DNA of 64,000 nt, taken from a plasmid. This document shows, in pieces, positions 1-64,000 of the stretch (positions are counted from its first letter, which is position 1; each line of letters begins with the position of its first letter). Made by a program: the position numbers and the translations under genes. The stretch lies in sequence record CP113993.1. One strand, 5' to 3'. The notes under the pieces were generated by a model. That model saw nothing but the letters and a program-made list of their open reading frames with translations. It did not search any database and was not told where the DNA came from.

Positions 1-807
1 ATGGCGCAGCAGGGTGATGTGGTCAGTGTAGTACAGGCTTGTCGTTGGGCAGGTTTATCACGGCGTAGTTATTACTACCAGCCCACTAAGGCCAAACCGC
101 GTGTTAATGAGCATTTAGCCACACGTGTGAAGCGCATTATTACTGACTTACCCTATGCAGGCTACCGCACCGTTGCTTGGCTACTGGGTGAGAACAAGAA
201 CACCATTCAGCGTCTGTTCCAGATTAAGGGCTGGCAGGTGCGTAAGCGTCGTAGTGGGGCTCGTCCACGAGTTCAAGCCTTGCCGTCGGTAGCATCACGC
301 CCGAACGAACGCTGGGCAACCGATACAGCACGTGTTTGGTGTGGTCCTATACATCGTTGGTGCGCTTTAACCCTTGTTATAGATTGCCATACGCGAGAGG
401 CTCTGGGTTGGCGATTAAGTCCTAGTGGTAATGCTAAGTCGGCTGAGGCCGCCTTAGAGGAAGCCTTAATCACTCGATATGGTGCGTTAGGCCGAGCACA
501 GGATCCGATCACCCTACGCAGTGATAACGGTCTAGTCTTTACCTCTCGACATTACACGCGTACGGTATACCAATACGGTTTAAAGCAAGAGTTTATTCAG
601 CCGCATACCCCACAGCAAAACGGGATGGTTGAACGCTTAATCCGAACGGTTAAAGAGCAGTGTCTCTGGCTTCATCACTTCAAATCCTTAGATGAGGCCA
701 GACAAACGTTAAGGGCCTGGTTCAAGTATTACAATGAACAACGCCCTCACCAAGCGTTAGGAATGAAAACACCTAACATGGTTTATCAACAACAATTAGT
801 GACTTAA
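1..807 (+). CDS. IS3-family transposase OrfB (integrase core, rve), 5' end cut by window edge
   Basis: The 268-aa ORF has an IS3-type OrfB N-terminus (HTH_21-like), a DDE/rve core and the C-terminal QRPHQALG motif. Confidence 0.8.
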   Translation: MAQQGDVVSVVQACRWAGLSRRSYYYQPTKAKPRVNEHLATRVKRIITDLPYAGYRTVAWLLGENKNTIQRLFQIKGWQVRKRRSGARPRVQALPSVASRPNERWATDTARVWCGPIHRWCALTLVIDCHTREALGWRLSPSGNAKSAEAALEEALITRYGALGRAQDPITLRSDNGLVFTSRHYTRTVYQYGLKQEFIQPHTPQQNGMVERLIRTVKEQCLWLHHFKSLDEARQTLRAWFKYYNEQRPHQALGMKTPNMVYQQQLVT

Positions 808-834
808 GTGTGCAAATTACGCTGGGTCATTACA

Positions 835-968
835 TATTTGCAGTACCAGCGTACGGCCCACAGAATGATGTCACGCTGAAAATGCCGGCCTTTGAATGGG
901 TTCATGTGCAGCTCCATCAGCAAAAGGGGATGATAAGTTTATCACCACCGACTATTTGCAACAGTGCC
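835..968 (-). mobile_element. IS26 fragment (14-bp terminal IR plus first ~110 bp including the tnp26 5' end)
   Basis: The segment is identical to 6120-6252 of the complete IS26 copy and ends in TTTGCAACAGTGCC at 955-968. It does not continue into the rest of IS26. Confidence 0.85.
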
Positions 969-1830
969 AGAAATTCTTGCCACCTGCAACAGCCCCGAAT
1001 ACCAGAGCCTGCCGCCTTCACAGATTGTGCCCCGCTTGGCTGACAAGGGGCTTTACCTGGCAAGCGAATCGACGTTTTATCGGGTCTTGCGCGAGCATGG
1101 GCAAGCTAATCGGCGCGGTCGTGCCCAACCGCCCAGAACAGCCCCCAAGCCGCATGCATGGTTGGCAAGTGCGCCGCTGAAAACCTGGAGCTGGGACATC
1201 ACGTTTTTGCCCACCGCTGTTCGTGGCCAGTTCTACCGCCTGTACATGGTGATGGATGTGTACAGCCGCATGATTGTGGGCTGGGAAATCCACGAGGACG
1301 AACGCGCAGAACATGCTGCCATGCTCATCACCAAAGCATGCCTGCGTCACCGAGTTCGCCAAGACGCGCTGGTGCTACATGCCGACAACGGCTCGCCCAT
1401 GAAAGGCGCCACCATGTTGGCGACCTTGCAGCGTCTGGGCGTTGTGCCGTCGTTCAGTCGGCCGGCGGTGAGTGACGACAACGCCTACTCTGAAGCCCTG
1501 TTCAGAACGCTGAAATACACCCCAGCCTATCCGAAGAAGCCGTTTGCTTCGATCGAGCAGGCACGCCAATGGGTGCTGCGCTTCGTGACTTGGTACAACA
1601 CGGAGCACCGCCACAGCGGCATCAAGTTCGTAACACCCGAGCAGCGACATTATGGGCAGGAGCACGCCATTCTTGAACGCCGCCGCACCGTCTACGAAGC
1701 GGCGAAACAAGCCATGCCTCAGCGTTGGAAGGGCCGCCACACGCGTGACTGGAACCCAATTGGCGAGGTGTGGTTAAACCCGCCGAAAGAAAGTGCCGCC
1801 GACGATCACAAACTCAGCCGCGCCGCATGA
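969..1830 (+). CDS. DDE transposase (rve family, IS3/IS481-like), N-terminally truncated by the IS26 fragment
   Basis: The ORF has HTH and rve domains (WSWDITF...DNGSPM...YNTEHRHS). It opens directly at the IS26 IR with no plausible native start. Confidence 0.7.
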
Positions 1831-1948
1831 AGAAAACGGACATCATTGTTGACAAACACCGTTAACCCCAAAAGCCTGCAAGCCAATCTTTCACTTAGCC
1901 TAAAAGCATCAATGAGATGGCGTACGGCTAATTTTTTGCTGGCAGGGG

Positions 1949-2212
1949 TTACCACTTTTTTGAGACAACATCCTTCAAAGCCTCATTCTCAAGCAGCTTC
2001 TCTGCCAACAGTTTTTTGAGTTTGTTGTTTTCTGACTCAAGTTCACGCAGGCGTTTAGCCTCGTTTACCTCCAGTCCTGCATATTTACTACGCCAGTTAT
2101 AAAAAGTGCCATTGGAGATGCCTAGCCTGCGGCAAATATCACTTACTTTGGCACCTGCCTCGTGTTCTTTAATGACCTTAATAATTTGTTCTTCGGTATA
2201 ACGTTTCTTCAT
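1949..2212 (-). CDS. IS3-family transposase OrfA (HTH), orphaned; its orfB is interrupted by insertion of the 969-1830 element
   Basis: The ORF begins MKKRYTEEQIIKVIKEHEAG with a leucine-zipper C-terminus. An A AAA AAG slippery heptamer sits at its 3' end, and the OrfB frame continues only to about 1880. Confidence 0.75.
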   Translation of the reverse strand: MKKRYTEEQIIKVIKEHEAGAKVSDICRRLGISNGTFYNWRSKYAGLEVNEAKRLRELESENNKLKKLLAEKLLENEALKDVVSKKW

Positions 2213-2285
2213 TTTTGAGACCTCCAACTGCTGTCAGTGTAATGGAAATCTCATCGAAGTTATGGTTCTAATTTAGGGGGAAAGG

Positions 2286-2639
2286 TCACTTACATTTATA
2301 TGCTTTACCAACACCAGTTGTATTTGTTGTGCCCATAGAACCATATGCATTCGTGTTTTTTAAGTCTTGCACATAAACGACATTAGCCCCTAATTTATAG
2401 GCTTCATTCCTTAATTCGTTTCTTGCGCCTATAACTAAATTTTTATTTGATGTTACGTCACCAGTAAACCAATTCCCCTGAGACCCCACAACCTCGCCGA
2501 CGAACTCGCACTTTTCTCAATCAGGAAGATCGTTTACTAACTCAACTCGCTCAGCCCCAGGTATTGTCTGTTTAGCAGCACACGCGGACAGGGTTAGAAC
2601 AAAGGCTACGATAAAGAAAGTATTAATCTTGTTTTTCAT
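2286..2639 (-). pseudogene. Integron cassette ORF encoding a lipoprotein (signal peptide plus LSAC lipobox), interrupted by an in-frame TGA at 2517-2519; its 3' attC is displaced by the IS3-family insertion
   Basis: ATG at 2639 follows a GGGGA RBS. The product reads MKNKINTFFIVAFVLTLSACAAK...LPD, then TGA, then the same frame continues to 2286. Confidence 0.5.
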
Positions 2640-2649
2640 GATTTCCCCT

Positions 2650-2742
2650 AATGAAACATAACGTCGCTATCAATCGCGGAAAAAGGCGTAGTGCGCGAAG
2701 CGAACGAAGCTTTTTGCCGTCGATTGCATAGCTTTGTTAACC
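2650..2742 (-). other. attC (59-be) recombination site of the dfrA cassette
   Basis: GTTAAC overlaps the dfrA stop codon. An imperfect internal palindrome (CGAAGCGAACGAAGCTT) follows, and the site ends near GTTATG. Confidence 0.5.
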
Positions 2743-3219
2743 CTTTTTCCAAATTTGATAGCAATAGTTAATGTTTGAAGTAAAGTGTTGCTCAAAAACA
2801 ACTTCGAAGGTATTTGGAATACTCGGGAAGAAAACATCCCCCTCTGGCTCGATGTCGATCGTCGATAAGTGGAGCGTAGAGGCCATGGGTAATGTTTCTC
2901 GGTAAATTTCTCCGCCACCAGACACTATAACGTGACCGGTGAATTCAGCTAGCCTGTCCATGGCCTCTTCGATTGACTGAAATACAACTACATTGTCATC
3001 ATTTGATGTCCAACCTGAGCGGGTAACGACCGCGTATTTCCTATTGGGGAGTGCGCCCATAGATTCAAACGTCTTGCGACCCACCAGAAGCCACTGATTG
3101 TAGGTCAATGCTTTAAAAAGTAGCTGCTCCCCTTTCGCGGACCAGGGTATGTCTGGACCGCAACCAATCACGCCGTTTTTCGCTTTCGCAGCTATCAATG
3201 ATACTTTCAAGGTTCTCAT
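2737..3219 (-). CDS. dfrA: Trimethoprim-resistant dihydrofolate reductase, DfrA5/14/25/30 group (not dfrA1)
   Basis: The 160-aa protein has DfrA hallmarks: [55 protein letters not shown]...[14 protein letters not shown]...INYCYQIW. Confidence 0.9.
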
Positions 3220-3540
3220 CCTGGGTTAACATTTTATTAGTAAGCATGCTCGTTTTGTCACCCGCTGATGCTTACCGTTAATTAATATAATCACTTGTAT
3301 TAAATAGACTTTCTTTAAAAATATAAGACACTCTGTTATTACAAATCGTGCATGCCGTCTATCCTGCTTGCACGATGCACATTATCTCACCCAAAGAACT
3401 CATAACACTTTAATTTATTTAGCATTAAATTAAAACTCTACCGGTAAACAAGCATCTCTAGGCGTAAAAAACAGGCACTTTTTTAAATCCCAGCTAGAAT
3501 AGGCTGTATAGGCAGACAGTTGCAAGACAAGGAGCGTTTT
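3220..3540 (-). promoter_or_regulatory. attI2 region and cassette promoter of a class 2 integron (GTTAACC crossover near 3224-3230)
   Basis: The region lies between the intI2 start and the first cassette, and a GTTAACC core sits on the minus strand at the cassette boundary. Confidence 0.45.
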
Positions 3541-4518
3541 ATGTCTAACAGTCCATTTTTAAATTCTATACGCACGGATATGCGGCAAAAAGGTTATGCG
3601 CTGAAAACTGAAAAAACTTACCTGCACTGGATTAAGCGTTTTATTCTGTTTCACAAAAAACGTCATCCTCAGACCATGGGCAGTGAAGAGGTCAGGCTGT
3701 TTTTATCCAGCTTAGCAAACAGCAGACATGTAGCCATAAACACGCAGAAAATCGCTTTAAATGCCCTAGCTTTTTTGTACAACAGGTTTTTACAACAGCC
3801 GTTGGGCGATATTGATTATATCCCTGCAAGCAAGCCTAGACGGCTACCCTCTGTTATCTCTGCAAATGAAGTGCAACGCATTTTGCAGGTTATGGATACT
3901 CGCAACCAAGTAATTTTTGCGCTGCTGTATGGTGCAGGTTTGCGCATTAATGAATGCTTGCGTTTGCGGGTTAAAGATTTTGATTTTGATAATGGCTGCA
4001 TCACTGTGCATGACGGTAAGGGTGGGAAAAGCAGAAACAGCCTACTGCCCACGCGCCTAATCCCAGTAATAAAACAACTCATTGAGCAAGCGCGGCTTAT
4101 TCAGCAAGACGACAACTTACAAGGCGTAGGGCCATCGCTGCCTTTTGCTTTAGATCGCAAATACCCTTCTGCTTATCGACAAGCGGCGTGGATGTTTGTC
4201 TTTCCCTCCAGCACGCTCTGCAACCACCCGTATAACGGCAAATTATGCCGCCATCATCTGCATGACTCCGTTGCGCGAAAGGCATTGAAGGCAGCCGTAC
4301 AAAAAGCAGGCATCGTTAGCAAGCGTGTCACTTGTCATACATTTCGTCACTCGTTTGCTACGCATCTATTACAAGCGGGGCGTGATATTCGCACTGTGCA
4401 AGAACTCTTAGGGCATACCGATGTTAAGACCACGCAAATCTATACGCATGTGTTGGGTCAGCATTTTGCCGGCACCACCAGTCCTGCGGATGGACTGATG
4501 CTACTTATCAATCAGTAA
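3541..4518 (+). CDS. intI2: Class 2 integron integrase IntI2 with an uninterrupted reading frame (Gln CAA at codon 179 where Tn7 has TAA)
   Basis: The 325-aa product from MSNSPFLNSIRTDMRQKGY matches IntI2 and carries tyrosine-recombinase motifs (HTFRHSFAT, LLGH...TTQIYTH). Codon 179 (4075-4077) is CAA. Confidence 0.93.
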   Translation: MSNSPFLNSIRTDMRQKGYALKTEKTYLHWIKRFILFHKKRHPQTMGSEEVRLFLSSLANSRHVAINTQKIALNALAFLYNRFLQQPLGDIDYIPASKPRRLPSVISANEVQRILQVMDTRNQVIFALLYGAGLRINECLRLRVKDFDFDNGCITVHDGKGGKSRNSLLPTRLIPVIKQLIEQARLIQQDDNLQGVGPSLPFALDRKYPSAYRQAAWMFVFPSSTLCNHPYNGKLCRHHLHDSVARKALKAAVQKAGIVSKRVTCHTFRHSFATHLLQAGRDIRTVQELLGHTDVKTTQIYTHVLGQHFAGTTSPADGLMLLINQ

Positions 4519-5287
4519 AAGTAGATAAATATCTTTATGTAGCCCTGAGTAGCCCCTGATACTTTTTATGGTGAAAAAGATAAACAATCATAGAGGGGAT
4601 AAATATGAGCCAGTTCTACCATTGTTCAGATAAGTTTAAGCAAGATACTGTTAATCACAGTGACCATTCATGGTCATTACACTTCCTCCAGCTGCCAGAC
4701 AATGCCTAACATAAAAACGCAAAAGCCCAAAAGTCAGAGCTTAGGTGTTCTAGGCGTTTTCTAAGCGCTGAAGAAATACGTCTTACCGTAGATTGCGTGC
4801 GTTTCTGAAGCACATTTTCCTCATACATGGCTTTATCCCAGGCAGCTTCATCAAGCTCTTGGAGTAACAAGCCAGTAATAATGCGACACTTTCGGGTTTG
4901 TAGCGAGCCGCTGGTGAGATCGGAGTTATAGCGGAAAGGGGTCATTTGTAATTATTTGTGGGTGGAGGATAGTTAACTTATTATTGTAGTTGGAAGAGGC
5001 TGCTTTCCAAACATTAGCACATCGTAATGCTTGTTACTGTATATTAATTTATGCTCTTAGCGCATGTTAATGGGCTATTACAATGCATAATGTCTACATC
5101 AAGATAACTGTGGCTTAACACCTGTACAAGCGAAAAAAATCAATCACCTGTCCGGAAATACGGGATCACTGTAATGTGTTGGTGAGGCAGTCTAGGAGGG
5201 GGATTTAATTTGGGATACTGATGAAAGGATTATGATCAGTTGGATATAGGATCGTACTAAGCTGAGCGGCAGGTTAGCTAGATTAGT

Positions 5288-5454
5288 TAACCAGATAAGT
5301 GAAATCTAGTTCCAAACTATTTTGTCATTTTTAATTTTCGCATTAGCTTGCGACGCTACACCCAGTTCCCATCTATTTTGTCACTCTCCCCTAAATAATC
5401 CTTAAAAACCCCATTTTCACCCCTCCCAGTTCCCAACTATTTTGTCCGCCCACA
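5288..5454 (-). mobile_element. Tn7 left end (Tn7-L) with three dispersed 22-bp TnsB-binding repeats; terminus ...CCGCCCACA at 5454
   Basis: The reverse complement reads TGTGGGCGGACAAAATAGTTGGGAACTGGG ... GACAAAATAGATGGGAACTGGG ... GACAAAATAGTTTGGAACTAG, which is the canonical Tn7-L sequence. Confidence 0.85.
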
Positions 5455-6252
5455 TGAGGCAGCCTTTTGTCTTATTCAAAGGCCTTACATTTCAAAAACT
5501 CTGCTTACCAGGCGCATTTCGCCCAGGGGATCACCATAATAAAATGCTGAGGCCTGGCCTTTGCGTAGTGCACGCATCACCTCAATACCTTTGATGGTGG
5601 CGTAAGCCGTCTTCATGGATTTAAATCCCAGCGTGGCGCCGATTATCCGTTTCAGTTTGCCATGATCGCATTCAATCACGTTGTTCCGGTACTTAATCTG
5701 TCGGTGTTCAACGTCAGACGGGCACCGGCCTTCGCGTTTGAGCAGAGCAAGCGCGCGACCATAGGCGGGCGCTTTATCCGTGTTGATGAATCGCGGGATC
5801 TGCCACTTCTTCACGTTGTTGAGGATTTTACCCAGAAACCGGTATGCAGCTTTGCTGTTACGACGGGAGGAGAGATAAAAATCGACAGTGCGGCCCCGGC
5901 TGTCGACGGCCCGGTACAGATACGCCCAGCGGCCATTGACCTTCACGTAGGTTTCATCCATGTGCCACGGGCAAAGATCGGAAGGGTTACGCCAGTACCA
6001 GCGCAGCCGTTTTTCCATTTCAGGCGCATAACGCTGAACCCAGCGGTAAATCGTGGAGTGATCGACATTCACTCCGCGTTCAGCCAGCATCTCCTGCAGC
6101 TCACGGTAACTGATGCCGTATTTGCAGTACCAGCGTACGGCCCACAGAATGATGTCACGCTGAAAATGCCGGCCTTTGAATGGGTTCATGTGCAGCTCCA
6201 TCAGCAAAAGGGGATGATAAGTTTATCACCACCGACTATTTGCAACAGTGCC
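5455..6252 (-). mobile_element. IS26, lacking the outer 22 bp of one terminus (798 of 820 bp), directly abutting the Tn7-L terminus
   Basis: The IR TTTGCAACAGTGCC sits at 6239-6252. The internal sequence and Tnp26 are intact. The other end starts at TGAGGCAGCCTTTTGTC without GGCACTGTTGCAAAGTTAGCGA. Confidence 0.92.
5485..6189 (-). CDS. tnpA: IS26 transposase Tnp26
   Basis: The product reads MNPFKGRHFQRDIILWAVRWYCKYGISYRELQEML...LVSRVFEM, a full-length Tnp26 match. Confidence 0.95.
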   Translation of the reverse strand: MNPFKGRHFQRDIILWAVRWYCKYGISYRELQEMLAERGVNVDHSTIYRWVQRYAPEMEKRLRWYWRNPSDLCPWHMDETYVKVNGRWAYLYRAVDSRGRTVDFYLSSRRNSKAAYRFLGKILNNVKKWQIPRFINTDKAPAYGRALALLKREGRCPSDVEHRQIKYRNNVIECDHGKLKRIIGATLGFKSMKTAYATIKGIEVMRALRKGQASAFYYGDPLGEMRLVSRVFEM

Positions 6253-6423
6253 CACAATACTATAAAGTCAGGAGTCAAACTCAAACTCGTTTGGCTTGAA
6301 CGTGGCCATACCAAAGCAGACATTGTTGCAGATGTACTTGCCACAGCAGGTTTCCCTGATTTTGGGGATCAATTGAAGCTGCTGGCTACCAGCAGCCTGC
6401 AAAAAACACATAAGCTGGCCTGA
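6253..6423 (+). pseudogene. 3' remnant of an unknown gene truncated by IS26
   Basis: The open frame runs from the IS26 end and finishes ...GHTKADIVADVLATAGFPDFGDQLKLLATSSLQKTHKLA, with no upstream start. Confidence 0.3.
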
Positions 6424-6481
6424 AAGGAATACTTCACAATGAATATCATTGTGTTGGTAACCTGCTGTTATCGTGATGAAA

Positions 6482-7099
6482 TTACCGCTCAATTTTTTCG
6501 GTTGACGCGGTCTGTTCCTGCATGGTTTTCATCTTTAGCTTTTGTTTTTCCCTTACTGCCAGCCAGCGTCTGGCATTCTGCGCATCGCATTCTGATACCT
6601 GACCTGCTGGTAGTCCATCCAGTCCATAACGAGGGATACCTGCGACAGCAGTACGCAGCAGATATACCTGTCGGGTGGTGATGCAGGATATTGCACAGGA
6701 CCATTCATCCAGTGTCAGTTCTGTCTCAGGGTGTTCTGTCAGGAATGCGGCAAAATCATTGGTTATGCCAATTTTCAGTGGAAGAAATCCCCCGCTTTCT
6801 GCGCGAAGATGGGGAAACAGAGACTTAACTTTTTCCACGCAATTGTGAGTAAATTCATGAGTCCAATGAGGCTGGCGTGGAAAACGGCGTCTTTTCCTTT
6901 TTTTCTTACTGGCAGAAGCTTCAGGGGGATGAGTATCGACGGCAGGAGAACTGCTTCCCACAGATACTGGATCTTCCATCTTTACCGTCTCTGAACGTGC
7001 GATAACACCTGTTTTTTCAGATAAGGAAGGGGGTAAAAGAGTGCGACGTTTTTTCACCATAATGATGGGTGTTTTCTTTTCTTCCTGATATTTCCCCAT
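6482..7099 (-). CDS. ProQ/FinO-domain RNA-binding protein (FopA-like plasmid RNA chaperone)
   Basis: The C-terminal half aligns with the FinO domain (PLKIGITNDF...LTLDEWSCAISCITTRQVYLLRTAVAGIPRYGLDGLPAGQVSE). It has a basic Lys/Arg-rich linker and a GAGG RBS. Confidence 0.6.
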   Translation of the reverse strand: MGKYQEEKKTPIIMVKKRRTLLPPSLSEKTGVIARSETVKMEDPVSVGSSSPAVDTHPPEASASKKKRKRRRFPRQPHWTHEFTHNCVEKVKSLFPHLRAESGGFLPLKIGITNDFAAFLTEHPETELTLDEWSCAISCITTRQVYLLRTAVAGIPRYGLDGLPAGQVSECDAQNARRWLAVREKQKLKMKTMQEQTASTEKIER

Positions 7100-7293
7100 A
7101 AAAACCTCTACGATGTGTTCTTATATAATAATATATATCATATTTTCACAATTAACATAATATCTTCGTTAAGAAAATAACAGAACAAAATTTGTTGTTT
7201 TTTTATGACAGGCATGAAATGAGCCAGCATAATTATATTAATCATTATCCCAAATGAGTTTTTGTATTTGCTCATTCGGGATGGTTGGATATT

Positions 7294-8850
7294 TTAAGTT
7301 ATATCTACTGTATCATTCTCAGGTAATCGTTCCATTAAATCAGAAACTACGGGCTGTAACCAGTCAGTGACTTCACTTACATACTGATCCCATTCGGGAT
7401 GCCTGGAGGCCAGATCCATCACTCGTGTTAACCCGGACGGACGATCAATGCCCAATTTAGTTAAAATGTTCGAGATATAATTATGAGCATCAAGTTCAAC
7501 TCTGATATCCCTTGCTGCTTCTATTATTTCTAAATATTCTCCACCCAATCCGTCCAGTGGGACATTTGTAATAAGATAATGAATGTATTGTTCAGGCTTA
7601 ACTCCATTTGGGAGATTAAATTGTTTTACTTTTCCTTCCGCTGCCGCTTTTAACTCATAAGTTCGTGATTCTGTGCCGGTGAAAACTTTATCAAGAGCAG
7701 CTTTCTTTTCATTTTCTGTGGAGTATTTATCGCCATCAAGAATATAAAGTTTATCAGATAGATTATCTCCACGAATAAGTGTACTGGCAAGTAGAGTGAA
7801 TGCGTTTGAAGCTGCGCCAAATTTAAATATTTTCACATATCTGCTGGCCTTAAGTGAAGAACATATTTTATTTATTATTGCAACAGCAAGATCATCTTCC
7901 ACATATATTTCAATGGGAGTTGTTGATTTACCTGTTAATCTGTTTATAGCATCAGGTTTTGTTTCTTCAAATGAATAACTACGGCCTTGAATGTTTACGA
8001 CGTGTCTTATATTTATCTTGTCTGATAAAGTGGTTACCATTTCTCTATGGGTAGTGAAGATGATTTGTTTATTTTTATCTTCGGCATGAGTTGATATGAC
8101 GTCTATTAACTTTTTCAATGCTTCGTCATGCAACAGCAAATCTAATTCATCGATTAATATTAAGGCGTTCTTGTCCGCTTTTAATATTGTTTCCAGAATT
8201 AAAAATATCTTTTGCTCTCCTGCGCTCATACTTAATGATGAGTAGGCCAGTCCCTCTGACTCAACTCCAATCAATATTTTTCCATTGGGTTGTTGATGTT
8301 GATTGAAACTTGTATATGGTTTATTAAGTATATAGGAGGCGTAATGAAGAATGTTTGTTATTAAATCATTACTGACACTGCTGGTTTCATACTGAATATT
8401 ATTCTTTTTTTCTGATTCTATTATAGGAACACATTTATCAATGCCAAGATAGTAAACTTCTCTTAAAGGACGACGAGCATAAATCTGAATCCATCGTGAG
8501 CCTCGAACATCAGCTTTTCCATAATTTTTTAATTCATTTTCAATCATTACAACATCTTTACGATAAGTTAAATTTACAATGAAGTCACTGCCGTTCCATT
8601 CAGCATGTGGACTGCGTGGAAAAAAATGCATTAACCGATGGTCTTCACCGGGGAAACCTTTTTCAGGCATGTATATGCTTGCTATAGCATGGAGTATTGT
8701 TGATTTTCCGCTTCCATTTGGACCTAAAATTGCGGTTAACGCATGAGGTTTAAAAATAATCTCGTTTAATCCATTTATACATTTTAGTTTGTTAATTTTA
8801 ATGGAGTTCAAGACTTGACCAGTAATGGTTTTTTTCTTTTTTTCTGCCAT
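7294..8850 (-). CDS. OLD-family (overcoming lysogenization defect) ATP-dependent nuclease: N-terminal ABC-type ATPase plus C-terminal Toprim-like domain
   Basis: Walker A is GPNGSGKST, and an ABC signature / Walker B is SAGEQK...LILIDELD. The C-terminus carries a Toprim-like Glu (IYVEDD) and a DxD (LYILDGDKY). The gene is AT-rich (about 33% GC) with an AGGA RBS. Confidence 0.65.
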   Translation of the reverse strand: MAEKKKKTITGQVLNSIKINKLKCINGLNEIIFKPHALTAILGPNGSGKSTILHAIASIYMPEKGFPGEDHRLMHFFPRSPHAEWNGSDFIVNLTYRKDVVMIENELKNYGKADVRGSRWIQIYARRPLREVYYLGIDKCVPIIESEKKNNIQYETSSVSNDLITNILHYASYILNKPYTSFNQHQQPNGKILIGVESEGLAYSSLSMSAGEQKIFLILETILKADKNALILIDELDLLLHDEALKKLIDVISTHAEDKNKQIIFTTHREMVTTLSDKINIRHVVNIQGRSYSFEETKPDAINRLTGKSTTPIEIYVEDDLAVAIINKICSSLKASRYVKIFKFGAASNAFTLLASTLIRGDNLSDKLYILDGDKYSTENEKKAALDKVFTGTESRTYELKAAAEGKVKQFNLPNGVKPEQYIHYLITNVPLDGLGGEYLEIIEAARDIRVELDAHNYISNILTKLGIDRPSGLTRVMDLASRHPEWDQYVSEVTDWLQPVVSDLMERLPENDTVDIT

Positions 8851-9114
8851 TTTCAAATCCTAGCATTATGTTGGGGGAATTCACCATGTAATTCAGAAAC
8901 ATATAACTGTGAACAGGGGATATATCAAATCCTTTTAATATTCTATTTGGCACAGTATTCTACATCAGGCCTCTTTTATGCTACAGACTTTTTGAGATGT
9001 CTGTAATTTTAGACTTAATGTTATGACTGATCATATCTCCTATCCACTGGTGGCGCAGGAAAGTTAACCGGCTGCCACCATGGGATGATGTGTAAACCGT
9101 GCACAGGCGTGTTC

Positions 9115-9705
9115 TTACGGAGCGGCACTTTCATTTATCTGTACGCGAACCTCCATTCCTGCATCGTGACAGGCCTGCAGCCACTGTGCCACTTCCAGCG
9201 GATCGCCCTCCCGGCGTACCACCCTGCCTTCTTTATTCCATAACTGCAGACAGGTGCTGCCGTCGAGACGCACCACAAAATCCCCACGGCAGGCCTGATA
9301 CGTTATGCCGTTCAGCTGCACCGCCAGATCAGTGGCAGAAGTGCCGTCTGCGGGCAGACCTGCTGCCGGGACCAGCGGCAGTACGACGACTTCTGCCGCA
9401 CGCTGTTCTGCCCGGAGGCGGTCCTGTTCTGCCAGCAGCAGAGGCTGTGCCACGGCCCGGCCGGCGTCCGTCAGCTCCACTGCCAGCTGCAGGTTCGGAG
9501 CGCGCAGGGTACGCAGCCAGCCGGCGTCCTCCAGACGACGGCAGGAGGCGCGCAGGTTTGGCCCGTAGACCGGGGCTTCCCCGCTTCGCTCCAGCACCCG
9601 TTCTATGTCCCGCGTCAGCACGGGTCCTGGCCGTTTTTCATCAAGGGCAGCCAGCACAATCAGCACTCTCCGCTGCAGTGGCGACGGTCGGCGGCTCTGG
9701 GTCAT
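9115..9705 (-). CDS. Hypothetical protein with an N-terminal winged-helix-like DNA-binding region; GC-rich (about 65%)
   Basis: The 196-aa ORF begins LQRRVLIVLAALDEK...PVLTRDIERVL...LEDAGWLRT. It is overlap-coupled (ATGA) to the upstream 85-aa ORF, and its GC content is much higher than its flanks. Confidence 0.5.
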   Translation of the reverse strand: MTQSRRPSPLQRRVLIVLAALDEKRPGPVLTRDIERVLERSGEAPVYGPNLRASCRRLEDAGWLRTLRAPNLQLAVELTDAGRAVAQPLLLAEQDRLRAEQRAAEVVVLPLVPAAGLPADGTSATDLAVQLNGITYQACRGDFVVRLDGSTCLQLWNKEGRVVRREGDPLEVAQWLQACHDAGMEVRVQINESAAP

Positions 9706-9962
9706 TACCTGTCATCCTCCGGCCAGATGAGCTTTCTGAGGCGCTGAAAGTCGGCGTCAATGAGCTCCTGTCTCTTTATGGCATTCATTGAGGCATAGCC
9801 ATTTATGGCCAGTTCATGCCAGAAGATCAGCACGGCTCCGGCTTTGGCTGACTCGCAGAGATAAATCGCGCCCTGGCTGTCCAGATTGCATTCCCGGATG
9901 CGTCGTTCCGCAAACCGGGTCAGTTGTTCATAGCTGAGTGAAAACGTCATTTCCTGATCCAT
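9705..9962 (-). CDS. Hypothetical 85-aa protein, first gene of the GC-rich two-gene operon
   Basis: Its stop overlaps the start of the 196-aa gene. It follows the palindrome-rich divergent promoter region. Confidence 0.45.
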   Translation of the reverse strand: MDQEMTFSLSYEQLTRFAERRIRECNLDSQGAIYLCESAKAGAVLIFWHELAINGYASMNAIKRQELIDADFQRLRKLIWPEDDR

Positions 9963-9995
9963 CCTGCACGCTCCATCTGATAATGTTCTGACAGG

Positions 9996-10121
9996 TAAAA
10001 ATCATATCATGTATGATTTGTGTACTTTTGATTTCTGATAATATCAGATATTGTTTCATTTTTAATGATGAAAATCATATCTGATATGATTTTATGTATA
10101 TTTCTTAATTATCATATCATT
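9996..10121. promoter_or_regulatory. Array of related palindromic operator-like sites (AAAATCATATC-N-GATATGATTTT family) in a divergent promoter region
   Basis: A perfect 23-bp palindrome lies at 10069-10091. An imperfect copy is at 9996-10017, TCTGATAATATCAGA is at 10032-10046, and a half-site ATCATATCA is at 10107-10121. Confidence 0.5.
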
Positions 10122-10249
10122 TGCGTCTTTTCTGCCGCGCAGATCCGGTTTCCGGCTTAAATGGATCTCTTGTACTCACTGACAGGAAGGTTTTACATTC
10201 ACATAAATAATTCCCTTTCACTTACGCCTGCCTGATAAAGGAACCTTGC

Positions 10250-11371
10250 ATGAATTTTTATGTGGATGAAACCGGTCATACCGGTCCAAATCTGTTTGAC
10301 CGCACCCAGCGTGTTCTATCTTACGGCGTTCTGTCCTCACCCGATGACCTGGACAAGGTGGCCGAATCTGAACTGGCCAGTTTGCGCAAAAAGCTGGGCG
10401 TACAGCGCCTTCACGCTGCTGAGCTGGGCATGTATCGCCTTGATGATGTGGTCGATACGCTGCTGGTTCTGCAGAAGAAGCACCGGATACGGTTTGATGT
10501 CTGGCAGGTGGTTAAACGGGATCACGCCATTATTTCGTTCTTTGATCAGGTATTTGATCAGGGACTGAATCCTGCGGTGCCTTGGAGCGCCTACTGGACG
10601 CCACTGCGTTATCCGTTGCTGCTGAATTTAGCAAATCTGTTTGATGACGACCTGGCTGAAAAATCATGGCGAGCCCGGCTCGAGGCACATGATGAACGTT
10701 CTTCCTCTCTTTTCAGCGAAGTTTGTAACGTGTTGCTTCAGCGGGTTCATACTTTGGGTGACGCTCGCTCAGTTGAACTGATAACGGATGCGCTGTCTTG
10801 GGCGATGATGAATTTTGATAAATTGGGGTACAATTGCAAAACTAACAAACAAAAGTTGCAGATCATGCCTAATATGATCGGTTTTCAGTCTGTATTACAC
10901 GGTATTTGCTCCCGTTTAGGGGCACCAAACAGAAAAGCAAATATCATTGTGGATCAGCAGTCACAGTTTAATACCACTCAACGGGAACTGAACGATCTTT
11001 ATTTCAAGATTCGCGAACAACCGTGGGAACTTGGACCTGGATTGCCCGTCATGGATATGAAGAACATGCCAGCTGAACCACTTGTCTTCCTGTCGGGTAC
11101 GCAAAGCGCAGGGCTGGAGCTGGTTGATATTTATCTCTGGACTTTCAAGCGGTTTATGGAAGATAAGGAGCTGACCAAGCCTCTTACGCGCCTTGTTTAT
11201 ACAAATCTTAAGACTGCCAGAACAGACAACGTTTCCCTGCAGTCAGTTGGAAAACGTTTTAAGGAATTTTTTGAAAATAAACCTGAGCCTACAGCAGAGA
11301 AAATGGCTCAGGTACGTGAGCTGCGTGAATTAGAAGAGGCCAGACGTATGCCATATGTGATGTCCAAATAA
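10250..11371 (+). CDS. DUF3800-like protein (tentative; N-terminal FYVDETGHTG motif)
   Basis: The 373-aa ORF has an N-terminal Y-x-DE-[ST]-G signature that I associate with DUF3800. There is no other recognisable domain. Confidence 0.45.
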   Translation: MNFYVDETGHTGPNLFDRTQRVLSYGVLSSPDDLDKVAESELASLRKKLGVQRLHAAELGMYRLDDVVDTLLVLQKKHRIRFDVWQVVKRDHAIISFFDQVFDQGLNPAVPWSAYWTPLRYPLLLNLANLFDDDLAEKSWRARLEAHDERSSSLFSEVCNVLLQRVHTLGDARSVELITDALSWAMMNFDKLGYNCKTNKQKLQIMPNMIGFQSVLHGICSRLGAPNRKANIIVDQQSQFNTTQRELNDLYFKIREQPWELGPGLPVMDMKNMPAEPLVFLSGTQSAGLELVDIYLWTFKRFMEDKELTKPLTRLVYTNLKTARTDNVSLQSVGKRFKEFFENKPEPTAEKMAQVRELRELEEARRMPYVMSK

Positions 11372-11413
11372 CCTTTTAATACCGGTTATATATTAGCGTT
11401 TATCTGTACCCTC

Positions 11414-11905
11414 TTAAGAACAGGTAGTAGATTTGACCTGTAAACAGCTTCTACTACATTTTTTTCTATCATTCATTGACGTCCACAAATCTAGGATTTG
11501 AGCATCGCTATTCATCGCCACGTCATGCAGAAACAAAAAGAATTCCCCTTCATTATCTCCCAGATGCGAATCGAGATAACGTAACAACCACACTGCATGC
11601 ATCAAAACATGACGTTGTTTCCGTTGCAGACGCTTTAACGGGAGGCGTATCGTCATATCATCCAGTTTGCGAGTCTCCTGAGAGAGTGGCTGCAGCATGT
11701 TTCTCAGTCCTGATTTTAGCTCCTGTATGGGTGCGCTCACGCTGAACAATCTACTGGTACCGAGCAGCGTATCTTCCATCATTCTGTGGACCTTTTGGCT
11801 CTGATCTTTGGATGCATGATATTGTTTAAAATGATACTCAACATAAGTGCCCGCTACATTTAGTCCAACTTTGGTAAATTGACCAAGTAATTCTTCAGTA
11901 TTCAT
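11414..11905 (-). CDS. Hypothetical protein (163 aa from MNTEELLGQF)
   Basis: The ORF has an RBS-proximal ATG and no recognisable motif. Confidence 0.4.
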   Translation of the reverse strand: MNTEELLGQFTKVGLNVAGTYVEYHFKQYHASKDQSQKVHRMMEDTLLGTSRLFSVSAPIQELKSGLRNMLQPLSQETRKLDDMTIRLPLKRLQRKQRHVLMHAVWLLRYLDSHLGDNEGEFFLFLHDVAMNSDAQILDLWTSMNDRKKCSRSCLQVKSTTCS

Positions 11906-12460
11906 AAAAATCTCCTTATTTGAAGGTAAATGACCATGTGATGTGGTCGACGGAGTAAATGTATACTGTTTTAGCATTTAGTGCTATGTGTTTTTGCAAA
12001 AAGTGCTAAATTCAATTTCAGTCGTTGACTTTTGTTTTTATGTTTATTTTCTGTCCTGCTTTTCTGCCAAGATCCGATTTCCGGTTGTTCAGGATCTTCC
12101 TCTCCCTCCGCACAGCGCCATCTCCCGTCAGCACAACATGTAGTGCTGAATTCAGCTGCTAATGACACTATATGTTGTGTCATCTCCCTGACCTGTGATG
12201 CGCCGCGCAGGGGGCGGAAAACAGCGATATGATGATTTTCTCAGCGTGGTACACTTCCGGAAACCCGTCAATAACAGAAAAATCGGATCATCTGAAAACT
12301 ACTGTTCGGTAATTTAATGGAGTGGTTATATGCCTGATTATTATTTCAGTATGTGAAATTCATTTTTGTGAAAGTCACTTTCTCAACAGAGTGGCACTCA
12401 TCTGGCGATGATTGAGGTGTGGTAAAATTGCACGGCTAACTATTCAACTGAGGAAAGGAC

Positions 12461-12811
12461 ATGTTTACTGCATTCAATGAGAGAAATGATTTCAGTTATG
12501 CTTTTGAAAAAATCCGTAATGCGATTTCCGCGCCAGGAGAAAATAATGTTTATGCTGCAACAGAATTAGGTCTTGGCATTCTGCTCCGTAAATACGAGCA
12601 GTTTCGCCGGGAGCTGGATGTGGCCGGTGAGCTGGGAAACTGGGAATACGATCTCGATACCTACAATCACTGTATTGCGGTGCTGCAACGTTACTTCACT
12701 GGCAATCCATCCGGACTGACAGAACGTGACGCCCGGATTTACAGTCAGTACCTGCAGACTGAGCACAAAGGGTTTGTGAAGCTGGCTGAAGAACTGGCGG
12801 CTGACCGCTGA
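12461..12811 (+). CDS. Hypothetical 116-aa protein, first gene of a three-gene operon with the HEPN-like protein and the recombinase
   Basis: The ORF lies in the same orientation as the 273-aa gene, 58 bp upstream of it. Confidence 0.4.
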   Translation: MFTAFNERNDFSYAFEKIRNAISAPGENNVYAATELGLGILLRKYEQFRRELDVAGELGNWEYDLDTYNHCIAVLQRYFTGNPSGLTERDARIYSQYLQTEHKGFVKLAEELAADR

Positions 12812-12869
12812 ATACATACAGTAGGCGGGATTTCTTCTTTATTAAGACACTATAAGAGGTCACAGCAAT

Positions 12870-13691
12870 ATGGGTTGCATGAAGGAATATATGCAGGATC
12901 TGGAAGCTGAACGGTTTGATGAATGGCTTGAGGAGAATTACCCGGATGTTAATCCCAACTCTGAAGAATGGGAGCAGGCCGCGAACCTGTACTGCTGGGA
13001 GCAGGAAGCGCTGGCCGATCAGGCTCAGTGGGAACATGAACACGGGCTCTTTGTGGCTTCCCTGAACAATGTTCATCTGCGTTACATACACGCAAAGGAG
13101 GAGCTGAAGAAGCTGTATACCCTACTCGATAAGGAGCAGCCTGAACTGGTGTACAGGATGTCTTTCGTCCATGCAGTGACTGTAATGGAGGCGTACCTGA
13201 TGTACTGCGCCAGGGCTCTGCTTGAGCATGACTGGCCCCTTAAACGTTTCCTTAATGAGTACTATCTGAAATCCGCACCTAAGGTCACTAATAAAGATAA
13301 AACCGCCGCCCGCACAATGGATGTTGAACTGTTCAGGCCTGCAGCCCGAAATTATGTTTCCCGAATGACATTTCATAACGTTAAAACCATTGAGCGCTAT
13401 TTCGGGGCCGTGCTGCACATCCCTCCCGTCTGGCCAACTGAGCCACTGGGCATCATCTCAGACTGGCGAAATGATCTTGTACACCGCAACGGCGTGGATG
13501 AACATGATGTGCCACGGGGGATATCAGCACAGCAGCTGCAGAATACCCTGCAGAAAGTATCGGACCTGATAGAGGCTGCTGACATATCCCTGCGTCAGGA
13601 AGTTGACTATTTCGGTAACTGGCGTAATGAGGAAAACCGGGCAATCATCGCATCAGCACTGAATATATCGCCAGTCGGAGAGTCACACTGA
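12870..13691 (+). CDS. Hypothetical protein with a HEPN-like R-N-x-x-x-H motif (RNDLVH, residues 200-205)
   Basis: The Rx4H motif is embedded in a predicted helical C-terminal half. Its stop TGA overlaps the recombinase ATG (cacTGATGacc). Confidence 0.45.
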   Translation: MGCMKEYMQDLEAERFDEWLEENYPDVNPNSEEWEQAANLYCWEQEALADQAQWEHEHGLFVASLNNVHLRYIHAKEELKKLYTLLDKEQPELVYRMSFVHAVTVMEAYLMYCARALLEHDWPLKRFLNEYYLKSAPKVTNKDKTAARTMDVELFRPAARNYVSRMTFHNVKTIERYFGAVLHIPPVWPTEPLGIISDWRNDLVHRNGVDEHDVPRGISAQQLQNTLQKVSDLIEAADISLRQEVDYFGNWRNEENRAIIASALNISPVGESH

Positions 13692-14470
13692 TGACCGGAC
13701 TCGTTACCTTGGGGCAGCTGCCAGGAACGGCAGCTCAGTTGCCTGTGTCCATCGACTATCCGGCGGCGCTGGCCCTGCGCCAGATGGCTCTCGTTCAGGA
13801 CGAACTGCCCAGATACCTGCTGGCTCCGGAAGTGAGCGCCCTGCTCCACTATGTTCCCGATCTGCACCGCAAGATGCTGCTGGCAACACTGTGGAATACG
13901 GGCGCGCGTATTAATGAGGCACTGGCGCTGACTCGGAGTGATTTTTCGCTCACGCCTCCATATCCGTTTGTGCAGCTGGCCACTCTGAAGCAGCGGACCG
14001 AAAAAGCAGCCAGGACGGCAGGAAGAATGCCAGCCGGTCAGCAGACTCACCGGCTGGTTCCGCTCTCCGACGCCTGGTACGTCAGCCAGCTGCAGACGAT
14101 GGTGGCCACACTGAAAATCCCCATGGAACGGCGTAATAAACGAACAGGCAGGACAGAGAAAGCGCGGATCTGGGAAGTGACGGACAGAACGGTCAGGACC
14201 TGGATTGCGGAGGCGGTTGCCGCCGCTGCCGCTGATGGTGTGACGTTCTCTGTCCCGGTCACGCCACATACGTTCCGCCATTCCTATGCGATGCATATGC
14301 TGTATGCCGGTATACCGCTGAAGGTCCTGCAGAGTCTGATGGGGCATAAGTCCATCAGCTCAACGGAGGTCTACACGAAGGTGTTTGCACTGGATGTGGC
14401 TGCACGGCACCGAGTGCAGTTTTCGATGCCTGAGTCCGATGCGGTGTCTATGCTCAAAAGAATTCCATAA
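13691..14470 (+). CDS. Tyrosine site-specific recombinase (plasmid resolvase, ResD/Xer-like)
   Basis: The product has an R...HxxR...Y catalytic region (HTFRHSYAMHMLYAG...LMGHKSISSTEVYTKV) and is 259 aa. Confidence 0.85.
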   Translation: MTGLVTLGQLPGTAAQLPVSIDYPAALALRQMALVQDELPRYLLAPEVSALLHYVPDLHRKMLLATLWNTGARINEALALTRSDFSLTPPYPFVQLATLKQRTEKAARTAGRMPAGQQTHRLVPLSDAWYVSQLQTMVATLKIPMERRNKRTGRTEKARIWEVTDRTVRTWIAEAVAAAAADGVTFSVPVTPHTFRHSYAMHMLYAGIPLKVLQSLMGHKSISSTEVYTKVFALDVAARHRVQFSMPESDAVSMLKRIP

Positions 14471-14479
14471 GCTCTGACT

Positions 14480-14600
14480 TTTTTAAATCCCTTTCGGATA
14501 TCTCATGGATATATTATCGGTATTTCATATTCTGTTGACATGCAGGACCGGTATAGAGTAAAAAACATCTATTGAGTACCTCTTGGATATCCGAAAGGTG
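14480..14600. promoter_or_regulatory. Inverted repeats CCTTTCGGATATC / GATATCCGAAAGG flanking a promoter-like region; candidate res site and/or parFG operator
   Basis: Perfect 13-bp inverted repeats lie about 90 bp apart, between the recombinase and the parA-like gene. GGATAYC-type motifs recur at 15300-15375 and 15690-15715. Confidence 0.4.
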
Positions 14601-14648
14601 TCTTATGGGGTCTTTATGGGTATTACATGTGGATTCTGGAGATACACT

Positions 14649-15293
14649 ATGCCTGTTATTGCTAATACGCATCCCAAAGGTGGTGTGGGTAAGACAACTT
14701 CATCCGTAAACATTGTTGGTGAAATGAAGTCTGATACAGTTGATCTGGATACTCATACCGGGCTTTCTATCATTCTGGGGCTGAGACCTGAAGGAAAAGA
14801 AATTTCCGTGAAAGTACCCAAAACAGTGGATGAGTTAATCGAAATTATGACTCCCTACAAGAACAGCGATAAGACGTTACTTATTGACTGTGGGGGATTT
14901 GACTCAGATCTTACCCGTACTGCGATTGCCTTTGCAGACTGCGTTATTGTCCCTTCAAAAGACTCCCTGACTGAACGTATTGGTTTGATGCATTTTGATG
15001 GAGTACTGGACGAAATCAGCTCTATCATGGGGACCGATATAACTGCTCACCTGTATCTCTGTAAAGTTAATCCTAACAAGAAGAAATTCCCTAAGCTTGA
15101 TGCAATCCTGCCATCGTTCAAACATCTGAAGCTGATGAAGAGCCGCATTTCTGCTCGTGCAGAATTTGAGGATGTCATTGAGACTGGGATGGGAATCACT
15201 GAGTCTGTTCATGGGCGCTATTCGGCAGGAGGTAAGGAAGTTATTGCCCTGATCGAAGAAATCAATCATCTGATTGAAAATAACAAACAGTAA
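14649..15293 (+). CDS. parA: ParA/ParF-type partition ATPase (deviant Walker A)
   Basis: The N-terminus reads MPVIANTHPKGGVGKTT, and the protein is small (about 214 aa). Confidence 0.85.
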   Translation: MPVIANTHPKGGVGKTTSSVNIVGEMKSDTVDLDTHTGLSIILGLRPEGKEISVKVPKTVDELIEIMTPYKNSDKTLLIDCGGFDSDLTRTAIAFADCVIVPSKDSLTERIGLMHFDGVLDEISSIMGTDITAHLYLCKVNPNKKKFPKLDAILPSFKHLKLMKSRISARAEFEDVIETGMGITESVHGRYSAGGKEVIALIEEINHLIENNKQ

Positions 15294-15379
15294 GGTGTGT
15301 CTATTGGGTATCCATATAGTATCCTTTGGGCTTTTGATGGATATCTTTTAAGTATCTAACAAACATCCTGGGTTATCTC

Positions 15380-15688
15380 ATGAGCAAAGTGAAATTTAGT
15401 GCACAGGCTGAAAAACTGAAAAACCTGGTGGATTCTGCCAGATTACAAACTTCTTCTTCTGCCGTAACAGCAACAGCCCCGTCTCAGCCAAATGAAGGTG
15501 CAGAGGTAGTTTCAGGCCGTCCCGTGGCTGCCAGGACGAAGGCTAAGAATCTTAAGGCCATACCGCTGTCGTATTTTGAAGCTCATGCGGAACTTAAAGC
15601 GACCAGTAAAACATCTCTGGATTTTAGCTCATATATTATTGAGGCTATAAGAGAGAAGCTTGAACGTGATGGTGCAATAGGTCAATAA
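15380..15688 (+). CDS. ParG-like ribbon-helix-helix partition/centromere-binding protein
   Basis: The 102-aa ORF lies downstream of parA. It has a disordered N-terminus and a C-terminal RHH-like segment (SLDFSSYIIEAIREKLERD). Confidence 0.55.
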   Translation: MSKVKFSAQAEKLKNLVDSARLQTSSSAVTATAPSQPNEGAEVVSGRPVAARTKAKNLKAIPLSYFEAHAELKATSKTSLDFSSYIIEAIREKLERDGAIGQ

Positions 15689-15879
15689 ACTATCGGATAC
15701 CTTAAGGGTATCTGATGTGTGTCTTTTAAATGCGTTATGGGGATTCTTCACGTACCTAAAGAGTCCCCATTAGACATCTTTCTGTTTATGGTGACATGAT
15801 TCGTCACCGCTTTCCTTTCCTCTCAGTTTCACCATTTCATTCCTTTTCCCTTAACCTGAACCATGATGTCCACGATGTT

Positions 15880-16075
15880 TTTATATTGCATTTATGTATC
15901 ACATATAACCTTCATAATGTTTTTGTATCTATGATTTCCTCTGGTCTTAAAGTTGTGTGTACAATGTACATGTAATTTATCGTGTTTTTATGTTGCATTT
16001 GTCCTTTCGGAAAGACCGTTTTTTCATTATAATTGAATATACATTGCATGTATGAAGCATGTTTGTTTTTTCTAT
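15880..16075. repeat. parC-like centromere/operator iterons upstream of parM (TTGCATTTATGTA / TGTACATGTAA / TTGCATTTGT / CATTGCATGTATG)
   Basis: Multiple roughly 11-bp related repeats lie in an AT-rich region immediately 5' of the actin-like ATPase gene. Confidence 0.5.
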
Positions 16076-16101
16076 TTGTTTATGAGCAACGGAGACTGGT
16101 T

Positions 16102-17082
16102 ATGAAAATCTTTATTGATGATGGTTCTACCAACATTAAACTTGCCTGGTTGGAGGATGGTGACGTGAAAACGTTAATCAGCCCTAACAGCTTTAAACCG
16201 GAATGGTCTTTTAGTTTACTGGATGATGCTGCTCCGGCTAATTACGAGATCGACGGCGAGAAGTTTTCATTTGATCCATTAAGTGCTGATGCTGTCGTAA
16301 CGACTGAAACACGCTATCAGTACAGTGATGTGAATGTTGTGGCCATTCAGCATGCGCTACAGCAGACCGGCCTGAAAGCGCAGCCTGTTGATGTCATCGT
16401 CACATTGCCGATCTCTGAATACCTTGACGCCAACAATCAGAAAAATAAGCAAAACATTGAAAGAAAGAAAAAAAATGTGATGCGTGAAGTACGGGTGCAG
16501 GGGAGTGATGCATTTGTTATTCGCAGTGTTTCTGTTCTTCCTGAAAGTATTCCCGCTGGTTTCAGTGTTCTTGCGGGGCTTGAGGATGATGAATCCCTTT
16601 TGATCGTAGATCTCGGTGGTACAACTCTTGATGTGTCGCATGTTCGTAGCAAAATGACAGGGATTACAAAAACCTGGTGTGATCCGAATATCGGCGTGTC
16701 CCTGATTACATCCGGGGTTAAGGAACAGATGGCTGTACATGCTAATACAAGAGTGAGCTCATTCCAGGCTGACAATATCATTGTGCACCGTAATGAACCT
16801 GACTACCTTTCCCGTCGCATTTATAATGCTGAACAGCGTGAGTCTATCATTAATGTTATCAATGAACGGCAGAAGTTGCTTATTAAACGAGTTAATGATG
16901 TCATCAGCCGTTTCACCGACTATACACATGTAATGTGTGTTGGTGGTGGGGCTGAAATTGTGGCCGAGGCTGTGAAGAACCTGACTAAGGTTCCTGATGA
17001 GCGCTTTTATCTGAGCTCATCCCCGCAGTTTGATTTAGTCATGGGAATGATAAAAATGAAAGGTGGTGTGACTAATGAGTGA
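16102..17082 (+). CDS. parM: ParM/StbA actin-like plasmid segregation ATPase
   Basis: MKIFIDDGSTNIKLAW and the overall match to R1 ParM / R100 StbA (DLGGTT, VGGGAE motifs). Confidence 0.9.
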   Translation: MKIFIDDGSTNIKLAWLEDGDVKTLISPNSFKPEWSFSLLDDAAPANYEIDGEKFSFDPLSADAVVTTETRYQYSDVNVVAIQHALQQTGLKAQPVDVIVTLPISEYLDANNQKNKQNIERKKKNVMREVRVQGSDAFVIRSVSVLPESIPAGFSVLAGLEDDESLLIVDLGGTTLDVSHVRSKMTGITKTWCDPNIGVSLITSGVKEQMAVHANTRVSSFQADNIIVHRNEPDYLSRRIYNAEQRESIINVINERQKLLIKRVNDVISRFTDYTHVMCVGGGAEIVAEAVKNLTKVPDERFYLSSSPQFDLVMGMIKMKGGVTNE

Positions 17083-17491
17083 TGAAAATAAATCCAGACG
17101 CTGCTCATTTGAACTTTTCCCGGATGAACGGACAGGAGATAAGATAGCAGATGAGCTCATTGCAAATGAAAAACTGAAGGAGCGGGGACGTTTCATGCGC
17201 GCGATGTTAGTTACTGGTGCGGCGTTTGCAGCTATAGATAAACGTCTTCCTTTGCTGATATCGGAGTTACTGACAGAAAATACGACTCTGGATGATATTA
17301 ATAAGGTGATTTCCAGCGTAATACCAGGTGCTTTTTCGGTTGAAAAGAAATTGCTTGAATTACTGGAAAAACAATCTGGTCTCCATACGTCTGTGGATTG
17401 CAGTACTCCTCTTACAGAGCAGAGTCTGTCGAGAAATGACGGTGAAGACCAGACCAGAAGAAACGCTGAAAATATGTTCGGAGATGACTGA
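17075..17491 (+). CDS. parR: ParR/StbB adaptor protein
   Basis: The ORF overlaps the parM stop. Its similarity to StbB includes FELFPDE...DKI, LLISELLT and an acidic C-terminus. Confidence 0.75.
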   Translation: MSDENKSRRCSFELFPDERTGDKIADELIANEKLKERGRFMRAMLVTGAAFAAIDKRLPLLISELLTENTTLDDINKVISSVIPGAFSVEKKLLELLEKQSGLHTSVDCSTPLTEQSLSRNDGEDQTRRNAENMFGDD

Positions 17492-17492
17492 A

Positions 17493-18767
17493 CTAACCCA
17501 GCCTGGCCAGGGGAATATCTCGCCATTTAGTTGTATAACACTGACTCAACATTTCCCGTTTCATTTGCCATTCAGGGGCGGTTCCTCGCCCCGCAAACCA
17601 CACTTTCCCTTTTCCAGACTGGTTCAGTTCATCGAGTGTTTTCATTAACTTTTCGCTGTTTTTACGGGGCTGGATCTCATCAAATAATCCCGGCTGCGCT
17701 ATACCCGATGGTGTGAAATCAGCCAGCATGACACCTGCCTTCATATAGCGGTACCCTTCACGCCAGACATGGTTTAAGGCTCTGCATGCGGCGGCAATAA
17801 TGTCCCGGCTGTCCTGTGTGGGCAATGGAAGCTTTTCCACAGCGGCATTGCTGTAACAGGGTTCTTTTACTGCAAAGGGTGATGTCCGTACAAATGTCGT
17901 CACCTGCCGGCAATACTGACGCTCCCCACGTAGTTTCTCTGCGGCCCGCTCTGCATACTGAACAACAGCCTGGTGCATGGCATCTTTGTCTGTGATTCGT
18001 TCACCAAAACTGCGACTACAGACAATCTGCTGTTTTGCCGGTGGTGCTTCTTCCAGGGATATGCAGGACTCGCCGTTGAGTTCGCGTACCGTACGCTCAA
18101 GAATGACGCTGAAGTTTTTCCGGATGAATGCCGTGTTAGCCTGCGCCAGCTGCAGTGCTGTGTTAATACCCAGTGCATTCAGCTTTTCCGTCAGTCTGCG
18201 TCCTACTCCCCAGACCTCACCAACTGGCTGCAGCCCCAGTAGCTTCAAGATCCGATTACGGTTTTCTGCCGTCAGCGCGACCACACCGGAAAACTGTGGC
18301 CATTGCTTTGTTGCCCACTGTGCACTTTTTGCCAGCGTTTTTGTAGGCGCAATGCCCACCCCCATGGTGAGTCCTGTCCAGCTCTTTACCTGTTCCCTGA
18401 GCTGATGACCAAAAAACTCCGGAGAGATGCAATGATTTATCCCCCGCAAATCAATGAACATTTCATCAATTGAGTAGGGCTCAACTGCGGGAGAAAGCGA
18501 CTCCAGAACAGCCATAACCCGTTGGCTCATGCTGTGGTACAGCGCATAATTGCTGGAAAATACATGTATTTTCTTCTCCAGGCGCATCTGTCTCACCTGA
18601 AACCAGGGCTGCCCCATTCTGATGCCAAGGGCTTTTGCCTCCGGGCTGCGCGCGATCACACAGCCATCGTTATTGCTGAGTACGATGACCGGTTCGTTGC
18701 GAAGGTCCGGGCGGAAAACTTTTTCACATGAGGCGTAGAAACTGTTGATATCAGCCAGTGCAAACAT
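17493..18767 (-). CDS. impB: Error-prone translesion polymerase subunit ImpB (UmuC/MucB family, Pol V-like)
   Basis: MFALADINSFYASCE is a Y-family polymerase N-terminus, and the protein is 424 aa. Confidence 0.9.
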   Translation of the reverse strand: MFALADINSFYASCEKVFRPDLRNEPVIVLSNNDGCVIARSPEAKALGIRMGQPWFQVRQMRLEKKIHVFSSNYALYHSMSQRVMAVLESLSPAVEPYSIDEMFIDLRGINHCISPEFFGHQLREQVKSWTGLTMGVGIAPTKTLAKSAQWATKQWPQFSGVVALTAENRNRILKLLGLQPVGEVWGVGRRLTEKLNALGINTALQLAQANTAFIRKNFSVILERTVRELNGESCISLEEAPPAKQQIVCSRSFGERITDKDAMHQAVVQYAERAAEKLRGERQYCRQVTTFVRTSPFAVKEPCYSNAAVEKLPLPTQDSRDIIAAACRALNHVWREGYRYMKAGVMLADFTPSGIAQPGLFDEIQPRKNSEKLMKTLDELNQSGKGKVWFAGRGTAPEWQMKREMLSQCYTTKWRDIPLARLG

Positions 18768-19204
18768 CAGCGTAACTCCCGCGTCCTGTGTATCACGTGA
18801 GTGACAACACCAAAAATACAGATGTTTTCCGGATACAGTGTGCGGAACTCCGGGCTGTCTGAAACCGGCTCCAGTGCCGGGCGTGGGCGCAACAGCAGTC
18901 GTTTGACGGTGAACTCACCGTCGATCTCAGCGATAACGATGTCCCCGTGTTGTGGTTTTTCGGCCCTGTCCACTACCAGCAGATCACCATTCTGCACGCC
19001 AGCCTGGTTCATCGATTCACCGCTGGCGCGCAGAAAGAAGGTGGCTGCAGGTCTGCTGATGCAATAGCTGTTCAGATCCAGTTCCTGCTCAGCATAATCA
19101 GTGGCAGGCGAAGGAAAACCGGCCTGGCAACGATCGGCAAACAACGGTCGCACGTAACTGTCATCGCCTGAAGGGTCAGCCGGACGGTGATAAACGGTAC
19201 TCAT
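18767..19204 (-). CDS. impA: ImpA (UmuD/MucA-like, LexA-type self-cleaving S24 peptidase)
   Basis: The Ser-Lys dyad context is GESMNQAGVQNGDLLVVDR...V.R, and the gene is overlap-coupled to impB. Confidence 0.9.
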   Translation of the reverse strand: MSTVYHRPADPSGDDSYVRPLFADRCQAGFPSPATDYAEQELDLNSYCISRPAATFFLRASGESMNQAGVQNGDLLVVDRAEKPQHGDIVIAEIDGEFTVKRLLLRPRPALEPVSDSPEFRTLYPENICIFGVVTHVIHRTRELR

Positions 19205-19449
19205 GCTGCAGGCAGCCAGCTGTCGTCCTGCCAGATTTCTTCCAGCAGAGACAGGATACGTTCTTTATCCTTGTCGTTGCGGGCTCCTGTGACAGATACA
19301 GACGGGGCGCTGCCCTGGTCTATACGCAGCCAGATTTCCGGGTAGTGTGGTTTCAGACGTTGTTCGATTTCATTCTGTAGCGCCTGAAGTGTGCCTGATT
19401 TGAGGTTTTTTGTGCTCTGGCGGTCGAAAAGAATTTCAATGCGGATCAT
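19201..19449 (-). CDS. impC: ImpC (small first gene of the impCAB operon)
   Basis: The 82-aa product from MIRIEILFDRQ is overlap-coupled to impA. Confidence 0.75.
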   Translation of the reverse strand: MIRIEILFDRQSTKNLKSGTLQALQNEIEQRLKPHYPEIWLRIDQGSAPSVSVTGARNDKDKERILSLLEEIWQDDSWLPAA

Positions 19450-19462
19450 GTTCTCATCTCCC

Positions 19463-19478
19463 TTTTCTTTTGCTGTAT
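19463..19478. promoter_or_regulatory. LexA (SOS) box CTGTATGTATATACAG upstream of impC
   Basis: A perfect CTGT-N8-ACAG palindrome lies 14 bp upstream of the impC start. Confidence 0.75.
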
Positions 19479-19842
19479 GTATATACAGTATTCTAATAAC
19501 TGAATCCACACACAGTCAAATGTCATTATTGTGACTAAAAAACGCTCAATTCTCTGAGGGTGTGGCTGTATGCCTGCTGTGGACTGCTGTGTCCAGCTTA
19601 TCCACAGCATTTTGCGCACGGTTCTGTGAATAAAATACCTGGTTACCCAGGCCGTGCCGGCACGTTAACCGGGCTGCATCCGATGCAAGTGTGTCGCTGT
19701 CGCCGGCCTCCTCACCCGGTCACGTTTCGTCGTTCCTCCTCCACGCGCTGCGGCTTCGGGGCCGCACCTGCATTCGTATGCGGTCGCCCGGTTACAGGTG
19801 CGGCACGGCCTGATGGAGGCCGCATGTGAGAGGAGAATTCCC

Positions 19843-20769
19843 ATGCCAAACTGGTGCTCGAATCGTATGTATTTTTCTGGTGAACCAGCACAGATCGCTG
19901 AGATTAAACGACTGGCCAGCGGTGCAGTCACACCGCTTTATCGCCGCGCCACAGATGAAGGTATTCAGCTGTTTCTGGCCGGTAGTGCCGGACTTCTGCA
20001 GACCACTGAAGATGTGCGGTTTGAACCGTGCCCCGGACTGACGGCTGCCGGACGTGGTGTTGTATCGCCGGAGAATATCGCGTTCACCCGCTGGCTGACA
20101 CACCTGCAGAACGGTGTGCTACTGGATGAACAAAACTGCCTGATGCTGCATGAACTCTGGCTGCAGAGTGGTACTGGCCAGCGTCGCTGGGAAGGATTAC
20201 CGGATGAGGTCAGGGAAACCATCACCGTGCATTTCACCGCCAAAAGAGGTGACTGGTGTGGCTTCTGGAGTAACGAGGATGTATCGGTGTGGTGGAACCG
20301 TCTGTGTGACAATGTACTGCCGGAAAAAACCATGCCGTTTGACCTGCTGACGGTTCTGCCCACCCGCCTGGATGTTGAAGTGAATGGCTTTAACGGTGGT
20401 GTTCTGAACGGTGTTCCTTCTGCGTATCACTGGTATACGGAACAGTATGGCGTGAAGTGGCCTGTGGGGTATGAGGTGAATATCAGCAGTCAGGGAGACA
20501 ACTTCATTCAGGTTGATTTCGACACGCCGTGGTGTCAGCCGGAAAGCGACGTTATTGCAGAATTAAGCCGCCGTTTCAGTTGCACACTGGAGCACTGGTA
20601 TGCCGAGCAGGGCTGCAATTTCTGTGGCTGGCAGCGATATGAGCGTGGAGAGCTTGTTGATGTCCTGTGGGGGGAACTGGAATGGTCTTCCCCGACAGAT
20701 GACGATGAGCTGCCGGAAGTCACCGGACCTGCGTGGATTGTCGACAAGGTGGCGCATTACGGTGGATGA
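19843..20769 (+). CDS. Hypothetical leading-region protein (308 aa, MPNWCSNRMYFSGEP...)
   Basis: The ORF has a strong GAGGAG RBS and sits in the plasmid leading-region gene neighbourhood. Confidence 0.5.
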   Translation: MPNWCSNRMYFSGEPAQIAEIKRLASGAVTPLYRRATDEGIQLFLAGSAGLLQTTEDVRFEPCPGLTAAGRGVVSPENIAFTRWLTHLQNGVLLDEQNCLMLHELWLQSGTGQRRWEGLPDEVRETITVHFTAKRGDWCGFWSNEDVSVWWNRLCDNVLPEKTMPFDLLTVLPTRLDVEVNGFNGGVLNGVPSAYHWYTEQYGVKWPVGYEVNISSQGDNFIQVDFDTPWCQPESDVIAELSRRFSCTLEHWYAEQGCNFCGWQRYERGELVDVLWGELEWSSPTDDDELPEVTGPAWIVDKVAHYGG

Positions 20770-21152
20770 ATTCTGACGGAGACGGGCGGGCAACCGCCCG
20801 TTTCTTTTCCGACAAAGGATGTCGCCGTGCTCCTCTTTTTACTGCGCCGGCTGACGCGGCGCGGCATAAACGCTGCCTGTGGTCAGTGTCCCGCGTCCGG
20901 CGGGCACGGGACGGGCGCTTTTACCGCTCCCGGCTGGCACCGGTGACAGTGTACGCCAGCCCGTCGCCCTTTTCTGATGAACGCCCTTCAAGCCGCTTTC
21001 GCGGCATAGCCTTGCCGTCAAAAAGACGACGGCTGCGGTATTCCACGGTCGGCCTGACCCGTTACCGGACGCGGTGAACAGCCCACAGGCAGCGGGGAAC
21101 GGGCACCACAGGGGTGCCCTCCCGGTGCCCTCTGTAAGAGAAGGAGGCTTTT

Positions 21153-21836
21153 ATGTCCCGTTTTATCCTGGGTGACTGCGTGCGAGTTATGGCCACGTTT
21201 CCGGACAATGCTGTCGATTTCATCCTCACCGACCCGCCGTATCTCGTCGGTTTCCGTGACCGTTCCGGGCGCACCATTGCTGGCGATAAAACCGACGAAT
21301 GGCTGCAACCGGCCTGTAATGAGATGTACCGCGTGCTGAAAAAAGACGCGCTGATGGTGAGCTTCTATGGCTGGAACCGCGTCGATCGCTTTATGTCTGC
21401 CTGGAAAAATGCGGGATTCAGCGTTGTTGGTCACCTGGTCTTCACCAAAAACTACACATCGAAGGCCGCATATGTGGGCTATCGCCACGAATGCGCCTAC
21501 ATCCTGGCAAAAGGCCGTCCACGTCTGCCACAAAACCCGCTGCCGGACGTGCTGGGCTGGAAATATTCAGGCAATCGTCATCACCCGACGGAAAAGCCTG
21601 TTACCAGCCTGCAACCGCTGATTGAGAGCTTCACACACCCGAACGCAATTGTGCTGGACCCGTTTGCAGGCAGCGGCTCAACCTGCGTTGCCGCCCTCCA
21701 GTCCGGACGCCGGTATATCGGTATCGAGCTGCTTGAGCAGTATCACCGTGCCGGACAGCAACGACTGGCTGCCGTACAACGGGCCATGCAGCAGGGGGCC
21801 GCGAATGATGACTGGTTTATGCCGGAGGCTGCGTAA
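21153..21836 (+). CDS. Orphan N6-adenine DNA methyltransferase (DPPY motif)
   Basis: It carries ILTDPPY and FAGSGST (AdoMet-binding) motifs. A GGAGG RBS precedes it, and no adjacent restriction gene is present. Confidence 0.85.
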   Translation: MSRFILGDCVRVMATFPDNAVDFILTDPPYLVGFRDRSGRTIAGDKTDEWLQPACNEMYRVLKKDALMVSFYGWNRVDRFMSAWKNAGFSVVGHLVFTKNYTSKAAYVGYRHECAYILAKGRPRLPQNPLPDVLGWKYSGNRHHPTEKPVTSLQPLIESFTHPNAIVLDPFAGSGSTCVAALQSGRRYIGIELLEQYHRAGQQRLAAVQRAMQQGAANDDWFMPEAA

Positions 21837-22058
21837 ATGAACTATGCCGGACACGAAAAACTTCGCGCCGAAGTGGCGGAGGTGGCCAATGCCATGTGCG
21901 ACCTGCGTACAACCATGAATGAGATGGAGCGGCGGTACAGCTTTAATGCTGACACCCTGCCGGAACGTCTGGTGCGTCAGACGTTGTTTCGCGCAAACCG
22001 CCTCCTGATGGAGGCATATACCGAAATTCTTGAACTGGATGCGTGCTTCAAAGATTAA
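21837..22058 (+). CDS. Hypothetical small protein, start overlapping the MTase stop (TAAATG)
   Basis: Translational coupling to the MTase gene. Confidence 0.4.
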   Translation: MNYAGHEKLRAEVAEVANAMCDLRTTMNEMERRYSFNADTLPERLVRQTLFRANRLLMEAYTEILELDACFKD

Positions 22059-22070
22059 GGAGGAGACGAA

Positions 22071-22505
22071 ATGTACGGAACATGCGAAACGCTCTGCCGT
22101 GAGCTGGCAGCAAAGTATCCGGGAAACACGCCGCTGATGCTGCTTATCTGGTCCCCGGAAGAGATTCAGGCACTGGCCGACGGTATGGAAATTTCTCTGA
22201 CCGATCATGAAATCAGGACTGTCCTGGCGCACCTGGAGGACATCCCGGAAGACCAGCGGATTGAGTCCGGTATTTCTTCCGCCGCTGCGATGGAGATTAT
22301 CAGCAACGTGAGCGAAAACCGCCTGGTGACCGTCTCTGCTGAACTGCTGGCGTCCCTGATTCAGACCGCTGAACAGGCACTGTGGAAACGTGAATGGGCC
22401 GCCCGTGATAACGGCCTTGCCGTCCCGGAATGTGTTACCCGCCGTCAGGCAGTGATTAATCAGGCCCGCACCCTGCTGAAAAACAACACACACGAAAACA
22501 ACTGA
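22071..22505 (+). CDS. Hypothetical leading-region protein (144 aa)
   Basis: AAGGAGGAG RBS. Confidence 0.45.
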
Positions 22506-22555
22506 TGTTATCGCCGCCTGCCCTGCGGGCGGCGATACAGGGAGAACGCTTAATC

Positions 22556-23326
22556 ATGAACAAAACGCTGAATGCACTGGTTTGTCGTCACGCCCGTAAC
22601 CTGCTGCTGGCGCAGGGCTGGCCGGAAGAGACGGATGTTGACCAGCGAAATCCGAACCATCCGGGCTGGATCAGCATTTACGTGCGGCTGGATGCGCCCC
22701 GGCTGGCGACGTTACTTATCAACCGTCACGGCGGCGTACTGCCGCCGCACCTGGCCTCCGCCATTCAGAGACTGACCGGAACCGGGGCGGAACTGGTACT
22801 GTCCGGCAGTCAGTGGCAATCGCTGCCGGTACTTCCGGCAGACGGAACGCAGGTGTCTTTCCCGTATGCCGGAGAATGGCTGACCGAAGACGAAATCAGG
22901 GCTGTTCTTGATGCGGTGCACGATGCGGTACGAAGCATCTGTTACCAGGTGGCAGAAGATGCGCGGCGTATCCGTGCGGCGCTGACCACCACCGGTCAGA
23001 CGTTGCTGACCCGCCAGACGCGCCGCTTTCGCCTGGTCGTGAAGGAAAGCGATCACCCCTGCTGGCTCGATGAAGATGACGAAAACCTGCCCGTGGTGCT
23101 CGATGCCATCGTGAACCGGGGAGCACGTTTTTCGTCGGTGGAAATGTACCTGGTCAGCGATTGTATTGAGCATATCCTGTCCAGTGGGCTGGCCTGCGAT
23201 GTGCTGCGTATACCTGATGAAACGCCCCGCCGCTGGTTTGACCGTGGTGTTCTGCGGGAGGTGGTCCGGGAAGCCCGGACCGAAATCCGCAGCATGGCGG
23301 ATGCCCTGGCAAAAATCCGGAAATGA
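22556..23326 (+). CDS. Hypothetical leading-region protein (about 256 aa from MNKTLNAL)
   Basis: The ORF lies in the same orientation and the RBS is GGGAGAA. Confidence 0.4.
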
Positions 23327-23384
23327 TGACACTGGCGGGGTAAATCCCCGCCTTTTTCCTGCCGGTCCCCGGACAGAGCACAAA

Positions 23385-23738
23385 GGAAGTCGCCGCCGGC
23401 TCCGCTTTACCCGGCCATGCAGGGCATGGCCTTGTGGTTTTTCAGTTATGTGGCCTCAGCGTCGTGTGCGGGCTGTGCCGTGCCTCCATCTTAGCCGGGC
23501 TGGCAGGGATGCAAGGGTACGCTTCGCCGCTGCGGTCACCCGGTCCCTCCTTCCCGTCTGCCGTGATTTTCCGGTCGTTCACCCGCTCAGATTTCGCGGT
23601 CTCACCCTCCAACTCCCGCCAGCCGTGTGCGTCAGGCTGCGGCTTCCCCTTGCGCCCTGTGCATCCCCGCCTTATCGCCCGGCTTTTATGGAGGCACGGC
23701 ACCGCCCGGTGTCGCGGAATATGTGAACAACGGAGGAA
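23385..23738 (+). repeat. Frpo/ssi-type single-strand promoter repeat, family 1 (copy A), upstream of ardB
   Basis: This roughly 350-bp GC-rich element has extensive dyad symmetry and is about 95% identical to 32890-33243. Confidence 0.6.
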
Positions 23739-23744
23739 AACATC

Positions 23745-24170
23745 ATGCAATATGCGAAACCTGTCACTCTGAACGTTGAAGAGTGCGACCGTTTGTCTTT
23801 TCTGCCTTACCTGTTTGGCCAAGATTTTCTGTATGCCGAAGCGTCTGTATACGCGCTGGCGAAACAAATGATGCCGGAATATGAAGGCGGATTCTGGCAC
23901 TTCATCCGCCTGCCGGACGGTGGCGGTTACATGATGCCGGATGGCGACCGTTTCCACATGGTGAACGGTGCAAACTGGTTTGACCGTACCGTGAGTGCTG
24001 ATGCCGCAGGTGTCATTCTGACCTCTCTTGTGATTAACCGCCAGTTGTGGCTGTACCACGACAGCGGGGATGCAGGACTGACCCAGCTTTACCGGATGCG
24101 CGATGCGCAGTTGTGGCGTCACATCGAATTTCACCCCGAATGCAACGCGATTTACGCAGCACTGGACTGA
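23745..24170 (+). CDS. ardB: ArdB/KlcA-family anti-restriction protein
   Basis: Similarity to KlcA/ArdB includes [35 protein letters not shown] and a C-terminal AIYAALD. Confidence 0.8.
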
Positions 24171-24216
24171 TTAACGGACGGGGCGGCAATGCCGCCCCTG
24201 TAAAGGAGACGAGAAC

Positions 24217-24639
24217 ATGTACTGTACTGTTAAAGAAATTATCCGCGAAGTGCTGAACACAGACGTGCCGGACAGTGAATGCGTTTTTGCCGTGGTGCTG
24301 ACCCGTGGGGATGTGCGTCACATAGCCCAGGACTGGAGTCTGACAGACGATGAGCTGGAAACCGTCATGCAGCGACTGGACGATGCCTTTGCGCATGGTG
24401 CGGATGTCAGCATTGTTCACGACGTTGTTCGTGAGCTGATGGAAGAAAAGCGCGCCAGCCGTCAGGTGACAGTTCCGGCGGTGATGCTGGAAAAAGTGAT
24501 GGCGCTGGCAGGCAGTGAAATGAAGCGCCTGTATGCCGTCGGGAGTGAGAACGGGGGCGACGGTGATGCGTTCGTCAGGGAGGAACGCGAAGCAATGAAC
24601 GTTGTGTTACAGGCGCTGGACGGGGAGCACATGTCATGA
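24217..24639 (+). CDS. Hypothetical acidic protein (140 aa)
   Basis: AAAGGAG RBS. Confidence 0.45.
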   Translation: MYCTVKEIIREVLNTDVPDSECVFAVVLTRGDVRHIAQDWSLTDDELETVMQRLDDAFAHGADVSIVHDVVRELMEEKRASRQVTVPAVMLEKVMALAGSEMKRLYAVGSENGGDGDAFVREEREAMNVVLQALDGEHMS

Positions 24640-24827
24640 ATATCAGCACAGAAACCCGCGAAATTCTGCGCAATTACAAAGCCGTGATTAATGCGCGGCG
24701 TCGTGAAATGGGGCAGAAACCGCTCACCACTGCGCAGATTGTTGATGAAATCTGCGATTTTGTGGTGAATCAGCAGGCGGTTTTCCTCGGTGGTCACTAT
24801 ATCCTTCAGGGCAGCAGAAACAGGTGA
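24636..24827 (+). CDS. Hypothetical small protein (63 aa), overlap-coupled
   Basis: ATGA overlap with the upstream gene. Confidence 0.35.
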   Translation: MNISTETREILRNYKAVINARRREMGQKPLTTAQIVDEICDFVVNQQAVFLGGHYILQGSRNR

Positions 24828-24844
24828 TACAGGGCAGGCGGTGG

Positions 24845-25590
24845 AGGCCGCCTGTCAGCCCGCGCGAAAACCCCTGGCAGGCTGACGCCTGCCGGAAATG
24901 CGGGGTGCAGCGCCTGCGGCGCTGCCGGCCCGGCTTTCCGGTCAGAAGGTAGTGTATGGCTGTATGCCAGGAACAGGTGTGATATTCCGTGACACTGTCA
25001 CCGTTTCTGGCTGTCTTTTATTGCGCCCACTTCGGCTCCCGGCTGCCTGGCGGCATCCGGTCGTCAGGCCCGACTCCGACAGGCAGCTGCTGGCGCACCC
25101 GCCAGTCTCCGCCGAACCCGCTGGCGCGGTTTCGGGCTGCCGCTACGGTCCGATGCGTGAAAACCCGGCTTGCAGCGACCGTTCCGGTCGCGCCGCCCCT
25201 GTCGCGCCGTGACCTGCGCTCCCTGCACACCTGACGGTGTGTGAGGAAACTGCGCCTGATGGCGCAGCAGTCTTCCCTCCTGCCGCCACCCCTGCGGCCT
25301 GTTTCCCGCTGTGGACTTTCCGGGGGGCAGACGTAACCCCCTCCCGTTCCATCTGTCCAGGGTGAGATGCACCGGCCACAAAATTTTTAGCCATGAACCC
25401 GGCTAAAAATTTTGCGTCCGCCCCCGGACAGCTGTCCCGTGAGGCGGTAAACGGGCCCCCATCGGAAAGGTCCACTGCGGGGAGAAACCCCTGTGAAGTG
25501 GACGGCAGGAGGAGCTTTCGCTCCTCTGAAGGGGCACATGAACGTCCCGTCGCCGGTATCCGGTTTATCTCACATCTTTCAGTCAGGAGG
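24845..25590 (+). repeat. Frpo/ssi-type single-strand promoter repeat, family 2 (copy A), upstream of ssb
   Basis: The element is GC-rich with stem-loop potential. It shares long identical blocks with 33790-34475 and 36950-37330, including CCCCCGGACAGCTG...GTCCACTGCGGGGAGAAACCCC. Confidence 0.6.
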
Positions 25591-25595
25591 TTCTT

Positions 25596-26123
25596 ATGAG
25601 TGCACGTGGTATCAACAAGGTCATCCTCGTCGGGCGTCTGGGCAATGATCCGGAAGTCCGTTACATCCCCAACGGGGGCGCAGTGGCAAACCTGCAGGTG
25701 GCCACATCAGAAAGCTGGCGTGACAAACAGACGGGGGAGATGCGGGAGCAGACGGAATGGCACCGCGTGGTGCTGTTCGGCAAGCTCGCGGAAGTGGCAG
25801 GTGAATATCTGCGCAAGGGCGCGCAGGTCTACATCGAAGGTCAGCTTCGCACCCGTAGCTGGGAAGATAACGGTATCACCCGTTACGTCACTGAAATTCT
25901 TGTTAAGACCACGGGCACCGTGCAGATGCTGGGACGTGCACCACAGCAGAACGCTCAGGCGCAACCGAAGCCTCAGCAGAATGGGCAGCCACAGAGTGCT
26001 GACGCGACGAAAAAAGGTGGCGCGAAAACGAAAGGCCGTGGACGTAAGGCCGCGCAGCCCGAGCCTCAGCCGCAACCGCCGGAGGGGGAGGATTACGGGT
26101 TTTCAGACGATATCCCGTTCTGA
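25596..26123 (+). CDS. ssb: Plasmid single-stranded DNA-binding protein
   Basis: The N-terminus is a canonical SSB OB-fold ([48 protein letters not shown]), and the acidic tail ends DDIPF. Confidence 0.95.
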
Positions 26124-26141
26124 CTGGCCTGACTGTGATAA

Positions 26142-26414
<273 letters not shown>

Positions 26415-26472
26415 GAGAGGTGCCGGACGCGCGAACGTCCGGCAGGACATAAGCAATTATAAGGGGATGATT

Positions 26473-28431
26473 ATGCCTGTAACGAAGTGTGAACCAGAAA
26501 CCACCCGTAAAGCAAGCCGTAAATCTGCAAAAACGCAGGAAACTGTCCTGTCTGCCCTGCTGGCGCAGACGGAGGAAGTGAGCGTGCCGCTGGCCTCACT
26601 GATTAAATCACCGCTGAATGTGCGCACGGTGCCGTATTCTGTGGAGTCCGTCAGCGAACTGGCTGAGTCCATTAAGGGCGTTGGCCTGTTGCAGAATCTG
26701 GTCGTGCATACCCTGCCTGGTGACCGTTACGGTGTCGCCGCAGGTGGTCGCCGACTGGCTGCACTCAACATGCTGGCAGAGCGTGGCATCCTTACGGCTG
26801 ACTGGCCTGTACGCGTGAAGGTTATTCCGCAGGAACTGGCGACTGCCGCATCAATGACTGAAAACGGTCATCGTCGGGATATGCACCCTGCCGAACAGAT
26901 TGCCGGATTCCGCGCAATGGCGCAGGAAGGCAAAACACCTGCGCAGACTGGCGACCTGCTGGGCTATTCACCCCGCCACGTCCAGCGAATGCTGAAACTG
27001 GCAGACCTTGCACCCGTCATCCTTGATGCGCTGGCAGAAGACCGCATCACCACCGAACACTGTCAGGCGCTGGCGCTGGAGAACGACACCGCGCGTCAGG
27101 TGCAGGTGTTTGAAGCCGCCTGCCAGTCAGGATGGGGCGGTAAACCGGATGTGCGGGTTATCCGCAACCTGATTACCGAAAGTGAAGTGGCGGTGGCTGG
27201 GAACAGTAAATTCCGCTTCGTGGGGGCTGATGCCTTCTCGCCAGACGAACTGCGCACCGATTTGTTCAGCGACGACGAGGGTGGCTATGTGGACTGCGTG
27301 GCGCTCGATGCCGCCCTGCTGGAAAAACTCCAGGCTGTCGCTGAACACCTTCGGGAAGCCGAAGGCTGGGAATGGTGCGCCGGGCGCATGGAGCCTGTCG
27401 GTGAGTGCCGTGAGGATGCCGGAACATACCGCTGTCTGCCGGAGCCGGAAGCGGTGCTGACGGAGGCGGAAGACGAACGCCTGAACGAACTGATGACGCG
27501 TTACGACGCGCTGGAAAATCAGTGTGAGGAATCCGACCTGCTGGAAGCAGAAATGAAGCTGATGCGCTGCATGGCGAAGGTCAGGGCGTGGACGCCGGAG
27601 ATACGTGCCGGAAGCGGTGTGGTGGTGTCCTGGCGTTATGGCAACGTATGTGTCCAGCGTGGTGTGCAGTTGCGCAGCGAGGATGACGCGGCTGACGACG
27701 CTGACCGTACGGAACAGGTGCAGGAGAAAGCGTCAGTGGAGGAAATAAGTCTGCCACTGCTGACGAAAATGTCTTCCGAACGCACGCTGGCAGTCCAGGC
27801 AGCACTGATGCAGCAACCGGACAAATCTCTGGCACTGCTGGCATGGACGCTCTGCCTGAATGTGTTTGGCAGCGGAGCTTACAGCAATCCCGCAAAAATC
27901 CGCCTGGAATGTGAGCATTATGCGCTGACCAGCGATGCGCCCTCGGGGAAGGAAGGTGCCGCATTCATGGCGATGATGGCAGAAAAAGCCCGTCTTGCAG
28001 CCCTGCTGCCGGATGGATGGGCACGGGACATGACGACGTTCCTGTCACTCAGTCAGGAGGTGCTGTTGTCCCTGCTCAGTTTCTGCACTGCGTGCAGCAT
28101 CCACGGTGTTCAGACCCGTGAGTATGGTCACACGTCACGCAGTCCGCTGGATTCGCTGGAAAGCGCCATCGGCTTTCACATGCGCGACTGGTGGCAGCCG
28201 ACAAAAGCAAACTTCTTCGGACACCTGAAAAAGCCGCAGATTATCGCAGCCCTGAATGAGGCAGGACTGTCCGGTGCTGCACGGGACGCGGAGAAGATGA
28301 AGAAAGGCGATGCGGCTGAACATGCAGAGTTCCACATGAAAGACAACCGCTGGGTTCCAGGCTGGATGTGTGCACCACATCCACAGACAGATGCCACTGA
28401 ACGCACCGATAACCTGGCTGATGCCGCCTGA
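26473..28431 (+). CDS. ParB-like nuclease domain protein of the leading region
   Basis: A ParB/Sulfiredoxin N-terminal domain (LIKSPLNVRTV...LLQNLVVH...GGRRLAAL) is followed by a long C-terminal extension. The AAGGGGA RBS precedes MPVTKCEP. Confidence 0.75.
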   Translation: MPVTKCEPETTRKASRKSAKTQETVLSALLAQTEEVSVPLASLIKSPLNVRTVPYSVESVSELAESIKGVGLLQNLVVHTLPGDRYGVAAGGRRLAALNMLAERGILTADWPVRVKVIPQELATAASMTENGHRRDMHPAEQIAGFRAMAQEGKTPAQTGDLLGYSPRHVQRMLKLADLAPVILDALAEDRITTEHCQALALENDTARQVQVFEAACQSGWGGKPDVRVIRNLITESEVAVAGNSKFRFVGADAFSPDELRTDLFSDDEGGYVDCVALDAALLEKLQAVAEHLREAEGWEWCAGRMEPVGECREDAGTYRCLPEPEAVLTEAEDERLNELMTRYDALENQCEESDLLEAEMKLMRCMAKVRAWTPEIRAGSGVVVSWRYGNVCVQRGVQLRSEDDAADDADRTEQVQEKASVEEISLPLLTKMSSERTLAVQAALMQQPDKSLALLAWTLCLNVFGSGAYSNPAKIRLECEHYALTSDAPSGKEGAAFMAMMAEKARLAALLPDGWARDMTTFLSLSQEVLLSLLSFCTACSIHGVQTREYGHTSRSPLDSLESAIGFHMRDWWQPTKANFFGHLKKPQIIAALNEAGLSGAARDAEKMKKGDAAEHAEFHMKDNRWVPGWMCAPHPQTDATERTDNLADAA

Positions 28432-28485
28432 TGAACAACCACACCGCCCCGCCGGAGACGGGGCGGCAGCAAGGGAGATACCGTG

Positions 28486-28920
28486 ATGAAAACTGAACTG
28501 ACCCTGAATGCCCTGCAGTCCATGAACGCACAGGAATATGAAGATATCCGTGCTGCGGGAAGCGATATGCGCCGTAATCTCACTCACGAGGTGATGCGTG
28601 AAGTGGACGCACCGGCTAACTGGATGATGAATGGCGAGTATGGCAGTGAGTTCGGGGGCTTTTTCCCCGTCCAGGTTCGTTTCACGCCAGCCCACGAACG
28701 TTTCCACCTGGCATTATGTTCGCCGGGAGACGTCTCTCAGCTCTGGATGCTGGTTCTGGTGAATGGTGGTGGACAGCCTTTCGCCGTCGTTCAGGTGCAA
28801 CATATCTTCACGCCTGTCGCTATCAGTCACACGCTGGCGCTTGCCGCGACACTTGATGCGCAGGGGTACAGTGTTAACGACATCATCCATATCCTGATGG
28901 CAGAAGGAGGTCAGGCATGA
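28486..28920 (+). CDS. psiB: Plasmid SOS inhibition protein PsiB
   Basis: Near-identity to F PsiB across [27 protein letters not shown]...[36 protein letters not shown]. Confidence 0.95.
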
Positions 28921-29178
28921 GCGCACGTTCACGGGCACTGATCCCCCTCAGCGCAGAGCAACAGGCCGCCATGCAGGCTGTGGCTGTCACCGAACAACGT
29001 CGTCGTCAGGGACGCACACTTTCAGCATGGCCTTATGCCAGCGCTTTCTTTCGCTGCCTGAATGGCAGTCGCCGGATTTCGCTGACCGATCTCCGCTTTT
29101 TTGCTCCTGCGCTGACGAAGGAGGAATTTCATGGCAACCGTCTCCTGTGGCTGGCTGCCGTGGATAAACTGATTGAAA
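28917..29178 (+). pseudogene. psiA: psiA 5' fragment (codons 1 to about 87), interrupted by the ISEcp1 transposition unit
   Basis: [62 protein letters not shown]...LIE matches the PsiA N-terminus. The frame runs into inserted AT-rich DNA. Confidence 0.85.
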
Positions 29179-29265
29179 CCCATATAATGCGCCTACTTAT
29201 CAGCCTTTGGGACGTTGGGACGGTATTTTTCACTATATACCCCCAAGTTTTTAGACATGAAAAAA

Positions 29266-29297
29266 GCTCGATATATTATAAATATATCGAGCCTTTA
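29266..29297 (-). terminator. Rho-independent terminator downstream of the MBL-fold gene (GCTCGATATATT...AATATATCGAGC followed by T-run on the minus strand)
   Basis: A perfect 12-bp stem is followed by TTTTTTCAT on the minus strand. Confidence 0.5.
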
Positions 29298-29402
29298 AGT
29301 TACTGTTTTTCAATATCGTTCAAAATCTTGATAATTACAGTATACGGTTTTATGAAGTGGTATATTTGCAAATGCTTATTTTGCAAGGTCTATTTGCTTG
29401 AT

Positions 29403-30044
29403 TTATCCTACAATCGTAATGCAAAACCCATGACCGGAAGCAACGAACTTAGGTTCAATCTCACTCAAATCCGAGGATAGCTTTTGTCCGGATTCTTGAT
29501 TGGGCAATGTATCTGCGCCGCTTGATTTTACCGCTGCGTCCCAACTGCTTTCGATAACTTGTCCGTGATTCTCACCCATGCCGAACATGAGGTCGCTGCT
29601 AAAGAAAATACCACGTTTCTTTTCAAAAAATAAAAGTCCTTCCCACATATGCATTTCAGATGGGTAACTGATAGTTTGAAATTCAAAATCATCTCCGGCA
29701 AATATTTCATTCGGCTTTTTAATAAGCACATTGTTAGTAATACCAAACCCCATCAGTTGTCTTGCTGTGGTTTCGGAACAAACCGCGACAGCTTCGGGAT
29801 GTTCTTTGAGAACCAAAGCAAGTCCGCCACATTCGTCTGATTCAAAATGAGAAATTAGAATGTATTTTATTTTGCGTTCACCGAGCAACTCTTGCAACTT
29901 AGGAATGGTAGTTTGCGCTTGTGATACGGCTCCGGTCTGAATGAGAACAGGCTCATTTGTCATCAATAAGTATTGGTGCATTGAAAGCTTAATCGGCTCC
30001 ATTACCTCTGTAAATTGGTATAAATCTTTGATAATCTCTGTCAT
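29403..30044 (-). CDS. MBL-fold protein resembling the diiron N-terminal domain of flavodiiron proteins (standalone, no flavodoxin domain); cargo gene of the ISEcp1 unit
   Basis: KYILISHFESDECGG occupies the position of the FDP H-x-E-x-D-H motif, and SYPSEMHMWEGLLFF...IFFSSDLMFGMG resembles FDP. There is no signal peptide. The gene is AT-rich and starts 33 bp downstream of the ISEcp1 IRR. Confidence 0.65.
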   Translation of the reverse strand: MTEIIKDLYQFTEVMEPIKLSMHQYLLMTNEPVLIQTGAVSQAQTTIPKLQELLGERKIKYILISHFESDECGGLALVLKEHPEAVAVCSETTARQLMGFGITNNVLIKKPNEIFAGDDFEFQTISYPSEMHMWEGLLFFEKKRGIFFSSDLMFGMGENHGQVIESSWDAAVKSSGADTLPNQESGQKLSSDLSEIEPKFVASGHGFCITIVG

Positions 30045-30076
30045 TGTCAAAACACCTTTTTCTATTTATAGTCTAA

Positions 30077-31732
30077 CCTAAATTCCACGTGTGTTTTTTA
30101 TTAGCTTCAAAAATCACTATTTCACGAAGAATTTAGACTGCTTCTCACACATTGTAACATTATTTACAACCACCTTTCAATCATTTTTGATAAATCATTG
30201 ATTTCATCTTTGCTGCAATGATACTTAATAAACTCTGCAAGTTATCCACAGAGCAACACTCAATTTTATTGATGATATTCTTATTATACCAGACATTTTT
30301 CATACACTCCCTTGTACGGATAGTTTTCCGACAACTTCATGATTACATATCTTGCGGTTTTGATTATTTTTGCTGCAAGAAATACATACTTCAAACGAAA
30401 GGTCTTTATTTGCTGTCTGTATTCTGAAGAGTCCAAGGAATCAAACTTGAACAACAAAAATAGGTTATATGAAAGCATCATCATTTGAAACACGGCTTCA
30501 TTCGCCCAAAATGACTTTAGCAAGAGATGACCCACCGCCATGTCGTATTTGGCTTCTTTGATATAGTTTTCAGCATTACCACGCTTTTCATAGTATATAA
30601 CTACTTTTTCAGAAAGCAAGGTAGTATTTGTTACAAAGAAAAAGTAGTCGTATTCGGAACCTTCTAAAAGTGATAATTGTGCTCTTTCTTTTTCTGGTTT
30701 CAGTACGCGAGATACGACAAATCTTCTGTCTTTTTCCCATTTAACTAATTTTGTATACAGTTCTGTAGTTTCTCTACCTTCTTCTCCTTTAACGAATACA
30801 ATTGATGAATTCGTTGCTTGTGAGGTGAGTGTAGAATAACTTTTGGCTTTAATTAAATATTTGCATCCAAGAGATTCTATCGTTTCGATAATTTTTTCAT
30901 CAAAGTAGCCACTATCCATTCGAAATAAAATTTCTAAATCGTCTGATTTGATGTTAGCAACAATTTCTTTGATCATTTCCGCAGCACCGTTTGCAGTGTA
31001 AGTATTGCCACTTCTTACAAATCCGGTAACATATGCTTTTAATTCGTCGCAAAATGCAAATTGGATATTGTAGCATCGGTTTCCCAGTTTCTTAGGATTA
31101 TATCCTTTTGACGCACCTTCTTGATGACCTTCTACGTTAATTACACTACTATCAATATCAATCGTAATGGATGTCAATTTACTTTTAGTGAGCAGTTTTT
31201 TAAAGACTTTAAAATTAATGTCTCTAAACATTTGGGTTGTCTTGAAGTTGAAGTTTCCTAGAAACCGTGACACTGTTTCAGGTTCTTTTACGGAAATATC
31301 AAACTCGTTGACGAGGGGATCATTTTGAAGTAGCTTTAGACGTTCTAACTTATCAATGCCAATGAAGTGACCGCAGAGCATGGTCTTTATATGATTCATC
31401 TTGATTTTATTTGTTGAGTCATTATCAAATACGAGGTCATTTTCAATAAAATCAAAAATCCCATTGCTTTTTGCATTCTCAAGGAGCAGAAAAAGACCTG
31501 CATTTGATGTTAGATTCTTAGCTTTGAAATCAATTTTATTAATCATAATTAGAACCCCTTTTTACTACTTTTCTTACTATTATTTTACCATATATCGAGT
31601 CATAAAAGCTGATAATTTAACATATTTTTGAGCACTTTTCTTTCACCCAATGGGTGAAAGCTGAATTTCGAAGGAATGCATATTTATCAAGGCTTTGATT
31701 ATGCTTTTTGAAGTACTGACGTAGAATCTAGG
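30077..31732 (-). mobile_element. ISEcp1 (IS1380 family), complete 1656 bp: IRR CCTAAATTCCACGTGTGT at 30077-30094, IRL CCTAGATTCTACGTCAGTAC (reverse complement) at 31713-31732
   Basis: Both IRs are recognised, and the internal sequence with the AT-rich 5' leader matches ISEcp1. Confidence 0.95.
30284..31546 (-). CDS. tnpA: ISEcp1 transposase
   Basis: The 420-aa product begins MINKIDFKAKNLTSNAGLFLLLENAKSNGIFDFIEND. Confidence 0.95.
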   Translation of the reverse strand: MINKIDFKAKNLTSNAGLFLLLENAKSNGIFDFIENDLVFDNDSTNKIKMNHIKTMLCGHFIGIDKLERLKLLQNDPLVNEFDISVKEPETVSRFLGNFNFKTTQMFRDINFKVFKKLLTKSKLTSITIDIDSSVINVEGHQEGASKGYNPKKLGNRCYNIQFAFCDELKAYVTGFVRSGNTYTANGAAEMIKEIVANIKSDDLEILFRMDSGYFDEKIIETIESLGCKYLIKAKSYSTLTSQATNSSIVFVKGEEGRETTELYTKLVKWEKDRRFVVSRVLKPEKERAQLSLLEGSEYDYFFFVTNTTLLSEKVVIYYEKRGNAENYIKEAKYDMAVGHLLLKSFWANEAVFQMMMLSYNLFLLFKFDSLDSSEYRQQIKTFRLKYVFLAAKIIKTARYVIMKLSENYPYKGVYEKCLV

Positions 31733-31737
31733 TGAAA

Positions 31738-32195
31738 GTTTTGGTGAAGTCTGTGTTCTTCCCCTGCCATCCGATGCGGGGCATCGTCTGTTCCCGTCCG
31801 TTCCTTTTCGTGAAGGTGAGCGGCGTCGTCAGAAAACCACGCTGACAGAGCAGAAATACAGCCGCCAGCGGGAACGTGAGGCAGAACGACGGGAACTGGA
31901 ATACCAGACATGTTTTGCTCAGGCGCAGATTGACCTTGCGTTTCATACTCCCGCCACGGTCGGAAGCTGGTTGTCCCGCTGGTCTGGTGTTGTTGAGGAG
32001 CATGATCTGGAAACGATTTTCTGGGGGTGGTGCGGGCGTTTTCCATCACTGTCATCATTTGACCGGTTTTTCTGGCAGGAGGAACCACTCTGGCGGCTGA
32101 TTTTTGAAGCCGGTGAGGCCGGTCGTGGTGCACCGGTACAGGTACGTGCACTTGAGCAGTGGATGATCCCGAACAAGCTGGAGAACGCAATATGA
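31738..32195 (+). pseudogene. psiA: psiA 3' fragment
   Basis: The frame reads ...CVLPLPSDAGHRLFPSVPFREGERRRQ..., ending WMIPNKLENAI. It matches the PsiA C-terminal part. Confidence 0.8.
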
Positions 32196-32788
32196 TGAAA
32201 TCAGACGAACAATATCAGGTTCCCGTGTGGATGCGACCTCTGTTGCCGTTGCTCTGCAATACCGGTGGTAATGATCCGGAGGAACTGCTGAATGATACAG
32301 AAACCACCGCCAGTGCGAATATTGTCCGTTATGTACTGATAGTTGCAGTGCGGTCGCAGATTGATCTGCTGCAGCTACTGTACAGGAAAGGACTGTTGCG
32401 CACAGAGATACCAGGTGGCTTTTCACCGGAAGAAGCGCAGGAACTCCTGGATAATTTGGTGCGCAGCCATATCAGCAAGGCGCTGTCGGGTGAGCGAATG
32501 GCAGCCCGTGACAGAAATGCCGATCTGACCTGGATTCGCCAGCAACTGGTCGATGCCGCCTGGTTTGTCCGTGCCACACTGGAAGCGCATGGGATGGGCG
32601 TCGGAAATGAGAGTCCCTCTGCTCCGCCGGAGACAATGCCGGACATACAGACACGGGAACTGGTTATGTTGATCAAGCGACTGGCATCATCGCTGAAAGC
32701 GGTGAAACCCGACAGTAGCGTGGTGCGTGAAGCGCAGGACTGGCTGTGCGACAGAAAACTTGTGGATATCACAGATATTCTCCGGTGA
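32192..32788 (+). CDS. Hypothetical leading-region protein (198 aa), start overlapping the psiA stop
   Basis: ATGATG overlaps the TGA of psiA. Confidence 0.45.
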   Translation: MMKSDEQYQVPVWMRPLLPLLCNTGGNDPEELLNDTETTASANIVRYVLIVAVRSQIDLLQLLYRKGLLRTEIPGGFSPEEAQELLDNLVRSHISKALSGERMAARDRNADLTWIRQQLVDAAWFVRATLEAHGMGVGNESPSAPPETMPDIQTRELVMLIKRLASSLKAVKPDSSVVREAQDWLCDRKLVDITDILR

Positions 32789-32889
32789 ACCAGACATGTA
32801 TATTTTACGCAGGGACACGCCGATCATGATCGTTTCATATCAGGGGTGGTCTGGAGGTCATGCGGCGTGTCCTCTGCACTCGCCGGAAT

Positions 32890-33243
32890 AAGGAAGTCGC
32901 CGGCGGCTCCGCTTTTACCCGGCCATGCGGGGCATGGCCTTGTGGGTTTTCAGCTCTGTGGCCTCAGCGTCGTGTGCGGGCTGTGCCGTGCCTCCATCTT
33001 AGCCGGGCTGGCGTTGATGCAAGGGTACGCTTCGCCGCTGCGGTCACCCGGTCCCTCCTTCCCGTCTGCCGTGATTTTCCGGTCGTTCACCCGCTCAGAT
33101 TTCGCGGTCTCACCCTCCAACTCCCGCCAGCCGTGTGCGTCAGGCTGCGGCTTCCCTTGCGCCCTGTGCATCCCCGCCTTATCGCCCGGCTTTTATGGAG
33201 GCACGGCACCGCCCGGTGCCGCAGAACATGTGACTATGGAGGA
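32890..33243 (+). repeat. Frpo/ssi-type single-strand promoter repeat, family 1 (copy B), upstream of ardA
   Basis: About 95% identical to 23385-23738. Confidence 0.6.
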
Positions 33244-33249
33244 TTCGGG

Positions 33250-33751
33250 AATGTCTGTTGTTGCACCTGCTGTATACGTTGGAACCTGGCACAAATACAA
33301 CTGTGGAAGCATCGCCGGACGCTGGTTTGACCTGACCACGTTTGATGATGAGCGCGACTTTTTCGCCGCCTGCCGTGCTCTTCACCAGGATGAAGCCGAT
33401 CCTGAACTGATGTTTCAGGATTATGAGGGATTCCCGGGGAATATGGCCTCTGAATGCCATATCAACTGGGCCTGGGTTGAAGGCTTCCGCCAGGCACGGG
33501 ATGAAGGCTGCGAAGAGGCTTATCGTCTCTGGGTGGAGGATACCGGTGAGACGGATTTTGACACCTTCCGCGATGCCTGGTGGGGCGAGGCTGACAGTGA
33601 GGAGGCTTTTGCGGTTGAGTTCGCCAGTGATACCGGCCTGCTGGCTGACGTGCCGGAGACGGTGGCGCTCTATTTTGACTATGAGGCGTATGCGCGGGAT
33701 TTATTCCTGGACTCCTTCACCTTTATTGACGGTCATGTGTTCCGTCGGTGA
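33250..33751 (+). CDS. ardA: Anti-restriction protein ArdA (type I R-M inhibitor, DNA mimic)
   Basis: [34 protein letters not shown]...FIDGHVFRR matches ColIb-P9 ArdA (166 aa). The RBS is GGAGGA. Confidence 0.95.
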
Positions 33752-33789
33752 TTTACTCCCCCGCTCCGGCGGGGGTATGGCCTGCCAGG

Positions 33790-34475
33790 CCGCCGGAAAA
33801 CCCTGGCAGGCTTACGCCTGCCTGAAATGCAGGAGGGCCGCGCCTGCGGCGCTGCCCTTCCTGCCCGTCATGGTGTGAGGCATTTTTCTGTTATGTCGTT
33901 TCTGTTGTTCTGATTTCCGGAGGCGGGGACACCTTCGGCTCCCGGCTGCCTGGCGGCATCCGGTCGTCAGGCCCGACTCCGACAGGCAGCTGCTGGCGCA
34001 CCCGCCAGTCTCCGCCGAACCCGCTGGCGCGGTTTCGGGCTGCCGCTACGGTCCGATGTCTGAAAAACCAGGCTTGCAGCGACCGTTCCGGTCGCGCCGC
34101 CCCTGTCGCGCCGGAAACGGCGCTCCCTGCACACCTGACGGTGTGTAAGGCCACTGCGCCTGATGGCGCAGTCAACCCTTCCGCCGCCACCCCTGCGGCC
34201 TGTTTCCCGCTGTGGACTTTCCGGGGGCTGGAGTAACCACATCCCGTTTCAGCTGTCCAGGGGAAGATATACCGTCCACAAAATTTTTAGCCATAAACCC
34301 GGCAAAAAATTTTGCGTCCGCCCCCGGACAGCTGCCCCGTGACGTGGTGACGGACGCCCCATCGGAAAGGTCCACTGCGGGGAGAAACCCCGAAGAAGTG
34401 GACGGCAGAAGGGGCTTTCGCCCCTCCGGGGAGCAACCGGTCGGCCCGGCGACCTGATTCAGCAGAAGGAGACGT
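33790..34475 (+). repeat. Frpo/ssi-type single-strand promoter repeat, family 2 (copy B)
   Basis: It shares a 130-bp block and more with 24845-25590. Confidence 0.6.
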
Positions 34476-34479
34476 TTTC

Positions 34480-34914
34480 ATGACTGTCAGCAGCACGATT
34501 TCCGTTTTTTGCCGCGACGGGGTGTTCCGTACCGTTTACTGCCACCTGCACGGTGAGCCGACCTGGAACGGTCGCATCCTGCATACCCACTATGCCACCG
34601 GTCAGCAGGCCGAAGCCCTGGTTGAACACGGTGATATCCGTTGCCTCGGTCCCCGTTGCGACAAACCCGCCGGGCATACGCTTCAGAACCCGGTGGACGG
34701 TGTGACGGCTTATTACGGACGTGACAGTGGTTTCCGGATGGACAGTGAGGCGCGTGAGTACCGTTCTTTCAGGGAGGCTATTGCCACTGAAAGCACTGAA
34801 GAGGTGCGCTTCCATTATGTGTTCATCGACGGCTACTGGAAGGTGATGTACCGCACGCCGGAAGGCTGGAAGATGAAAGCGCTCGCGCTGGCACTGCGTC
34901 GCTGTCCGAAATGA
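34480..34914 (+). CDS. Hypothetical leading-region protein (144 aa, Cys/His-containing N-terminus)
   Basis: It follows an Frpo-like element, and its RBS is AAGGAGA. Confidence 0.5.
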   Translation: MTVSSTISVFCRDGVFRTVYCHLHGEPTWNGRILHTHYATGQQAEALVEHGDIRCLGPRCDKPAGHTLQNPVDGVTAYYGRDSGFRMDSEAREYRSFREAIATESTEEVRFHYVFIDGYWKVMYRTPEGWKMKALALALRRCPK

Positions 34915-35007
34915 AAAAAAGGCAGGGCGATAAACCCTGCCTCTCTCCGCCGGCGCTTCCCCGCCAGGAAGTCCGGCATCTCAATCACTATCTATGGAGA
35001 TTATGCC

Positions 35008-35274
35008 ATGAGACCATCAATTATCTTCGCAACCGCCGAGTATGTAAAGCGTCTGCGTGAAGAGTGCCTGCGGGAGAATAAACCCCTGCACCGCCATACC
35101 CGCTTCAGACGTCAGGAGCTGGCACAGGATGAGATTAACCCGGACGTCCTGGCGATGAGCGGCCATATCGCCAGACGCTGCAGTGAGCAGAAGCGGGTGC
35201 GTATCCCCGCTATGAAAGTCAGCGAATGGGGCCACCTGCTCCGCGCGCTTGAAATTGAGCGGGTCTGCCACTGA
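35008..35274 (+). CDS. Hypothetical small protein (88 aa)
   Basis: ORF with an RBS. Confidence 0.4.
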   Translation: MRPSIIFATAEYVKRLREECLRENKPLHRHTRFRRQELAQDEINPDVLAMSGHIARRCSEQKRVRIPAMKVSEWGHLLRALEIERVCH

Positions 35275-35338
35275 TTAACCCTTGCCGTCTGCCTGTGCAG
35301 GCGGCAGGATACGTTCAGACATCTCACCAGGAGGAACC

Positions 35339-36253
35339 GTGAGTAAGAAGAAGACCACCACGACGCCCACGCCGCATGATGCCGCGTTCCGGTCGTTCCT
35401 GGCGAATCCCGACGTCGCCAGAGATTTTCTGGAACTGCATCTTCCGGCGGAGTACCGGCAGTTGTGCGACCTGTCCACGCTGAAGCTGGAACCCGCCACC
35501 TTTGTTGAGCCGGACCTGCATCAGTACGCCAGCGATATCCTCTGGAGTGTGAAAACCACCGGGGGTGAAGATGGCTATGTTTATACGCTCATCGAGCACC
35601 AGAGCACCGAAAATCTGTACATGCCTTTCCGCATGTTACGTTACAGTGTGGCGGCGATGCAGAGACATCTGGAGCAGCACAAAACGTTGCCACTGGTCAT
35701 TCCGGTGCTGTTCTATCACGGTGAGCGCAGCCCGTACCCGTACAGCATGAACTGGCTGGACTGTTTTGAGAATCCGGCGCTTGCGGCTAAAATATACACA
35801 AAGCCGTTTCCGCTGGTTGATATCACTGTCGTTGATGACAATGAAATCATGAACCATCGCCGGATGGCCGCACTGACGCTGCTGATGAAGCATATCCGCC
35901 ATCGTGACATGATGGAGCTGCTGGACAAACTCCCGCAGGTCATGGTGGAAATTTCAGACGAGCAGGTGCGTGTTCTGATTCATTACATCGTTAACGCAGG
36001 GGACTCTGTATCACCGGAATTTATGCGGGCGCTGGCTGAGCGTCTGCCGCAGCATGAGGATAAACTGATGACTATCGCAGAACGTCTTGAGCAAAAAGGT
36101 CGCCAGGAAGGCAGGATGGAAGGACGCATGGAAGGAGCGCTTGAAAAAGCCCTGGCTATTGCGTGCCAGCTTCAGAAAATGGGGATGACGCCGGAGCAGA
36201 TTAAGCAGGCTACCGGACTTTCCGATGACGAACTGAAGAAAATCACTCACTGA
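35339..36253 (+). CDS. Rpn-family (YhgA-like) recombination-promoting PD-(D/E)XK nuclease
   Basis: The product starts at GTG after a GGAGGAA RBS. It carries N-terminal PHDAAFRSFL and D..W..K motifs typical of the Rpn/transposase_31 family, with a C-terminal repeat tail. Confidence 0.75.
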   Translation: MSKKKTTTTPTPHDAAFRSFLANPDVARDFLELHLPAEYRQLCDLSTLKLEPATFVEPDLHQYASDILWSVKTTGGEDGYVYTLIEHQSTENLYMPFRMLRYSVAAMQRHLEQHKTLPLVIPVLFYHGERSPYPYSMNWLDCFENPALAAKIYTKPFPLVDITVVDDNEIMNHRRMAALTLLMKHIRHRDMMELLDKLPQVMVEISDEQVRVLIHYIVNAGDSVSPEFMRALAERLPQHEDKLMTIAERLEQKGRQEGRMEGRMEGALEKALAIACQLQKMGMTPEQIKQATGLSDDELKKITH

Positions 36254-36314
36254 GTAAACATCACAGCCCGGCAAAATGCCGGGCTTTTTTGTCAGCAGGA
36301 GCAGAGCAAACAGC

Positions 36315-36473
36315 ATGACGATTGCAGAACGTCTTATTCAAAAAGGCGCACTTGAAGTGGCGCGGGAAATAGCCTGCCGGCTGCGGGATATGGGCTGGAC
36401 GCCGGAACGGATTCAGGAGGCAACCGGACTTTCCGGTGAAGAACTGAAAAAGCTGTTTCCTGATGAGCAGTAG
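36315..36473 (+). CDS. Small ORF duplicating the Rpn C-terminal tail domain (MTIAERLIQKG...LSGEELKKLF)
   Basis: About 50 aa, paralogous to residues about 270-320 of the upstream Rpn (MTIAERLEQKG...LSDDELKKITH). Confidence 0.4.
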   Translation: MTIAERLIQKGALEVAREIACRLRDMGWTPERIQEATGLSGEELKKLFPDEQ

Positions 36474-36503
36474 CCTGGCATTCAGCCAGGCTGTGAATCA
36501 CGC

Positions 36504-36755
36504 TCACACATCCTCTGCCGTTTCCCCCAGTTCATTTTCCAGTCGCCTGATGATATCTGCCTTACGCATCCCCTGCATGTGAGGCAGCAGGTCACGGACT
36601 GAAAGTGCCTGGGTGGTCCTCCAGACGGTGACGTCCACCTGTTCCGCATTTTCCCAGGCGTGCCATGTTCTCTGCGTCACGCCAAATTCTCTGGCCGCTT
36701 TTTCGCGTGACCAGAGCATGCTTTTTCGCCAGATTCGCAGTTCCCAGCCGGTCAT
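36504..36755 (-). CDS. Hypothetical small protein with possible HTH (83 aa)
   Basis: ORF on the opposite strand. Confidence 0.4.
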   Translation of the reverse strand: MTGWELRIWRKSMLWSREKAAREFGVTQRTWHAWENAEQVDVTVWRTTQALSVRDLLPHMQGMRKADIIRRLENELGETAEDV

Positions 36756-36949
36756 AAAACACCTTTGAAAAAGTGAAAAAACTTCACTTTATTTTATCAT
36801 CACAATTGCCAAATCAGCGCGATAAATAAGTGTAAAAAAGTGAAGAAATTTCATTTTTTTTGCTTGTAAATGTCGTGCGGTTTTCTCTGTTTTCACCTGT
36901 GCGGGAGTGGTGTGCCAGTGACCACCACATGCCATTGTTGTGCCGTCGT

Positions 36950-37330
36950 TTTTCTTCAGTCGCGCCGTATGCGGCGCTCCCTGCACACCTTACGGTGTGT
37001 AAGGCCACTGCGCCTGATGGCGCAGCTGTCTCTGCCTGTCTGCCGCCGCACTGCGGCCTGTTCTCCGCAGACGGACTTTCCGGGGGTACATACATGACCA
37101 CATCCCGTTTCAGTCGTCCAGGGGAGAGATGTACCAGCCACAAAACTTTTTGCCGCAGGCGTCAAAAACTTTTGCGTCTGCCCCCGGACAACTGCCCCGT
37201 GACGTGGTGAGCGTCCCCCGTCGGAAAGGTCCACTGCGGGGAAATCCCCGAAGACCCGGACGGCAGAAGGAGCTTCGCTCCTCCGGGAAATGACCTGGCT
37301 GACCCGGCAGTCGTGACGATGAGGAGACAA
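36950..37330 (+). repeat. Frpo/ssi-type single-strand promoter repeat, family 2 (copy C, shorter)
   Basis: It shares CTCCCTGCACACCT.ACGGTGTGTAAGGCCACTGCGCCTGATGGCGCAG and CCCCCGGACA.CTGCCCCGTGACGTGGTGA blocks with copy B. Confidence 0.55.
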
Positions 37331-37334
37331 TGTG

Positions 37335-38183
37335 ATGAATCAGACTTTACCCACTGCTGACCTGAATACTGCCGGCACGACAGATGTTATTCCGTCTGTG
37401 GCTATCGACCGCATCATCGCGCAGCGTAACGAAGGTATTGCACTGTTCATGCAGGCGATGGAATGCCTGGCGACAGCGCGCAAGATTCTGCTCGATGCGT
37501 CAGGTGATATTTTTCTTTACGGGTTTGAAGACTGCGTGACTGATTCCGTTCGTCGCATAGATAAACCGGAAGAAGCGAAAAGGAATATCACCCGTCTTGC
37601 CGACCGGAAAATCTGGGACCGCCTGATGACAGATACGGGCATGTACACCTTCATGAGTTCATGCCAGCGTGATGAGTGGAATAGCCAGCTGATGAGCGAC
37701 ACCTGTCCTGAAATCACCCTGGACAATGTACTGGCAACATTCCGCCATCTGAATGCCAGCAAGATGCAGACATTTGAACAGGGACTGATTGATGTCTACC
37801 GGAAATTGTCATGGGATTACAGAACCAATAATCCCTGCCGTCTGGGCAAGAGAATCATTATTGAAAACATGCTGTACCGCTGGAGTAACGGACGTGTGAC
37901 GCTGGACTGCAGCGGACGGGAGGCACTGGATGACCTGGTACGTCCTTTTTATCTGCTGGAGGGGCGCAACGTTCCTGACTTCCGGAGCAGCATCGGGGCG
38001 CAGTATGGTGAATTTCTCGGGAACGGCGATAATGTCGGTAAGCTGTTAGAAGGGGAATATTTTACGGTGCGTGGCTACCAGAAAGGGACCGTACACATTG
38101 TCTTTAAGCGTTCTGACCTTGTTGAAAAACTGAATGATATTATTGCACGGCATTATCCTGGTGCATTGCCGCCACGAGTCTGA
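37335..38183 (+). CDS. Hypothetical leading-region protein (about 282 aa)
   Basis: It follows an Frpo-like element, and its RBS is GAGGAGA. Confidence 0.5.
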   Translation: MNQTLPTADLNTAGTTDVIPSVAIDRIIAQRNEGIALFMQAMECLATARKILLDASGDIFLYGFEDCVTDSVRRIDKPEEAKRNITRLADRKIWDRLMTDTGMYTFMSSCQRDEWNSQLMSDTCPEITLDNVLATFRHLNASKMQTFEQGLIDVYRKLSWDYRTNNPCRLGKRIIIENMLYRWSNGRVTLDCSGREALDDLVRPFYLLEGRNVPDFRSSIGAQYGEFLGNGDNVGKLLEGEYFTVRGYQKGTVHIVFKRSDLVEKLNDIIARHYPGALPPRV

Positions 38184-38269
38184 TTAAACAGAAAAGCCCT
38201 GGTATTTATGCCGGGGCTTTTTTTTTCTGTAATCATCATAATCTCAGAACACGATGTGACATTGTCACA

Positions 38270-48460: not shown

Positions 48461-48637
48461 TCACGTTAAAAATTTGTACCCTTCTTTAACTTCCAGTGCC
48501 TGCTCCTTTGACTCAAACATCAGTCTTGTTTTCCCGGGAACGCCCCATGAAATGTATTCAACATCTATCCACCATTTTCCATATTCTTTATATGGCCCGG
48601 ATATTACTTTTTTGACAAAGGCGTCTACCAGATTCAT
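48461..48637 (-). CDS. Hypothetical small AT-rich ORF (58 aa)
   Basis: ORF only. Confidence 0.25.
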   Translation of the reverse strand: MNLVDAFVKKVISGPYKEYGKWWIDVEYISWGVPGKTRLMFESKEQALEVKEGYKFLT

Positions 48638-49022
48638 TGTTTTTTCCTTTTTATTTTGAAAATAATTAATGCCAGAGCACAGCGAAAATAATGAATGCGC
48701 TGGCTGTGATAATTGCGATTTTCTCCCATATGATATTTTTCTCATAGGGGTTTCTACGGAGATTATTTCTTCGCATTGAGATACCGGTATTCATGTTTTA
48801 TCTTGGACTTTTGTTTTGTTGTCTGTCTGGCAGGCTGTTCTGCGCCCGTTTGTGACAAGGTTAGCTTATGGGGTTAAATGGTCACGGACATCATGCGGAC
48901 GGTTCCCTGTCACATGCCATCTGGTTTTTTCATTCAAATTGAGAGATATTGCTAAGTTGAGTCGCTTGCGATAGTGGACTCCTGTTTGTAAGTGAGTGCC
49001 ATTGTTTATTTCATGAAGAGGA

Positions 49023-49238
49023 TTGATTATGAGCATGCCTCCTGCGATAGCTAATACTTTCTTGTTTGAAATGATGAAGAGTAAATCAAAAGACGTTACA
49101 CTTGCTGCGATCTATGCATTAGGTGAAGGCCGGTGTCAGGCGGAGAACATTACTCGTGAATTACATAGATTGAGTCAAAGTGATGATATGGAAATAAAAA
49201 TTGCTGCGATTAAAGCACTTGGTCGAATTTATCGGTAA
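49023..49238 (+). CDS. Hypothetical small protein (71 aa)
   Basis: ORF with a GAGG RBS. Confidence 0.3.
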   Translation: MIMSMPPAIANTFLFEMMKSKSKDVTLAAIYALGEGRCQAENITRELHRLSQSDDMEIKIAAIKALGRIYR

Positions 49239-49309
49239 CGGCATAAGTTATCTGTTGTAATGAACAAAAGCCGGCTCATTTGAACCGGCTGTTATGGAGG
49301 GAGCTTATC

Positions 49310-49984
49310 TTAAAATACTTCGGCTACAGGCATGCCTGCAATCTGCTCCCACTCCTTACGCTTCTCCTGAATTAGGCGAGGAAAGTCGACAGGGTAATCA
49401 TATCCTCTTTCTGCCATTGCATGCATTGTATCCGCCATCATTTTGGGATGGATGCATCCTGACGGAATTGAGACCATTGGTATATTTATGTATTTTGTAT
49501 AAATCTCTAGTGTCTTGGCGTCGGTCACAGTGCGTGTGAAGTTGTCAATGTCAAAGCCGATAATATCCATTATATTTCCAGGGTAAGCACGAGCATACAG
49601 CATAGTGCCTTTTTTGGTATCCACGCCAAAATAGACGCCCTGAGTAAAAGACAGTCCCTCATATTCTTTGTCAGGTGAATAAAAACCGGTGTTTTTTATC
49701 TCCGCGACAATTTTTTTTATTTTGTCTTTTCTTGAGCTTGCTCGGGAATACATCAATATTGCAGGGGCAATTAGTAAAAACAGACAGACGCAAGTATAAA
49801 TATAATCTTCTTGCGTCACATATCTTGAAGATGTAATGGAGAGCACTCCGAAAAGAATAAAAATGGATAACACTGGTATGCTTATGAAATATATAAATCT
49901 AAGGGCGTAATATAATGTCCACCAAGCAGGATATCTATTGATTGTTTTTACCATTTGCATAATAAACCCTCCATAAACACTCAT
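49310..49984 (-). CDS. excA: Entry exclusion protein ExcA
   Basis: The 224-aa membrane protein lies immediately downstream of traY, as in R64. Confidence 0.65.
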
Positions 49985-50033
49985 CGATATTTTAATGCGA
50001 TTGAGTGTTTATGGCAAGGTTGTTTTATTAAAA

Positions 50034-52271
50034 TTATCCTTTTATTCCATCTTTATTATCATCCTTTGTGACATTTTTTAGTCTGTCCTCTCTAACTCCA
50101 GGGCTGTGTCTAATATTTCTATTAGAACCTGCAAAAATATCTTTTACTGATGAGGTGAGGTTGCCAAGAGTATTTACACCATCTCTACCACCCAAGAAAT
50201 TGATAACATGGTCAGGAAGATATGCTTGTAAAGCAAATATTGCAGCTACAGACGTTGTACACATACGGGCGTAAATTAGCAGGAACCCGGCAAGGCTGAA
50301 TATCCCTGTTAATGATTTTACCTGTACGTTAACTAGTGCTGCGCCAAACAGTGAGTTTAATATTGTGCCGACGGCAATGATGGCGACAGAGGCAAAAAAG
50401 AAACCGAATACCATGAGAGGTGGTCTTATCATGCTGTCAATTAAGTATATATATCCGTAAGCTGCTCGACTTCCTCTGTCCTCTGATGTTCCTAGATGTG
50501 TTGCTGCCCACAGAGGCCCGGCGGTGCATCCTATTAATACGCTTACTATCCAGTTCCCAATGCCTGTCATCCAGAAAATGAATGGTATAAATGGTAGGTA
50601 AATTGATAAGGAAAAACCCGCACAAAACAACAGGAACAACAAGAAATATATTGGGGGAGCTGCAGCATCCAGCAGAGCAACAAATCCTTTAGGTAATCCA
50701 GAGAACAAATTAACAGCCTTTCCGAAAATAGAGTTATCACCCATTGTCGCGAGAACTCTGACAGTTGTATATCCTGTCCAGAGAATTTCTGTTGTACCCA
50801 ATGTATAATCGCCGATGTTTTTCATCTTAATTAATGGGTTAACTTGGTTGCTGGTTGTTCCTGTTCCTGACCATTCAGTAGCAGCTTGGTTTGTCCATTT
50901 TAATATGGTTGGCGCTATACTTTTCATGACCACACTTTGTGGGTCTGTGCTATTAGCTGCATTACTTTCATCTTGAGTTGTTATCGTTCCTATCGTTGGA
51001 GTATATGTGGAGTTCTGTAATTGAGTCTTGTATGCCCCCATAACAGCACTAAATAAATCAGTATCGCCAACTTCCCCAAGTGATGACATTGAAGTTACAG
51101 CTGGAGCTCTGTCAGCCAGCTCTGCCAGACGCTGGTTAGCAGTGGCAAAGGTCTGATACCACGCGCCAAGCGTCACCCATCCATAGGTTGTGAGATAAGA
51201 CTTGAGAGCTTCTTTCCTGGATTGTTCTCCGTTATCAATAGGTAGCGATTTTTGTACAGCACGTTCATACTCGTCGGCTGCTCTCTGAATCCGTGTCTCG
51301 ATATCCGGCAATGTTCCGTTGCCAGAATTTCTTTTTTCCAGAAATGTTGTCACAAACTCACTGGCAGCGTTGTCCATGTCGCTAATCATATTATCCATGG
51401 CTGCACGTTGTGCTGAGATAACACCGCTGTATTCGTTTTTACTGAAGGGATTAAAGAATTTTCCAATCGTCGATTGATCTGTTGTTCCGTTTCCTTCTAC
51501 TGACAGGCTGGCTGAACCACAGATACCGCTGCCATTGGATACCGTGACAGTGTAATTACCACTGGCGGTTTTAGCTGATTCTGTCATCAGTGAAGTCGAG
51601 GATTTGACCGTCTGATTAAAATCATTTAGTCCTGCGTTAACCGCATACTTACACAGTTCCATTTCAAAAATGCCACGCGCTGCTGTTCGTGTGGATGCCT
51701 GAACTGGCTGTACAGTCATTGAATAACCATTTGCGATATTATCAGCGGCAAGTTGCACCATCACATTGGCGGACCCAACCCCCATTATCGATGCGCCCCA
51801 TAACATAATGAGCTGAGCGATACTCCAGCCATTTCCGGTTGGAACGATCATCAGAAAACCTGCAACGACACTCAGTGTGCCGACGATATCGCGTCCGGTG
51901 CTGAATACCTGTCCCTGATGCCCCGAACGCACAACATGACGGATACCAATGAACATAAACCAGACAACGGCAAGTACGGCGATGATACTGTTGAACGCCC
52001 CGAACATGCTTCCGATCAGAGTGGGGGCGCTGGTTGACAGTGGATTGGTGACTACATCACCGAATATCGTGACCAGCGCCTGGCGAGACAGATCGTCAGG
52101 ATTGGTTGCGGCAGACACAATATCCTGATAGGTCACTGAAGCCATTGCCGGCAGTGAGGATATAGCAAGGCCTGCACAGAGTGCGCGAAGTAAAATTTTC
52201 ACAGTAACTCCGGAATAGAATTGCGTATGGGCAAAGGCCACACAGGATTTAATTAAGGGGGATGGCGACAT
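50034..52271 (-). CDS. traY: TraY (polytopic inner-membrane protein, entry-exclusion target)
   Basis: The 745-aa protein equals R64 TraY in length. It has multiple TM segments and is the last gene of the tra operon. Confidence 0.8.
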   Translation of the reverse strand: MSPSPLIKSCVAFAHTQFYSGVTVKILLRALCAGLAISSLPAMASVTYQDIVSAATNPDDLSRQALVTIFGDVVTNPLSTSAPTLIGSMFGAFNSIIAVLAVVWFMFIGIRHVVRSGHQGQVFSTGRDIVGTLSVVAGFLMIVPTGNGWSIAQLIMLWGASIMGVGSANVMVQLAADNIANGYSMTVQPVQASTRTAARGIFEMELCKYAVNAGLNDFNQTVKSSTSLMTESAKTASGNYTVTVSNGSGICGSASLSVEGNGTTDQSTIGKFFNPFSKNEYSGVISAQRAAMDNMISDMDNAASEFVTTFLEKRNSGNGTLPDIETRIQRAADEYERAVQKSLPIDNGEQSRKEALKSYLTTYGWVTLGAWYQTFATANQRLAELADRAPAVTSMSSLGEVGDTDLFSAVMGAYKTQLQNSTYTPTIGTITTQDESNAANSTDPQSVVMKSIAPTILKWTNQAATEWSGTGTTSNQVNPLIKMKNIGDYTLGTTEILWTGYTTVRVLATMGDNSIFGKAVNLFSGLPKGFVALLDAAAPPIYFLLFLLFCAGFSLSIYLPFIPFIFWMTGIGNWIVSVLIGCTAGPLWAATHLGTSEDRGSRAAYGYIYLIDSMIRPPLMVFGFFFASVAIIAVGTILNSLFGAALVNVQVKSLTGIFSLAGFLLIYARMCTTSVAAIFALQAYLPDHVINFLGGRDGVNTLGNLTSSVKDIFAGSNRNIRHSPGVREDRLKNVTKDDNKDGIKG

Positions 52272-52298
52272 GCCAGTGGTACTGGCATCTGGACGTGA

Positions 52299-52883
52299 TC
52301 AGTATTGTTTACTGGTTACGGCAATTAACGTGGCATTGCGCCAGCCATTGCGGTCGTTCAGAAAATCACGGAAAGTCCCCTGCTCGGGTTCGCTGACTTT
52401 TCGTTCATGCAACTGCCAGAGGCGGTATGTAACAATCAGTGCTCTGGAAGCACAAAGAGCGACGCCTGACAGTATCAACACAAGAGTGCTGATGGCGCGT
52501 ACCAGAGTCGTAAGAGGTAATGAAGAGGCGGCAAAGAGCATACCACTGAGAAACAAAGCGATGGCCAGCAGACTCCAGCAACAGAATCGCCATACTGTTC
52601 TGCGCCGGCGGAAACGACGATCCAGATCGTCTACTGACATATGGCTGGCCTGCAGAGCTTCTTCCCACGTGAGGTGGAGTTGCGCCTTTTTATTATTTAC
52701 CTGACGAAATCTGTCCAGCCTGCGTTTTTGTTGTTCCAGCATATGCTGTACAGAATTCGTTATCAGGCGAGTCTCCATCAGAGGAACAAAAATGTTAATA
52801 ATCCCCCGGGTGGCTATGCGGGTTATGGATGGTGATTTTTTGACGTTTTTCGTCTGGTCTGAATTTTCCGGTAACTTATTCAT
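52299..52883 (-). CDS. traX: TraX
   Basis: Assigned by order and size colinearity with the R64 traL-traY operon. Confidence 0.6.
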   Translation of the reverse strand: MNKLPENSDQTKNVKKSPSITRIATRGIINIFVPLMETRLITNSVQHMLEQQKRRLDRFRQVNNKKAQLHLTWEEALQASHMSVDDLDRRFRRRRTVWRFCCWSLLAIALFLSGMLFAASSLPLTTLVRAISTLVLILSGVALCASRALIVTYRLWQLHERKVSEPEQGTFRDFLNDRNGWRNATLIAVTSKQY

Positions 52884-52911
52884 TTTTTCAGTCCTGTTCT
52901 GACGTCAGCTT

Positions 52912-54114
52912 TCAACGTGCGTTTGCCTGATTGATTGTTTTCTCAAGGCTACCGAGTTGTTTCTCATAATACTGGCGGGCAGTCAGAGCCAGTTGCTGGC
53001 CAGAGATAACATTACCCTGGCGGATCTGTTCTTTCAGATCGTTCAGCTGCCAGTTCATTTGCGCAGTGATTCTTACCAGTTCACGGAGCAGGTTATCTCC
53101 CTGCATTTCCTGTAAATCCACTAGGTATGCTGTGTTGGCGTAGCGCCGGCCAGCCTCAAAAGCTTCAAACTCACGGGTACTCATATATCCCCGTGCTTTT
53201 GCTTCTGGTGAAGCCACCTGGTCGAAGTAAGCGGCCGCTGAGTCTGACTGCAGTGTTTCAGCCAGTGCTTTACGTGTGCTTTCATTAGGCGTGCTGTCAG
53301 CAATCAACGTCAGTTGGGGATTCGACGCAGAATCAATGATGCCGTTGTATTCGTTCTGGAGTCCGACGTAGGTTCGCCCACTCTGGGTATTCACTTCTCC
53401 TTTACCCAGAGCACGACCGGCAGAGGGGCGGGAAGTGTTTTTCATGTAAGCAGTCGCTGCATCTATTTGCTTCTGATCCCATGTCAGTGCCGCAGGTGTG
53501 TCCGCTGTACCTGCGCCGTGGTAAATCGAGCGTACCTGACTGTCTCCACCTGGTATTTCGCCCACAGAAGGACAAACGGCGGTTCCTCCAAAACGTGCAT
53601 ATTCTGCTTCTGTACAGTAACTGGCGTGTATGGCCGCGCCATCATAAGCTTCCCGCACGGGAGAGTTTGCTGCGCTGGCCAGACGGTCGCGGATGCTACG
53701 GTTGCTCACACCGCCACCTTTACTGAGTTTTGAGGCTGCGGATGCTGAGGCACTTTTGCTTTCTGTTGCAATCCCTGATGCGGATTCACTGCAGATGGAG
53801 TCTGGCACGGTGAAGCTTTTCCGTGCCTCCTCGAGGCGCTGAGTTTCATTACTGAAAATCATCTGCTGACGTGTCGCCTGTCCGTTCTGGGCAATGACAC
53901 TTGCCAGCTTTTCAGAGTTCTGATTGATAGCGGTACCCGTGGCTGTCTGGGTACTCAGTATGTCACTCAGCACACCTTTGATGGCCTCCATTCTGGGGAC
54001 GACCTGCTGTTCAACGGGACGGCTGGCGACGACGGTGACTGAATAAGCATGAGCCTGGTATGCCGTTCCATTCAGGATAGCTATAAGGGCTGCGAGTAAT
54101 GTTTTTCTTTGCAT
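52912..54114 (-). CDS. traW: TraW (lipoprotein)
   Basis: It has a signal peptide and the size fits by colinearity. Confidence 0.65.
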   Translation of the reverse strand: MQRKTLLAALIAILNGTAYQAHAYSVTVVASRPVEQQVVPRMEAIKGVLSDILSTQTATGTAINQNSEKLASVIAQNGQATRQQMIFSNETQRLEEARKSFTVPDSICSESASGIATESKSASASAASKLSKGGGVSNRSIRDRLASAANSPVREAYDGAAIHASYCTEAEYARFGGTAVCPSVGEIPGGDSQVRSIYHGAGTADTPAALTWDQKQIDAATAYMKNTSRPSAGRALGKGEVNTQSGRTYVGLQNEYNGIIDSASNPQLTLIADSTPNESTRKALAETLQSDSAAAYFDQVASPEAKARGYMSTREFEAFEAGRRYANTAYLVDLQEMQGDNLLRELVRITAQMNWQLNDLKEQIRQGNVISGQQLALTARQYYEKQLGSLEKTINQANAR

Positions 54115-54695
54115 TTTATTGTCTCCTGCTCGGGGTGGAGCACAAGGTCAGGAAGGCTGTCGTATTTTCTGTCTTCAGGTAGTGGGGCCAGTGGGAAACA
54201 CTGATATCGCCTGGTGATATAACCTTTCCTGTTCCGGTTATCGATGATGCTGAAAGAACGACGTCTGACGCGCCGTAAGGTGGAAGGGTCAGTATCCATA
54301 ACAGGCCAGTCACCGGCACTCAGTGCCGGCGTTCCGGGAACAGATGGCCATAACCAGGTGTCATCGGACATCAGCGAAGTCAGCGGTGAAGGGAGTATCC
54401 ACTGGATGACATGCTGAACGTCGAATGGTGCTTCATCCGGGACAGAAACCTGCCATATTGCCGTTGTTATCAGCTCATCTGTGCTGGACGGCAACAACAG
54501 CCGCATGCCTGTAACCTTTCCCTGTGTTCTGGCATCCGAGGCGTATATCACTCTGGGATTGGGGGCCGGATGTAACCTGAAGACACGTGACGGCAGAGTG
54601 AATGAGAAACTGTCACCTTTTACCTCAAGTTTTTTAAGAAATACCTGCCCTCTGGCAGGTCTCCGGCAGCGTGGGGTGATATGAATTGTACACAT
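54081..54695 (-). CDS. traV: TraV
   Basis: Colinearity. Confidence 0.6.
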   Translation of the reverse strand: MCTIHITPRCRRPARGQVFLKKLEVKGDSFSFTLPSRVFRLHPAPNPRVIYASDARTQGKVTGMRLLLPSSTDELITTAIWQVSVPDEAPFDVQHVIQWILPSPLTSLMSDDTWLWPSVPGTPALSAGDWPVMDTDPSTLRRVRRRSFSIIDNRNRKGYITRRYQCFPLAPLPEDRKYDSLPDLVLHPEQETIKCKEKHYSQPL

Positions 54696-57600
54696 CAGAG
54701 ATTGTATCCCTGTTTTCGGATGAGCTCCGAGGCCAGTTCTTCAATAACATTGTCACTGTTATGTTGGCCCGCCCGGTGCTCAATTAATGACGTTGCAGAA
54801 CCTCTGGGGAAGTTTTCGGCCAGAATCTTACGTGCCCGAACTGAACCTAACTTATTTGTCAGTGTTTTACGCAGGGCACTGTCTTTTGGCGATGAGTTCA
54901 GCGCCCATAGCTCCAGTGGACCGACGGTAAATTTGAGTATTCTCGCAAGCGTGCCACTTTTTACCCTGAATACTCCCAGAACAGGAACACCACTACCATC
55001 TGGTGCCGGGCCTTCCGGCATTTTCAGGAAGCGTTTCAGCATAAATTCAGGAACGTTGAAGTTATCCCTCAGTACGGGGATATCTTCGGGTTTGTAGCGC
55101 AGTAACCAGAGAGTATTTGCTGACTTAAGAACGCTTTCCGGGTAGTCCCTCAGATACTGCGTACTCAGAACCGTGCGGATAGCAAACTTGCGTTGCTCAC
55201 GCTCCTGGGTATCCAGATTTTCCCAGATGAAGTCAATGCCCCGGGCGTTATGCAGTTCATCATAAACTTTTGTCTTAACCTCCTGATCAAGTTGGTTAAT
55301 ACGTTTAAGAGCGATTTCATGGTATTCCCGTGGAAGCTGCTTTAACACTTCATCCCTGTATTGTGGCAGGGTGAAGTCACCACCGGCGATCTGACCTGCA
55401 AGCAGGTACATGATGCCGGTTTTAAGCCTGCCTGCAGGCGTTTTGTCACCGGCAACATTATTCAGATCGACAGCGATGACCCGGGTTTCCGGGTTGATCA
55501 TAAACCGGGTATACCCGGATATCATGGGGTAGTCGTTATGTCCCTGCTCGAGCGCGCGGCGGATGTAGTCCAGCAGAAGTTCGTTTGAACCATCACGCTG
55601 AACAGTACCGAAAACATCCCTGAGACTGGTATGGCCCAGCATCGAGGACACTTCGGGAAGCTGGGGCATTGCCTGATAATGTGCCCGCTGAGCCGCCATG
55701 ATATACCCGGCATTGTGGAGCATATCCCGGACTTCGAACCAGGTTGATCTGGCCCACCAGGTTGCATCATGTTTTTCATACAGTCCCGAGTCCTGCAGTG
55801 CTGAATCCACCAGTTCTTCCGTTGAGGCGCGATAAAGTCGCGGATTATTTTCACCGTACTCTTTAAAAGCCAGCTCGATAAGCTGGTTGATAATTTGTCG
55901 GGTGTCTCCGGGGTTACAGGGTTGACCGGTACCGGTATCGACACAGAGAGCACACAGCACCGATGACATGAAATTCTTTTCCGGCGTAATAGGCTTTTTA
56001 GCGCCGTACATCACGTCAAAAAGGTTACGGGTGTATTCCGGATCATTGCTCAGAATAATACCGACAGCTTCGTCTTTTCTTTCCGGAGGAAGACTGTCGC
56101 GAATAAGCTGAACCAGTCCCTGAGCACTGTATCCCTTATCGATATAGGCAATGAAGGGCAGGTTTTTCTGAGCAGATGATATCTGTATTTCCGACAATGT
56201 ATTAATCAGAACTGATTTACCCAGTCCCGGATCGCCTGGTGCGAGTTCTGTATGTTTATTTTGTTGGGATGACGCCAGACCAACCTCAATTGCGGAACCG
56301 TCTTCTGTATGTAACATAAGATTCCCTTTACCTCGCCAGACAGAGCCTGCCCTGTTAAGCGGGAAAAGCGAGATGGCATGTGACAACGGGGGATACAGGG
56401 GAACCGGGCCGGAGCCTCCGGATGCCGCGAGAATGGTATTCACCCAGGCGCGTCGGGGATCGCCAAATGTTGTCGTGGTGCCACATACGCCCCAGCCTTC
56501 AATGGCTGATTTCAGAATGGCCTGGTTTCGTGTGCATATTTCACGTGTTTTTCCCCACGTGGAGGCCATGATGGTCATTATGCAGACAGGTTCTTTTTCA
56601 TCCGTTGCCGCCAGGGCCATAACGGATTCATACATTGGACGAACGGCAGAAATGAAGCTGCTGTAAGTCAGAAGCGTTTTCTTCAGATTAAGAGCCTTCA
56701 TCCCGCCGGGCATCAGATCCATTCTGATGCGCCAGGGGACTGCGCGGGGGACGGCACGGACCAGTTCGTTAAACGTCTGCAGATTTTGCGGAGGTAAAGT
56801 AATCGATACCATTCCGTGCCAGAGTCCGCCCGCCTGAACCAGGTTGCCCTGTGTGGTCACCTGAGTGTTGAATAACTGCAAATGCAATGAAGGAGCATGT
56901 AGTACGGATTCATCGTCAGTCCAGCGATATCCCGCTGGCTGGGCATCTTCAGGCAGGTGGGGTTGCCAGTTACGCGGTGTGCTGTGCCGTTCTGTCTGAC
57001 GACGTATTTCACGCCCGACCTCGTGTATATCCAGTAGCCGGAGAATCAGGCCATCAGATGAATGTCTCAGTGCCTGTTCCACATTATCAAGAAAAGCTTC
57101 GTGGCGGATTTTCAGTGCAGATAAGGTCCACTGCCAGGGGGACTGGGCAAAGCGTGCTTTCGGTACCCGTTCAGCCAGTCTTCTGACAAGCTCATCATGG
57201 GCGGTGCGATCGCTGTTGCTGATAAGGTCGGGTCCACTCCAGATCGCCAGCCAGCAACGCTCCCGGACCAGCCATGGGGACAGTGTTGTGACTTTCTCAT
57301 CGACCACATCCTGTAACTGGATACCTGTATTAGCCAGTGAGCGCTTTTGTGGGGCGACCATGTCTTCGATTTCTTCTTTCCCCATGTCAGGATCACGCTC
57401 AAAAACGAAGCTGATTTTATGACCGCTGTTTTTATATGCCGTATTCAGGCTGTCACTCATGCTGGTGATCAGCGATTCCAGTGAACCTGGGCCAGTCTGG
57501 TCGGATGCTTCATCCATTTCCCTGAAAGCACCGCTGACTTCAAAGACAGAGAGATATTCTCCACGCTTTGTGGCTGCAATATAGGGCGAATTCAGCCATG

Positions 57601-57832
57601 GGCGACGTTCACGATCCTGTCTGTCCAGACCAATTACAGTACGTAAATCGCAATACTCAACAAAACTGCTTGCGACAGAGAAACGGGATAGCGTGTTCAG
57701 ACAGTCTTCGATAGTGAAGATTAAACGGTTTATGTTCATAGGTGAGGGAACTCCGGACTTACAGGAGGGAGGTTTGTGCAGTTTGATTTTTTTAATGCCA
57801 CCCCGCGCTGGAGTGGCATGAAGAAAAATCAA
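54695..57832 (-). CDS. traU: TraU (large NTP-binding transfer protein)
   Basis: The 1045-aa ORF has a Walker A (GDPGLGKS). Colinearity. Confidence 0.8.
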   Translation of the reverse strand: MIFLHATPARGGIKKIKLHKPPSCKSGVPSPMNINRLIFTIEDCLNTLSRFSVASSFVEYCDLRTVIGLDRQDRERRPWLNSPYIAATKRGEYLSVFEVSGAFREMDEASDQTGPGSLESLITSMSDSLNTAYKNSGHKISFVFERDPDMGKEEIEDMVAPQKRSLANTGIQLQDVVDEKVTTLSPWLVRERCWLAIWSGPDLISNSDRTAHDELVRRLAERVPKARFAQSPWQWTLSALKIRHEAFLDNVEQALRHSSDGLILRLLDIHEVGREIRRQTERHSTPRNWQPHLPEDAQPAGYRWTDDESVLHAPSLHLQLFNTQVTTQGNLVQAGGLWHGMVSITLPPQNLQTFNELVRAVPRAVPWRIRMDLMPGGMKALNLKKTLLTYSSFISAVRPMYESVMALAATDEKEPVCIMTIMASTWGKTREICTRNQAILKSAIEGWGVCGTTTTFGDPRRAWVNTILAASGGSGPVPLYPPLSHAISLFPLNRAGSVWRGKGNLMLHTEDGSAIEVGLASSQQNKHTELAPGDPGLGKSVLINTLSEIQISSAQKNLPFIAYIDKGYSAQGLVQLIRDSLPPERKDEAVGIILSNDPEYTRNLFDVMYGAKKPITPEKNFMSSVLCALCVDTGTGQPCNPGDTRQIINQLIELAFKEYGENNPRLYRASTEELVDSALQDSGLYEKHDATWWARSTWFEVRDMLHNAGYIMAAQRAHYQAMPQLPEVSSMLGHTSLRDVFGTVQRDGSNELLLDYIRRALEQGHNDYPMISGYTRFMINPETRVIAVDLNNVAGDKTPAGRLKTGIMYLLAGQIAGGDFTLPQYRDEVLKQLPREYHEIALKRINQLDQEVKTKVYDELHNARGIDFIWENLDTQEREQRKFAIRTVLSTQYLRDYPESVLKSANTLWLLRYKPEDIPVLRDNFNVPEFMLKRFLKMPEGPAPDGSGVPVLGVFRVKSGTLARILKFTVGPLELWALNSSPKDSALRKTLTNKLGSVRARKILAENFPRGSATSLIEHRAGQHNSDNVIEELASELIRKQGYNL

Positions 57833-58629
57833 TCAACGTATTCTTTTTTGATGAATGAATCTGGTGTCAGAATCAGGGCAATCCCGTTCATTTTTTCACG
57901 CAGGGGCGAACGACCGGAAGGTGGATAGCGACGAAAAACGTCAGCGAAATCGGCCGGGCGGAAACTGCGGAATTTATCCTCAACCGCCAGTCTGTTTTGC
58001 ATCAGTGCAGAGAGCGCTTCCCGTCCCCGCCGGACCCGGAACTTATCATTACTGAAAACTTCCTGTAATGAACGACGGTTAAGGGCCACGACCGTGGATG
58101 GATGAAGGTCGGGTAGCCACACCATAACGCCCTGTGCTGCGGCATAACCATTCAGTGAATGCCAGGCGTGGCAGAAAGCACATAAGCTGTAAGGCGGGCC
58201 GTCTTCATGAAACAGTTCCTGCTCTTTCTCTGACAACGACTCTGTACTGGTGATTTCAGCTTTCTGTACATGGCGGAGTGAAAGACGTCTGGCAGACAGA
58301 CGGGCCTGCTCAAGCGCCCGTTCAGCGGCTTTTACTGCCGTGTTGTACTTTTCCTTTTCGCCGGTTGCGACTGGTTCACCACGCTTTTTTAACTTATCCA
58401 GATGTTCTGTGGCCTTATTAAGACGAACTCGTGTGTCACTGATTGTGTCGGTAAGCTGTCTGAGTGGCCATGAGTCATCCAGTCTGAAACGGTGCCTGAC
58501 GTTTTGCCGGCAGCAGATACATCGACCGGGCGTTGTTAATTCCGGTTCCGGTAACAGTGGCTCCTGTGTATGAACCACATCAATTTCTGGAAAGGGATAC
58601 AACCACAAGTCTTTAATGCTGTGTTGCAT
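57829..58629 (-). CDS. traT: TraT
   Basis: Colinearity and overlap coupling. Confidence 0.6.
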   Translation of the reverse strand: MQHSIKDLWLYPFPEIDVVHTQEPLLPEPELTTPGRCICCRQNVRHRFRLDDSWPLRQLTDTISDTRVRLNKATEHLDKLKKRGEPVATGEKEKYNTAVKAAERALEQARLSARRLSLRHVQKAEITSTESLSEKEQELFHEDGPPYSLCAFCHAWHSLNGYAAAQGVMVWLPDLHPSTVVALNRRSLQEVFSNDKFRVRRGREALSALMQNRLAVEDKFRSFRPADFADVFRRYPPSGRSPLREKMNGIALILTPDSFIKKEYVD

Positions 58630-58801
58630 GAGCAGGCTCCGTACTGGTGTAACGTTTCACGGCTTCCAGAATGATGTTTGCGATTTCATCGGAACAGCAT
58701 TCTGCAAAAATGAATTCCTGATCGTCCCGACTGTCGTGGGCAATCACATTGCCGTTTTCTGTTCGTCGTAACGTTATGTGCTCCGGGCTCCAGGCAGACA
58801 T
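58613..58801 (-). CDS. traS: TraS
   Basis: Small coupled ORF; colinearity. Confidence 0.5.
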   Translation of the reverse strand: MSAWSPEHITLRRTENGNVIAHDSRDDQEFIFAECCSDEIANIILEAVKRYTSTEPAHATQH

Positions 58802-58864
58802 ATGTGCCTCCTTGTATTGCCGAATAGGAAGGGCACCGGATAAATGCCAGTGCCCTGGACAAGA

Positions 58865-59269
58865 TTAGCCAATGGAAATTGTGGAAATCCCCAACTGTTT
58901 CTGGCTGCGACTCATCATTTCAGGTCCGGCGACAAGTACCGCCCCAATGACGATAGATACAATGCAACTAGCCAGTCCCATCCCCCCTTGTTTCCCAACT
59001 TTTTTCAGGCCAATCAGGCCCCCGAGAAACAGAATTACGCCGATGAACTGCGCAATAGTCAGTGATGATGACTGTGCTGTTTTGGCACCTTGTTCGACAT
59101 TGCGAACCATATCGGCAAGATCTCCATCGGCAAGAACGGCTTTGGGCAGCAACATCATGGGAATGAGCAGCAGGAACTTAGTCAGTTTGCTCCGGCATGA
59201 CATTACAAACAGTTGTGCGTGGATAAATGCGGCGTACAGACGGGCCGCTACGACACGAATACGTGACAT
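58865..59269 (-). CDS. traR: TraR (membrane protein)
   Basis: Colinearity and TM helices. Confidence 0.6.
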   Translation of the reverse strand: MSRIRVVAARLYAAFIHAQLFVMSCRSKLTKFLLLIPMMLLPKAVLADGDLADMVRNVEQGAKTAQSSSLTIAQFIGVILFLGGLIGLKKVGKQGGMGLASCIVSIVIGAVLVAGPEMMSRSQKQLGISTISIG

Positions 59270-59319
59270 AGTTTCTCCTTAAATGGATATATCAGTGGTT
59301 TATATGAAGGTGAAAAAAA

Positions 59320-59847
59320 TCAGAAGACGATTCCAATGCTTGCCAGCAGGGCATTGAGGACACGATCGATAAAGACCAGCAGGACGCCGGCAATAAATTT
59401 GACGTTTCCCTTACTGACGGATTCACTGGCACTCAGTGCGGTATGTCCATCGAGTCCGGCCTTGCGCCAGATGGATATCCCGTTCATTACAAATCCAACA
59501 CCGGCCAGCTTGGCCAGCGACAGAACTGCATTTGCTGCGCCAGCAGCAGCGCCAAACGTCTGAGGTTGTACATATGCAATCGGGCCAAATGAGTCAGCCC
59601 TGAATCCCATTTGTACGCCTCCGGCGTTAATCATTGCCGGGAGTGATACGAGCATGCAGCTGGTTAACATCCCCGCAATAAATTTTCCGGGAGACATTTT
59701 TACCGGACCGGCTGAACGGGCGCGGGCAAACAGGGTAATCATGCTGATCACCCCGATGAATTCTCCCCAGGTAAACAGGAAATCCATTCCGGCACTGAAA
59801 ATACTGCTGGCAAAGTTCTCAATGGCGGTCAGGGCATCCATGTTCAT
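59320..59847 (-). CDS. traQ: TraQ (membrane protein)
   Basis: Colinearity and TM helices. Confidence 0.6.
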   Translation of the reverse strand: MNMDALTAIENFASSIFSAGMDFLFTWGEFIGVISMITLFARARSAGPVKMSPGKFIAGMLTSCMLVSLPAMINAGGVQMGFRADSFGPIAYVQPQTFGAAAGAANAVLSLAKLAGVGFVMNGISIWRKAGLDGHTALSASESVSKGNVKFIAGVLLVFIDRVLNALLASIGIVF

Positions 59848-60551
59848 CAGCGTAACGTCCCTGCACTGGTGATGATGGTCCGGGTAGTCGGATCAATCCG
59901 CTGGATCACCACATTGCCCAGCGTCTGACCTTCTCTGACAGCCCAGGTACTACCCTGCCAGCGAATCCAGGCCATACCAGTTTCCATCGACATGATTTTC
60001 ATTCCGTTAAGTACAGACGACGTTTTTTTCTTTGCTGGATGCGGTGTGGAAGAGGATTCAGTGACGCTTTTCTGTGTCATTATTCCGTTCAGGCGGCTCC
60101 GGATATCATCCAGCTGACGGCGTGTTTCCTGTGCGTATTCTTCATCCTTTTTTATAGCTTCGCCCAGCTTGTTAATGCTGTCGTGAAGCATATTCAGTGT
60201 TGCCTGAATTTTTTCATCGCGGTTATCCAGCTCTGTTTTTACATCCCGGGCAAGCTGGCTCATATCTTCTCCTGTCCGGACAGTCATAGTCTCAGTGGAC
60301 TGAACGGAAGGTGATGATTCTTGTGTGGTTTGCCAGGTCTGTACGCCAGCATCCGCATCATTAAACGGAGGCATGCCTGTTTCCGATGGCGCTCTCAGGA
60401 ACAGATACCATATGGCTGCGAGCAACACGACTGCACATAGCCCCCATGTTGCTACAGATATCCCCCAGACGGAACGTTTCCAGAAGGGGGCGGGTTTCTC
60501 TTCGGGTTCACCGAAGCTGCCGGTTTCATCTATTTCTGTTTCAGGTTTCAT
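59847..60551 (-). CDS. traP: TraP
   Basis: Colinearity, one TM segment and a coiled coil. Confidence 0.6.
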   Translation of the reverse strand: MKPETEIDETGSFGEPEEKPAPFWKRSVWGISVATWGLCAVVLLAAIWYLFLRAPSETGMPPFNDADAGVQTWQTTQESSPSVQSTETMTVRTGEDMSQLARDVKTELDNRDEKIQATLNMLHDSINKLGEAIKKDEEYAQETRRQLDDIRSRLNGIMTQKSVTESSSTPHPAKKKTSSVLNGMKIMSMETGMAWIRWQGSTWAVREGQTLGNVVIQRIDPTTRTIITSAGTLR

Positions 60552-61840
60552 TATGGTGTCTCCGGTTGTTCATCATACCGACGTTGCATCACAGCTTTTC
60601 TTTGCTCCATGGCTGTCTGCATTCGTGCCTGCGAGCGTTGTTCCGCCTGTGATGTACGATTAACTGAAGGGGAAATGCCACTGGAAAGGGAAGATGACCT
60701 GGCGTCGTTTGTCATTACCGGGTCAACAAACAGAATTGATACGACTTCATGCTGATACACTTCTACCTGTTTATAGGGCTCACTTTCTGCCTGGCGGGTT
60801 AATATCTGACTTCCTCTTTCCGCCATACCACCGGCAATAACGCCCGCAACAGCTTCACCACTGGGCATTCCCACGCGTCCGGTAACCGTGCCATAGTTAC
60901 CCTGAATAACCTGCGTGTTGGCATCTTTATAAAGTGTGCCAATACTGCCCACACCTCCTAACACTGACGGCAGAATGATATGTTTAAACCAGCGTGTATT
61001 CACATTGCTGGCCACGGATGACATCAGGTTGTCTTCCCGTTGAGCATATGCATTGACCTTAAGGTCCATGCCGTTCCAGCTCATCCGGTCGAAATGGATC
61101 TCCACGCCGTTACCCACCAGTTTGACTCCCGGACTGAACAGCGTTGCCCCTGCCCAGGGGCCAGCGGGAATGGTTGCGATAACCTTGGATGACGGGTTAT
61201 CAGAATCCACTGCAGTATCAATATATGCCGGTATACGGGTCAGAGCAGGTATCAGTTGTATCCCTTTTTCTGCTACAGGCGTGGACAGGCTGGCATTCTT
61301 TAATGCGAATTGCTGCGTACCATTCTGCCCTGTTGTTTCTGCCGGAGATTTATTCCACATAGTCGTTGCTATGGTTGGTGTACTACCGGCAGGATGCTGA
61401 TCTTTTATTCTTACAATCAGCTTTTGCAGCCGCTCCATACGTTTTTCACTGGCTGCTCGATCCTCCTGTGGTGTGCCGGAAGCCTGGCGATGAGCATAGT
61501 TTTCCGGTTTTGCTGCAGGCTGTTGTTGCTTTTCCTGAGTGTCCGGAATATCAAGCCCCTGTGGAAGACTGGCAATGAACGTCTGATTATTGCGGGCTGC
61601 AGCTGCGGCCCCTCGTTCATTATCCGCTCTTAACAGTTCACGATAGTGAGGCGTTTCGGTAACGCTGCGCGTTCCGCCGCTTGCTGCACTGTTAATGTTC
61701 ACGGCTGACTGCATATCGCTGTTACTCCCTGATAGTTTGGAAAACGCGATATAGCCGCCGCCAAATAAGATGATGCTGCCCAGTCCAAGCAGGGCAGCCA
61801 GTTTCTTTCCGGATTTACCGGCATCCTGTTCAGCACTCAT
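60551..61840 (-). CDS. traO: TraO (VirB10-like)
   Basis: It has an N-terminal TM, a Pro/Gln-rich linker and a C-terminal beta domain. Colinearity. Confidence 0.65.
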   Translation of the reverse strand: MSAEQDAGKSGKKLAALLGLGSIILFGGGYIAFSKLSGSNSDMQSAVNINSAASGGTRSVTETPHYRELLRADNERGAAAAARNNQTFIASLPQGLDIPDTQEKQQQPAAKPENYAHRQASGTPQEDRAASEKRMERLQKLIVRIKDQHPAGSTPTIATTMWNKSPAETTGQNGTQQFALKNASLSTPVAEKGIQLIPALTRIPAYIDTAVDSDNPSSKVIATIPAGPWAGATLFSPGVKLVGNGVEIHFDRMSWNGMDLKVNAYAQREDNLMSSVASNVNTRWFKHIILPSVLGGVGSIGTLYKDANTQVIQGNYGTVTGRVGMPSGEAVAGVIAGGMAERGSQILTRQAESEPYKQVEVYQHEVVSILFVDPVMTNDARSSSLSSGISPSVNRTSQAEQRSQARMQTAMEQRKAVMQRRYDEQPETP

Positions 61841-61842
61841 GA

Positions 61843-62826
61843 TTACTCCAGTTCTGGTGTCACGTGAATGGACTGGCCATTCACAGAGAAAGTCAGTAGT
61901 GGGGTGACGGGAAGTTTCCAGAGATGAGTTCCGTCGGCAGAGGACAAGGTCTGTTCAAATTCATCGCGCAACATCGCCCGGGAACGAACCAGAAGGTCAT
62001 CGCCGTGTTGCCAGATCGTTGTATCCGGGACATTACCTGTGAATTTCAGCCTCTTAACTGAAGGGTCCCGGGGAGGAATACCATCCAGAAATGCCTGTAA
62101 TGTTGCATCATGCAGGGCGATCTTATCCGTCGGGATGGAGACAACCGGGCTGGTTGGTCCCTGCCGTGGTATTCGCAGATCCAGACGACTGTCCATTTCC
62201 TGACTGGATGACGGCGTATCTGTTTCGCCACTGGTTACGTTCAGGATGACCGGTACCGACAGACCTTTCAGGTAGACAGAAATATTTCCGGATGCCCATG
62301 GCCGCAATGGTGTGATTGTCACCATGTTCTCGTTGTACTGCACATCAAAGAGTTTTGGTGCCGCGTTATAAGGAGGATCGGATTGTGGCCATGGTGAACC
62401 GTTGATATCGGTAAATGTCACCACGCTCAGGTTGTTCATGGCTGTGCGAACAAGAGGAAGGCTGGCACCGGGGGACAGATTAACTGTCAGAGAGCTGATA
62501 CGGGGTACAACACTGGTGATGGGCGCATTGATGGCCCGCTCGTTATCCGCCATGAGACTGCGTAGTGAGCGAATCTCATCGGCGGAGAGCTCAGAATCAA
62601 GCCTTGCCGCATCCTGTACCAGCGGGCTGGCCTGCCCGGGGGCAGGCAGCTCACCTTTTACCAGTGTTGCCGGAACACCTCCGGTGTTTTGGGAGGCGTT
62701 CTGAACGTGATCGCTGGCAGAATTTGTCGTTTGTGGTGTGCGTGCGTTCTGCCATCCTGCGTTATCTGCAGACGTGGCGGCGCTGCACACCAGGAGCAGT
62801 GTGCTCAGTAAATAACGTGATTGCAT
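61843..62826 (-). CDS. traN: TraN (secretin-like / VirB9-like, signal peptide)
   Basis: Colinearity and a signal peptide. Confidence 0.65.
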   Translation of the reverse strand: MQSRYLLSTLLLVCSAATSADNAGWQNARTPQTTNSASDHVQNASQNTGGVPATLVKGELPAPGQASPLVQDAARLDSELSADEIRSLRSLMADNERAINAPITSVVPRISSLTVNLSPGASLPLVRTAMNNLSVVTFTDINGSPWPQSDPPYNAAPKLFDVQYNENMVTITPLRPWASGNISVYLKGLSVPVILNVTSGETDTPSSSQEMDSRLDLRIPRQGPTSPVVSIPTDKIALHDATLQAFLDGIPPRDPSVKRLKFTGNVPDTTIWQHGDDLLVRSRAMLRDEFEQTLSSADGTHLWKLPVTPLLTFSVNGQSIHVTPELE

Positions 62827-62836
62827 ATTACTTATC

Positions 62837-63529
62837 TCAGGAGTTCGGTCCGGCGTTACGGGAGATCATCTGCCGGATTTCCATACCGGATGGTTTCAGT
62901 CTGGGGTCAACACGCTGGATGGTGATTTCGAAAACAAAAGACTGTTCTGGCTTGCTGGTTGTCTGGCCGACCAGACGCATACGGACAGGATACTGGAATG
63001 TCCAGAACCATACGCCGTCGGACATTTGTCCCTGTCGTACCAGAACGCCAGCACCTGTCGTGGCGGTCAGATTCATCTTCTCTTTCTTGATCGTCTCCAG
63101 AATGTTAGATGCCTGTAATGCATTCACATATCCGACAAAACCTTCGTCAGAAAAACGCGGAGACAGGGAGGAGATCTGTGAACGATAGTGCACAAAATCC
63201 AGGTTGAATGCGGTCGCCAGTGCCTGGCTGCCAAAGGCCATTGCATCATTCTGACTCCATGCTGGCTGACTTGTTGGTGCCAGCCTGACCAGACGACCAT
63301 TGTCTGTAGCGAAATATTCGCGCTCCACATTCGTTGAGTGCCAGTACTGAATGGCGTTACCAGTAATACTGATAAGAAGACATGTGCCCGTACATAAAAG
63401 CGCTTTTATCAGCGCAGGGACATTATTTGCCCGCTGTTCTGACTGCTTCATAGCCCTGATTGTGCTCTTCAGTATTTCCGGGTCAGGTGCCGGATGTGAT
63501 GGCGAGGATGGCTCGGTATTTTCGGTCAT
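62837..63529 (-). CDS. traM: TraM (VirB8-like)
   Basis: Colinearity and one TM segment. Confidence 0.65.
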   Translation of the reverse strand: MTENTEPSSPSHPAPDPEILKSTIRAMKQSEQRANNVPALIKALLCTGTCLLISITGNAIQYWHSTNVEREYFATDNGRLVRLAPTSQPAWSQNDAMAFGSQALATAFNLDFVHYRSQISSLSPRFSDEGFVGYVNALQASNILETIKKEKMNLTATTGAGVLVRQGQMSDGVWFWTFQYPVRMRLVGQTTSKPEQSFVFEITIQRVDPRLKPSGMEIRQMISRNAGPNS

Positions 63530-63873
63530 AGGTTGTAGTCCTTCCAGGGATCAATATTCCCCGGCAGCTTTTCATTCACCTTGTCCACGACCGCGTCGCA
63601 GACCTGGTTTTCCAGCTGCGACAGAATGTCGTCAAGGCTGGGGAACTGGGGGAGGTTTATGCTGATTTTTTTGATTCGTGACAGACAGGACTGCAGGGAT
63701 GAGGAAACATCGTTTTCACGTTGTGACCATGCATCCGCAGCTGCACGTGCTCGCTCATATCCTGTATTACTACCGGCCTGTGCCGCGCTACCCGCACGAC
63801 AGGTTGCAGCACTTGCCGTGGATGAAATCAGGATAAGGCCGAGCACGGCAACCAGAGACTTATGCATGTTCAT
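63526..63873 (-). CDS. traL: TraL (signal peptide)
   Basis: Colinearity and an AAGGAAG RBS. Confidence 0.6.
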   Translation of the reverse strand: MNMHKSLVAVLGLILISSTASAATCRAGSAAQAGSNTGYERARAAADAWSQRENDVSSSLQSCLSRIKKISINLPQFPSLDDILSQLENQVCDAVVDKVNEKLPGNIDPWKDYNL

Positions 63874-63885
63874 ATGGCTTCCTTA

Positions 63886-64000
63886 CCGGCTCATCGGCCG
63901 GGGCTGTGGGAGAGATCCTGATGCAGAGTTTTTTCCTGCCTGTCCTCCGGCTTTTGGCTGTTGGACCACTGCTGCCATGACTGCTCGAAGCCCAGGTTCC
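63886..64000 (-). CDS. traK: TraK, 3' portion only (gene continues beyond the window)
   Basis: An open frame ends at a TAA just upstream of the traL RBS. Confidence 0.35.

What the first reader, a model, noticed from the sequence alone, without database searches (positions are those of the whole stretch)
3541..4518. Class 2 integron integrase intI2 without the usual internal stop (CAA-Gln at codon 179)
In Tn7-borne class 2 integrons, codon 179 of intI2 is an ochre TAA and the integrase is inactive. Here codon 179 (nt 4075-4077) reads CAA, and the frame is open for all 325 codons with the conserved catalytic C-terminus intact. A potentially active IntI2 is uncommon, and it sits next to a non-canonical cassette array.
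Basis: partly seen in the sequence, partly recalled or inferred. Interest (0 to 1): 0.7.

Follow-up and report, generated by a model that had tools for sequence, protein, structure and literature searches.

The report
Full-length intI2 on a pESI plasmid
The window carries an uninterrupted class 2 integron integrase gene, but it is the already described "functional class 2 integron" allele fixed on the epidemic pESI megaplasmid of Salmonella Infantis; it retains the original glutamine codon rather than having repaired the Tn7 stop codon, and cassette gain and loss among sister plasmids suggest that it works.

Summary
ORF 3541-4518 (+) is open for 325 codons and codon 179 (4075-4077) is CAA.

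- The gene differs from Tn7 intI2 at 7 positions, not 1: R15 and V124 (silent), T127A, A176V, stop179Q, H206R and N293T. Two more changes lie in the cassette promoters.
- Relatives 78-89% identical share A/S127, Q or R at 179, R206 and T/S293. The allele therefore keeps ancestral states and is not a revertant.
- It is identical in 75 complete Salmonella pESI-like plasmids, and the exact protein is indexed in 3081 blocks of public assemblies.
- Published typing matches the pESI integron 100% to EU780012, the "functional class 2 integron" of Márquez 2008.
- Both promoter variants that Jové 2017 found only with full-length intI2 are present.

One extra result. The window lacks the 603-bp lsp cassette present in most pESI plasmids, and two Korean plasmids carry that cassette moved to attI2. 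Every junction lies exactly at G|TT. This is natural evidence of integrase-mediated excision and re-insertion, although IntI1 acting in trans is not excluded.

Verdict: real, already known, low to moderate interest.

The parts
3541..4518 (+). intI2, full-length class 2 integron integrase gene (325 codons plus TAA)
   Evidence: TIGR02249 410 bits. 2A3V E 2e-91. 100% identical to intI2 of pESI-like plasmids.
4075..4077 (+). Codon 179 = CAA (Gln), where Tn7 has TAA
   Evidence: Gln, or Arg in a minority, at the aligned position in the relatives 78-89% identical.
4067..4067 (+). A176V substitution (GCA>GTA), private to the pESI allele; a private silent change lies at 3912
   Evidence: Other full-length alleles and close relatives have Ala. 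The position is variable among more distant IntI proteins.
3472..3500 (+). PintI2 promoter, CAGGCA-N17-TAGAAT, followed by RBS AAGGAG upstream of the ATG
   Evidence: Hexamers as mapped by Jové et al. 2017 and quoted in PMC8858760.
3230..3540 (-). attI2 region with the cassette promoters. Pc2D 3525-3496, Pc2A-V2 3435-3407 (TAAAGT), Pc2B-V2 3326-3299 (TTATAT), Pc2C 3261-3231. Recombination point AAAATG|TTAACC between 3230 and 3229.
   Evidence: Differs from Tn7 only at 3324 and 3408, which are exactly the V2 variants of Jové 2017.
2662..3229 (-). dfrA14 gene cassette (568 bp). CDS 3210-2740 with stop codon 2739-2737 (the mechanical ORF starts at 3219); attC about 2736-2662.
   Evidence: NF000330 299 bits. 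AMRFinder dfrA14 100% in sister plasmids. The attC bottom strand folds at -21 kcal/mol (z -3.6) with two extrahelical bases, T and C, spaced by 6 nt.
2655..2665 (-). Junction GACG|TTATGTT, where the 603-bp lsp (signal peptidase II) cassette of reference pESI plasmids is precisely absent
   Evidence: Only 2 of 75 PLSDB pESI plasmids carry this junction. CP193648.1 has the same array as the window.
2289..2661 (-). DUF4156 lipoprotein cassette with an in-frame TGA at 2519-2517. Its 3' end and attC are cut off by an IS3-family element.
   Evidence: Pfam DUF4156 93.9 bits when the TGA is read through. IS homology begins at about 2288-2290.
1949..2288 (-). End of the IS3-family element that caps the array. 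Its terminal TGA supplies the stop of the DUF4156 ORF. orfA is 2227-1949; further nested IS3/IS26 fragments lie upstream (1-1830).
4519..5454 (.). Tn7 left arm with an intact Tn7-L terminus (TTGTCCGCCCACA, 5442-5454). It contains a 79-aa BrxA-like fragment ORF (4945-4706, minus strand). An IS26 copy follows (transposase ORF 5485-6207, minus strand).
   Evidence: Annotation of sister plasmids. No tns genes were found anywhere in the 64-kb window, tested with the tnsC end, tnsD and tnsE held in L002.

Best explanation
This is the class 2 integron of a pESI-like IncFIB megaplasmid of Salmonella Infantis. It is a decayed left arm of a Tn7-like transposon: Tn7-L end, intI2, attI2, cassettes. An IS3-family element cuts it on one side and IS26 abuts it on the other. 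Its intI2 belongs to the rare 'functional class 2 integron' lineage that never acquired the Tn7 ochre codon. It keeps the ancestral residues Gln179, Ala127, Arg206 and Thr293, and carries one private change, A176V. Shown: the gene is full length. It has all tyrosine-recombinase catalytic residues and the conserved Trp, Pro and His-His residues of the integron-integrase-specific segment. PintI2 and the RBS are intact. It is paired with the weakened cassette promoters Pc2A-V2 and Pc2B-V2. Inferred: the protein is made constitutively (PintI2 is SOS-independent according to Jové 2017). It catalyses attC x attC excision and attI2 x attC integration at the G|TT point of folded bottom-strand attC sites. 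The window itself records one such event, precise loss of the 603-bp lsp cassette between dfrA14 and the DUF4156 cassette. Two Korean sister plasmids record excision plus re-insertion of lsp at attI2.
For: - Open frame and CAA at codon 179.
- Family assignment and catalytic residues.
- Seven differences from Tn7 intI2.
- The same A127/Q179/R206/T293 states occur in other full-length alleles from P. rettgeri and K. pneumoniae. Relatives at 78-89% identity carry the same or conservative states (A/S127, Q or R at 179, R206, T/S293).
- The only apparent counter-example, the 92%-identical allele with TAA in pRHB16-C11_3, is a mosaic. Its last 678 nt are identical to Tn7.
- Pc2A-V2 and Pc2B-V2 are present. 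They are reported only with full-length intI2 (PMC5559693).
- pESI isolates match EU780012 (dfrA14, lsp) at 100% over 2386/2386 bp (PMC10272548). EU780012 is the Márquez 2008 'functional class 2 integron'.
- A glutamate replacement of the stop in the Tn7 allele (IntI2*179E) gives an active enzyme (Hansson 2002).
- All five full-length IntI2 variants in INTEGRALL were reported active (Wang 2021, second-hand via PMC8858760).
- Three array states, each with exact G|TT junctions: attI2-dfrA14-lsp-DUF4156, attI2-lsp-dfrA14-DUF4156 and attI2-dfrA14-DUF4156.
- The attC sites fold as expected.
Against: - No activity assay of this exact allele could be read here. The Márquez 2008 and Wang 2021 papers are not held, and EU780012 could not be aligned directly.
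- The effect of A176V is untested.
- The array is static in 73 of 75 PLSDB pESI plasmids, so activity is low or rarely selected.
- pESI plasmids also carry a class 1 integron (PMC9990980, PMC10272548). IntI1 can use attI2 and attC sites (PMC3053210), so the observed rearrangements do not prove IntI2 activity.
- The two lsp-first plasmids come from one study and carry sequencing-error-like differences: dfrA14 at 98.7% and uncalled genes.
Confidence: 0.85

Rival explanations
1. The intI2 ORF is intact but contributes nothing. It may be poorly active because of A176V or poorly expressed. The lsp cassette loss and relocation seen in the pESI lineage were catalysed in trans by IntI1 of the class 1 integron that pESI also carries.
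For: pESI-like plasmids are reported to carry both intI1 and intI2. Larouche and Roy 2011 found that IntI1 recognises attI2 and excises many attC-flanked cassettes. The array is unchanged in 73 of 75 plasmids.
Against: No intI1 lies in the 64-kb window. All catalytic and attC-binding residues are conserved. Position 176 is variable among active-type IntI proteins, and some have Val. Full-length IntI2 variants are reported active. In the Larouche and Roy tests, IntI2*179E was the better enzyme for attI2 substrates.
Confidence: 0.12
2. The allele is a recent back-mutation (TAA to CAA) of the ordinary Tn7 pseudogene. This is what the first reader expected and how several recent papers describe functional class 2 integrons.
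For: Only one base separates TAA from CAA. Recent clinical papers describe the change as a mutation of the stop codon.
Against: Seven differences separate it from Tn7 intI2, not one, and two more lie in linked promoters. Five of the seven are shared by other full-length alleles. The four amino-acid states among those five match the nearest relatives (84-89% identical), and relatives near 80% carry the same or conservative states. No E. coli complete genome carries a single-step revertant.
Confidence: 0.02
3. The CAA, or the missing lsp cassette, is a sequencing or assembly artefact.
For: Some related long-read assemblies show indel-type errors.
Against: The gene sequence is identical in 75 independent complete plasmids and in thousands of assemblies. 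The lsp-less array recurs in CP193648.1. Its junction lies exactly at the G|TT crossover point, which an assembler would not produce by chance.
Confidence: 0.01

Closest known systems
Class 2 integron of E. coli UTI isolate, GenBank EU780012 (Márquez et al. 2008, 'functional class 2 integron'; listed as In14 in IntFinder)
   Same: Full-length intI2, Pc2A-V2 and Pc2B-V2 promoters, and dfrA14 as first cassette. pESI isolates are reported 100% identical over 2386/2386 bp.
   Different: The window lacks the second cassette, lsp. Host and context differ: a Salmonella Infantis megaplasmid, capped by IS3 and abutted by IS26. Identity to EU780012 rests on published typing, not on an alignment made here.
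Tn7 class 2 integron, intI2* pseudogene with dfrA1-sat2-aadA1 (Hansson et al. 2002)
   Same: Same gene (99.3% nt), same attI2, PintI2 and Tn7-L arm.
   Different: Tn7 has TAA179 together with T127, H206 and N293, the stronger Pc2A/Pc2B promoters, a fixed array and tnsABCDE. Here codon 179 is Gln, the promoters are the V2 variants, the cassettes differ, and no tns genes lie in the window.
Other full-length intI2 alleles: Providencia/Proteus/Klebsiella (for example WP_063962748.1 on pCHS4.1-2), Barlow and Gobius 2006, Wei et al. 2014
   Same: They share the silent G at nt 45 and A127, Q179, R206 and T293, and belong to the same 'functional' category.
   Different: Three nt differences from the Providencia allele: A176V and a silent change at codon 124, both private to pESI, plus a silent change at codon 28 private to the Providencia/Klebsiella allele. 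Those alleles sit in Tn7-like units with tnsE and dfrA1.
VchIntIA (IntI4) of Vibrio cholerae, PDB 2A3V
   Same: Same fold family. Catalytic R-K-H-R-H-Y residues and attC-binding residues W217, P230 and H238/H239 are aligned and conserved.
   Different: A distant homologue from a sedentary chromosomal integron. W157 of VchIntIA is His in IntI2.

Membership tests
Integron integrase (IntI, TIGR02249) | Tyrosine-recombinase catalytic residues R-K-H-R-H-Y | tested here: met
   R135, K160, H266, R269, H292 and Y301 align with those of VchIntIA 2A3V.
Integron integrase (IntI, TIGR02249) | Full-length match that includes the IntI-specific extra segment between the catalytic patches | tested here: met
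   TIGR02249 positions 1-315 of 315, 410 bits against a cutoff of 265. W217, P230 and H238/H239 are conserved.
Integron integrase (IntI, TIGR02249) | Adjacent attI site, divergent cassette promoter, and cassettes bounded by attC sites | tested here: met
   attI2 with Pc2 promoters. dfrA14 cassette with a folding attC that has extrahelical bases spaced by 6 nt. G|TT junctions.
Integron integrase (IntI, TIGR02249) | Demonstrated site-specific recombination activity | not testable with these tools
   Only indirect evidence: three array states with precise junctions in sister plasmids, and published assays on related or identical alleles.
Class 2 integron (Tn7-associated intI2) | Near-identity to Tn7 intI2 and attI2 | tested here: met
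   971 of 978 nt identical. Two differences in the 300 nt of the attI2 region compared.
Class 2 integron (Tn7-associated intI2) | Embedded in a Tn7 transposition module (Tn7-L end and tnsABCDE) | tested here: inconclusive
   The Tn7-L arm and terminus are present (5442-5454). No tns genes lie in the 64-kb window (the tnsC end, tnsD and tnsE were tested; tnsA and tnsB were not), and the array is cut by an IS3-family element. It is a decayed remnant.
Class 2 integron (Tn7-associated intI2) | Ochre stop at codon 179 (typical of the common form, not defining) | tested here: not met
   CAA at 4075-4077.
'Functional class 2 integron' category (Jové et al. 2017) | Full-length intI2 together with Pc2A-V2 (TAAAGT) and Pc2B-V2 (TTATAT) | tested here: met
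   (3435-3407 and 3326-3299). Definition in PMC5559693.
EU780012-type integron (intI2-dfrA14-lsp) | Cassette array dfrA14 then lsp | tested here: not met
   dfrA14 is present, but lsp is absent from the array and from the whole window. Sister pESI plasmids have it.
EU780012-type integron (intI2-dfrA14-lsp) | Sequence identity of intI2 to EU780012 | not testable with these tools
   EU780012 is in none of the searchable collections. Published IntFinder results give 100% over 2386/2386 bp for pESI isolates.

The most novel reading that the evidence does not exclude
The IntI2 of the globally epidemic pESI megaplasmid is active in the field. It has excised the lsp cassette (the window and CP193648.1) and re-inserted it at attI2 (two Korean plasmids). 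pESI would then be by far the most abundant carrier of a working, SOS-independent class 2 integron, able to capture new resistance cassettes. [quoted passage not shown] I found no paper in the searchable library that notes either the full-length status of pESI intI2 or these cassette movements.
Probability: 0.55. Interest if true: 0.45.

Novelty: already known. Interest (0 to 1): 0.28.

Why it matters
pESI-like plasmids drive the worldwide spread of multidrug-resistant Salmonella Infantis in poultry and people. Their class 2 integron encodes a complete integrase, not the dead Tn7 copy, so this plasmid lineage can in principle gain, lose and reorder resistance cassettes. The lsp-less and lsp-first arrays indicate that this happens, although rarely.

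The finding also corrects two common statements. Full-length intI2 is not rare once pESI is counted. It is also the ancestral form and not a back-mutation.

For the scan itself the result is mostly negative. The element and its allele have been in the literature since 2008, and pESI's intI2-dfrA14 integron is routinely reported.

Tried and rejected
1. Single-base revertant model. Rejected because of the 7 differences and the outgroup polarity.
2. A 92%-identical intI2 with TAA179 in E. coli pRHB16-C11_3 first seemed to make the stop ancestral. A difference profile showed a mosaic: the first 300 nt carry 88 differences and the last 678 nt are identical to Tn7. It was rejected as an outgroup.
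3. The annotated 'signal peptidase II' CDS of sister plasmids did not translate from the window at the expected offset. This led to the discovery that the 603-bp cassette is missing, not to a frameshift.
4. I looked for lsp elsewhere in the window and found none.
5. I looked for intI1 and class 1 integron markers in the window and found none. There is only a weak tyrosine-recombinase hit at 14258-14404.
6. I tried to read Márquez 2008, Hansson 2002 and Zhu 2023. None is held.
7. I tried to polarise the promoter variants with a chromosomal relative. It was informative for Pc2B (the relative has the Tn7 state, so V2 is derived) but not for Pc2A.
8. Structure prediction and fold search were not run. 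Sequence homology to a solved IntI is unambiguous.

Full report
**1. Observation**

The ORF at 3541-4518 (+) is open for 325 codons and ends in TAA. Codon 179 lies at 4075-4077 and reads CAA. The product matches NCBIfam TIGR02249 'integron integrase' over the whole profile (410 bits, cutoff 265). It also matches Pfam Phage_int_SAM_4 plus Phage_integrase and the crystallised V. cholerae IntIA (2A3V, E 2e-91, residues 4-317).

From that alignment the catalytic residues R135, K160, H266, R269, H292 and Y301 are all present. So are the residues that align with VchIntIA W219, P232 and H240/H241, namely W217, P230 and H238/H239. That those VchIntIA residues contact the extrahelical attC bases is from my own recollection of the 2A3V structure.

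**2. Comparison with Tn7**

I compared the gene with a chromosomal Tn7 of E. coli, whose intI2 is annotated 'internal stop'. It differs at 7 positions, not 1:
- 3585, R15, silent
- 3912, V124, silent
- 3919, T127A
- 4067, A176V
- 4075, stop179Q
- 4157, H206R
- 4418, N293T

In the attI2 region there are two further differences, at 3324 and 3408. Read on the cassette strand, they turn the Pc2B -35 element TTGTAT into TTATAT and the Pc2A -10 element TAAAAT into TAAAGT. These are exactly the Pc2B-V2 and Pc2A-V2 variants. Jové et al. 2017 found them only in class 2 integrons with a complete intI2 and showed that they halve cassette expression (PMC5559693). PintI2 (CAGGCA-N17-TAGAAT, 3472-3500) and the RBS are intact. 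According to the same paper this promoter is constitutive and not under SOS control.

**3. Where the window comes from and how common the allele is**

The gene is 100% identical in many complete Salmonella plasmids of 195-339 kb (IncFIB, MPF_I). These are the pESI-like megaplasmids of serovar Infantis.

A 61-nt probe across codons 176-179 cannot seed on the Tn7 allele. In PLSDB it finds three groups:
- 75 plasmids at 100%, all Salmonella
- 6 plasmids with one mismatch (P. rettgeri and K. pneumoniae). Of the two inspected, both carry A176/Q179 in a full-length gene next to dfrA1 and tnsE.
- 3 K. pneumoniae plasmids at 93.4%. In the one inspected, the copy is truncated by IS5.

So 81 of 193 plasmids with intI2 carry a full-length gene, and 75 of those are pESI. 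In contrast, none of 5426 complete E. coli genomes has a Q179-type allele, although 111 carry intI2. The exact protein is indexed in 3081 blocks of the public assembly collection, and its 90% cluster holds 707 sequences.

**4. Ancestral or revertant?**

Five of the seven differences from Tn7 are shared by the other full-length alleles: G at nt 45, A127, Q179, R206 and T293. Proteins 78-89% identical, from metagenomes and from Marinospirillum and Pseudomonadaceae genomes, mostly have A or S at 127, A at 176, Q (a minority R) at 179, R at 206 and T or S at 293. VchIntIA also has Thr after the conserved His.

The Tn7 states T127, stop179, H206 and N293 are therefore derived. This allele keeps the ancestral ones. 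Only A176V and a silent change are private to it.

An apparent counter-example was a 92%-identical intI2 with TAA179 on pRHB16-C11_3. It is a mosaic whose last 678 nt are identical to Tn7.

One 88%-identical relative, P0005, sits in a chromosomal setting in metagenomes (MesX, methionine synthase, GreA, cytochrome c maturation genes). Its attI region aligns with attI2 at 71%. At the Pc2B -35 site it has the Tn7 base, so Pc2B-V2 is derived. This fits the Jové model, in which lineages that keep an active integrase weaken Pc.

**5. Anatomy**

On the minus strand the order is as follows.
- attI2 (3540-3230), with the crossover point at AAAATG|TTAACC
- the dfrA14 cassette, 3229-2662, 568 bp
- a DUF4156 lipoprotein cassette, 2661-2289. 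Its ORF has an in-frame TGA at 2519-2517, and its stop codon is supplied by the end of an IS3-family element. The array is therefore capped, and the last cassette has lost its attC.

The dfrA14 attC bottom strand folds at -21 kcal/mol (z -3.6) and better than the top strand. It has an R-box stem and two extrahelical bases, T and C, spaced by 6 nt.

Downstream of intI2, the Tn7 left arm with its terminus is intact (to 5454) and abuts IS26. No tns genes occur in the window. This is an immobile remnant of a Tn7-like element.

**6. The missing cassette**

Reference pESI plasmids carry attI2-dfrA14-lsp-DUF4156. The window lacks exactly the 603-bp lsp (signal peptidase II) cassette.

The junctions read as follows:

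| Sequence | Junctions |
|---|---|
| Reference | ...GCGACG\|TTAGTTG...(lsp)...CAGCG\|TTATGTTTC... |
| Window | ...GCGACG\|TTATGTTTC... |
| Two Korean plasmids | AAAATG\|TTAGTTG...(lsp)...CAGCG\|TTAACCCAGG...(dfrA14)...GCGACG\|TTATGTTTC |

In the two Korean plasmids (CP148861.1 from a dog, CP148887.1 from a human) the lsp cassette has moved to the first position at attI2.

The window's array recurs in CP193648.1, which is colinear with window 68-9517 at 99.97%. Only these two Korean plasmids among the 75 PLSDB pESI plasmids have the dfrA14|DUF4156 junction. All 75 keep the DUF4156/IS3 segment.

Every junction lies at G|TT, and only 5 bp of homology (CGTTA) is shared between the sites. Integron-integrase recombination is thus the parsimonious cause, not homologous recombination or misassembly.

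**7. Which integrase?**

The window has no intI1. pESI plasmids do carry a class 1 integron elsewhere. Larouche and Roy 2011 found that IntI1 can use attI2, whereas IntI2*179E cannot use attI1. In their tests IntI2*179E handled attI2 substrates better.

IntI2 is therefore the likelier catalyst, but IntI1 in trans is not excluded. Activity of this exact allele is asserted by the title of Márquez 2008. Second-hand, Wang 2021 reports all five full-length IntI2 variants in INTEGRALL as active. I could read neither paper.

**8. What is known**

IntFinder-based studies report the pESI class 2 integron as 100% identical over 2386/2386 bp to EU780012 ('dfrA14, lsp'). Jové 2017 lists EU780012 among the six integrons with a complete intI2 and the V2 promoters. 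pESI papers routinely mention 'intI2 associated with dfrA14'.

None of the papers I could search comments on the integrase being full length or on cassette movement in pESI. Recent clinical papers still call functional class 2 integrons 'extremely rare' products of a TAA-to-CAA mutation.

**9. Verdict**

The feature is real and correctly located, but it is an already described allele in an already described, very common plasmid. The modest additions from this work are:
- the polarity of the substitutions (ancestral, not revertant)
- the count showing that pESI dominates full-length intI2 records
- three array states with exact cassette junctions that indicate integrase activity in the field

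Interest 0.28; novelty 'already known'.

Noticed in passing
window 2655-2665; L001 10513-11115; L009 9618-10232: The 603-bp lsp (signal peptidase II) cassette of reference pESI plasmids is precisely absent from the window. In two Korean S. Infantis plasmids (CP148861.1, CP148887.1) it sits at attI2 ahead of dfrA14. All junctions lie at G|TT.
   Followed up: yes
window 2286-2639 (minus strand): The DUF4156 lipoprotein cassette ORF has an in-frame TGA at 2519-2517, and its final stop is supplied by the terminal TGA of an IS3-family element. The 512-bp segment 2150-2661 is at least 99% identical (99.8-100% in the records listed) in all 75 PLSDB pESI plasmids, and the cassette was not found in other plasmids.
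   Followed up: partly
window 4706-4945 (minus strand): A 79-aa ORF inside the Tn7 left arm matches only the first 72 positions of the 184-position BrxA (BREX) profile. The same fragment is annotated next to intI2 in ordinary Tn7.
   Followed up: no
L007 (CP057740.1, E. coli pRHB16-C11_3) 4965-5942: A mosaic intI2. The first 300 nt carry 88 differences from Tn7 and the remaining 678 nt are identical to it, including TAA179. It sits next to an unusual array (phytanoyl-CoA dioxygenase family gene, then aadA1).
   Followed up: partly
L021-L024 (metagenome contigs encoding P0005): An integron integrase 88% identical to IntI2 lies in a conserved chromosomal neighbourhood (MesX, methionine synthase, GreA, cytochrome c maturation genes). 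Its attI region aligns with attI2 at 71%. It may be a relative of the source lineage of class 2 integrons.
   Followed up: partly
window 14258-14404: A weak tyrosine-recombinase match (45% over 49 aa to the IntI2 C-terminus). It corresponds to the 259-aa 'site-specific integrase' annotated upstream of parA in sister plasmid pSZL30.1. It is probably a plasmid resolvase-type recombinase unrelated to the integron.
   Followed up: no
window 1-2288 and 5455-6253: Nested IS3-family fragments and IS26 copies bracket the integron remnant. A 134-bp stretch of IS26 (6119-6252) recurs at 835-968, between the IS3-family ORFs. This is the region that pESI papers describe as the most variable part of the plasmid.
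   Followed up: no

Follow-up and report, generated by a model that had tools for sequence, protein, structure and literature searches.

A one-ended ISEcp1 transposition unit carrying a putative Bacillota-derived di-iron protein gene, inserted in psiA of an IncI-complex plasmid

The window analysed here is a stretch of 64,000 nucleotides from a plasmid (sequence record CP113993.1). It contains a one-ended ISEcp1 transposition unit that would carry a di-iron protein gene derived from Bacillota as a passenger, one copy having landed in psiA. The probability that we assign to this overall reading is about 0.88. The unit itself is genuine, recurrent and of the textbook ISEcp1 type, and by its abundance it is ordinary. 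An earlier note, made from the sequence alone, had presented the arrangement as unusual. This view has to be abandoned, given that the identical 2554-bp unit is found in 334 PLSDB plasmids and in 156 of 5426 complete E. coli genomes (~3%). The features discussed below are the following.

28483..28920, plus strand: psiB, intact (NCBIfam PsiB equivalog, 266.6 bits, positions 1-144 of 144)
28917..29178, plus strand: 5' portion of psiA with codons 1-87; its last five bases are the left TGAAA
29174-29178 and 31733-31737: TGAAA, the 5-bp target-site duplication, left and right copy, both seen in the sequence itself
29179..30076, minus strand: captured cargo, 898 bp, GC 38%
29179..29192, minus strand: alternative right end (IRR-alt), CCCATATAATGCGC on the plus strand; all copies examined terminate here
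29266..29292, minus strand: predicted intrinsic terminator of the cargo gene, a hairpin with a 12-bp stem followed by TTTTTT
29403..30044, minus strand: cargo gene, 213 aa from ATG (WP_000134999.1), predicted stand-alone di-iron MBL-fold protein of the ODP/flavodiiron type
30077-31732, minus strand: complete ISEcp1, 1656 bp (IRR 30077-30090, IRL 31719-31732)
30151..30180, minus strand: outward-reading promoter of ISEcp1, -35 TTGAAA, 18-nt spacer with TG, -10 TACAAT
30284-31546, minus strand: tnpA, 420-aa DDE transposase of the IS1380 family (Pfam DDE_Tnp_1_4, E=2e-55)
31738-32195, plus strand: 3' part of psiA, giving a 239-aa open reading frame when joined to 28917..29178

Architecture of the unit and its insertion in psiA

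The earlier note had described ISEcp1 as complete, and both inverted repeats and tnpA were confirmed. IRL reads CCTAGATTCTACGT on the minus strand (31732-31719), IRR reads CCTAAATTCCACGT on the plus strand, and they agree at 12 of the 14 positions. The 14-bp terminal repeats given for ISEcp1 in PMC10101111 are the same, CCTAGATTCTACGT and ACGTGGAATTTAGG. The transposase scores 329.6 bits against NCBIfam IS1380 (NF033539, cutoff 180) and is 100% identical to the ISEcp1 transposase cluster.

Together with the cargo, ISEcp1 forms a single unit of 2554 bp. The TGAAA duplication brackets the IS plus the cargo, and no duplication is present around 30077-31732 by itself; hence the proposal of a one-ended unit stands, with both copies of the duplication seen directly. 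The cargo is foreign to the plasmid, as had been claimed: its GC content is 38% and that of ISEcp1 is 33%, against 57–59% in the flanks. Deletion of positions 29179-31737 restores an open psiA of 720 bp (239 aa) in frame. The restored gene is 100% identical to the uninterrupted psiA of R64, and the empty site occurs in more than 1000 to more than 1800 plasmids, so the cargo is not contiguous backbone DNA in the relatives of this plasmid.

The unit interrupts psiA behind codon 87, within the leading region of this IncI-complex plasmid, and the full-length 239-aa PsiA frame downstream of psiB is thereby absent. psiB is directly upstream of the split gene, overlaps the psiA start by ATGA, and is annotated as psiB in identical plasmids. 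Its intactness over all 144 profile positions agrees with the earlier note. The same note stated that the insertion inactivates an anti-SOS gene; the disruption of psiA is real, but the anti-SOS consequence was overstated. PsiB is the inhibitor of RecA and the SOS response, and to our knowledge PsiA has no established anti-SOS role. For the host plasmid, the insertion is a lineage marker knocking out psiA, with a phenotypic effect that is probably small.

The distal end at 29179 had been called a degenerate IRR-like end. That the unit has its boundary here follows from the duplications and from the identical ends of all other copies. The resemblance is within the range of chance: IRR-alt matches IRR at 7 and IRL at 8 of 14 positions, which is equalled by about 5% of local 14-mers, and was therefore rejected as a meaningful match taken alone. 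Published alternative ends of ISEcp1 are weak matches, too.

Predicted product of the cargo gene

The earlier note had recognised a 213-aa cytoplasmic MBL-fold protein that is not a beta-lactamase, and the motif, the class-B score and the lack of a signal segment bear this out. A more precise assignment, based on profile and structure comparisons, is a predicted di-iron domain of the ODP/flavodiiron type. The protein scores 49.3 bits against the Pfam ODP profile (PF19583, cutoff 27.2) over profile positions 2-194 of 194. In the alignment of relatives, H66, E68, D70, E71, C72, H132, D151 and H205 are invariant. In the resulting motif H-x-E-x-D-E…H…D…H, compared with the di-iron ligand set H-x-E-x-D-H…H…D…H, the invariant Glu71 stands in the place of the fourth ligand. 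The protein is only 15–21% identical to solved structures. Its predicted model (pLDDT 91.7) finds flavodiiron cores as the best PDB folds in Foldseek (4FEK, 7R2P, 1YCF and 2Q9U, TM 0.78–0.81), and its TM to the ODP structure 6QRQ is 0.74–0.75.

The gene is located downstream of the outward promoter of ISEcp1 and has its own ribosome-binding site and terminator. The earlier note had proposed to check the spacing of this promoter: TTGAAA and TACAAT are separated by 18 nt, and the end of the -10 box is 106 nt from the ATG of the cargo gene. The terminator scan yielded the hairpin on the plus strand only; the minus strand reads GCTCGATATATTTATAATATATCGAGCTTTTTT. The promoter, the ribosome-binding site and the terminator make expression of the gene probable; its product would be a cytoplasmic di-iron protein binding or reducing O2 or NO.

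We considered whether the cargo could instead have been selected for conferring resistance or fitness, for example as a cryptic metallo-beta-lactamase or as some other drug-modifying hydrolase, with this selection explaining the spread of the unit. The MBL fold would agree with that, and IMP-1, BcII and GIM-1 are also among the Foldseek matches; moreover, the gene is under the strong ISEcp1 promoter, as are blaCTX-M and blaCMY, and the unit often resides inside resistance regions, adjoining strA-strB and IS26. However, the zinc motif H-x-H-x-D-H is absent, the invariant H-F-E-S-D-E standing in its place, and the score against NCBIfam bla_class_B_core is 25.1 bits with a cutoff of 100. The TM values for beta-lactamases (0.61–0.68) are below those for flavodiiron cores. 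The N-terminus MTEIIKDLYQFTEVMEPIK (MTEIIKDLYQF) has no hydrophobic signal segment, as judged by eye and not by a predictor, and the native neighbours of related genes (TetR, MarR, rubrerythrin) point to redox stress. Thus a beta-lactamase function was rejected on motif, model score and fold, the cargo protein is predicted to be no antibiotic-resistance enzyme, and an explanation by selected resistance or fitness is extremely improbable. In enterobacteria the putative di-iron gene most likely travels as a hitch-hiker. As all copies share at least 99% identity, the sequences do not allow selection to be assessed.

Spread of the unit and origin of its cargo

The exact cargo protein is encoded on at least 1000 contigs. 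The unit occupies at least eight other sites, with identical ends in all copies examined and with a separate 5-bp duplication at each site. The seven further duplications read are TATTC (locus L004), AAGTT (L006), TTCTT (L008), TATAA (L032), TAATC (L034), ATAAT (L037, plasmid pRA1) and TACAA (L044). The targets are AT-rich. Comparison of these copies shows that the 2554-bp sequence moves as a block and generates 5-bp duplications. Its hosts are plasmids and chromosomes of Enterobacterales, Vibrio, Aeromonas and Edwardsiella, as well as Clostridium-type and Veillonella DNA. Plasmid pRA1, isolated in 1971, already has the unit.

Copies that are ~99.9% identical reside in a Clostridium-type chromosome and in a Veillonella mobilisable element. 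The former (L004) interrupts a chemoreceptor (MCP) gene of a low-GC chromosome, and its removal yields an open frame of ~570 codons across the junction. This chromosome is a metagenome-assembled genome, and the duplication and the restored MCP frame speak against a chimeric assembly. We also rejected the possibility that the Clostridium and Veillonella copies are mis-binned enterobacterial plasmids: their flanks match nothing in PLSDB, and the genes on them are housekeeping genes or mobilisation genes of Gram-positive type.

The closest relatives of the cargo protein are 213-aa proteins of Clostridia (Anaerocolumna, Muricomes, Lacrimispora, Clostridium). Their native loci are IS-free and have the order TetR, SfsA, ODP, MarR, with rubrerythrin nearby. 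In the closest one, a Clostridia-type locus (L025; 87% protein and 84% DNA identity), the homology extends from the first base past IRR (window position 30076) to 29410, just before the stop codon. The similarity ends at the stop codon, and the 224-bp 3' flank and IRR-alt are outside the matched region. No IS-free copy closer than this was found among GTDB genomes (one per species) or JGI metagenome contigs, nor in a search of 5.8 billion proteins, among members of the 90% protein cluster, or on the contigs of the four closest homologues. Hence the search for a donor chromosome, suggested in the earlier note, led to Clostridia-type relatives (84% DNA identity at best) and not to the donor itself. 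As to ISEcp1, a relative with 90% protein identity is on a contig encoding the spore protein SspH, and others are on metagenome contigs with 31–41% GC.

From the Clostridia relatives, and from the start of the L025 homology immediately after IRR, we infer that the donor from which ISEcp1 captured the cargo gene was an anaerobic member of the Bacillota with low GC, probably similar to Clostridia or Lachnospiraceae; the inter-phylum transfer would then have proceeded from Bacillota to Proteobacteria. ISEcp1 would have inserted 32 bp upstream of the chromosomal stand-alone di-iron gene of the donor. In a later transposition, the transposase may have paired IRL with a weak IRR-like sequence 898 bp past the true IRR, and this event between IRL and the distal end would have fixed the 2554-bp unit. 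The unit has spread as a block through plasmids and chromosomes, and one copy has landed in psiA of the IncI-complex plasmid, sparing psiB.

Two other histories were weighed. The cargo might have been captured in a proteobacterium and passed to Bacillota later; its affinity to Clostridia would then go back to an older horizontal transfer into a proteobacterium that has not been sampled. In the 99%-identity protein cluster, every member with a name is indeed from the Gammaproteobacteria, and the search of GTDB species genomes and JGI metagenome contigs revealed no donor. Against this, the non-unit relatives with a named source, down to ~55% identity, all come from non-proteobacterial anaerobes, mostly Clostridia, the others being Synergistaceae and Sphaerochaeta. 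Both the cargo and ISEcp1 are low in GC, and relatives of ISEcp1 are found in contigs of a spore-former and in other low-GC contigs. We regard a proteobacterial capture as unlikely. Alternatively, the entire 2554-bp element could be an ancestral "transporter IS" with its true right terminus at 29179 and the passenger gene as a proper part of it, the 1656-bp ISEcp1 being a shortened derivative with an internal end. The constancy of the two ends and the presence of the unit in pRA1 are in line with such a form; further, a related IS (80% DNA identity) also has a small downstream passenger, a PNPOx_N gene, and this combination recurs in two distinct contexts as identical blocks of 2230 bp. Nevertheless, IRL and the internal IRR agree with each other at 12 of 14 positions but the 29179 end agrees with them at only 7–8 of 14, the cargo of related IS elements is a different one or is absent, and close homologues of the passenger reside in conserved IS-free chromosomal neighbourhoods. 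The start of the native-locus homology exactly at IRR indicates insertion beside a resident gene followed by read-through. An ancestral long form is thus very unlikely, and capture of a resident Bacillota gene remains the preferred reading.

Significance and comparison with known systems

ISEcp1 is the main vehicle that moves blaCTX-M, blaCMY-2 and blaOXA-181 from chromosomes to plasmids. The unit implies that this IS mobilises non-resistance genes as well and that it would have been active inside an anaerobic Bacillota genome, and its nearly identical copies are today common to Bacillota and Enterobacterales. Tentatively, and with somewhat more doubt than belief on our side, the unit might be regarded as a fossil of the route of ISEcp1 to Proteobacteria: the IS would have been resident in a Clostridia-type genome and have crossed together with the di-iron gene before the cephalosporin era, the date being suggested by the presence of the unit in pRA1. 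If this is true, anaerobic Bacillota of gut and aquatic environments would be the reservoir of what later became the vehicle of blaCTX-M and blaCMY. Full-text literature searches retrieved no papers addressing the origin of ISEcp1, and the 898-bp cargo provides a handy marker and a testable lead on this reservoir. The same searches, the coverage of which was partial, gave neither a Tn number nor a published description of the unit, and an earlier description may exist.

The predicted cargo protein shares the MBL fold, with putative carboxylate and histidine metal ligands at canonical positions, with ODP of Treponema denticola and with the N-terminal domain of flavodiiron proteins (FprA, the flavorubredoxin NorV). 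Like the Treponema denticola ODP, it is stand-alone, without a flavodoxin module. It differs from these proteins in that the fourth ligand position holds Glu (H-x-E-x-D-E) and not His, followed by an invariant Cys. ODP is described as an O2 sensor for chemotaxis (PMC7666581), whereas the native loci of the cargo family lack coupling to a chemoreceptor, the neighbours being TetR, SfsA and MarR.

As an insertion, the unit resembles other IS insertions in leading-region genes of plasmids (psiA of IncI and IncF) in being a simple disruption of an accessory gene, here with psiB, ssb and ardA untouched. It differs from them in that the psiA::unit allele is a lineage marker and not a hotspot; only three PLSDB plasmids have it in common.

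Known ISEcp1 units (e.g. Tn6503, Tn6502, Tn6538, Tn2012 and Tn2013) carry blaCTX-M, blaCMY-2, blaOXA-181 or qnrB19. The present unit shares with them the IS, the proposed use of IRL together with a degenerate end past the true IRR, the 5-bp duplication around the whole unit, the location of the cargo downstream of the outward promoter, and the repeated use of one fixed unit at many sites. In contrast to them, its cargo is a non-resistance gene, and the donor would be an anaerobic Bacillota-type chromosome rather than that of Kluyvera, Citrobacter or Shewanella.

Structure of the unit and its insertion in psiA

A low-GC block at 29–32 kb of the window, flanked by backbone of 57–59% GC, consists of two parts, ISEcp1 and a cargo segment.

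Features of the ISEcp1-ODP unit (ODP, oxygen-binding di-iron protein)
29174–29178 and 31733–31737: TGAAA, either side of the whole 2554 bp
29179–30076: cargo, 898 bp, GC 38%
29266–29292: hairpin with a 12-bp stem followed by T6, downstream of the cargo stop codon
30077–31732: ISEcp1, 1656 bp, terminal repeats as published
30077–30090: right inverted repeat (IRR), reading CCTAAATTCCACGT on the plus strand
30180–30151, minus strand: ISEcp1 outward promoter, TTGAAA, 18-nt spacer with TG, TACAAT
30284–31546, minus strand: ISEcp1 transposase, 420 aa
31732–31719, minus strand: left inverted repeat (IRL), CCTAGATTCTACGT

By direct reading, IRL and IRR are identical at 12 of 14 positions; PMC10101111 gives the same terminal repeats for ISEcp1. 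The transposase is 100% identical to the ISEcp1 transposase cluster and scores 329.6 bits on the IS1380 model (cutoff 180). The 64-kb window contains a single copy of ISEcp1. Two more low-GC stretches, at 7000–9000 (33–35% GC) and 46000–51000 (35–44% GC) in a backbone of about 50–60%, may be other acquired segments.

Removal of 29179–31737 in silico yields a 720-bp open frame (239 aa) that is 100% identical to the uninterrupted psiA of R64 and, at a coverage of 80% or more of the gene, has matches in 1846 PLSDB plasmids. The cargo is therefore not backbone DNA, the finding that the earlier note had named as refuting its reading. Overall, the observation and interpretation of the earlier note (ISEcp1, its cargo, the TGAAA duplication and insertion in a psiA whose frame can be restored) are borne out, and psiB is complete (28483–28920), as it had stated. 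The gene neighborhood (ssb, a ParB-like gene, psiB, ardA) is that of the leading region of an IncI-complex plasmid, with MOBP/MPF_I conjugation types. Three PLSDB plasmids carry the psiA::unit allele, two from Salmonella and one IncI-gamma/K1 plasmid from E. coli (NZ_CP133855.1). The latter has lost 848 bp inside ISEcp1 (equivalent to window 30488–31335), including most of tnpA, and its copy is immobilized. In the sister Salmonella plasmid NZ_CP085982.1 (H41) the matched region, 103120–108484, is about 1.06 kb longer and holds an additional annotated transposase, presumably through insertion of another IS.

The out-reading promoter, whose distance the earlier note had proposed to check, has its −10 box ending 106 nt ahead of the cargo ATG at 30044, which is preceded by a native ribosome-binding site, AAAGGTG. 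The hairpin should also limit antisense read-through towards psiB.

Recurrence and mobility of the unit

The cargo was matched in 334 PLSDB plasmids, with at least 80% of it present in 244; the hosts include Klebsiella, Escherichia, Salmonella, Citrobacter, Aeromonas, Edwardsiella and Photobacterium. Among 5426 complete E. coli genomes, 156 have it, with 27 chromosomal occurrences, and the exact protein is encoded on at least 1000 contigs. All copies examined have the same end points of the unit, to the base, on both sides, and the target sites of independent insertions are all AT-rich.

Target duplications flanking other copies of the unit
TATTC: L004, Clostridium-type chromosome
AAGTT: L006, Vibrio
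TTCTT: L008, metagenome-assembled genome
TATAA: L032, IncHI1B plasmid
TAATC: L034, IncN plasmid
ATAAT: L037, pRA1
TACAA: L044, metagenome contig

These comparisons support the view of the unit as a fixed, recurrent mobile block. The boundary at 29179 proposed in the earlier note is fixed by comparison of copies, but its resemblance to IRR is within the chance range: the distal end matches IRR at 7 and IRL at 8 of 14 positions, and about 5% of local 14-mers do equally well. It is comparative evidence that defines this end.

The IncA reference plasmid pRA1 (NC_012885.1) holds the unit at 10397–12950; a second place in this record was also matched in the similarity search. pRA1 was isolated in 1971 (PMC3155540, PMC11628540). 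That date lies well ahead of the description of ISEcp1-blaCTX-M.

Many copies (L031, L035, L036, L043, L046 and L003) share one left junction, ...acgaataataatc, about 600 bp from strA-strB, and ISEcp1 in such copies is often truncated by IS26. The pattern suggests one original insertion that then spread via IS26-type rearrangements. A TAATC duplication fitting the shared junction is still present in the IncN plasmid, and in L003 an inversion is suggested by a right flank that reads gatta, its reverse complement.

Origin of the cargo and of ISEcp1

The family to which the cargo protein belongs comprises stand-alone proteins about 213 aa long. Nearly all of its named members come from anaerobes, mainly Clostridia (Anaerocolumna, Muricomes, Lacrimispora, Clostridium), with a few from Synergistaceae and Sphaerochaeta. 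The closest relatives of the cargo protein outside the unit are 87%, 81% and 79% identical, and these lie in IS-free chromosomal loci with the order TetR, SfsA, ODP, MarR and rubrerythrin nearby. In the closest native locus (L025), homology at 84% DNA identity starts from the first base past the ISEcp1 IRR, includes the native ribosome-binding site and ends just short of the stop codon. Such a start is the expected footprint of insertion upstream of a gene followed by read-through: ISEcp1 would have inserted 32 bp upstream of the resident gene in the donor and then read through its own IRR. In the donor search proposed in the earlier note, the true donor was absent from one genome per GTDB species, JGI metagenome contigs and members of the 90% protein cluster.

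Copies of the unit are also found in Bacillota. L004, a 210-kb contig (34% GC) of a gut Clostridium metagenome-assembled genome, carries a copy 99.9% identical to that of the window. This copy interrupts a chemoreceptor (MCP) gene and has PTS enzyme I, PfkB and TatD genes around it; without the unit and one TATTC, an open frame of about 570 codons spans the junction. L005, a contig of a Veillonella absiana isolate, carries the unit together with genes for a relaxase and a NikA-like protein. The flanks of both had no match to enterobacterial plasmids in a PLSDB search. Metagenomes contain hundreds of transposases 84–93% identical to that of ISEcp1, one of them (90%) on a contig coding for the spore protein SspH and further ones on contigs of 31–41% GC.

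Taken together, this is evidence that the cargo was captured in an anaerobic Bacillota genome. Since one-ended capture needs the IS to adjoin its cargo, the Bacillota-type donor must itself have harbored a resident, active ISEcp1.

Related units were seen in the same material. At 2425–5301 of L005 (NZ_JAWJZA010000025.1), a second unit with a 5-bp overlap or duplication interrupts tnpA of the ISEcp1-ODP unit (equivalent to window 30740–30744); it comprises an ISEcp1-like IS (91% DNA identity) and a cargo of about 1.2 kb that codes for an HTH/transposase-like protein and a PNPOx_N protein of 130 aa. An identical 2230-bp block at 5813–8042 of two metagenome contigs (L040, L041), in two different chromosomal contexts, combines an ISEcp1 relative (80% DNA, 86% protein identity) with a downstream 130-aa PNPOx_N gene and is a parallel unit of IS and small redox passenger in low-GC anaerobes. 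PNPOx-like proteins include the nim nitroimidazole-resistance family.

The ISEcp1-ODP unit is a textbook kind of element, abundant in public data; a full-text search, with incomplete coverage of the literature, found no publication naming or discussing it. Added here are the precise identity of the cargo, the evidence for a fixed mobile block and that for capture in an anaerobic Bacillota genome, which bears on the still unexplained origin of ISEcp1.

Product of the cargo gene

Automatic database annotations of the unit read 'ISEcp1 family transposase' and 'MBL fold metallo-hydrolase', and a more recent one of the cargo reads 'oxygen-binding di-iron domain-containing protein'. The protein scores 49.3 bits against Pfam ODP (PF19583, cutoff 27.2). 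A class-B beta-lactamase was rejected: the class-B model gives 25 bits (cutoff 100), and the structure model (pLDDT 91.7) matches zinc beta-lactamases (TM 0.61–0.68) less well than flavodiiron cores (best, 0.78–0.81) and ODP 6QRQ (0.74–0.75). No signal peptide is visible at the N-terminus by direct reading, and the description as a cytoplasmic MBL-fold protein other than a beta-lactamase holds.

The ODP of Treponema denticola has been described as an oxygen sensor (PMC7666581). We infer that the cargo product is a cytoplasmic iron protein handling O2 or NO, of value to an anaerobe and probably a mere passenger in enterobacteria. Among 30 aligned relatives, H66, E68, D70, E71, C72, H132, D151 and H205 are invariant. 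These correspond to the positions of the di-iron ligands in flavodiiron proteins, which have His at the fourth ligand position, whereas the cargo protein has Glu there.
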